Part shown: one piece after another, positions 1-29,955 of the stretch | How the letters are laid out: the number at the start of each line of letters is the position of its first letter | Numbering within the stretch: position 1 is the first letter of the stretch | NCBI GenBank assembly: GCA_050633305.1 | Contig: JBOEGF010000072.1 | Coordinates: 1-29,955, forward strand | DNA length: 29,955 nt | DNA from: Nannocystales bacterium | GTDB lineage: Bacteria > Myxococcota_A > Polyangia > Nannocystales > Nannocystaceae | Direction of reading: 5' to 3' | Notes under the pieces: generated by a model | Told to the model about the DNA's origin: nothing | Databases searched by the model: none | What the model saw: only the letters and a program-made list of their open reading frames with translations | Made by a program: the position numbers and the translations under genes

Positions 1-652
1 GTTTTTCGGGGGCAACTCCAGTCCTCCTTGGCCATCCAGTGCCAGCAGGAGGCGGTCGATCCCGATCGCCCATCCGACCCCGCCCGGGTACGGGCCTCCG
101 CCGGCAACCTGTTTCTGGGTTCCTAGAGCATCGCACTCAACCTCGAAACCAAGCCCCGTGTAGTAGGAGAGCCCTCGTTTGACGGCATCGCGGACTCGAT
201 ACCGCAAACCCACAGTGTCGAGTACGCCGACGAGTTCCTCGCGCACCTTCGGCAACGCGGTGGCGGGGTCCTCTCCGAGGACTTCGACGCCGAACTGAGT
301 GAACTCCCGGTACCGCCCCCTCTGCGGTCGTTCGTACCGGTAGCAACGGGCGACGTAGAACACCTTGTGCGGCCTTGCTCGGTTCTTGCTCCAAGACGCC
401 TTCCACCGGTCTTGGATGATCCCCGTGACTTCGGGGATCAGACAGATCGGCCGACCACGCTTGTCCTCAAACGCGTACATCTGTCCGAGGATGTCCTCGC
501 CCGCTCGCGAGACAAAGGTGTCCTGTCCCCAGATCGAGGGGATCACGACCTCCTCAAAGCCTCGGTTGATGAAGATACCTCCGTACCGAGTCGATCAGGT
601 CGGTGTAGCGTCGGGCCTCGGCCCCCTCAAGAATTCTCGTTCCACGTAGCAT
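1..652 (-). CDS. Compact histidyl-tRNA synthetase-like protein (class II aaRS catalytic core), split by a +1 frameshift near 574-569; 3' end runs off the window
   Basis: Manual translation. Frame A from ATG 652 (SD-like AGGGAG upstream) gives MLRGTRILEGAEARRYTDLIDSVRRYL, with a stop at 556-554. The +1 frame is open from about 594 to 1: INRGFEEVVIPSIW...QMYAFEDKRGRPICLIPEVT...YRYERPQRGRYREFTQFGVE (motif 2)...RGLSYYTG (HisA-like)...GGGPY (HisB-like)...GWAIGIDRL (motif 3). Could be programmed, a pseudogene or a sequencing error. Confidence 0.85.
569..582 (-). promoter_or_regulatory. Candidate prfB-like +1 ribosomal frameshift cassette with a His A-site codon
   Basis: Minus strand reads CGG AGG TAT CTT CAT C: internal SD GGAGG (582-578), 3-nt spacer TAT, CTT (574-572), then CAT (571-569). 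E. coli prfB reads AGG GGG TAT CTT TGA C. Confidence 0.6.
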
Positions 653-771
653 GTGTCGTTCTCTCCCTTGCGCTGCATCAATGCGCACCGGGGATGGACG
701 ACCGACTCTTGTTGATTGGGGGTCCCCGCGCGCACAACCTCGTGCCGCCTGGGACTCGCTTCCCAGACGAC

Positions 772-801
772 CTACGGGTGGAAATGCACCGGGGCCGTCA
801 C
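772..801 (-). CDS. Putative His-containing leader peptide MTAPVHFHP (or MRVTAPVHFHP from ATG 807)
   Basis: GTG ACG GCC CCG GTG CAT TTC CAC CCG TAG starts 7 nt downstream of a candidate -10 and is followed at once by a strong hairpin (771-744). It lies upstream of the HisRS-like gene. Confidence 0.45.
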   Translation of the reverse strand: MTAPVHFHP

Positions 802-808
802 TCTCATT

Positions 809-837
809 TAGATACGGTCGGAGCGGCACTCCGTCAA
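809..837 (-). promoter_or_regulatory. Candidate sigma70-type promoter for the leader and HisRS-like gene
   Basis: TTGACG (837-832)-N17-TATCTA (814-809); good -35, weak -10. Confidence 0.45.
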
Positions 838-973
838 GGGAACAGCGCGGACCAATCGTCCGAGGCCACATAGGACCCGATACACAATCCGCTGCTGCAC
901 CCGGAACGAGTCGAGTCCCCGCCTCTGGGTGGGGGTTGAGGAGCCGGAGTCAGGCCACTCGGCTTGAACCGCT

Positions 974-1552
974 CTACCCGAAGTAGTCGGGCTCGTTGCC
1001 CGGCTTCCATTTGATGTTGCAGCCCATGCTCGGTTTCTGCTCTTCGGCGACCGCGTTGCCTCCGAGCACCGCCTCGAGCGCCGCGTATACGTTCGCGCCC
1101 GTCACCGCAACTTCGTTCCCGGGGCGGCTGTCGTCGAACTGCCCCCGGTACACCAGCTTCTGGTCACCATCGAAGACGAAGAAGTCCGGGGTGCAGGCCG
1201 CTTGGAACGCCTTGGCGACGCTCTGGTCCGCGTCGACCAGATACGGGAACTCGTACCCGTAGACGTTGGCCTCACTGCGCATGCGGTCGGGCGAGTCGTC
1301 GGGGTACTGGTCGTAGTTGTTGCTGTTGATGCCGACCATCGCGACGCCCTTTTCGGCACAGTCGCGGCCAAGCTTGGCGAGTCCGCTGCGAAGGTGCTTC
1401 ACGAACGGGCAGTGGTTGCACATGAACACGACGACGAGGGCCTTGGCGTCCGCAAAGTCGGTCAGGGAGACGGGCCGGCTGTGCGCGTCCGGAAGGCTGA
1501 ACGCAGGAGCTTGGGTGCCCAACGAGAGCATGCGGGAGCGGGTCATCACCAT
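974..1552 (-). CDS. Thioredoxin-fold redoxin (AhpC/TSA, PRX-like1 family)
   Basis: GTQAPAFSLPD, FMCNHCPFV (CxxC), AACTPDFFVFD, YRGQFDDSRP, SMGCNIKW. Confidence 0.92.
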   Translation of the reverse strand: MVMTRSRMLSLGTQAPAFSLPDAHSRPVSLTDFADAKALVVVFMCNHCPFVKHLRSGLAKLGRDCAEKGVAMVGINSNNYDQYPDDSPDRMRSEANVYGYEFPYLVDADQSVAKAFQAACTPDFFVFDGDQKLVYRGQFDDSRPGNEVAVTGANVYAALEAVLGGNAVAEEQKPSMGCNIKWKPGNEPDYFG

Positions 1553-1585
1553 GGGCCGCGGAGTATAGACCCGGTGCCCGCGATC

Positions 1586-3070
<1,485 letters not shown>

Positions 3071-3137
3071 GGTCACAGAATGTACATCACGCGAATCCAC
3101 CCGCGCTCTTTCACCAATGATTTCAAGCCACAACCCC

Positions 3138-3153
3138 GGGCACAAGACGTGCT
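3138..3153 (+). promoter_or_regulatory. Sigma54 -24/-12 promoter upstream of the acyltransferase
   Basis: GGGCACAAGACGTGCT versus consensus TGGCACG-N4-TTGCW, with GG and GC at the correct spacing; divergent from a bEBP gene. Confidence 0.65.
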
Positions 3154-3165
3154 CTTTCCCCGGGC

Positions 3166-3876
3166 ATGACCGCCACACGCTCGACGTATCTCACCCGCGA
3201 GTTCCTGCCCGCCACATGGCGTCGAGTGCGCGAGTCGGTGCTGCACACGATGGTCCGAGCTTTGGTGCACACCCTGTATCGCTTCAAGAAGACCCAGCTT
3301 CGACACGTGCCGCAGGGGCCGGCGGTTCTTGTCTGCAACCACGTCAGCTTCGCCGACGCTGTCATCGTCGGCGCTGCGTTTCGCCGGCCTGTGCGTTTCG
3401 TGATGGACCACCGTATCTACAAGCACCCCGCGCTGCGGTGGTTCTTCGACGCGGTCGGCGTCATCCCGATCGCCCGAGCCAAGGACGACCCGGAGTTGCT
3501 CGCACAAGCCTACAACCGCATCGCCGCGGCCCTTCGACGGGGCGAACTCGTGTGCATTTTTCCCGAGGGCATGATCACCCATGACGGGGCGCTCAACCAG
3601 TTCCGAGACGGGATTACGCGCATCGTGGAACGGACTCCGGTCCCCGTCGTGCCCATGGCCCTCAAGGGCATGTGGGGCTCGTTCTTCAGTCGCCGCGGCG
3701 GCCCTGCCATGCGCGGGCTTCCTCGACGATTCCGCTCGAAGATCGAGCTGGCCGCCACCGCCCCACTCCACCCCACGCAGGTCAGCGCCGCGGAGGTTCA
3801 GGAGCGCGTGGCAGACCTGCTGGAGGGTCAGCCCGCGGCCAGCAGCTCGCGCAGCTTGTCCGAGAACGCGGCGTAA
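3166..3876 (+). CDS. Lysophospholipid acyltransferase (PlsC/LPLAT family)
   Basis: NHVSFAD (NHX4D), GVIPI, IFPEG, PVPVVP motifs. Confidence 0.9.
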   Translation: MTATRSTYLTREFLPATWRRVRESVLHTMVRALVHTLYRFKKTQLRHVPQGPAVLVCNHVSFADAVIVGAAFRRPVRFVMDHRIYKHPALRWFFDAVGVIPIARAKDDPELLAQAYNRIAAALRRGELVCIFPEGMITHDGALNQFRDGITRIVERTPVPVVPMALKGMWGSFFSRRGGPAMRGLPRRFRSKIELAATAPLHPTQVSAAEVQERVADLLEGQPAASSSRSLSENAA

Positions 3877-4574
3877 GGGGTCTCATCGGGAGGACCCGAG
3901 GCATGAAAGAAGCTCTGACGCTGCGGATCGTCACTGAGCTGCACGACGGTGCTGCTCCGAGTCCCGTAGTTCCGGCCCCGATCCAGCACATTGACCCCCT
4001 CGAGCGGAGGGTCGTCACGGTGGGAGAGGAGCTGACGCCATGTCTCCATCGTGGGAAGCCCAGCCTCGGCGAGCGGACGGACCAGCCTCGGCAAGAGCTC
4101 GAGCCGCTTGGACGGCGCCGCGTCCAGGCTCCGCTCGGTGAGCACGTGCAACCCGGGCTGCAACCGATGCCGCGACAGCTTGTGGCCGTCATTCCACACC
4201 AAGTGCGCACTGGTCCGGTCCGCGACGAGCAGGTGGAAGGGGTTGTGAAGCGAGGGCGCCGATAGACTCACCGCGTCCGCGGCATCCACGGCGGACGCAC
4301 CGCGCAGCGCGTCCAGGACAAGCTTTCCTCGCGAACGAGCTTGGGGGTTGGGCGACGGGGTAAACCGGTTCGTCAGACCGGCGAACACTCCAAACGCATT
4401 GACCCCAAGCCAGGTCCCTCCGGCTTGGACGTCGAGCGGGGCAAGCACGCGAACACCGTCGTTGTCCCGCAGCGCCGGGCTCTCCGCGGGGCGCTGCAGG
4501 TTCTCGTCGCGGTTTGCCGCGACGACCAGGGGCGCACCCGCCCACATGGAGACGGCGATGATCAGCGTGCACAC
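3828..4574 (-). CDS. NRDE/TANGO2 family protein
   Basis: N-terminal MCT, ANRDE, GGTWLGVN, SRGKLV, YGTRSST. Confidence 0.92.
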   Translation of the reverse strand: MCTLIIAVSMWAGAPLVVAANRDENLQRPAESPALRDNDGVRVLAPLDVQAGGTWLGVNAFGVFAGLTNRFTPSPNPQARSRGKLVLDALRGASAVDAADAVSLSAPSLHNPFHLLVADRTSAHLVWNDGHKLSRHRLQPGLHVLTERSLDAAPSKRLELLPRLVRPLAEAGLPTMETWRQLLSHRDDPPLEGVNVLDRGRNYGTRSSTVVQLSDDPQRQSFFHASGPPDETPYAAFSDKLRELLAAG

Positions 4575-4579
4575 CGGCG

Positions 4580-6304
4580 CTACGACTCCTCGCTGGATAC
4601 GACCGGAGGCTGCGCAGTCGTGCTGGGAGTCGCGGCCGCCTCCCGGTTGGCCATCTGCTTGCGCGCCTCGTTGTAGCGACGCTTGACGATGTCCCCTGCC
4701 ACTTCACGACCGCCCAGGCCGAACGCGAGCGCGGCGCCCAGACACAACGCGCCGAACAACAGGCCGAACGTCAGCAGCACGAAGTCTTCTGCGACATCAA
4801 GCTGGCGCACGGCCATCGTGAACGCGAACACCAGCACGGCGTACCGGGCGAACTCTCCCATCCATTTGCCGACCTCATCTTCTCCGCGAGCCCGGATCAG
4901 GTCCCGGACGTAGTTGCCGATCGCAAAGCCAATGCCGACGACGAAGGTGGCCACGGCGACGTTCTTGATGATGTAGCCCAAGAACGAGTTGACGTAGGCC
5001 GACCACATCACCAGCTGCAGGGTGGTCAGTGCTTGTGCCACCCCCATGAGGATGACGCCGACTTGCACCGCGAAGCCCAGCATCTCGCTGTACTCGCCCA
5101 AACGGTCTTCACGCTCCGAGAGTTTCTTGAAGCCGAGGTTCTCCATGAAGCGGTCGAGGCCGATGTTGCGCAGGGCCCCCGACACGAGGCGACGCAGCAG
5201 CTGTCCCACAAACACTGCGACCACGACGATCACAACGCCGACGGCGACCTTGGGAAGCAGATTCCAGAACTGCCCCATCATGCCCGTGAGCGGCTCGCTG
5301 AGCGTGGTGAGACCAAGCTCGTTGAGCGCTGCGATCGTGGCTTGAACGACGATGAACACCATCACCGCGGTCGCGACCACGTCGCTCGGGGAGGTTTTCC
5401 CCGTGACGCGATCCAGTTGCACACGCTCGGCGAGCTTGTCGAACCCGAGACCTTCGAGGACCTTGCGAACGACGGCCCGAGCCAGGCGTCCGCCGAACCA
5501 TCCAACCGCGACGAGCAACGCTGCGAAGCCGACCTTGGGGAGCACGCCCACGATGTGGTCGATGGCCCCGTGCAGCGGTTCCGCAATGGGTGTGATCTCC
5601 AGAGCTTCGAATGCACCGGCGATTCCCACCAGCATGATCAGCCAGAAGATGACGCGTCCGACGGTGCCCGAGAATGCGGGTTGCTTGTCCCCATCTTCCG
5701 CGAGTTCGGCAAATCGAGCATCCACCTTCAAGCCGTCGAGCGCGGCGGAAGTGACCTTCCGAAGGATCTCTCCGGCGAAGTACGCGACGATCAGGATCAA
5801 CGCGGCTTTGCCGACACGCGGCAGCGCTTGGACCACCGTGTCGACCAGGCGCTCCAGTGGGCCCGCGACCTGCGAGAGGCCGGCGAACTCCAGCACGCCG
5901 ACGACCACCAGCAACATCACGATGTAGTAGGCGACCTGAGCGATGAAGCGCTCGATCGCGCCCTCATCTCCCTCGGACTTTTTTCGGTCGCTGAGCAACA
6001 TCGACACGCCGAGCTTCTCCGCGGCGCGGTTGTCGAGGTCGGTGCGCGAGAGCAGCTGGAAGACCGCGTAGCTGATCATCTTCGCGACGATCCAGCCGCC
6101 GATGAACAACAGGATCGCCAAGAGGATCCGTGCGCCCAACTGAACAGCCGGGTTGTCGGCCATGAGCCCGAGCTGCGAGAGGCCATCGTCGGTTGCGGCG
6201 GGCGCAGGCGCAGCCTGGACCACAACCGGCACCATCAGGGCGACCATGCCAGCGAGGTACGGGAACAGAGCGGAGGTCGCGGGGAGTGGAGATCTTGAGG
6301 TCAT
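4580..6304 (-). CDS. Polytopic membrane protein with conserved TM-helix repeats (CmpX/MscS-associated TM_helix family)
   Basis: Repeated LP(K/R)V-hydrophobic helix-G-amphipathic units and C-terminal ALAFGLGGRE; no obvious MscS beta domain. Confidence 0.75.
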   Translation of the reverse strand: MTSRSPLPATSALFPYLAGMVALMVPVVVQAAPAPAATDDGLSQLGLMADNPAVQLGARILLAILLFIGGWIVAKMISYAVFQLLSRTDLDNRAAEKLGVSMLLSDRKKSEGDEGAIERFIAQVAYYIVMLLVVVGVLEFAGLSQVAGPLERLVDTVVQALPRVGKAALILIVAYFAGEILRKVTSAALDGLKVDARFAELAEDGDKQPAFSGTVGRVIFWLIMLVGIAGAFEALEITPIAEPLHGAIDHIVGVLPKVGFAALLVAVGWFGGRLARAVVRKVLEGLGFDKLAERVQLDRVTGKTSPSDVVATAVMVFIVVQATIAALNELGLTTLSEPLTGMMGQFWNLLPKVAVGVVIVVVAVFVGQLLRRLVSGALRNIGLDRFMENLGFKKLSEREDRLGEYSEMLGFAVQVGVILMGVAQALTTLQLVMWSAYVNSFLGYIIKNVAVATFVVGIGFAIGNYVRDLIRARGEDEVGKWMGEFARYAVLVFAFTMAVRQLDVAEDFVLLTFGLLFGALCLGAALAFGLGGREVAGDIVKRRYNEARKQMANREAAATPSTTAQPPVVSSEES

Positions 6305-6393
6305 AGAGGGGGCCCTCCGGGGGTTGAACCGCTGCTACCACGAACAGGTCCGTGCAACCCCGTCCCGAAACGCCCCAGCGCACCACGCGCAGT

Positions 6394-6422
6394 TTGACGC
6401 CCGAGCGGGGCCCTCCTATCGT
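6394..6422 (+). promoter_or_regulatory. Sigma70 promoter of the tRNA gene
   Basis: TTGACG-N17-TATCGT followed by a GC-rich discriminator CGCGCC, 20 nt before the tRNA. Confidence 0.75.
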
Positions 6423-6441
6423 CGCGCCACTCCGCGATTTT

Positions 6442-6517
<76 letters not shown>

Positions 6518-6538
6518 TACGTTTTTTCGGCATCCTGC

Positions 6539-7336
6539 ATGAACCCGCAGATTCAAGCGCTCTTCGATCTCCAAAAGCGAGACCGACAGCTTCATGTCCT
6601 CGAGCGAAAGCTCGACCTGATTCCCAAACGTCTCCTGGAGCTCGCGGATGACATGAAGCGTCTCGAGACCATGCTCGCGAGCGAGCAGAAGAAGTGCGAA
6701 GACACGCGCGCGTTCCAGCGTACGCATGAGGTCGCGCTCGCCGAGGAAGAAGAGATGCTCAAGAACTCGCGCGCCAAGATGGGGCACGTGAAGAACCCTC
6801 GCGAGCTCTCTGCGATCCAGCGGGAGATCGACTCGACGCGTCGCATGGCGACCGCTCGCAACGAGGAGATCGCCAAGATCAAGGCGGCGCTCGAGGAGAC
6901 CGAGTCGAAGCTGAGCGGAATGCAGGCATCGTTCGACAGCGTGCGTACCCAGGCGGATGCTGAGACCGCGCGACTGACCAAAGCCCAGACCAAGCTCGAG
7001 GCCAAGCTCGCCAAACTCGAGACCGGTCGAACCTCCCTCAAGGGTGAACTCGAGATTTCGACGGTCCGCACCTACGAACGGATCCGCAAGCGGGTCGCAG
7101 GCTCGGCCTTTGTGGCGATCTCCGAGGGGCGATGCACTGCCTGCAAGATGCAGGTGCCGCACCAGACCGGTGTCTCCCTGCGTAAGGGCGAGGAGATTCA
7201 CAGCTGCGAGAACTGCGGCAGACTCCTGTACTGGAAGGGGCTTTTCCCGGACGACGACGGCGCAGGGGATGCCAAGACCAAGACGAAGGCTGCACCCGAC
7301 AAGCGTGCTGCGCCCAAATCGGCGCCCTCCGTCTGA
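6539..7336 (+). CDS. Coiled-coil protein with C4-type zinc ribbon (DUF164 / CT398-HP0958-like)
   Basis: LFDLQKRD start, long coiled coil, CTAC...CENCGRLLY. Confidence 0.88.
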   Translation: MNPQIQALFDLQKRDRQLHVLERKLDLIPKRLLELADDMKRLETMLASEQKKCEDTRAFQRTHEVALAEEEEMLKNSRAKMGHVKNPRELSAIQREIDSTRRMATARNEEIAKIKAALEETESKLSGMQASFDSVRTQADAETARLTKAQTKLEAKLAKLETGRTSLKGELEISTVRTYERIRKRVAGSAFVAISEGRCTACKMQVPHQTGVSLRKGEEIHSCENCGRLLYWKGLFPDDDGAGDAKTKTKAAPDKRAAPKSAPSV

Positions 7337-7361
7337 GACTTCTGCAAAGCGGACGCAAGAC

Positions 7362-7396
7362 AAGAGCCGTGCCCCATCGGGGTCACGGCTCTTTTT
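7362..7396. terminator. Intrinsic terminator between the convergent zinc-ribbon gene and argH
   Basis: AAGAGCCGTG-CCCC-ATC-GGGG-T-CACGGCTCTT followed by TTT. Confidence 0.8.
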
Positions 7397-7436
7397 CGTG
7401 GGAGGGCGGACCGAGGTGCTCGCCCGTCCTGCGAGT

Positions 7437-8774
7437 TCAGCGAGCGAACCGGGCCGCACGACGCTGCGCAGCCACCATCGGATCGAGGCGCTCTAGGAGC
7501 GCCGGGTCCAGGCCCGCAGCTTTCAGGTCCTCGGCGGTCAGCTCCGCCAATCGTTTCCCGGCTTCGCGCTGCGCGGCGACGAGGGCACCAACCTTGCCGT
7601 AGGCGTCCCGAAACGCCATGCCACCGGCGACGAGGCCCTCGCACAGGTCCGTCGCGACCGCGTCACCGCGCACCAGCGCCTGCAGGCATGGCTCGGGCAG
7701 CAGCTCGAAGTTGCTCAGCGAGATCTCGACCATCCGCAGGCAATTGATGACCCCATCGACGGCGGCAAAGATGACCTCTTTGTCCTGTTGCAGGTCGCGA
7801 TGATATCCGGCGCCCAACCCCTGGAAGGTCACCATCAGCTGGACCAGTTCGCCTTGGCGCAGCGCCGATTGGCCACGCACCAGCTCGAACAGGTCCGGGT
7901 TGCGCTTGTGCGGCATCATCGATGAACCGCCCGCGATCGCCCCACCGAGTTTGACCAAGCCGTCCGAGGCCAGCTCGATGATGTCCGCACTGAATCGACC
8001 CAAGTGCAGGCCGAGCCTCGCGCAGACGAACACGAGCAGGAGCGCATGGTCGCGTTGCCCGATCGCGTCGAGCGGGTTTGCCGGAGCAGCGTCAAACCCC
8101 AACGCCTTGGCCGAGACCGCCGTGTCGACGGGAAGCGTCGTGCCCCCGACCGCGCCGCCTCCAAGGGGAGACTCGGCCAGTTCCTCGCGTACCCCACCGA
8201 GCAGTGCGCGGTCGCGCTGCAGTGGCAGGGTCAATGCGCCTTCGAGCCACAGCGGCGCCATCGTGGGGATGGCGACTTGCCGGTGGGTGTACGCGGGCAG
8301 CACGACAGAGGCATGCCGCTGCGCCCACCCTCGGGCGGCGCTCAGCACGGCATCGACCTGGGTCTCGACGCGACCCACGGCGTCGCGACACCAGAGCTTG
8401 AGGTCGGTCGCGACTTGGTCGTTGCGGCTTCGGCCCGTGTGCAGCTTGCCCGCCACGTCGCCGACGGCCTCACGCAGCCACGACTCGATCGCCATGTGCA
8501 CGTCCTCCTCGTCGGCGCGCAGCACCACCTCGCCGGAGGCCACTTTGCCAGGCAAGGACTCGAGCGCACCGATCAGCGTGTCGGCCTCGGCATCGGTGAC
8601 CAGACCACCGGCGCGTAAGCCCTGCACGTGCGCGACGCTCCCGCGACAGTCCTCGTCGAGAAGACGAATGTCGATCGGGAGCGAGGTGCTCCACTCCAGA
8701 AACTCAGCATCGAGCGCACCACCGGTGGCGGCCGTCCGGGCGATCGACGTGGACTCGCTCTTGGACTCGCTCAT
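7437..8774 (-). CDS. argH: Argininosuccinate lyase
   Basis: EDVHMAIE, KLHTGRSRNDQVATD, PAYTH, GSSMMPHKRNPD, YHRDLQQDK. Start ATG 8774 overlaps the upstream stop (ATGA). Confidence 0.93.
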   Translation of the reverse strand: MSESKSESTSIARTAATGGALDAEFLEWSTSLPIDIRLLDEDCRGSVAHVQGLRAGGLVTDAEADTLIGALESLPGKVASGEVVLRADEEDVHMAIESWLREAVGDVAGKLHTGRSRNDQVATDLKLWCRDAVGRVETQVDAVLSAARGWAQRHASVVLPAYTHRQVAIPTMAPLWLEGALTLPLQRDRALLGGVREELAESPLGGGAVGGTTLPVDTAVSAKALGFDAAPANPLDAIGQRDHALLLVFVCARLGLHLGRFSADIIELASDGLVKLGGAIAGGSSMMPHKRNPDLFELVRGQSALRQGELVQLMVTFQGLGAGYHRDLQQDKEVIFAAVDGVINCLRMVEISLSNFELLPEPCLQALVRGDAVATDLCEGLVAGGMAFRDAYGKVGALVAAQREAGKRLAELTAEDLKAAGLDPALLERLDPMVAAQRRAARFAR

Positions 8775-9082
8775 GCGAAGTCGAACCACTCGCGAAGGGC
8801 AGCAAGGCCGGCCGGATCGTTGGTCTTGATCTTTCCTCGGGCGATGTCGATCGGGCCCGGCATCTTCCCCTTGACGACCATTTTCTCGAAGAGCGCAGGT
8901 GTAGTTTTGAGGACTACATCGGCGTTGTCGATCGTTTTGCCGGACTCCACGCTGCAGACGTCGCCGTCGATCTTGACCGTGTACTTATGGTCCCCCACGG
9001 AGAAGTAGAAGGACCGAGGAGAGGTCGCAGAGCCCTTTTTGTAGCGGCTCGGCATCGCATCGAAGATCTCGGGGATCGTCAT
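8771..9082 (-). CDS. SCP2 sterol/lipid-binding domain protein
   Basis: 103 aa from MTIPEIFDAM; YTVKIDGDVCSVESG..ADVVLKT..GKMPG..RGKIK pattern of the SCP2 fold. Confidence 0.8.
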   Translation of the reverse strand: MTIPEIFDAMPSRYKKGSATSPRSFYFSVGDHKYTVKIDGDVCSVESGKTIDNADVVLKTTPALFEKMVVKGKMPGPIDIARGKIKTNDPAGLAALREWFDFA

Positions 9083-9249
9083 TCCGGGCGGAGCGTACCA
9101 GCTCCGTTCCTGGGTCCACAGCGCGACCCGCGTCACGTTTCGGCTTTTTTTGCGGTCCGACGCACTCGGCTTTGCATCGTTCCCTTTGTACCCTCGTCTC
9201 AAGTCCATCTCACGGCCCGCGGACGGCGGCCGGAGACCTTGGAGCAACC

Positions 9250-10113
9250 ATGCGACTCACCGCCAAACTCGCCCTCTTCGCGGCCGGACTCCTGGCCCCC
9301 CTCGCCATCGCGCAAACCGCCCACGCCGGCATCGCAGCTTGCGGCAACATTCACGTCGAGGCTGAGGCCGAGTGTGAAGTCCGCGGCGGAATCGAATGCG
9401 AGGGCATGTGCACCCCGCTTGCTGTCGAGGCGCAGTGTGCCGGAGACCTCACCCTGGAGTGCCGCGGCGGATGCCAGGGCGAACTCTCGGTCGACGTGGA
9501 GTGCTCGGGCAGCTGCGGTGCAGACTGCATGGCCGAGTGCGAGGCTGACCCCCCAAGCTTCGACTGCCGCGGCTCATGTTTCGCGGACTGCCAAGGTCGC
9601 GCCGAAGCACAGTGTGCGACCGGTGACAGCGAGTGCTTCGCATCCGCTGAAGGTTCGTGCGAAGCCGAGTGCTCCGTCACCTGCGATGCCCAACCTGCGC
9701 AGGTCGATTGTGCTGCCAGCTGCGAGGCCAGCTGTGACGCGTCCTGCAGTGCATCGGGTGCGGCGTACCTGGACTGCCAAGTCGAGTGCCAGCGACCGCA
9801 GTTCCCCTCGTGCCAGGCCCAAGTCGAAGGCGGCTGCGAAGTGGCCTGCGAGACCGAGAAGGGCGCTCTGTTCTGCGATGGCAGCTACGTCGACCACGAC
9901 GGAAACCTCGACGAGTGCCTCAGCTCGCTGCGTGCCGCGCTCAACGTGATGGTCAGCGGTTCGGCCAGCTGCGACGGCAACAGCTGCGAAGCTGAAGGTG
10001 CGGTCAGCTGCAGCTGCACCGCGGCCGACTCTCAGACCGATGCCCAAGGCGGAGCGATCTTCGTGCTCGGCGGTCTGTTCCTCTTCGGCCTCTCCCGTCG
10101 CCGCAACGACTAA
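9250..10113 (+). CDS. Secreted cysteine-rich repeat protein with MYXO-CTERM-like sorting signal
   Basis: SD GGAG, signal peptide ending AHA, about 34 Cys largely in CxxxC periodicity, C-terminal SCSC...hydrophobic helix...RRR. Confidence 0.85.
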   Translation: MRLTAKLALFAAGLLAPLAIAQTAHAGIAACGNIHVEAEAECEVRGGIECEGMCTPLAVEAQCAGDLTLECRGGCQGELSVDVECSGSCGADCMAECEADPPSFDCRGSCFADCQGRAEAQCATGDSECFASAEGSCEAECSVTCDAQPAQVDCAASCEASCDASCSASGAAYLDCQVECQRPQFPSCQAQVEGGCEVACETEKGALFCDGSYVDHDGNLDECLSSLRAALNVMVSGSASCDGNSCEAEGAVSCSCTAADSQTDAQGGAIFVLGGLFLFGLSRRRND

Positions 10114-10130
10114 CGCGCGAACCTCCCCCG

Positions 10131-10164
10131 AACGCGTCCGTGCTCTCGAGCCGGGCGCGTTTTT
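10131..10164 (+). terminator. Intrinsic terminator
   Basis: AACGCGTCCG...CGGGCGCGTT stem followed by a T run, just after the stop at 10113. Confidence 0.7.
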
Positions 10165-10190
10165 CGTATGGCCGCGATACCCTCGGATCT

Positions 10191-12368
10191 GTGAGCGGCC
10201 GATACGATGGACAACAACGCGGCGACCGAGGCGACTACGAGCGCTACCTCGCGGGGATGGACGCCTCGATGCAGCAGAAGGTCGCCTTGACCGCCGCCCA
10301 CATGCTTGGAGTCGGTCGTATCGCGGACATGGGGATGGGTTCGGGGACCGGCTCGGAAGCCCTCGCCGCCCTCTATCCGGGACTGCACGTCACGGGTGTG
10401 GACGTCAGCGAAGAGATGGTCACGCTGGCCCGCGAGCGCTTCAAGCTCCCCAACCTCGACTTCGAGTTGGGCGACATCGCCAAACCCGTCTTCGAAGACG
10501 GAACGCTGCACGGCATCCTCAACTCGTCCGTCCTCCACCACGTCACGTCCTTCGGCGAGTACGATCACGACGCCGCTGGCCGAGCGCTCACCGCTCAAGT
10601 TCAACAGCTCGCCGACTACGGGGTGCTGATCGTTCGCGACTTTCTCGACCCGGGAAGCCAGCCCGTCTGGCTCGAGGTTCCCAGCGACGACGGAGACGAC
10701 AGCGACGACCCACGCACATGCTCGTCCGCGGCTCTCCTGCGCCGGTTCGCGAAAGAGTTTCGCTCCCTGCATGCCCAGGCCGGCTTCCCGCTCGAGGACC
10801 TCGGCTCTCCCACACCACGGTGGCACCGTTTCGGGCTCGACCATCGCATGGCCGTGGAGTTCATCCTACGCAAGGACTACCGACGCGACTGGGAGTCCGA
10901 GGTGAAGGAGGAATACACGTACTTCACGCAGGAGCGTTTCGAGACCTGCTACGCCGGACTCGGCCTACGGGTGCTGGCCTCCTCCCCGATCCGCAACCCG
11001 TGGATCGTTCGCAACCGCTACGTCGACAAGTTCCGCCTCACGACCCCGACCGGTGCGTCGATCGAACTCCCCGCGACCAACTACGTCATCGTGGGCGAGA
11101 AGGTCCCCGCGGGCATCGGGGTTCGGATGCAGCCGACGGGGCCTCGCGATGCGATGGGTTTTCTCGAGTTGAGCCACTATCGCCATGAGAGCGGGGCCGT
11201 CATGGACCTGGTTTCGCGGCCCAACCTCACCGTCGATGCGATCCCGTGGTTCGAGGACGACGACGAACTCTTCGTCCTCGCGCGAATGAGCTACCCACGG
11301 CCCGTGCTCGCGGCGGCCCCCACTCAAGCTCTGGACGGCTCCACGCCGCCGGGTTGGGTCACCGAGCCCCTCACACTGATGGCGACCGACGCCCCCTTGG
11401 GTCAGACGATCGAACGCGCGCTCGAAGACCGGGCAGGTGTCGAGGTCGAAGACATCGTCTCGATGGAGCCGGGCAGCCGTCTGCTCCCCTCCCCCGGTGG
11501 TCTCCGGGAGGAAGTGCGCTCGGTCCTCGTCCGCATCGAGCCCCGCTACGCCCAGGTCGATGTCCCCGACGTGTCGGGTTTCTCTTCCTCGGGGCGCGTC
11601 GGAGCCTTGGAGGCGCGTCAGCTGCTCCGCGCCGCCCAGGTCGGAGGCCTCCCGGATGCCCGCCTGGAGCTCAACGTCTACGACCTTCTCCGCCGCCGGG
11701 GTCGTGACCCTGGGCCATGGATCGGAGACACACTCGAGCTGCCCGAGCGCCCCTCCTTGGCCAGCGCAGGCCCGGTTGACGGTCTCCAACGACCCTCCCG
11801 TCGTGTTTTTTCACGCGCGGTCGCCAGCGAAAGCCGGGGTTTTCTCAGCCTCGAATGCCAGAGCTTCGAGGAGCTCGACAGCCACGGCAAACTCGTCGCG
11901 AAGCGAGACTTCGAGTACGTCGTGCCCAATCCGTTGTCCGCGCGAACCATCAGCACGGCGTTGCTGCGACGTATGGATGGTGCCGTCTACATCGCTGTGG
12001 ACGACGACGACCTCCCGGCGGCGCAGTGCATTCGAGGGAACTCAGAGTTGTGGGTGACGCCTGCGTGGCGCCTGCCCCACGGGGTGACAGGCCTTGCGAA
12101 CGGCGTCACCTTCGTCCGCGAACGCCTCCGCCAAGAATACGGAGTATCCACCGGGGACACCGCCTGGCTTGGTGGCCGTTACCACCCATCGACAGGGGCG
12201 ACCCCGGAGGTCGTGCACCCCCTCGCGCTCGAGGTTTCACAGCTCGAACCCGGGCACCGCGCGCTCACGTGGGTGCCCGTACACGAACTCGTGGCATCCC
12301 CCCACTGGCTCGCCGACGGGCATCTGCGCATCGCCGTGGAGCGATGCGCTCACCTGCTACGGGGGTGA
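10191..12368 (+). CDS. Class I SAM-dependent methyltransferase fused to two degenerate Nudix-like domains
   Basis: IADMGMGSG, GVDVSEEM, SSVLHH, LIVRD (methyltransferase). C-terminal repeats RALEDRAGV..LPSPGGLREEV and ERLRQEYGV..YHPSTGATPEVV resemble Nudix folds. Start GTG 10191 is inferred. Confidence 0.75.
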   Translation: MSGRYDGQQRGDRGDYERYLAGMDASMQQKVALTAAHMLGVGRIADMGMGSGTGSEALAALYPGLHVTGVDVSEEMVTLARERFKLPNLDFELGDIAKPVFEDGTLHGILNSSVLHHVTSFGEYDHDAAGRALTAQVQQLADYGVLIVRDFLDPGSQPVWLEVPSDDGDDSDDPRTCSSAALLRRFAKEFRSLHAQAGFPLEDLGSPTPRWHRFGLDHRMAVEFILRKDYRRDWESEVKEEYTYFTQERFETCYAGLGLRVLASSPIRNPWIVRNRYVDKFRLTTPTGASIELPATNYVIVGEKVPAGIGVRMQPTGPRDAMGFLELSHYRHESGAVMDLVSRPNLTVDAIPWFEDDDELFVLARMSYPRPVLAAAPTQALDGSTPPGWVTEPLTLMATDAPLGQTIERALEDRAGVEVEDIVSMEPGSRLLPSPGGLREEVRSVLVRIEPRYAQVDVPDVSGFSSSGRVGALEARQLLRAAQVGGLPDARLELNVYDLLRRRGRDPGPWIGDTLELPERPSLASAGPVDGLQRPSRRVFSRAVASESRGFLSLECQSFEELDSHGKLVAKRDFEYVVPNPLSARTISTALLRRMDGAVYIAVDDDDLPAAQCIRGNSELWVTPAWRLPHGVTGLANGVTFVRERLRQEYGVSTGDTAWLGGRYHPSTGATPEVVHPLALEVSQLEPGHRALTWVPVHELVASPHWLADGHLRIAVERCAHLLRG

Positions 12369-13397
12369 GAAGTTGTTGCAGGCATCGACGATCGGCTGGA
12401 CCTGCGAAAGCAGAAACGCCGAGTAGTCCATCTGGCACACGTCGTGGGTCGCACTCGTTTGGAACCCGCTGGTGAACGCCTTGAGCCGCGTTGCGTCGGT
12501 GTCGTCGGCACACCCCGCTGCGCTCATGTCGGGCACGATCGAAAACACCGCGATGTCCTTTCGGATGCCGTCCTTGAGTGTCGCCAGCTGGTCTACCCAC
12601 ACATCGGGATCGCCATCAGACCCCCACAGCGTGGGTTGCTCGACGTCGTCCTCTTCGTCGGAGACGATCACCACCACGAGAAGCGCATCCTCCTCGACGA
12701 AGTCCGCGTTGAACCCTTCGGCGGTCTCGCCGGTGAGAGCCTCGAGCAGCATGTCCATCGGACGCTCGTTGGGGTCGCCAGCCTCCCCCGTCGCGACGGC
12801 GCCGTTCAACTCGGTTTGCAGCGTGAGGTTGTTGTCGGCAGAGAGCGGATCCCAACGCATGTAGTTGAAGCCGCTGGAGTACGGAACCGCGTCCACGCCG
12901 GTGGGCACGACGAACTCGGGCTCGTCGGTCGTGATGACGGCGATGCTGACGTTGCCCATCGCCGTGAGGGCTTGCTGCGCGACCTGAGTGACGAACGCGA
13001 ATGCCGTCGCCTGAAACCGGATCTGCTCCGGCCCCATGCCGATCGAGTTGTCGACGACGAACAAGAAGTTGACCCCGATGCACGGGACGATCGGCTCGCC
13101 GCCCGTGGATCCGGTCGCATCGGTGTCCGTCCCCGGGTCGGTGTCCGTCGCGGGGTCGGTGTCGGACGTTGGATCGGTGGTGGTCGGGGTGGTCGTCGTG
13201 GGCCCGCCGGTGCCTGTCCCCGTCGTGGACATGTCGGTGTCGGCGTCCGTGTCCCCGGTGCCAGACATCGTCGTCACGGGGCCAGATCCGGTCCCGCCCG
13301 AACAGAACATGCCGCAGTCCTGGTCCGGACCCCCGCAACCCGCTCCCGCGGCCGCAAGCCCTCCCAGCAACGCCGACAACGTGGGTCGAAGCATCAC
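12357..13397 (-). CDS. Lipoprotein with Thr/Asp-rich linker and vWA-like domain
   Basis: Signal ending GAGC, low-complexity T/D/G linker, FLFVVDNSIGM (degenerate MIDAS), LVVVIVSDEED. Confidence 0.75.
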   Translation of the reverse strand: MMLRPTLSALLGGLAAAGAGCGGPDQDCGMFCSGGTGSGPVTTMSGTGDTDADTDMSTTGTGTGGPTTTTPTTTDPTSDTDPATDTDPGTDTDATGSTGGEPIVPCIGVNFLFVVDNSIGMGPEQIRFQATAFAFVTQVAQQALTAMGNVSIAVITTDEPEFVVPTGVDAVPYSSGFNYMRWDPLSADNNLTLQTELNGAVATGEAGDPNERPMDMLLEALTGETAEGFNADFVEEDALLVVVIVSDEEDDVEQPTLWGSDGDPDVWVDQLATLKDGIRKDIAVFSIVPDMSAAGCADDTDATRLKAFTSGFQTSATHDVCQMDYSAFLLSQVQPIVDACNNFSPP

Positions 13398-13469
13398 ACC
13401 TACAGCTTAGTACACCCCCGGCCCCGAGACGAGTGAGCTCGGGTCGGCGCGCCGGGTGTCGCGCGAGCT

Positions 13470-14846
13470 TCAGTTGTCGGGCGCGCCCTGGATGATCCAG
13501 GTTCGGATCAACTCGAGCTGGCTCTCGTTGAGGGGCTCACCATTGAGCGGCATGCGATCGCCCATCACGCCCGCTCCGGTCAGCTTCGACATCAAGTAGC
13601 TGTTGGTCGGGTTGACCGCCGTCACCAGCGGCACATCGGGGTTCTGCATCGAGGCGACGTCCAGCATCGCATCCCGCGACTTGCCCGCAGTGAGGTCGAG
13701 CCCCGCGGCGGGGTTGTTGGTGCTGTGACACGGAGAGAACGAGCAGGATTGGTCCAGAATCGGCTGGACGTGGCCGGACAGGGTCGCGCCCCCTCCATCC
13801 GGAGGCGTCACCAATTCGGCGGCGTACTCACAGTTGTCGTAGTCGATGACCGAGTTGGTCTCGGCGCCGCCTTCGTCCGCCGTGCCCTCGATCCAGCACG
13901 CGATCGCGATGATCTCGGACGCCGTCAGCGGCTGGTTCGCCAGCGGCATCGGGCTGCCCGGAACGTTCCCCTGCAATCGCTGCAGCAAGTAGGAGTTCCA
14001 CGGATCGCCTGGCTTGATCTCCTGCATCGAGTCCTCGCTGGACCCGCCGTAGACTCCGTCCGCATTGGGGTCGCCCGGCGTGACCGCCTCGAGGACCTGA
14101 GCATGGGTCGCGAACTCGGCCGTGTTGACCATGTCGATGAGGCTCGCGCCTTGGACATAGGACAGCGCCGCGCTGACCGTGCCGACCGGTTGCATGACCC
14201 CTCCGACCATCCGCTCGATCACAGCCGACTCTGGTACACCAGGGGTGAGCATCGAGGCGGGCATGGGCTCACGCAACGTGAGCGTGGCTGTCCCGCCGCC
14301 CATCCCATCGTCGTGGACTACGATGCCGCCGATCTCGACAGCATGTCCGATGTTGGCTCCGTCGGTGAATCGCAACACGTCACCGATCGGCTCGCACGCG
14401 TTGAACACCGATTCGGGGTCGTTGTAGATCTCGTTGAGGTTGCACGGTCGACCAATACGGTCGATGACACCTTGTGGAGTCCGAAGGTCCGGGTACTCCA
14501 TGTTGTTGTGGCAGACGTTCTGGAACGGCGTGCAGGTTCGTTGAACGACCTTGACGTGAATCTCCTCGTACGTCGGGAACTCCAACTTGGCTTCCTCGAT
14601 GTACGCCTCACCCTCGTCGTTGTTGGGCGAACCGCTGGTGCCCTCGTCCGTATCCACGCCCCCGGACTCCGCCGCGTCGGTGTCACTGACGTCGGTGTCC
14701 GCAGACTCGGTGTCGGTCTCACCGTCGCCAACGCCGACCCCGGAACCGCCGCTTGCGAAGCTCCCCCGCGCGCCGGGCCCAGCCTCGCAGCCCAATGCCG
14801 CGGTCCCCAGCGCAAGCAATCCAACGACCGTGTAGCGACCCATCAT
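13470..14846 (-). CDS. Lipoprotein with two putative atypical cytochrome c domains (paralog 1)
   Basis: Lipobox ALGC, acidic linker, CTPFQNVCH...SYLLQRL..GSPMPL and CSFSPCH...SYLMSKL..GDRMPL...WIIQGA. Confidence 0.75.
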   Translation of the reverse strand: MMGRYTVVGLLALGTAALGCEAGPGARGSFASGGSGVGVGDGETDTESADTDVSDTDAAESGGVDTDEGTSGSPNNDEGEAYIEEAKLEFPTYEEIHVKVVQRTCTPFQNVCHNNMEYPDLRTPQGVIDRIGRPCNLNEIYNDPESVFNACEPIGDVLRFTDGANIGHAVEIGGIVVHDDGMGGGTATLTLREPMPASMLTPGVPESAVIERMVGGVMQPVGTVSAALSYVQGASLIDMVNTAEFATHAQVLEAVTPGDPNADGVYGGSSEDSMQEIKPGDPWNSYLLQRLQGNVPGSPMPLANQPLTASEIIAIACWIEGTADEGGAETNSVIDYDNCEYAAELVTPPDGGGATLSGHVQPILDQSCSFSPCHSTNNPAAGLDLTAGKSRDAMLDVASMQNPDVPLVTAVNPTNSYLMSKLTGAGVMGDRMPLNGEPLNESQLELIRTWIIQGAPDN

Positions 14847-14870
14847 CCGAGGCCGATTCTACAGCACACA

Positions 14871-14911
14871 AAACGACAAAGGCGAGGTGAGCCTAGCGCG
14901 CACCTCGCCTT
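14871..14911 (-). terminator. Intrinsic terminator downstream of the DUF1501 gene
   Basis: AAGGCGAGGTG...CACCTCGCCTT inverted repeat followed by TGTCGTTT on the minus strand. Confidence 0.65.
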
Positions 14912-14965
14912 CCATTTCTCGGGGATGACCCGGCGCCCTCGAATGCCGGGTGTCGCGCCGAAGCA

Positions 14966-16351
14966 CTACGCGAAGAAGTCTTCGATCGGAGCTGCGCCTG
15001 GGAAGACCTCGGCGTAGTCGATGTCGAGCCAAGCGAGCCACGTCGCGAGGTAGTTCTGGGTCGAGTAGACCTGGGACCCAGCCACGAGCGACACGTCCTC
15101 GGGGTTCGTCTGGCCCAACTGCATGCCACCAGCGGCAGCGCCCCCCATCATGAACCAGGCCTGGTTGCGCATGGCCGGGGTCCCGGTGTGGTCGGATCCA
15201 CCGCCGGAGTTGTAGCCCGAGCCCATCATGTTGTCGCGACCGAACTCGGAGACCGTGCACACCATGGTGCGGTCCCAGTAGGTCCCGCCTGCGGGGTGCG
15301 GCAGGTTCTTGAGCAGGTAGTTGAACCCGCACAGAACACGCTCGAGCGTCTGCGCGCTGGTCGTGAACGCGTTCATCTCGTTGGAGTGCGTGTCCCAACC
15401 GTTGTCGCCAATGACCATCGCCGTCGATCCTTCCATGAGGAAGCGGGACGCCAGCGCAGCGTTGCGACCGAACGTGCTGGTGCCGAAGATCGCGGCGAGC
15501 TGCGCGTTGGTGTAGCCGTACTTCTCGGCCGTAGGCTCCGCGGCGACCTTGAGCGCAGGGTCGGTGAAGACGTTGCGGAAGTGCTCGACCGCGTCCTTGC
15601 CCAACGCGAGCCGGGACATCGTCGTGCGGTCGGACGCGCTGTGCGTGTTCCGCATGTGGTTGTCGAGACCGGATTCGAACGCCCGCGCCCAGTCGGGCTG
15701 CTGCTCCCCTGCCTCGCCGTCTCCGGACTGTGAGGCGAACTCGGCAAAGCTGGTCGTCTTGAGCGGCTCGCTGTCCCCTGCGGGCCGAGCGAACGGAGTG
15801 GTCGCATCACCGCCACCGATCACCACGGGTGGGAAGCTGCCGAACTCGGCCACTTCGGAGCCGTAGTACTTATGCAGCTTCATGATGTGGCTCATGATGC
15901 CGGGGCCGCCCGCGTTGTAGCCGCTGGCGATCCAGTTGCGGGCCACCGTGTGACTGCCCTCGCCCGACGCGGAGTCCGGCGTGTGGTCCATCGCCACCGA
16001 CACGGCCATGTCCGTGGCGATGTCGGTGATCGACGGGAGGGATCCGGTCAACCCACTGCCCACATCGAAGGGGATCGCCGCATTGGCGAACACACCACCG
16101 ACGCTCCACGCTGCCGCGGAGGCGTGCTCGTTGTACGGGTTGTAGCGGCTGGCGACCCCTGCGTTGAACATCGGGACCGTCCGCGCACCACCATCCAAGT
16201 TGAGGATGATGAGGTGGTTGTCCTTGTCGCCGTAGTCGAAGTTTGCGCGGGCCCGGTTGGGGGAGAAGAAGTAGGGGGCCGCCACAGCTGCTGCCGTGCC
16301 GCCGAGACCCATCTTCAGGAAGTTACGCCGATTCGCTTTGATTCTCGTCAT
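14966..16351 (-). CDS. Tat-exported DUF1501-family protein
   Basis: NRRNFLK twin-arginine signal, LIILNLDGG, GWDTHSN, DRTMVCTVSEFGR, GSDH. Confidence 0.88.
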   Translation of the reverse strand: MTRIKANRRNFLKMGLGGTAAAVAAPYFFSPNRARANFDYGDKDNHLIILNLDGGARTVPMFNAGVASRYNPYNEHASAAAWSVGGVFANAAIPFDVGSGLTGSLPSITDIATDMAVSVAMDHTPDSASGEGSHTVARNWIASGYNAGGPGIMSHIMKLHKYYGSEVAEFGSFPPVVIGGGDATTPFARPAGDSEPLKTTSFAEFASQSGDGEAGEQQPDWARAFESGLDNHMRNTHSASDRTTMSRLALGKDAVEHFRNVFTDPALKVAAEPTAEKYGYTNAQLAAIFGTSTFGRNAALASRFLMEGSTAMVIGDNGWDTHSNEMNAFTTSAQTLERVLCGFNYLLKNLPHPAGGTYWDRTMVCTVSEFGRDNMMGSGYNSGGGSDHTGTPAMRNQAWFMMGGAAAGGMQLGQTNPEDVSLVAGSQVYSTQNYLATWLAWLDIDYAEVFPGAAPIEDFFA

Positions 16352-16381
16352 CGTCTGTATGTCCTTCCGAGTCTCGAGTCC

Positions 16382-18124
16382 CTAGTAGAACAAGAAGTCC
16401 GACGATTTGATGACCAGTCGGCAGGTGTGTTCGGCGAACTGCGCCGGGTTGCAGGTTGAATCGTCTCGGCAGCCATCGACCCCCTCGGCGAGCGCCTCAC
16501 TGGCCGTCTCGGGAATGGGTCGAATGAGTGCCGCGGCGTAGATTTGGTTGGCCGCTGCGGACAGCGATGCCTCGTCCTCGTCGTTGGGGTCTTCGATGAA
16601 CTGGTCCGGGAAGATGGGCGAGTCGGCCGTGGCCGAGATGCACAGGTCACGGGTAAGCGTGGCCTGCGTGAGCGCGGCGATCAGGCCTGCTCGGGTCTCC
16701 CGGAACGAGGAGTCGCGGTCGGGACAGCCACCGAGGAGCCGGGCCGTGTCGCGGAACTCATAGTCGGGCGTCGTGCCGTCGGTGGTCGGGTAGTTGTGCG
16801 GCTGTGTCCCGAGCACCTCGGGGTAGCGATGGTCACACGACCCGGGGACCTGCCCCACGAGACGTTGGGTGGAGCGAAGCCATGCCTCGGCATCCATCTG
16901 CTTGGTCGGCCCGTGCCAGAACGCGGGGTCCCAGTCGGCGGGGTCAGGCTTGTCATCCTCGTCGTAGACGTTCGTCGCCGTGTACACGAGCGCGGTGAGG
17001 ATCTCGCGGTCGACCACCCGAGCGTTGCCTGCATTTTCTTCGAGCAGGTCGACCAGTGCCTGCCGAGCGGCGGGGACCATCGTGCCCAAGTCGTAGCCGA
17101 GGTAGCGGTCCAACGTTCGGTCGATGTACGCCTCGTAGAACTCGCCGCTGCCCGCGATGCGCTGGCCCGGAATGCGGACCTGGTCCCACTGTGCCGGCGT
17201 CAGCATGTCGACGTCGATGACGTTCATCTCGGGATCAACAGCGGCGGGGTCGGGCTGCGCGACCACCACTTGGTCGCCGGCTTCCCAGTAGTCCGAGCTG
17301 CACAGGGCCGAGTTCACGCAGTTGTTGGTGTTGAGCACCACGCGGTTCGTCGCGCCCTGCAGCGGGTCCGTAAACGGTCGCTCTTCCCACATGCGGAACA
17401 GCGGGAAGAGGTCGAGCCGCTCCGCGCCACTGGCATCTCGACCGAAGTGGCTGAGGAAGTTGAACCCGATGAGATCGAGACCATCCCAGCGACCGAGGAA
17501 CGCCGGGTGGGTCACCGCTTCGAGTGCGAAGGCGTCGAGCGTGATCTGGTCGGCGGGGTTGACCGCGTAGACCTGTCCGACCATCGCATCGAGGTCCGCG
17601 ATGTATGCGTGGTAGGTCAGCTCGCTGTTCATGTGGAAGACGTCCGCCCACATGCGCTGGCTGATCACGACGTACTCAGGGCGCGCCATGAAGTCGTCGA
17701 CGATCTCGTCGACCGTGCGGTTCTTGCAATCCACCTCGTAGTCGACCGAGGTGGGGGAGATGCCAAGAAGGTCGATGTAGAGGCGGCGGCACATCTCGAC
17801 TTGGTCGGATGGCTCGGGCTGGACACCAAGGCCCTGCACGTGCTCGCACATCGCTTCATCGATGACGTTGTCGAACGTCTCGTCGTCGCAATTCGTCACC
17901 GGTGGGTCGTCGGTGTCACCACCGGACTCGTCACTGCCGGACTCGTCGCCGCCGGTCGAGGCATCCTCGGAGTTGGTGGGATCGTCGCCGGTCGGGTTGG
18001 AAGAATCCCCTGCCGACGCCGCATCCGTGTCGGTGTCGCCGGCCCCCGCCGGATCGTCACCACACGCGGACGCGGCCACCGTCATGGCGAACGCGATCGA
18101 AAACCTGAGTGCTTTTTTGGTCAT
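16382..18124 (-). CDS. Lipoprotein with DUF1549/DUF1553-like domains
   Basis: SD AGGGGAG before MTKKALRF, lipobox ASAC, acidic linker, CRRLYIDLLGISPT, VDDFMARPEY..WADVF, KQMDAEAWLRS, C-terminal SSDFLFY. Confidence 0.8.
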   Translation of the reverse strand: MTKKALRFSIAFAMTVAASACGDDPAGAGDTDTDAASAGDSSNPTGDDPTNSEDASTGGDESGSDESGGDTDDPPVTNCDDETFDNVIDEAMCEHVQGLGVQPEPSDQVEMCRRLYIDLLGISPTSVDYEVDCKNRTVDEIVDDFMARPEYVVISQRMWADVFHMNSELTYHAYIADLDAMVGQVYAVNPADQITLDAFALEAVTHPAFLGRWDGLDLIGFNFLSHFGRDASGAERLDLFPLFRMWEERPFTDPLQGATNRVVLNTNNCVNSALCSSDYWEAGDQVVVAQPDPAAVDPEMNVIDVDMLTPAQWDQVRIPGQRIAGSGEFYEAYIDRTLDRYLGYDLGTMVPAARQALVDLLEENAGNARVVDREILTALVYTATNVYDEDDKPDPADWDPAFWHGPTKQMDAEAWLRSTQRLVGQVPGSCDHRYPEVLGTQPHNYPTTDGTTPDYEFRDTARLLGGCPDRDSSFRETRAGLIAALTQATLTRDLCISATADSPIFPDQFIEDPNDEDEASLSAAANQIYAAALIRPIPETASEALAEGVDGCRDDSTCNPAQFAEHTCRLVIKSSDFLFY

Positions 18125-18249
18125 GTCGACTCCCCTGTTTGGCCTTCCGCCAAAATCCGAGCAGGCCCGCTGCGCCCCTCGAATGTGTCCGCGTGCGGCG
18201 GGTGTGTTGATGCCTCTCCCCAGGCCACCTTCCGCACACGATGCGACAC

Positions 18250-18294
18250 GTAAGACACAGCTCACGTCTCGCTTTCCGGCCCCATTGTAAAAAA
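18250..18294 (-). promoter_or_regulatory. Candidate ECF-sigma promoter (copy A)
   Basis: T6-N9-CCGGAAA-N16-GTCTTAC; a similar motif occurs at 22966-23011. Confidence 0.5.
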
Positions 18295-18369
18295 CTTTGG
18301 GGGCCGCCGGAACGGTCATTCGCGGGTATCTGCCGCAGTTTTCCGGGGGTCGGCAAAGCGCTGCACACC

Positions 18370-20133
18370 TCACTCCGCGAGGCGAACTTCGCGATCGTCG
18401 CGGCGCGATCGCACCACGGATGCCCACGCAGGCGCGGGTCCGCTCGGTCCCAACACGCGCCGGGCTCGCTCGGCCACGAGTCGAACCGCGGGGTACGGGT
18501 CCCCCTCTACGAGGCCGTCCAGCAGCACCGCGCCCCACGGCACGCTCGCCGTCGCTTCCGCCGGCCCCCACCCCAAATGCCAGGCAGCGAGCGCCCGTTG
18601 GCCAGCGTCCCCCGCGAGCAACCACTCCGCGATCGCAGGCACGCACCCGGGAACCCCCGCCTCGACGCTCGATTCCGAGCAGTCGATCGCGCATCCCTCG
18701 GACATGCAGCCGACCCCAAAGTCGCGCTTCAGTGCCACTGCCGACCAGGTCAGGGTTTGGTTGAGGTGGCACAGGTTGCACGCGAGCGGTCGCCCGGTGC
18801 CCAAGCTCGCGTCCACCGAAGGGCTCGTCACCGTGTGACTGCGGATCGCCCCAAGCAACCCGTAGGTCGTGCGCGGCATGTGGCAGTCGAGACACGTTGG
18901 GCCGGCGGCCGCCGAGTGCTTGGAGTGACGCGTCGGATCCGCTGCGATGTCCTGATGACACCGGCCGCACGCCACGCCCTCGGCTGCCCCTTCCTTGAGC
19001 TGCCCGTCGCTCCACACTCGCCCGTCGACCTGGACCTCCGACTCATGCATGCGGTGGCAACTCGTGCATCCGAAGTCTTTGGACACCGCACACGGCGACT
19101 CCAGCTGGCCGTTGAACTCCCGGCCCGAGACGCGAACCTCGCCATCACTCCAGTACCGCTGCGAGAAGAAGTCCGGGTCGGCGTCGAGCAGCGCATCGGT
19201 CCATGTGCCGTGTTCCCGGAGAGGGTGGCGTACCACCCTGCCCCAAGCGGACACAGGCGCCGGAGGTGGAGCATCGCGGCCGTGCGCAACCCAAGCAGCG
19301 TCGTCGTGAAACACCGAGATCGAGTGGCACTGCGCGCACACCTGCGAAGCCGCTGCTGCACCGCCCTCGCGCGGGTCGAGGATCGTCGGGTCGCCCTCGA
19401 GCGGGTGCTCGGGGTCGGGCTTCCGGTTCTTCCAGGCTTCCGCGTGTTCGCGACCGGGGCCGTGGCATGCCTCGCAGGCGATCCCAAGCTCCGCAACTGT
19501 GGTGTTCACGGCTCCCGCCTCGGCATCGAATCCCGGCGCCCCGTCGACGGCGTGGCACTTCACGCACACACGATTCCACGTGTAGACGGCCTCGATCGCC
19601 TCCCCACGGGACGCGTCCTGCTCGGCGGGGGGGCGAAGCAACGTCCATTCGTTGGGGACCCACCGCTGCTCGGGCAGCAAGAACGCGAACGCAAACGCTT
19701 CCAGGGTCTCCTGTGTGGCCCGGACCCAGTACACCTGCATGTGATGGGAGCCGGTGATGAGTTCAACCTTTCGTTCCACCACACCGCCGTCGGCCCCGGG
19801 TTGGGTCACGAAAAACCGGTCGCCACGTCGTATCGCCCGATAGCGCCCTGCCTCGTCCAACGCGGCCCCGTCGAATCGACCGAGGACAGCCCCTGAGCTC
19901 GGTCGTTGCGTCATCGTCCGGTGGAAGCTGCGATGCCAGGACGCGTGGGTGGGCTCGTGGCACTCGGCGCACCGCGTCGAACCGATATATCCGCCATCGT
20001 CGTGCAGGCCGACGGCGTCCGCCTGGACCACCTCCGGCTGGGGAGCGGTCTTCTTCGGCGAGTCGCTTCGGCACGCACAGAGCAAGAGGAGCGCGCCCCC
20101 CCACCACCACTCCCCCGACCGCATCCGCTTCAT
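18370..20133 (-). CDS. Octaheme c-type cytochrome lipoprotein
   Basis: SD GAGGAG, lipobox LCAC, eight CxxCH motifs: CAECH, CVKCH, CEACH, CAQCH, CTSCH, CGRCH, CLDCH, CNLCH. Confidence 0.9.
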   Translation of the reverse strand: MKRMRSGEWWWGGALLLLCACRSDSPKKTAPQPEVVQADAVGLHDDGGYIGSTRCAECHEPTHASWHRSFHRTMTQRPSSGAVLGRFDGAALDEAGRYRAIRRGDRFFVTQPGADGGVVERKVELITGSHHMQVYWVRATQETLEAFAFAFLLPEQRWVPNEWTLLRPPAEQDASRGEAIEAVYTWNRVCVKCHAVDGAPGFDAEAGAVNTTVAELGIACEACHGPGREHAEAWKNRKPDPEHPLEGDPTILDPREGGAAAASQVCAQCHSISVFHDDAAWVAHGRDAPPPAPVSAWGRVVRHPLREHGTWTDALLDADPDFFSQRYWSDGEVRVSGREFNGQLESPCAVSKDFGCTSCHRMHESEVQVDGRVWSDGQLKEGAAEGVACGRCHQDIAADPTRHSKHSAAAGPTCLDCHMPRTTYGLLGAIRSHTVTSPSVDASLGTGRPLACNLCHLNQTLTWSAVALKRDFGVGCMSEGCAIDCSESSVEAGVPGCVPAIAEWLLAGDAGQRALAAWHLGWGPAEATASVPWGAVLLDGLVEGDPYPAVRLVAERARRVLGPSGPAPAWASVVRSRRDDREVRLAE

Positions 20134-20141
20134 CGTACTCC

Positions 20142-21044
20142 TCAGTCGCCACGAAGCCGGCGAGGGCCCCCAGACTGGGCCCAACGCACCAGCGCATCAA
20201 TGCACGCTCGGACGGAGGCGGGTTGAAGCGTCCTTCGAGAGAACACGGCATGCAGCATCAACTCGACCCCGACCTCATCGGGAAGCACACGCACCAGCCG
20301 ACCTGCGTCCACGTGGCGACCCGCGCTCACGTCGCTGAGCAACGCGATCCCTGCGCCCGACAGCGCCGCTTCCATCAACACGCGGTGGTCGTTGGAAACG
20401 AAACGCCCATCCACCGGGATGCGCCCCCCTTTCCAGCTCGGCCACGACGTCGACACGTCGCCATGGGGGTCATGTCCACGCAGGAGGTCGTGCGCCTTCA
20501 AGTCCGAGGCCGTGCTCGGCGTCCCGTGCGATTCGAGGTAGCCCGGTGACGCGACCGCATACACATCCCGGGCACCAAGCCGACGGCAGACCAAGGAGGC
20601 GTCGCCGATCCTCCCCGCACGAACCGCCACATCGACACGATCGGCATGAAGATCCGCCCACCGAACCTCCCCGAGCATCTCGACCGACAGCTTCGGGTGT
20701 GCCTGCCTCAACTCCTCGAGCGAGGGCAAGATGTCCGTCGCGATGATCGGCGGAACCGAAACCCGCAGCCACCCCACCGGTTCGGCCCGTTCCTCCTGAA
20801 GCCGCGCCTCGATGCCGTCGACCCCGTCGAGGAGCGGTCGAAGCTCCTCGTACAACCTGCGGCCCCGAGGCGTGACCTTCACCTGTCGCGTCGTGCGGTG
20901 CAGAAGCGCCAGGCCCAGCCGCTCCTCCAGCGCCGCGAGGTGTCGTGACAGCGTCGGCCGCGACACCCCGAGCTCCGCTGCCGCATCCGTAATCGTTCCG
21001 CGCTCCACGGCGAGCACAAACGCTCGGTACGCGTTGAGATCCAC
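20142..21044 (-). CDS. LysR-family transcriptional regulator (CrgA-like)
   Basis: MDLNAYRAF..GTITDAAAELGVSRPTLSRHLAALEERLGLALLHRTTR, DVAVRAG, GAGIALL. Confidence 0.93.
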   Translation of the reverse strand: MDLNAYRAFVLAVERGTITDAAAELGVSRPTLSRHLAALEERLGLALLHRTTRQVKVTPRGRRLYEELRPLLDGVDGIEARLQEERAEPVGWLRVSVPPIIATDILPSLEELRQAHPKLSVEMLGEVRWADLHADRVDVAVRAGRIGDASLVCRRLGARDVYAVASPGYLESHGTPSTASDLKAHDLLRGHDPHGDVSTSWPSWKGGRIPVDGRFVSNDHRVLMEAALSGAGIALLSDVSAGRHVDAGRLVRVLPDEVGVELMLHAVFSRRTLQPASVRACIDALVRWAQSGGPRRLRGD

Positions 21045-21130
21045 GCCTACTCGTATCAGGGATGGACGAGTCGCGTCGAACATTCGCCCAAGCGTGCGGC
21101 CGCGACACGGGCTAGGCTGGGGCCGCTCTC

Positions 21131-21472
21131 ATGACCGCCACACTCTCCGCCGCCATCGTCGTTGTCCTCCACGTCGCCTTCGCGGCCGCCGAAAGCGTCG
21201 GCTGGACCGCCTTCGCCCGGAGACTGGGGTACGACGACGCCCGCATCCACGCGACCCGCCCCCTTGCGCTCAACCAGGGCGCGTACAACTTCGGCGTCGC
21301 CGCCATGCTCGGCTGGGCGGTCTTCACCTCCAACTGGCCCACCGCCCAGCTCCTCCTCATCTTCATCGCCGCCATGTCCATCGTCGGAGCCCTCAGCGTC
21401 CGGTGGACCATCTTCGTCATTCAAGGCGTCCCCGCCCTCATCGCGCTCGCCTTCGTCGCATCCGCCTCCTGA
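21131..21472 (+). CDS. DUF1304-family small membrane protein
   Basis: Four hydrophobic segments, LHVAF..E, NQGAYN, IFVIQGVPA; divergent from LysR. Confidence 0.75.
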   Translation: MTATLSAAIVVVLHVAFAAAESVGWTAFARRLGYDDARIHATRPLALNQGAYNFGVAAMLGWAVFTSNWPTAQLLLIFIAAMSIVGALSVRWTIFVIQGVPALIALAFVASAS

Positions 21473-21528
21473 GCGAGCGGCCGAGTGCGGGCCGCGTCCC
21501 CCCCCGACCGGGCGCCCCTCCTCAATGA

Positions 21529-22926
21529 CTAGTTATCCGGAGCGCCCTGGAGGATCCAGGTACGGACCAGCTCCAGCTGGCTCTCGGTGAGCGTGTCGCC
21601 GTTGATCGGCATTCGCTGCCCCGAGGTCCCCATCGAAGTCAGCTTGACCATCAGGTAGCTGTTCGTCGGGTTGAGCGCGGTGACCAGCGGGATGTCGGGC
21701 GCCTGCATGGCGGCGACCTCGAGCAACGATTCTCGCGACTTCCCCTCGGTCAGGTCCAGACCCGCAGCGGGGCTGTTCGCGCTGTGGCACCCCGCGAATG
21801 CACAGGACTGGTCGAAGATCGGCTGGATGTGACCCGAGAGCGTCGCGCCACCACCGTCGGGCGGGGCGACCAACTCGGCTGCGTACTCGCAGTCGTCGTA
21901 GTTGATGACGCTGTCGGTCTCCGCGCCGCCTTCATCCGCGGTGCCTTCGATCCAACAGGCGATCGCGACAACTTCGGATGCGTTGAGGGGTTGGTTGGCC
22001 AGCGGCATCGGGCTCCCCGGCACGTTGCCCTGAAGCCGCTGGAGAAGGTACGAGTTCCATGGGTCGCCCGGCGCGATCTCCTGCATCGGCTGATCCATGC
22101 TCGCGCCGTAGATGCCGTCGCGGTTGGGATCGCCGTAGGTGACGTCGGTCTCGAGCAAGGACGCGTCGTCGTCGAAGGACATGCTGTTGACGACCGTGAC
22201 GAGTTTTCCGCCCGGCGCGTAGCTGAGCACGGCGTCGAGCGTTCCGACGGTCTGCATCATTCCGCCGACCATCCGCTCGATGACGGCGGTCTCCGGCATG
22301 CTGCCCGAGATCATGCTTGCGGGGATGGTGTCCTTCACCGCAATCGCGACCGTTCCACCGCCGAGGCCATCATCCGTCACGTCGACGTAGCCAATCTCCA
22401 CGACGAGCCCGTCGTTGCCACCACCGAGGAAACGAAGCTGGTCCCCCGCAGGCTCGCAACCGTTGAACACCGACTCGGGGTCGTTGTAGACCTCGTTGAG
22501 GTTGCAGGGCCGACCGATGCGATCGATGACGCCCTGCGGAGTACGGAGGTCCGGGTACTCCTTGTTGTTGTGGCACACGTTCTGGAAGGGCGTGCACGTG
22601 CGCTGGATGACTTTGACGTGGATGTCCTCGTACGTCGGGAACTCCGTCTTGGCTTCCTCGATGTACTCCTTCACATCTTCGTTGTCGGAGGGCTCGTCGG
22701 AGTCGCCGCTCGAGTCGGAGCTGTCGTCCCCCGCGCCGGTGTCCTCGTCATCGTCGCCGTCGTCCTGTTTGCCGCCGTCGTTGGAATCGCCAGCCGTCGC
22801 GCTCGTGGAGGCACCGGTTCCCGAGGCGAACTGCCCGCCGTCGCCGTCTCCCCCATCGCAACCGCCGTTGAGTAGTGCCAGCAGTCCGAGTGCCCCAAGC
22901 GTTCCAAGCGTTCCGTTTCTGGTCAT
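21529..22926 (-). CDS. Lipoprotein with two putative atypical cytochrome c domains (paralog 2)
   Basis: Signal ending NGGC, acidic linker, CTPFQNVCH and CAFAGCH; long near-identical blocks with 13470-14846. Confidence 0.78.
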   Translation of the reverse strand: MTRNGTLGTLGALGLLALLNGGCDGGDGDGGQFASGTGASTSATAGDSNDGGKQDDGDDDEDTGAGDDSSDSSGDSDEPSDNEDVKEYIEEAKTEFPTYEDIHVKVIQRTCTPFQNVCHNNKEYPDLRTPQGVIDRIGRPCNLNEVYNDPESVFNGCEPAGDQLRFLGGGNDGLVVEIGYVDVTDDGLGGGTVAIAVKDTIPASMISGSMPETAVIERMVGGMMQTVGTLDAVLSYAPGGKLVTVVNSMSFDDDASLLETDVTYGDPNRDGIYGASMDQPMQEIAPGDPWNSYLLQRLQGNVPGSPMPLANQPLNASEVVAIACWIEGTADEGGAETDSVINYDDCEYAAELVAPPDGGGATLSGHIQPIFDQSCAFAGCHSANSPAAGLDLTEGKSRESLLEVAAMQAPDIPLVTALNPTNSYLMVKLTSMGTSGQRMPINGDTLTESQLELVRTWILQGAPDN

Positions 22927-22965
22927 CACGTACCCTGCCCCTGCGCCCCTCACAGAATCCGACCT

Positions 22966-23011
22966 GTCAGACTCCACCCCACGTTGGTTTTTCCGGGGCC
23001 GGTCAAAAAAA
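22966..23011 (-). promoter_or_regulatory. Candidate ECF-sigma promoter (copy B)
   Basis: T7-N8-CCGGAAA-N17-GTCTGAC, about 40 nt upstream of the paralog 2 start. Confidence 0.5.
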
Positions 23012-23072
23012 GTGAGTTTTCGGGCGCACCGCTCTTAGAGCGCCGAAACAACTCGCCTTTTCGGCGGTACTT

Positions 23073-23891
23073 TCAGTCGATCGGCGGCAGCGTATCGGTG
23101 GACGTGCGCGGAATCGCGCGCGGAGGGCGACGCTGGTCCGTATCGTTGCAGACCAAAGCGGCAATGACGGTGATGTTGTCGTCCCCACCACGGCGGTTTG
23201 CCAGGTCGGTGCAGACACGCGGGAGATCGGCGTACCAGTGATCTCGCGCAAGTGCCGCGATCTCGTCGACCTCGACGTAGTTCGACATCCCATCCGAGCA
23301 CAGGAGGAACGCGTCGCCGGGCGCAATGCTGGCCGAAGTCACGTCGGCCTCGACATGTCGCTCGAAGCCAACCGAGCGCGTGATGATGTGCTTGAGGTCG
23401 GAGACCGCGGCCTCTTCTTCGGTGAGCAGACCGGCCTGGACCTGCTCGTTGAGCCAAGAGTGGTCGTTGGTCAACTGCCGGGCGGAACCGCCCCGAAGCA
23501 GGAACGCTCGGGAGTCCCCCACGTGCACGACGTACGCGCGCTCACCGTGGAGGAACATCCCCGTGAGCGTGGTGCCCATGCCCTGCAGGCGTGGATCCGC
23601 CGCGGCCTGGTCGAAGATGCGTGCACTTGCTTCGCTGGCCGCCGCCGCCAGGACTTCCGAGATCGTCGCACCGCGCTCGTTGGGTGGCACGGCACTGAGC
23701 GTGGAGACGCCGCGCCGCACAACCTTGTCGACGACGTCGACACACAGCGCCGAGGCGTGAGCTCCACCGGCGTGCCCACCCATTCCGTCCGCAACCAAGT
23801 AGAGGCCCAGCTCACCATCGATCAGGTGGCTGTCCTCATTGTGACTCCGGACGCGACCTACGTCAGTCGCCGGCCAAGCGATCACGCGCAC
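23073..23891 (-). CDS. PP2C/PPM-family Ser/Thr protein phosphatase (Stp1/PrpC-like)
   Basis: TDVGRVRSHNED, VADGMGGH, MGTT, HVGDSR, DHS, LCSDG, GGDDNIT. Confidence 0.95.
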   Translation of the reverse strand: MRVIAWPATDVGRVRSHNEDSHLIDGELGLYLVADGMGGHAGGAHASALCVDVVDKVVRRGVSTLSAVPPNERGATISEVLAAAASEASARIFDQAAADPRLQGMGTTLTGMFLHGERAYVVHVGDSRAFLLRGGSARQLTNDHSWLNEQVQAGLLTEEEAAVSDLKHIITRSVGFERHVEADVTSASIAPGDAFLLCSDGMSNYVEVDEIAALARDHWYADLPRVCTDLANRRGGDDNITVIAALVCNDTDQRRPPRAIPRTSTDTLPPID

Positions 23892-23963
23892 GGTGGACGC
23901 ACCCTATCAGCCTCTCCCGTCGCAGACCACCACTGTCCGCGACCGTCCACGACGGGCGAGCCT

Positions 23964-25463
23964 TCAGACCGTGAACGTCGTCGGCTCATCCGAAATGGTG
24001 ACCTCAGACCCGTCGTAGCGGATTCGCTTGGCCTTGTCGTCGACCACGGAAAGGATCGAGACGGGTCGTCGCCACACTCGCTCGAGGTTCCGTAGCGTGT
24101 CGCGAGCGTAGTCCAGCTTGAGGTCATCCCCCTCGTGACGGTGCCCCAGCAGCAACTCCCCGCGGTTGAGGTCGTTCGCATCCGTGACGTAGATGAACGG
24201 CTGCCCGAAGTTGGTCAGCTGTGAAAGCAGCTTGGTCTTGACTTTCTCGAACTCGCGCGTCTCGATCTCGAGTTGTCCACTGCGTCGGTTCTCGGCAAAC
24301 GTGAAGAACTTGTTGTCGCGGCAGAAGTCGAGCGTGAAGAACTCGTCGATGAACGTGACGTCGTTGTAGAGCTTGCGGACCTCGAAGATACGCTCGCGGC
24401 CGAGTCCGAGTTCCTTGTCCCAGTGGCGACGCTCCTCGCTGTCGGTGCAGTTCTCCCACTCGGGTCCGAACTTCCCTTTGTTCCATCGGTCTTCGATGTC
24501 GCGAAACAGCTCCACGCCGAGCTTGTAGGGGTTGAGCTGGCCCGGTGCGGTCGCAAAGACACTGGAGACGACGTCTGCGTAGTCGATGATCTCCGGGGCC
24601 TTCAGGGCACGCTCGGTCATGATCCGGGAGTGCCAGTAGCTGGCCCACCCCTCGTTCATGATCTTGGTCTGCATCTGCGGCAGGAAGTAGTAGGCCTCCT
24701 CGCGGATGATGCCGAGCACATCGGCCTCCCAGGACTCGAGGGGCGCGTGCTGGATCAGGAACCCTAGAACGTCCCGTTCGGGGCGTTGCGGGATCTTTCG
24801 CCGACTGGCCTCCTTCTCGGCCGCCGCCCGTTCCTTCTGCTCGGCGATGAACGCCGGTGGGTTGACGTAGTCCTCGAGGTAGCCGCGAACGTTTCGGAGC
24901 CGACCATGCGGGTCGTCATCGGCCGCAGCGTCGTCGCCGTCGTCGCGGCCTCGCTCGCGGACCGGCGCCCACGGATCGATGAGGTTGTCGATCGACAGGC
25001 AGGTGTCGATGAAGGACTCGACGGTGGAGACGCCATGACGGTCCATGTAGCGGCGGACTCGGGCCGCGCTGTTGGCCATCAGGTCGATCATTCGCCGGTC
25101 GGTCCGGGCGAAGTAATTGTTGTTCTTGAAGAAGTCGTTGTGGCCGTAGACGTGGGCCATCACGAGCTTCTGATCGACGTAGCTATTGCCTTCGAGCAGA
25201 TAGGCGTAGCAAGGGTCGGTGTTGATGACCAACTCGTAGATCTTCGAGAGCCCGTAGGTGTGGCTCTTGATCATGTGGTCGTACTCCATGCCGAACCTCC
25301 AGTGCGGATACCGGACGGGGAAGCCGCCATAGCTGGCGATCTCGCACATCTCTCGGTAGTCCAGCATCTCGAAGATCTGGGTGGAGTAGTCCAGGCCGTA
25401 CTCGTCGGCGTAGCCCTGGATCTCGATCTGCATTTCGCGGAGGTAATCCGGAATGGGAGCCAC
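23964..25463 (-). CDS. spoVR: SpoVR/YcgB family protein
   Basis: [54 protein letters not shown]. Confidence 0.93.
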
Positions 25464-26576
25464 TTAGCGACCGCCTTTGAGGAACTCTTTGATGGAGTCC
25501 ATGATGTCGTCTTTGCCCGTGATCTCCGAGGTGATGAGCTTCTCGTCACTGGGGAACGCCGAGCGGATATCCTTGATGAACTGGCCGGAGCCGTAGGGGC
25601 TCTCGACCTGCCCGTAGCCGAACTGGTTGCACGCCGGGATGAGCGTGTTCTTGAGCAGGCTGACGCAATTGCCGGTGTCGTCGACAGACCAGTTGTCGCC
25701 GTCGGAGAAGTGGAACGCGTAGATGTTCCAGCTCTCGGGCGGGAACTCCTTCTCGATCAGCTCGGAGCAGACTTTGTAGGCCGAGCTGATCATCGTGCCG
25801 CCGGACTCCCGGGTGCTGAAGAAGACGTCGCGCTCCACCACGCGAGCGGTCGCGTCATGAATGATGTACCGGGACTCGAGCCCCTGGTACTGGCTGCGCA
25901 GCCACGTGTCGATCCAGAAGGATTCGATGCGGACGATTTCCTTCTGCTCATCACCCATCGAGCCGGAGACATCCATCATGTAGATGATGACGGCGTTGCT
26001 CTGCGGCTTGGGATCGGTCTTCCAGGAGCGGTAGCGCTTGTCCTCGCGCACCGGCGTGATGATCGGCTTGCCGGGCATGTACGTGCCGCTGGCCAGCTGC
26101 CGTTTCAGCGCTCGCTTGAAGGTGGCCTTGAACGAGCGCAGCGACTCGGGGCCGGTGCTCCGCAGGCTGACGTAGCGGTCTTTGTCGGTATGCAGGCTGT
26201 CGCTGCCCTTGGGCTCGATGCGGGGCAACCCGAGTTCTTCGCCCATGATCGAGGCAAGCTCGTCGAGCGTGACGTCGACCTCGAGCGTCTTGCCGCCTTC
26301 GCCCTCGCCCGCCTTGCCGGCCCCCTCGCCCTCTTGCCCCTGTCCCTGACCGACAGGATCGCCAGGCTCGCCGTCCCCCTGGCCAACGCCGGACTGCTCC
26401 CCACCGCCCAAGGTGAACCGCGGGATGTCAATCGAGGGCATGGGGATGGACACGGTGTCCTTGCCCTTTCGAGCAACCATGTCTCCGCGCGAAATGTACT
26501 TACGCAGGTTGTCGCGAATCTTCCCTCGGACGATTTCCCGAAACCGGCTGTGATCCTTGTCGATACGTGAGATCAT
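25464..26576 (-). CDS. yhbH: YeaH/YhbH (DUF444) family protein
   Basis: [13 protein letters not shown], Gly-rich GQGDG linker, [33 protein letters not shown]; stop abuts the spoVR start. Confidence 0.9.
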
Positions 26577-26918
26577 GAGCTGAGCTCAGATCGATCATAT
26601 CAGGCTCGATGCCCTGCCGTGTGTTCGGGGCGCCGAGGCGAGACGCTCATCCGTCGACCCGGCGGGGCGGTCCCGCTTGCAACGGACCCATCCTGGGACG
26701 CATTTCCGCGGTTCAGGGGCTCACGGCGTTCTTCGCTCGAGGGCCTCCATCCGCGAAGGCTGCCCGGCCTCCCACCACGCCGCGGATTGAAGACGCATGC
26801 CCTCCGCCAAGCCGCGCACCGCGCGCGACAACGGGCGCCGAGTCTGCCGCCGTCGGACAACACCACCGGGCCACGCGGGCGAGGGAGTCCCGCACTGCCC
26901 CGGGGCTACACTTCGCGA

Positions 26919-29192
26919 ATGCGTGTACGCGCGGCGCTCTACTGGATCGCCCTCACAATGTGCGCTTGCGGTGTCCGCCCCGAACTTCACCCGCCCAGTC
27001 GAGAGACTCGACCGCGCTGCGACGCTGCCATCGACGACCCGTTCCGAGAACTCGAGCAGCTCGATGACGCCGATGTCGTCGCTTGGATGAAGCGAGAGAG
27101 CCGAGACACCGAGGCGGCGCTGAGCAGTCTCCCTGACGTCGAAGGTTTCGCCTCCGCGCTGCGGGCAATCGGCGACGTGGAGGCGGACCCGATCGGTGTG
27201 GAAATCGTCCGAGGGAGCCGGCGTTTTCTTTGGGGGAGCGATGGGCGGCTGCGGTTGGCGTCCGAGGGACACCCGACTCGGGTGCTCTACGACCCACAGA
27301 CGACGCCATTCGATGGATACAACGTGATCAACTACATCCAGCCCAGTTGGTCCGGAGCGCACGTGGTCGTGAGCCTGACCAAGGAGGGCGAGGAAATCTC
27401 TCGGCTGCGAGTTCTGGATGTGGACACCGGAGAGCCTCGCCCGGAGACCATCTCCCACGCATGGCCATCGGACGGAGGCGGCGTGCACTGGTTGCCCGAT
27501 GACTCGGGGTTCGTCTACCTCCACTACCCTGTCGTCGATCCAAGAGCCGACGGTTTCCTGCACGACATGACGTCGGTGCTGTATCGCTTGGGCGAAGACC
27601 CCACAGTCTTGCATGAGGTGTTCTCCGCCACGCAGTCGCCAACGCTGGACATCGAAGCGCACGACTACCCGATGGTGTTCATCCCGGGCGCGGACAGCCG
27701 CTACGCCGTCGCCTTGGTTGCGGGAGCAGCATCGTTCTCCGACCACTACCTCGCCCCCATCGAATCGTTGCACGCCGGCGCGCCGACATGGACTCGAGTC
27801 GCTCGGGCACAGGACAAGGTCGCTCAGCTCGCGATTCTCGGAGACCATCTCGTCGCCCTTTCTGCCCGAGACACACCGCGCTTCCAGATCCTCGCGACGC
27901 CAGTGGACGCAGGTGGGCTCGAGCACGCCGACCTCTGGGTCGACCCCCCGCCGGGGGAAGTCCTCACGTCGATGGCGGTCGGAGCCGAAGGCCTGGTGTT
28001 CGCGACGGGGCGAGATGGGGTGGTCGCTTCCCTGTACCACCGCGCACATGGAGGCACGGTCCGACCGTTGGCTCTTCCCGAGGCCTTTGGCGAGCTGAGG
28101 CTCGGGGAGGACGACTGGACCCCAGGCTCCTCGGCGACCTCAGACAACATGGTCACCGTGCGCGGCGGCGGATGGCTCTCCCCTCGGGTCCGGTACCGTC
28201 ATCGCATTGGGAGCGACGCGTTTGAGATTCAGGGTGGCCCGACTGCGGCGTTTGAGGACCTCGTCGTCGAAGAACGCTCGGTCACCACCCCCGACGGCGC
28301 CACCGTCCCCCTGTCGCTCATTCGCAGGCGTGACGTGGAGGCTGGCCCCGAAACGCCCATGCTGCTCTATGGCTATGGCGCATATGGGATGACTGCGGTC
28401 CCGGTCGTCTTCCCGCCACTGCTCGCCTGGGCCCGACGTGGGGGCATCGCGGCAGTGGCCCACGTCCGTGGCGGCGGCGAGCGGGGCACAGCGTGGCATG
28501 AAGCCGGGCGAAAGCTCACCAAGCCGAACACGTGGCGGGATCTCATCGCGTGTGCCGAGGACCTGCACGCGGCGGGGCTCGGTCGTCCGCAACAGACGGC
28601 GATCTGGGGCCGGAGCGCCGGGGGGCTCATGGTTGGACGTGCGATGACAGAGCGTCCCGACCTGTTCGGTGCGGTACTCGCCGACGTTGGCCTGCTCAAC
28701 CCGATTCGGCTCGAGGCGTCGGCCAACGGCGACAACAGTGCCAAGGAGTTCGGCAACATCAACGACCCCGAGGAGTGCCAGGGACTCCTCGAGATGGACG
28801 CGTACCTCCACATCGACGCATCCGCGCACTATCCCCCCACGTTGGTGGCCACCGGGATCCACGACGCACGCGTCGACCCGTGGATGTCGACCAAGTTCGC
28901 CGCCAGGCTACAGACTGCACAAGGCGGCCCGGTCCGGCTCTGGGTGGACTACGCGGGCGGCCATGGCCTCGACGTCACGGTCGAGGCCGCCCGCGCCCGA
29001 ACAGCGCGGCTCCTGGCCTTCGCATGGGAGCACACGACCGCCGCGGCGAAAACGGTTCCGTCCGCGTCCAGCACGCTAGGGGGTGTCCTCAATTCGACTC
29101 CAGCCAGAGCATCGAGCAGGCGAACTGGACCAACGCCAGAAAGTTGCGGCCGGTCTTCTCGTAGCGCGTCGCGATGGCACGGAAGCGTTTGA
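26919..29192 (+). CDS. Prolyl oligopeptidase (S9A) lipoprotein; last ~37 residues are IS-derived
   Basis: Lipobox MCAC, DDPFRELE, LLYGYGAYG, HVRGGGE, GRSAGG (Ser), HDARVDP (Asp), GGHG (His); reads into the IS at 29080. Confidence 0.9.
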   Translation: MRVRAALYWIALTMCACGVRPELHPPSRETRPRCDAAIDDPFRELEQLDDADVVAWMKRESRDTEAALSSLPDVEGFASALRAIGDVEADPIGVEIVRGSRRFLWGSDGRLRLASEGHPTRVLYDPQTTPFDGYNVINYIQPSWSGAHVVVSLTKEGEEISRLRVLDVDTGEPRPETISHAWPSDGGGVHWLPDDSGFVYLHYPVVDPRADGFLHDMTSVLYRLGEDPTVLHEVFSATQSPTLDIEAHDYPMVFIPGADSRYAVALVAGAASFSDHYLAPIESLHAGAPTWTRVARAQDKVAQLAILGDHLVALSARDTPRFQILATPVDAGGLEHADLWVDPPPGEVLTSMAVGAEGLVFATGRDGVVASLYHRAHGGTVRPLALPEAFGELRLGEDDWTPGSSATSDNMVTVRGGGWLSPRVRYRHRIGSDAFEIQGGPTAAFEDLVVEERSVTTPDGATVPLSLIRRRDVEAGPETPMLLYGYGAYGMTAVPVVFPPLLAWARRGGIAAVAHVRGGGERGTAWHEAGRKLTKPNTWRDLIACAEDLHAAGLGRPQQTAIWGRSAGGLMVGRAMTERPDLFGAVLADVGLLNPIRLEASANGDNSAKEFGNINDPEECQGLLEMDAYLHIDASAHYPPTLVATGIHDARVDPWMSTKFAARLQTAQGGPVRLWVDYAGGHGLDVTVEAARARTARLLAFAWEHTTAAAKTVPSASSTLGGVLNSTPARASSRRTGPTPESCGRSSRSASRWHGSV

Positions 29193-29951
29193 GACGGTGG
29201 AAGAAGCACTCAACCAGGTACCGAGTCGCGTAGATCTTTCGGTTCAGCTTGAGCAGCCGCCGCTTCCGACTGCGATTCGGGCAGATGACCGGGCGCATCC
29301 CGACGGCTCGGACGGCGTCGATGATCTCATTCGAGTCGTAGCCCGCATCGGCGAGGAAGTACTTGCCGCGCGCGTGTTCGAGGAGGTCCCTGGCGACGGT
29401 GCTCTCGTGTCGTTGGCCTTGTGTCAGCTGGACATGCAACGGCCGCCCTTTCGCCGTCACAATGGCGTGGAGCTTCGTTGAAAAGCCTCCGCGAGAATGT
29501 CCCAGAGCATTTCTCTCGATCCCCCTTTTTCGCCGGCGGCATCGAGATGCGCTCGGACGATGGTCGCGTCGACAATCGATCCCTCTTGGTCTTCGTCGTC
29601 GAGTTCGATGGAAAGTGCGGCGAACATGATCTCCCAAAGGCCCGCCGCCGACCATCGGTTGAACCGGTTGTAGACCGTCTTCCACGGCCCGAAACGTTCG
29701 GGAAGGTCGCGCCACGGGATGCCCGTCTTGGCGCGGTAGAGGACCGCGTTGATGAACTCGCGGTCACCGATCTTCGGCTTCGGGCCGGGTCGACTTGCGT
29801 CGAGAATCTGCTCAAGCCGCTGCCAGTTGGGGTCGCTCAGAGCATGACGTCGCACCAAGATCTTTGATCACGGACGGCCCAAACGGGCAACTCAGCCGCT
29901 TAACCGATCGAGATAATTCAGGTTCTCCGTTCACCGAATTGAGGACACCCC
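29080..29951 (-). mobile_element. Complete IS5-family insertion sequence (IS427-like group), about 872 bp
   Basis: Perfect terminal inverted repeats GGGGTGTCCTCAATTCG (29080-29096; 29935-29951), each flanked by CTAG (29076-29079; 29952-29955). The exact TIR/target boundary (TA versus CTAG) is ambiguous. Confidence 0.93.
29089..29858 (-). CDS. IS5-family transposase in two frames joined by a -1 frameshift at AAAAAGGGGG (29530-29521)
   Basis: OrfA: LSDPNW..NAVLYRAKTGIPWRDLPERFGPWKTVYNRFNRW..IVDATIVRAH. OrfB: GHSRGGFSTKLH..LADAGYDS..RYLVECFFHRLKRFRAIATRYEK. Confidence 0.9.
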
Positions 29952-29955
29952 CTAG

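Follow-up and report, generated by a model that had tools for sequence, protein, structure and literature searches.

A histidine codon at a +1 frameshift site as a probable built-in gauge of charged histidine tRNA in a short HisRS-like gene

A short gene resembling histidyl-tRNA synthetase (HisRS) is interrupted by an exact +1 frame break, at a site that looks like the frameshift site of release factor 2 (RF2, encoded by prfB) with a histidine codon in place of the stop codon. The gene lies in a 29,955-nt stretch of Nannocystales DNA (contig JBOEGF010000072.1 of assembly GCA_050633305.1), referred to below as the window. Dozens of relatives in bacteria and giant phages share the arrangement, and the site therefore probably serves to gauge charged histidine tRNA. 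We consider it likely that the gene is read by a prfB-type programmed +1 frameshift after codon 27, with a histidine codon as sensor and a feedback-controlled short HisRS (mini-HisRS) as product.

The broken gene and its predicted product

The HisRS-like gene lies on the minus strand. An ATG at 652-650 opens the 0-frame ORF MLRGTRILEGAEARRYTDLIDSVRRYLHQPRL, which is closed by a TGA at 556-554; in the +1 frame a closing TGA at 597-595 is followed by 198 open codons, from 594 to window base 1, the contig end. An exact +1 break between these two stops had been claimed in an initial annotation of this DNA, and our ORF reading of the minus strand agrees with it. The overlap of both frames reads CGG AGG TAT CTT CAT C, with GGAGG at 582-578, TAT at 577-575, CTT at 574-572, CAT at 571-569 and C at 568; the SD, spacer, CUU and His A-site codon of the initial annotation are thus present in the sequence. 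If CTTC is read as a single step, a joined product of 217 aa (P0001) results. The elements of the gene are as follows.

554..652, minus strand: 0-frame ORF of 32 codons plus TGA; without a shift it gives a 32-aa peptide
within 554..652, minus strand: first 27 codons of the 0-frame ORF, the enzyme N-terminus and start of the motif-1 helix
595..597, minus strand: TGA that shuts the +1 frame upstream, the 5' limit of the shift window
578..582, minus strand: internal Shine-Dalgarno (SD)-like GGAGG, 3 nt 5' of the P-site codon; the 16S rRNA 3' end is ..GGATCACCTCCTT
575..577, minus strand: TAT, spacer and E-site codon; the spacer has 3 nt in all broken loci, and its first base is T in 47/51
572..574, minus strand: P-site codon CTT (Leu), whose tRNA is able to re-pair on TTC after a +1 slip
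569..571, minus strand: 0-frame A-site codon CAT (His), the proposed sensor
1..570, minus strand: +1-frame gene body of 190 codons from ATC 570-568 onwards, its 3' end lost at the contig end

The draft genome consists of 90 contigs, and with the gene at a contig end the window copy is truncated.

The +1-frame stretch matched the Pfam family tRNA-synt_His at 3e-19, and matches to the NCBIfam model hisS (TIGR00442) reached 1e-41 to 1e-48 and ran through the junction. Their scores (140.5-164 bits) lie below the curated cut-off of 286.75, and the alignment ends at motif 3. The match to Thermus thermophilus HisRS had an E value of 1e-30. In the +1-frame body we found class II motifs 1-3 plus the HisA and HisB motifs, and invariant columns, an AF2 model (pLDDT 90.4) and the fold match agree on a class II core fold with these motifs, the best PDB folds being HisRS (TM 0.82-0.89). 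The HisB motif is GGGPY in the window and GGGRY in most relatives. Residues 10-29 of the model form the motif-1 helix, which is encoded by codons upstream of the site. Unbroken homologues and HisRS align colinearly with the joined product, in keeping with the earlier suggestion that the shift restores class II motif 1.

Judged from these motifs and the model, the gene appears to encode a mini-HisRS of ~215-225 aa in which the catalytic core and all substrate-binding motifs are kept. A normal hisS is also present in the genome (355.6 bits against the hisS model), and the mini-HisRS is an accessory paralogue beside it. The two share the class II core, motifs 1-3, HisA and HisB, and the best sequence and fold matches of the short protein are HisRS; however, the mini-HisRS has about half the length and is without the insertion domain (~160-232 in T. 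thermophilus) and the anticodon-binding domain. To judge only from its conserved active-site motifs, the mini-HisRS may charge tRNA-His. We also considered HisZ and rejected this identity (74-99 bits versus a cut-off of 271.65). No hisG was found near the gene among Pfam matches of 100 neighbouring ORFs of 23 loci (window included), nor among those of 15 further window ORFs.

Conservation of the break and of the site

We collected 60 related loci from a genome search, one metagenome scan, one viral scan and a GenBank phage. Scanning relied on a narrower sub-alignment (A2), the first sub-alignment (A1, 24 rows) being too diverse. The loci were recruited by two peptide patterns and include near-copies, and they therefore sample part of the family, which numbers roughly 1,800 members.

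The frame was broken at the identical aligned place in 51 of the 60 loci (44/52 non-duplicates). All 51 broken loci carry (C/G)TT followed by CA(T/C) at this position, so that the 0-frame A-site codon is always histidine (CAT in 34, CAC in 17, no other codon). The P-site codon was CTT in 28 and GTT in 23. An SD-like core stood 3 nt upstream in 49/51, and two loci (L126 and L157) had no recognisable core. The 0-frame stop follows 0 to 4 codons past the His codon. The initial annotation had proposed an alignment of homologous DNA as a check of the break and of SD-N3-CTT-CA(T/C); the break, the His codon and the spacing proved conserved, and the P site proved to be CTT or GTT rather than CTT alone. 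With GTT in the P site, only two of the three base pairs survive the slip.

Neither an SD-like core nor a His codon was present at the site in any of eight unbroken loci. The residue just after the slip varies among unbroken homologues (I, F, M, T, S, K, R), and CAY is therefore not imposed by the protein. The site is pinned down in L109, where a +1-frame TAG lies directly 5' of TTC and a 0-frame TGA directly 3' of CAC; the shift is therefore possible there solely on GTT-CAC.

A similar picture emerged from the 120 best predicted proteins. The +1 frame was read through the site as F(I/T) in 94, with GG before the site in 77 of these 94. The script scored seven proteins as unbroken, to which inspection by eye added P0116 as an eighth; another 10 begin downstream. 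Nine were left unclassified (anchor missed in four, misplaced in four, and P0009 as a possible exception). P0009 ('..GGVFS..') may carry a non-His codon at the site, as judged from the predicted protein alone. P0001 and the naturally unbroken homologue P0034 aligned over 211 residues with 56% identity and 0 gaps across the junction.

We estimated dN/dS in 10 pairs. The upstream part in frame 0 gave 0.02-0.78 (0.28 for the window versus its orthologue in G008) and the downstream part in frame +1 gave 0.04-0.38 in nine pairs. Wrong-frame controls were mostly >1, and the upstream control fell below frame 0 in 2/10 pairs. Both halves of the gene are under purifying selection, each in its own frame.

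In a 153-row tree the broken form occurred on both sides of the deepest splits, and the unbroken form needs at least seven changes, three of which are forced by well-supported branches. That unbroken relatives exist means that the break is dispensable for function. Searches of 70 other genomes of the family and of a 400-genome sample of the phylum yielded no mini-HisRS gene. A scan of genome contigs with the +1-frame piece gave, among the matches listed, only canonical HisRS genes from other phyla.

We also asked how often such a site arises by chance. The sequence GGAGGNNNCTTCAY occurs once in the window, with 0.03 occurrences expected, and one occurrence was reached in 3/100 shuffles. Genome-wide (11 Mb) the bare motif was not enriched (13 seen, ~12 expected from base composition). 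A 0-frame stop within 8 codons together with a +1 frame open for at least 100 codons was found at only one of these 13 copies, that of the window. Because the bare motif is unenriched and its placement unique, we put weight on placement and conservation, not on the motif count. A second genomic match, GGAGG-N3-GTT-CAC on contig C17, also has a long +1 frame; it is not HisRS-like and we regard it as a chance match.

The initial annotation had called for raw reads over the junction to exclude an indel. Logan contigs from one metagenome run (X1) span 413-587 and 582-732 with 0 gaps and a few SNPs, and thus contain no indel at the junction; this support is only weakly independent because the run may be the source sample.

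Leader and genomic setting

The DNA upstream of the gene carries further candidate elements.

832..837, minus strand: possible -35 element TTGACG, with TATCTA at 814-809, 17 bases downstream; a candidate only
772..807, minus strand: leader mini-ORF MRVTAPVHFHP, with ATG 807-805, His codons CAT 786-784 and CAC 780-778, and TAG 774-772
746..769, minus strand: leader hairpin CGTCTGGGA-AGCGAG-TCCCAGGCG, directly 3' of the leader ORF stop
661..667, minus strand: likely Shine-Dalgarno GGGAGAG for the start at 652, predicted to pair with an upstream CCCC in the single-sequence minimum-energy fold

The orthologue in G008 keeps a promoter-like pair (TTGACG-N17-TATCTC). A consensus scan of 1-1100 called no sigma-70 promoter and no intrinsic terminator, and the promoter at 832..837 is for this reason a lead only. 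The equivalent leader ORF in G008 ends in ..AVHQHA, and the stem of the hairpin is identical there at a protein identity of 46%. When we searched the genome for the hairpin at up to 2 mismatches, we found one true copy; the other three matches were unrelated.

His-bearing leader ORFs preceded all 10 bacterial-type-clade loci with at least 240 nt of upstream sequence (nine non-duplicate), and their stops lie 78-131 nt 5' of the gene start. Of 37 broken phage-type-clade loci with at least 140 nt upstream, 2 had such an ORF. No His-run leader ORF preceded the nine unbroken loci.

These leaders resemble hisL-type attenuation: upstream of the bacterial copies stands a short ORF with His codons at its end (HFH, HQH, HHH, HHRH, HH), and alternative hairpins are predicted to follow it. 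In the L119 group the leader His codons themselves are predicted to pair with a downstream segment. In contrast to hisL, the His codons of the mini-HisRS leaders number only 2-3, Rfam gave no match, a clear U-tract terminator is missing, and the gene itself contains a second, proposed His sensor. The leader structures were derived from two to four sequences with little covariation: hairpins were predicted, with a compensatory change in 2/26 pairs among only four sequences, and no U-tract terminator was seen. The last predicted leader hairpin tends to overlap the SD, a hint of translational control. Searches of Rfam (E up to 1) gave no credible match in the first 2.4 kb of the window or at the G008 locus, and no match in six other loci. 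The single match, to an sRNA model, lies 3' of the gene in G008 and was rejected at 22 bits, the gathering score being 79.

The phage copies sit in tRNA arrays beside tRNA-His. The arrays of these relatives comprise 6-33 tRNA genes, up to 33 within 8 kb, on viral contigs of 360-578 kb, and their tRNA-His genes look mostly canonical (G-1, C73, CCA). The cultured Sinorhizobium phage Phosso also carries the broken gene, of which its GenBank record annotates the +1-frame CDS only. The window copy and its clade are chromosomal. The window copy lies outside any tRNA array: one tRNA gene (Met, 6443-6517) lies 6 kb off, and the DNA past the 3' end of the gene is unassembled. No long tRNA array was found anywhere in the genome.

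According to the excerpt of PMC8421152 used here, long tRNA arrays of cyanobacteria are responsive to translational stress. Many mini-HisRS relatives are similarly embedded in tRNA arrays with an adjacent tRNA-His; unlike them, the window copy is not in an array, and that excerpt names no HisRS-like array gene. Thg1-like and kinase neighbours of the gene in G008 were considered and set aside for want of a specific link to it, Thg1 being present in 34/72 genomes of the family. In the window's genome, Thg1 is on another contig.

Proposed mechanism and alternatives

To our knowledge, programmed +1 frameshifting in bacteria is essentially limited to one gene, prfB. The genome's own prfB site reads CGG AGG CAT CTT TGA C. 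Its SD, spacing and P-site codon are identical to those of the mini-HisRS cassette, and the two differ only in the spacer bases and the A-site codon, a closer likeness than the initial annotation had claimed. Each of the two genes begins with a short 0-frame ORF (~25-30 codons) that contains an internal SD-like element, and a 3-nt spacer separates this element from a P-site CUU able to re-pair in +1. In both, the reading of a slow A-site codon is tied to the gene's own product, a link that for the mini-HisRS is proposed. The internal GGAGG is complementary to the 16S rRNA 3' end of the genome (..CACCUCCUU). CTT followed by C gives TTC for re-pairing, and the gene for tRNA-Leu(GAG), the tRNA earlier suggested to re-pair on UUC, is present in the genome. 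In the window the 0-frame stop comes five codons past CTT-CAT; in the +1 frame 190 codons are open.

The differences lie in what is sensed. The UGA read by RF2 is absent from the mini-HisRS site, where CAT stands instead; the site would therefore work like prfB yet is no prfB site. Its A-site codon is a sense codon, read by an aminoacyl-tRNA rather than by a protein factor; the family also uses GUU in the P site, the gene is synthetase-like, and many copies are in phages.

The initial annotation had proposed that charged tRNA-His controls the synthesis of the enzyme. We likewise infer that the shift is ribosomal and that its rate is set by the supply of His-tRNA(His). The His-codon leader ORFs of the bacterial copies lend indirect support to the view that a shortage of charged tRNA-His is needed for the complete enzyme, which would act as a backup HisRS. 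The internal Shine-Dalgarno GGAGG would pair with the 16S 3' end while CUU, whose tRNA-Leu(GAG) could re-pair on UUC, occupies the P site and CAU takes the place of the prfB UGA in the A site. If His-tRNA(His) arrives fast, CAU would be decoded and translation would end at the stop five codons on, giving the 32-aa peptide. If it arrives slowly, the empty A site would leave time for the +1 slip, and full-length enzyme would be made. The enzyme would presumably raise the level of His-tRNA(His), which would close a negative feedback loop as for RF2. In the bacterium, the leader mini-ORF with its two His codons, followed by the conserved hairpin, may form a second layer upstream.

Known regulation of aminoacyl-tRNA synthetases includes T-boxes, attenuators and autorepression of transcription or translation; we know of no case in which recoding is among these modes. 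Hungry-codon or rare-tRNA +1 sites occur in yeast Ty1 (CUU-AGG-C), and starvation induces frameshifting in E. coli. At these sites, too, a P-site CUU slips by one base while a sense codon awaits a scarce aminoacyl-tRNA. The mini-HisRS site differs from them in its additional SD stimulator, its bacterial and phage hosts, and a hungry codon that is cognate to the encoded enzyme, which would make for a feedback loop rather than a fixed ratio. Hungry-codon frameshifting is treated in a review of which we used a part (PMC5009743). In a GeneTack table (Antonov 2013, PMC3711429), the portion used assigns a +1 'tRNA synthetase' cluster to phase variation. Our literature search yielded no account of a frameshift in a HisRS gene.

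The shift might be real but constitutive, giving a fixed low enzyme yield with histidine merely a slow codon, read by one low-abundance tRNA, and no feedback. Fixed-ratio frameshifts are common in phages, and the unbroken relatives work without a break. Nevertheless, a His codon, never another slow one, stands at all 51 sites, in a HisRS-like gene whose bacterial copies also have His-codon leader ORFs and in an organism whose prfB uses the same cassette as a sensor, and we regard a constitutive shift as unlikely. We find it quite unlikely that the site reads, rather than histidine starvation, the state of tRNA-His itself (its amount, nuclease damage, G-1 or queuosine) as part of a phage translation-rescue or counter-defence module. 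The many copies beside tRNA-His in arrays of up to 33 tRNA genes on viral contigs would suit such a role, as would the stress response of the cyanobacterial arrays; it fits poorly with a window copy and clade that are chromosomal, without tRNA arrays and with classical His-leader ORFs, and with array tRNA-His genes that mostly look canonical (G-1, C73 and CCA).

It is very unlikely that the locus makes two separate products, the 32-aa peptide and an N-truncated enzyme initiated internally, with GGAGG as ribosome-binding site in a case of translational coupling. GGAGG does lie 7 nt 5' of ATC 570-568, and gene callers as well as the Phosso record give the +1-frame CDS only. However, no canonical start codon (ATG, GTG or TTG) follows the SD-like element within reach in the +1 frame, and the codon in question is ATC, ATT or ATA (Ile) in 34/51 loci and ACN (Thr, never a start) in 17/51. 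Moreover, HisRS and the unbroken homologues align colinearly with the 27 upstream codons, which encode the motif-1 helix and show purifying selection. An assembly or sequencing indel, a decaying pseudogene or slippage at the RNA level we regard as extremely unlikely. The gene does stand at a contig end of a draft genome; yet the break recurs in 51 loci from many assemblies, a cultured phage included, both frames are under selection, and the X1 contigs show no indel. Transcriptional slippage is further opposed by the fact that the sites share no homopolymer run.

A programmed shift governed by charged tRNA-His thus remains our preferred reading. With somewhat less confidence, we favour a wider one, in which a natural aminoacyl-tRNA gauge derived from the RF2 cassette is ancestral to a large family of core-only HisRS genes in bacterial chromosomes and giant phages, and has been stacked on a His leader in bacteria and tied into tRNA arrays next to tRNA-His in phages. 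If true, this would be the first aminoacyl-tRNA synthetase known to be governed by a +1 frameshift that senses its product at a sense codon, and prfB logic, in which a product clears its own sensor codon, would be general. It would also provide a natural and portable sensor for one charged tRNA species. The question arises what role a core-only HisRS has in giant phages that already carry tRNA-His. For databases, the consequence is that hundreds of ~190-aa 'HisRS' or 'HisZ' fragment entries, that of Phosso included, would have wrong starts.

The frame break and its likeness to prfB

The source genome is an 11-Mb draft of 90 contigs (66% G+C), and the window is its complete contig C72. The mini-HisRS, a HisRS-like gene at the start of the window, is divided between two reading frames, and its overlap resembles the RF2 frameshift site of the same genome.

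Frame elements and recoding sites
Window 652-650 (ATG) to 556-554 (TGA), minus strand: 0-frame ORF, reading MLRGTRILEGAEARRYTDLIDSVRRYLHQPRL
Window 597-595 (TGA), minus strand: stop closing the +1 frame, which is open from 594 to base 1, the contig end (reading-frame analysis)
Window 583-568, minus strand: overlap with the mini-HisRS site, CGG AGG TAT CTT CAT C
Contig C6: prfB site, CGG AGG CAT CTT TGA C

The initial annotation had read this overlap as a prfB-like +1 frameshift cassette with a histidine codon as sensor, and its sequence was identical on re-reading. The +1-frame piece matched Pfam tRNA-synt_His (3e-19). With CTTC decoded in one step, the joined product P0001 aligned without gaps to P0034, a homologue whose frame is naturally unbroken (211 residues, 56% identity), and the NCBIfam hisS model covered its residues 2 to 129 uninterrupted, junction included. 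We also looked for the one-base assembly error that the annotation had considered; the site was covered without an indel by contigs of another run (which may be the source sample). That the break is real and conserved is, in our view, virtually certain.

A contig of the metagenome run X1 diverges from the window ahead of base 21 (window 1-20; 136 differing letters), and thus the last codons of the gene may be strain-variable or an assembly-end artefact. The near-identical database protein P0002 extends eight residues past the window's copy.

The RF2 gene carries the classical site, whose 0 frame runs through ..ELRRHL up to a stop codon, and the 16S rRNA of this genome ends in ..GGATCACCTCCTTTCT. 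The prfB and mini-HisRS sites share the SD, the SD spacing and the P-site codon; among the functional signals, the A-site codon alone is changed (TGA versus CAT). A tRNA-Leu(GAG) gene is present in the genome, and by established codon-anticodon rules this tRNA would pair with UUC after the slip through one G-U and two Watson-Crick pairs. We infer that the mini-HisRS site is a prfB-type +1 recoding site with a cognate sense codon as sensor.

Conservation of the break and selection on both frames

Few relatives of the source genome carry the mini-HisRS: it was present in two of 72 genomes from the family and in none of a further 400 drawn from the phylum. The only orthologue among those 72, in genome G008, is 46% identical and has the same break (CGG GAG TGC CTT CAT C). 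A protein search returned 1,774 relatives of 108-347 aa. Among the best 120 of these, 94 were gene predictions with a +1-frame start 5' of the site, across which they read ..F(I/T).., with GG two residues before F(I/T) in 77; GGNGG-NNN-NTT-CAY-C gives GG..F(I/T) when read in the +1 frame. Ten of the best 120 start 3' of the site, eight were classed as unbroken, seven by script and P0116 by eye, and begin with M(L/I)RGT.., and nine were unclassified (four missed and four misplaced by the script's anchor search, plus P0009). P0009 ('GGVFS') may be an exception at the site.

Related DNA came from a metagenome scan (44 loci, one false), a viral scan (14 loci), a GenBank phage and a genome search. 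Comparison with homologous DNA, which the initial annotation had proposed as a check, bore out its cassette: the site was broken in 51 of the 60 loci tallied (44 of them non-duplicate; 9 unbroken, 8 non-duplicate), always with CA(T/C) as A-site codon (CAT 34, CAC 17, nothing else). The P-site codon of the broken loci was CTT (28) or GTT (23). An SD-like core (GGAG, GAGG, GGGG or AGGA, ending 3-4 nt ahead of the P codon) was present in 49/51 and missing in L126 and L157. The spacer measured 3 nt throughout, with T as its first base in 47/51, and the 0-frame stop lay immediately 3' of the His codon in 26 loci and one to four codons later in 25. Neither the SD-like core nor the His codon occurred in the corresponding columns of any of eight unbroken loci. 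At locus L109, a +1-frame TAG abuts TTC on its 5' side and a 0-frame TGA abuts CAC on its 3' side, so a slip is possible only on GTT-CAC. Immediately past the slip, broken genes encode I or T, and unbroken homologues have any of I, F, M, T, S, K and R at that position; C-A-Y is therefore not required by the protein.

Selection was estimated for 10 pairs (Nei-Gojobori), separately for the upstream 27 and the downstream 177 codons. In frame 0, the upstream part gave dN/dS of 0.02-0.78 (10 pairs), and in frame +1 the downstream part gave 0.04-0.38 (nine pairs, leaving out L114/L130, probably an indel). Wrong-frame readings of identical DNA mostly gave values above 1; the upstream wrong-frame control fell below frame 0 in 2 of 10 pairs (L112/L116 and L116/L133). 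A FastTree phylogeny of 153 rows (126 broken, 13 unbroken, 14 unlabelled; root not inferred) placed the broken state on either side of its deepest splits and required at least seven changes for the unbroken state, three of them forced by starred branches.

An assembly or sequencing error or transcriptional slippage is contradicted by the family-wide break at one site together with selection in both frames. The same evidence speaks against a pseudogene, a reading contradicted by purifying dN/dS in each part's own frame. Internal initiation, by which the +1 frame would be translated on its own, is unlikely because a start codon is lacking, the post-slip codon is ACN in 17/51 loci, and the 27 residues at the N-terminus are conserved, under selection and an integral part of the structure. 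Decoding of the break by a +1 slip at (C/G)UU-CAY is the reading we hold with high confidence.

Full-text searches of the literature brought up no description of frameshifting within a HisRS gene. Neither 'histidyl' nor 'tRNA synthetase' appears in the opening 300,000 characters of a recoding review (PMC5009743), and the text and one supplement file of the L-array paper (PMC8421152) mention no HisRS-like gene by name. A +1 cluster labelled 'tRNA synthetase', without further specification, is listed in Table 2 of the GeneTack survey, which assigns it to phase variation (PMC3711429).

Histidine leaders and a putative feedback loop

A mini-ORF with His codons was present in all ten bacterial-type loci (two clades) with at least 240 nt upstream, its stop lying 78-131 nt 5' of the mini-HisRS start codon. 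Such mini-ORFs occurred in 2/37 broken loci of the phage-type clade with at least 140 nt upstream (L111 and L133, both amid tRNA genes) and in 0/9 unbroken loci. The sequence of L134 begins within an HHH run.

Leader elements
Window 807-772, minus strand: leader MRVTAPVHFHP
Window 769-746, minus strand: hairpin CGTCTGGGA-AGCGAG-TCCCAGGCG, directly 3' of the leader stop; stem identical in G008
G008: leader ..AVHQHA
L119/L123: leader ..GKHHHR
L124: leader ..GMHHHR
L129: leader ..LVHHHR
L138/L139: leader MRSSRMHHRHG
L143: leader MRPPMHHVR
L148: leader ..AELHHHR

Both bacterial orthologues keep a 5' region (window 746-837, minus strand; G008 locus L007 1225-1330) consisting of TTGACG-N17-TATCT(A/C), the His mini-ORF and the hairpin. 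A promoter scan of the window's 5' region called no sigma-70 site; GGCAC-N5-TTGTGC, 3' of the hairpin, is loosely -24/-12-like at most (GG-N11-GC). In the consensus fold of the L119 group (four sequences), the His codons pair with a downstream segment beside an invariant 8-bp helix, with compensatory change in 2 of 26 pairs. No Rfam family matched the leader regions. At the sequence level, the leaders are independent evidence that would tie mini-HisRS expression to His-codon decoding.

We propose that with plentiful His-tRNA(His), CAU would be decoded and translation would end after 32 codons. When His-tRNA(His) is scarce, SD-anti-SD pull and an empty A site would allow tRNA-Leu to move from CUU onto UUC, so that the enzyme is completed and its increase brings charging back up. 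The same direction of control would be expected of the leader ORF, acting on the transcript or on initiation. The +1 frameshift could instead be constitutive, or the site could gauge whether tRNA-His is intact, as part of phage counter-defence, which is plausible for the copies in phage tRNA arrays and less so for the window's chromosomal copy. A His-tRNA-dependent feedback seems to us the probable function of the slip.

The protein and its genomic settings

Against NCBIfam hisS the mini-HisRS scored 1e-41 to 1e-48, under the cut-off, and HisZ was weaker. A PDB sequence search found Thermus thermophilus HisRS (E 1e-30), with residues 2-150 aligned to 8-159 and 130-209 to 233-322; the insertion and anticodon-binding domains are therefore missing. 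An AF2 model from a 56-row alignment headed by the unbroken P0034 (pLDDT 90.4, pTM 0.87) has a helix, 10-29, crossing the junction, and its best fold matches were E. coli and T. thermophilus HisRS (TMq 0.82-0.89), with HisZ at rank 39. Among the invariant columns are motif 2 (RYERPQ.GRYREF.Q), the RGL.YY stretch, GGG.Y and motif 3, which we take to form the HisRS sites for histidine and ATP. We lean towards a true tRNA-His ligase. A regular hisS is also present in the genome (contig C10, 355.6 bits versus a cut-off of 286.75). The HisB motif (window 1-594, protein residues about 184-188) reads GGGPY in the window's clade versus GGGRY in most family members.

The window's neighbourhood is ordinary chromosome, with genes for an AhpC/TSA redoxin, a sigma-54 activator, argininosuccinate lyase, a mechanosensitive-channel protein, SpoVR and DUF444 (the last two adjacent, 23967-26576) and a single tRNA gene, tRNA-Met, 6 kb from the mini-HisRS. 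L119, L129 and L139 are likewise chromosomal. Viral contigs of 360-578 kb carry many further copies, placed inside tRNA arrays (up to 33 genes per 8 kb) with tRNA-His adjoining the mini-HisRS. In the cultured Sinorhizobium phage Phosso (PV764938.1, 469 kb), the mini-HisRS comes after tRNA-His and carries the site CGA GGT TGT CTT CAT CGA AGC TGA. The phage's GenBank CDS 'histidyl-tRNA synthetase' (4096-4686; L153 2477-3067) covers the +1 frame only, starting at a +1-frame ATG within the true N-terminal region, and leaves the frameshift unannotated.

Phage arrays also hold a second anticodon-GTG tRNA (L110 2918-2991, L111 2208-2281, L131 4639-4712) without the G-1/C73 pair (T or A at -1, discriminator G or A), adjoining a canonical tRNA-His with G-1, C73 and encoded CCA. 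In the source genome, ARAGORN called a canonical tRNA-His on contig C1 and two more tRNA-His(GTG), on C13 (26362-26434, odd D-arm) and C17 (17351-17423, doubtful-looking). A P-loop kinase (AAA_33) and a homologue of Thg1-like tRNA-His guanylyltransferase form a gene pair just 3' of the G008 mini-HisRS (L007 2566-3566) and on C17 of the source genome (about 158.6-159.9 kb, L108). A specific link between Thg1 and the mini-HisRS was without support, Thg1 occurring in 34/72 family genomes. The DNA 3' of the G008 gene (L007 2090-2440) contains the short tandem repeats GAAAAGTCTGCTTCG.. and GGTCAGCAGAAG.. as well as a masked N run.

Follow-up and report, generated by a model that had tools for sequence, protein, structure and literature searches.

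A candidate His-sensing translational leader stacked on a predicted RF2-like frameshift in a mini-HisRS gene

At the start of contig C72 of a Nannocystales bacterium (JBOEGF010000072.1; genome of 11 Mb, 66% GC), a HisRS-like gene that changes reading frame at a His codon is preceded by a mini-ORF that carries His codons of its own, which raises the question of whether one small synthetase gene is placed under two successive sensors of the same amino acid. The first-pass annotation of the window, by which we mean the whole stretch of 29,955 nucleotides analysed here, had suggested a second His-sensing layer, translational or Rho-dependent, stacked on the frameshift. Our analysis supports such a layer and lends direct sequence support, in the form of an anti-SD helix, to a translational output. 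The leader is probably a leaderless, ribosome-dependent, His-sensing translational attenuator and the first of two serial His-tRNA sensors; as to the parts of this reading, it is highly likely that the uORF senses His and, given such sensing, quite likely that the output is translational. The features involved are the following.

832..837, minus strand: candidate −35 hexamer TTGACG; TTGACR-N17-TA is also found in the relatives L007 and L170, and its function is inferred.
809..814, minus strand: candidate −10 hexamer TATCTA, separated from the −35 by a 17-nt spacer.
772..801, minus strand: putative leader-peptide uORF of 9 codons, with a GTG start 7 nt after the −10; peptide V/M-T-A-P-V-H-F-H-P-stop, His codons CAT 786–784 and CAC 780–778, stop TAG 774–772.
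784..794, minus strand: segment 1, part of the uORF as far as the first His codon, with 11–12 nt paired in the free state; 1:3 duplex of −19.4 kcal/mol.
742..771, minus strand: hairpin 2 (2a:2b, 771–744), directly 3' of the uORF stop; arm 2b is 754–742.
722..735, minus strand: segment 3, the anti-anti-SD switch strand, whose partner on the folded nascent RNA changes from segment 1 (free) to segment 4 (His-stalled) to 2b (stop).
681..703, minus strand: segment 4, the anti-RBS strand, comprising the second GGTCGTC, TCCC and the second CCCCGGTGC; predicted partners are segment 3 (ON) or the RBS (OFF).
650..667, minus strand: RBS of the main gene, with SD GGGAG 667–663, ACGAC 659–655 and ATG 652–650.
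554..652, minus strand: ORF1, zero frame, 32 codons, of which the first 27 specify the N-terminal part of the HisRS core; His is absent before the shift site.
569..582, minus strand: RF2-like +1 cassette, with internal SD GGAGG 582–578, a 3-nt spacer, P-site CTT 574–572 and A-site CAT 571–569.
1..570, minus strand: ORF2, +1 frame, the remainder of the HisRS catalytic core (Pfam tRNA-synt_His), extending past the end of the contig.

The promoter-like hexamers (TTGACG 837–832, TATCTA 814–809) and their spacer, the mini-ORF 801–772 with its two His codons near the stop and the hairpin 771–744 all lie where the first-pass annotation had placed them, as do the two CCCCGGTGC copies (794–786 and 693–685, corresponding to segments 1 and 4) and GCGCGCGGGG (733–724). 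The absence of a terminator noted there also holds, with no terminator-like site between positions 500 and 1100. The promoter fails a strict sigma-70 scan because its −10 lacks the final T. Initiation at an alternative in-frame ATG, at 807, would extend the uORF to 11 codons; we favour 801 since the uORFs of the two closest relatives have 9 codons and begin 6–7 nt after TTGACR-N17-TA.

The start of the main gene is fixed at the ATG 652–650 by homology of MLRGTR to in-frame homologues. ORF1 reads MLRGTRIL...RRYLHQPRL-stop, and homology to HisRS resumes in the +1 frame from position 570. When the +1 step is read at CTT C, the product aligns gap-free at the site to 8 in-frame homologues and, from T. 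thermophilus residue 6, to T. thermophilus HisRS. The catalytic-core motifs of HisRS (PExT, the motif 2 loop, RGLxYY and the motif 3 Arg) are kept, with GGGRY present as GGGPY in the window's protein. The insertion domain is absent, ~90 residues being missing between two stretches matched to HisRS, and so is the anticodon-binding domain in the complete homologues, which end soon after motif 3, 169–191 codons after the site. The gene product is predicted to be a ~220-aa HisRS core. A model of the post-shift part (pLDDT 82) has HisRS as its best match, and sequence and fold matches in the PDB are likewise to HisRS. Some copies bear the RefSeq label HisZ, an identity that we reject because the best sequence and fold matches are to HisRS and the source genome, which also encodes a full HisRS, has a separate HisZ-like gene. 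No his genes, hisG included, were found among the 50 neighbouring ORFs scanned (57 extracted), and no neighbour gene is conserved across loci.

Depletion of His is a conserved property of the family: the 120 listed family proteins contain 39 His among 21000 residues (0.19%), and 88 of them contain none, compared with 322 His among 26240 residues in 82 full-length HisRS. The window's mini-HisRS has a single His. At E<=0.001 the family numbers 1511 proteins, some of which may be fragments of full HisRS, and its occurrence is patchy, with the gene present in 2 of 72 genomes of the same taxonomic family, 4 of 400 of the class and 1 of 401 of the phylum, as well as in 1 of 89 and 2 of 138 genomes of two other families. 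In one relative (L007:1497-2067), the motif 2 and RGLxYY regions are altered and the branch is very long, while leader and frameshift are kept, so that this copy is possibly decaying; it adjoins the same peroxiredoxin-like gene upstream as the window's gene does. In the related loci L185 and L187, an HD-domain gene overlaps the mini-HisRS stop.

For comparison of the control elements, 80 loci were examined and split by context, L041 and L208–L211 being excluded as truncated or outside the family. The gene is +1 shifted at 66 of these, in frame at 11 and not assignable at 3. Over the 60 distinct sites with a shift, the P site holds CTT in 44, GTT in 15 and ATT in 1, and the next base is always C; in the zero frame, 59 have a His codon in the A site (CAT 44, CAC 15) and the remaining one has CGT. 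An SD-like run lies 3 nt upstream of the shift codon in 55/60, where it overlaps Arg codons, such that protein constraint may contribute to its conservation. ORF1 contains no His before the shift site at any of the 66 shifted loci. The frameshift reported below the leader is thus conserved as a cassette in 60 distinct loci, and this recurrence, together with the lack of a homopolymer and the HisRS homology of the N-terminal piece, leads us to reject sequencing error, transcriptional slippage and an internal start as causes of the frame change. The cassette is present in the cultured Sinorhizobium phage Phosso and in Paraburkholderia sprentiae, in both of which the gene is annotated from a +1-frame start. 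In a phage copy on a long branch (L144 near 2990), CTT CGT (Arg) replaces the His codon at the shift site.

The leader is distributed more narrowly. A His-tailed uORF, with at least two His in the last five codons, is found at 19/19 of the tRNA-free, GC-rich, terminator-less loci with upstream DNA; these are 18 distinct loci, the window included, and the uORF ends 90–131 nt before the gene start. Three loci found later (L215, L216 and L232) carry both uORF and cassette, the uORF stop of L215 lying 137 nt upstream, and cognate His codons are found at the 3' end of the uORF in 22/22 terminator-less leaders. By a rule set post hoc (4–14 codons, >=2 His in the last five, ending 85–135 nt before the start), such a uORF precedes 10 of 8408 long ORFs of the source genome. 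A lack of uORF or His codons in homologous leaders, named by the first-pass annotation as contrary evidence, was thus looked for and not seen: these leaders do carry a His uORF, and most have 3–5 His codons. The peptides of relatives include MASAVHQHA (L007), MASQVHHHR (L170) and MRCARLHHHHV (L171), and the His run of the window (H-F-H) is among the weakest of the family. Across the family leaders the His codons vary between CAT and CAC and from 2 to 5 in number, and frame, start and stop are kept. A promoter-like motif (TGnTA or TTGAC-17-TA) lies 6–11 nt before the uORF start in 16/18 leaders, against a background of 0.3%, and 0/18 have an SD before the uORF, with uORF starts and segment limits having been picked with the motifs in view. 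Transcription is predicted to start at about 801–802, which would make the uORF leaderless or nearly so. The leaders align as a single family, in which hairpin 2 and segment 3 share a conserved core of nucleotides, and form two groups in a quick protein tree, where L177 and L188 are labelled as leader-type despite their truncated upstream DNA. A hairpin followed by a T-run was found at the 3' end of 0/21 terminator-less leaders. L181 and L184 have a T-run immediately 3' of hairpin 2; it might act as a polymerase pause site or as a terminator working with the opposite logic.

At four proteobacterial loci, to which two plasmid records add, the gene is preceded by a longer His leader with a terminator, and a simple rule finds the terminator in 5/6 of these classical His leaders. 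Six proteobacterial copies with a classical His leader imply that His control has been fitted to this gene in two designs. The leaders of L036, L037, L038, L040 and L213 (Paraburkholderia, Pseudomonas) are classical terminator His attenuators stacked on the same frameshift, those tested falling below the Rfam gathering score. On a Pseudomonas silesiensis plasmid (L214:1215-1390), a gene of a divergent, phage-rich clade is in frame and has a His leader with a long-loop, terminator-like hairpin. The remaining contexts comprise 51 loci that have no His-tailed uORF, 11 of them with some ORF containing two scattered His, as well as three loci without upstream DNA and three without the N-terminal motif. 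Of the 51, 33 come from the viral collection and 18 are metagenomic, and tRNA genes lie nearby in 42. Phage copies mostly keep only the frameshift. The Telmatospirillum copy (L039), which lacks N-terminal motif and leader, is probably truncated.

Searches for the leader elsewhere returned little. Rfam gave only chance matches in positions 1–3000 of the window and 0 matches in 10 loci, with no His_leader or other family, and the hairpin pattern had 0 matches in the viral contigs. A sequence-only leader model applied to the 72 genomes of the taxonomic family matched strongly at the two known loci only; of its 14 weak matches, the 13 inspected, most of them inside ORFs, included no His leader before a gene. 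Searching the source genome with the leader by nhmmer found no further copies, and neither the canonical HisRS gene nor the HisZ-like gene of that genome has such a leader. A reading of the leader as a tRNA-like RNA was prompted by a phage locus where a tRNA-like element with a long anticodon-arm insertion, uncalled by ARAGORN, lies directly upstream of the gene (L005:2780-2900). This reading was rejected, as ARAGORN calls no tRNA near the window's gene and leader-bearing loci have no tRNA nearby.

Folding of the leader suggested four segments, the pairings of which are conserved in a locus-specific manner. When segments were swapped between the 18 leaders, cognate pairs were preferred over swapped pairs for 1:3 (p=1e-4), 3:4 (p=5e-5), 4:RBS (p=8e-4) and 2:3 (p=5e-5), values that are overstated since the leader loci are kin and not independent. 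The controls showed no cognate preference (1:4, p=0.87; 1:RBS, p=0.82; 3:RBS, p=0.52; 2:4, p=0.95). As 1:RBS is among these, the codon tract does not pair directly with the SD in a locus-specific way, and the link between them is a relay through segment 3. The duplexes of the window reach −23.1 kcal/mol for 3:4 and −14.4 kcal/mol for 4:RBS, its 1:3 being the strongest and its 3:4 the joint-strongest of the 18. For the two CCCCGGTGC copies, the first-pass annotation had proposed alternative pairing with 733–724, and this forms the core of the switch. A further proposal, that GACGGCC (799–793) pairs with either GGTCGTC copy (772–766 or 703–697), is correct as to positions, but these pairings, though possible, are minor; by folding and swap test, the main partner of the second GGTCGTC is ACGAC (659–655), just 5' of the start codon, and this copy therefore belongs to the RBS-blocking helix. 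Of the 2b:3 helix, RNAalifold recovers only 5 pairs, with 5 double changes at one of them. Applied to a MAFFT alignment it gives almost nothing (−0.2 kcal/mol), which is uninformative because the spacers differ and arm 2a is misaligned. For hairpin 2 we claim no per-pair covariation count, since the automatic anchor chose wrong partners in several loci.

From these pairings we infer the following order of events. Transcription would start near the start codon of the uORF, which would be translated as a leaderless message. With no ribosome present, segment 1 would hold segment 3, leaving segment 4 to block the SD and spacer (OFF). With ample His-tRNA, a ribosome reaching the stop would melt 2a and free 2b to take up segment 3, so that the RBS is once more blocked by segment 4 (OFF). 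Under His-tRNA shortage, a ribosome stalled on the His codons would cover segment 1 and leave hairpin 2 intact, whereupon segment 3 would capture the nascent segment 4 and the RBS would stay open (ON). Translation of the main gene would then end with the 32 codons of ORF1 except where a ribosome pauses at the hungry CAT and slips +1 (CUU to UUC), a step aided, as in RF2, by the internal SD 3 nt upstream. This would yield a nearly His-free HisRS core, with both gates reading the same signal.

Folding of the window's nascent RNA, before the SD emerges, follows this scheme, with segment 3 pairing with segment 1 in the free state (11 nt), with segment 4 when a ribosome is on either His codon (12–13 nt) and with 2b in the stop state (11 nt). 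Among the 18 leaders, 3:4 forms on nascent RNA in 17 when His-stalled, 12 when free and 8 at the stop; on the full RNA the corresponding numbers are 7, 3 and 3. Of the loci found later, L215 fits on nascent RNA only, and marginally, and L216 does not fit. In the window, the RBS is blocked in every state at full-length equilibrium, with 7.0, 7.0, 6.9 and 6.6 of 10 SD-region nucleotides paired, so that an ON state must be co-transcriptional and kinetic. This dominance of the OFF hairpin, by which the decision may be taken during transcription, would also suit a His-sensing uORF whose main output is premature transcription termination, Rho-dependent or at a U-less hairpin, with SD pairing secondary. 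The C-rich linker between segments 3 and 4 and the T-run of L181 and L184 could be read in the same way, and Rho-dependent control has been proposed for terminator-less Cys leaders (PMC1262725). However, segment 4 prefers its own RBS in the swap test, the OFF helix ends at the start codon and T-runs occur in 2/21 leaders only and not at the leader's end, and we regard termination as the main output as unlikely.

The cost of opening the RBS, computed with a ribosome footprint imposed on the leader, supports the switch on average and gives a mixed picture by locus. A ribosome at the first His codon lowers the cost by a mean of 2.1 kcal/mol across the 18 leaders, relative both to the free and to the stop state, compared with mean drops of at most 0.8 (versus free) and 1.4 (versus stop) in 22 shuffled sets. 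The difference exceeds 0.5 kcal/mol in 11/18 leaders for free versus His and in 14/18 for stop versus His. The effect is clear in L007, L170, L171, L181, L184, L195 and L179, and absent in L178, L194 and L200. In the window, the cost is 13.5 kcal/mol in the free state and 9.9 in both the His and stop states. A ribosome on most earlier uORF codons lowers the cost likewise, and His specificity would come from dwell time. These data bear on a simpler form of His sensing, in which the presence of a ribosome on the uORF is in itself enough to loosen the leader or protect the mRNA, and no three-state switch is needed, a view to which the low cost at most uORF codons and the several leaders without a clean switch lend some weight. 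We nevertheless consider it improbable, as four specific pairings covary with the locus while four controls do not, and the stop state returns to OFF in 14/18.

Two further alternatives are very improbable. In the first, the window's copy of an otherwise real family element has eroded and no longer switches, leaving control to the frameshift alone; the two His codons of the window, the equal opening cost at His and stop and the decayed appearance of the related L007 gene (long branch, altered motifs) are set against the rank of the window's 1:3 and 3:4 duplexes, a clean switch on nascent RNA and intact catalytic motifs. The second, equally improbable, takes the leader for an RNA that binds a ligand or protein (riboswitch-like, or a HisRS or tRNA-mimic site) and has an incidental uORF, as the conserved nucleotide core and the LEU element of actinobacterial leuA, an SD-sequestering leader in which Leu-codon mutations were reportedly without effect (PMC1262725), might suggest, but it is at odds with His codons that change in kind and number within a kept frame, start and stop, and with the lack of an Rfam match.

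The His-sensing translational attenuator that we favour is a variant on a known kind, its surprising part being the stacking on a His-codon frameshift. Among the closest known systems, Ms5788A of Mycobacterium smegmatis is a polycysteine, leaderless sORF attenuator with SD occlusion and no intrinsic terminator (10.1101/834739), and resembles the present leader in its leaderless uORF (predicted here), cognate codons at the 3' end, lack of an intrinsic terminator and SD occlusion. It differs in sensing Cys and in direct pairing of codon tract and SD, where we find His and a relay (1:3, 2b:3, 3:4, 4:RBS). The LEU element shares a leader peptide, alternative folds and SD sequestration without a terminator, but has a pseudoknot, a direct stem between Leu run and SD and no frameshift. 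His leaders also precede hisS*/hisZ, which are hisS paralogues, in Bacillus (PMC2965389), and these, like hisL and the Rfam His_leader, share the His-codon leader peptide, alternative hairpins and a HisRS-family target. Classical hisL differs in that here there is no U-tract terminator, no SD for the uORF, no Rfam match and a tract of 2–5 His codons. Because it has no terminator, the leader is not a classical transcription attenuator, the hisL-type design being that of the proteobacterial copies of the gene.

Auxiliary aminoacyl-tRNA synthetases induced by shortage of their own charged tRNA through ribosome-mediated attenuation include TrpRS1 of Streptomyces. This enzyme, which is linked to antibiotic resistance, differs from the mini-HisRS in that it is full-length and transcriptionally attenuated and is not known to involve a frameshift.

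The second gate is closely related to that of prfB, in which an internal SD precedes CTT_TGA_C at a distance of 3 nt (PMC3711429 and PMC5009743). Shared features are this spacing of the internal SD from a CUU in the P site, an early +1 shift, a short zero-frame product and a full protein that requires the shift. In prfB, however, the A site holds UGA and the signal is the release factor, whereas here the A site holds a His sense codon and the signal would be His-tRNA, with re-pairing from CUU to UUC, or from GUU. According to a 2016 review, hungry-codon shifting is not known to give a starvation-specific product in any example (PMC5009743). The literature searched, with few subscription journals among it, contained no description of this leader, frameshift or mini-HisRS gene.

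Overall, we lean towards viewing the locus as a mobile, His-depleted mini-synthetase behind an AND gate, formed by a relay-type leaderless translational attenuator and an RF2-like hungry-His +1 frameshift. The frameshift also occurs in jumbo phages, where it lies next to tRNA-His, and would represent a natural case of autoregulatory frameshifting that senses an amino acid and gives a starvation-specific enzyme. The mini-HisRS would most likely act as a back-up enzyme for charging tRNA-His, and such charging would close a negative feedback loop like that of RF2. If this is true, the locus offers a testable natural case of hungry-codon frameshifting used purposely, available in Phosso and in named Paraburkholderia strains, and extends the small class of translational attenuators without a terminator by one that senses histidine and works through a relay. 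The three interchangeable controls found on one gene (SD relay, terminator attenuator, frameshift alone) would amount to a natural experiment in the evolution of amino-acid sensing, and many database entries of the family have a wrong N-terminus or a HisZ label. The gene further suggests that phages and scattered bacteria have some need of an emergency enzyme that charges tRNA-His and lacks an anticodon-binding domain; inhibition of the host HisRS, an altered tRNA and phage demand are candidate reasons.

Phage copies of the gene often lie beside tRNA-His. In jumbo phages (L116, L118, L121, L124 and L005), they sit in tRNA clusters, mostly of tRNA-His, Ser, Tyr and Cys and often with two tRNA-His. 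An unusual phage tRNA-His has been described, in an account whose available part does not include a mini-HisRS gene (PMC5389517). The source genome has an ordinary tRNA-His on contig C1, a second tRNA-His call on the minus strand (G000:C13:26362-26434), in which the D arm is unusual and the G-1 unclear, and a third call, on C17, that looks spurious. Upstream of the leader in the window lies a gene of the AhpC/TSA family (974–1570, minus strand) whose ATG is preceded at ~10 nt by TATACT and lacks an obvious SD; it is possibly nearly leaderless as well.
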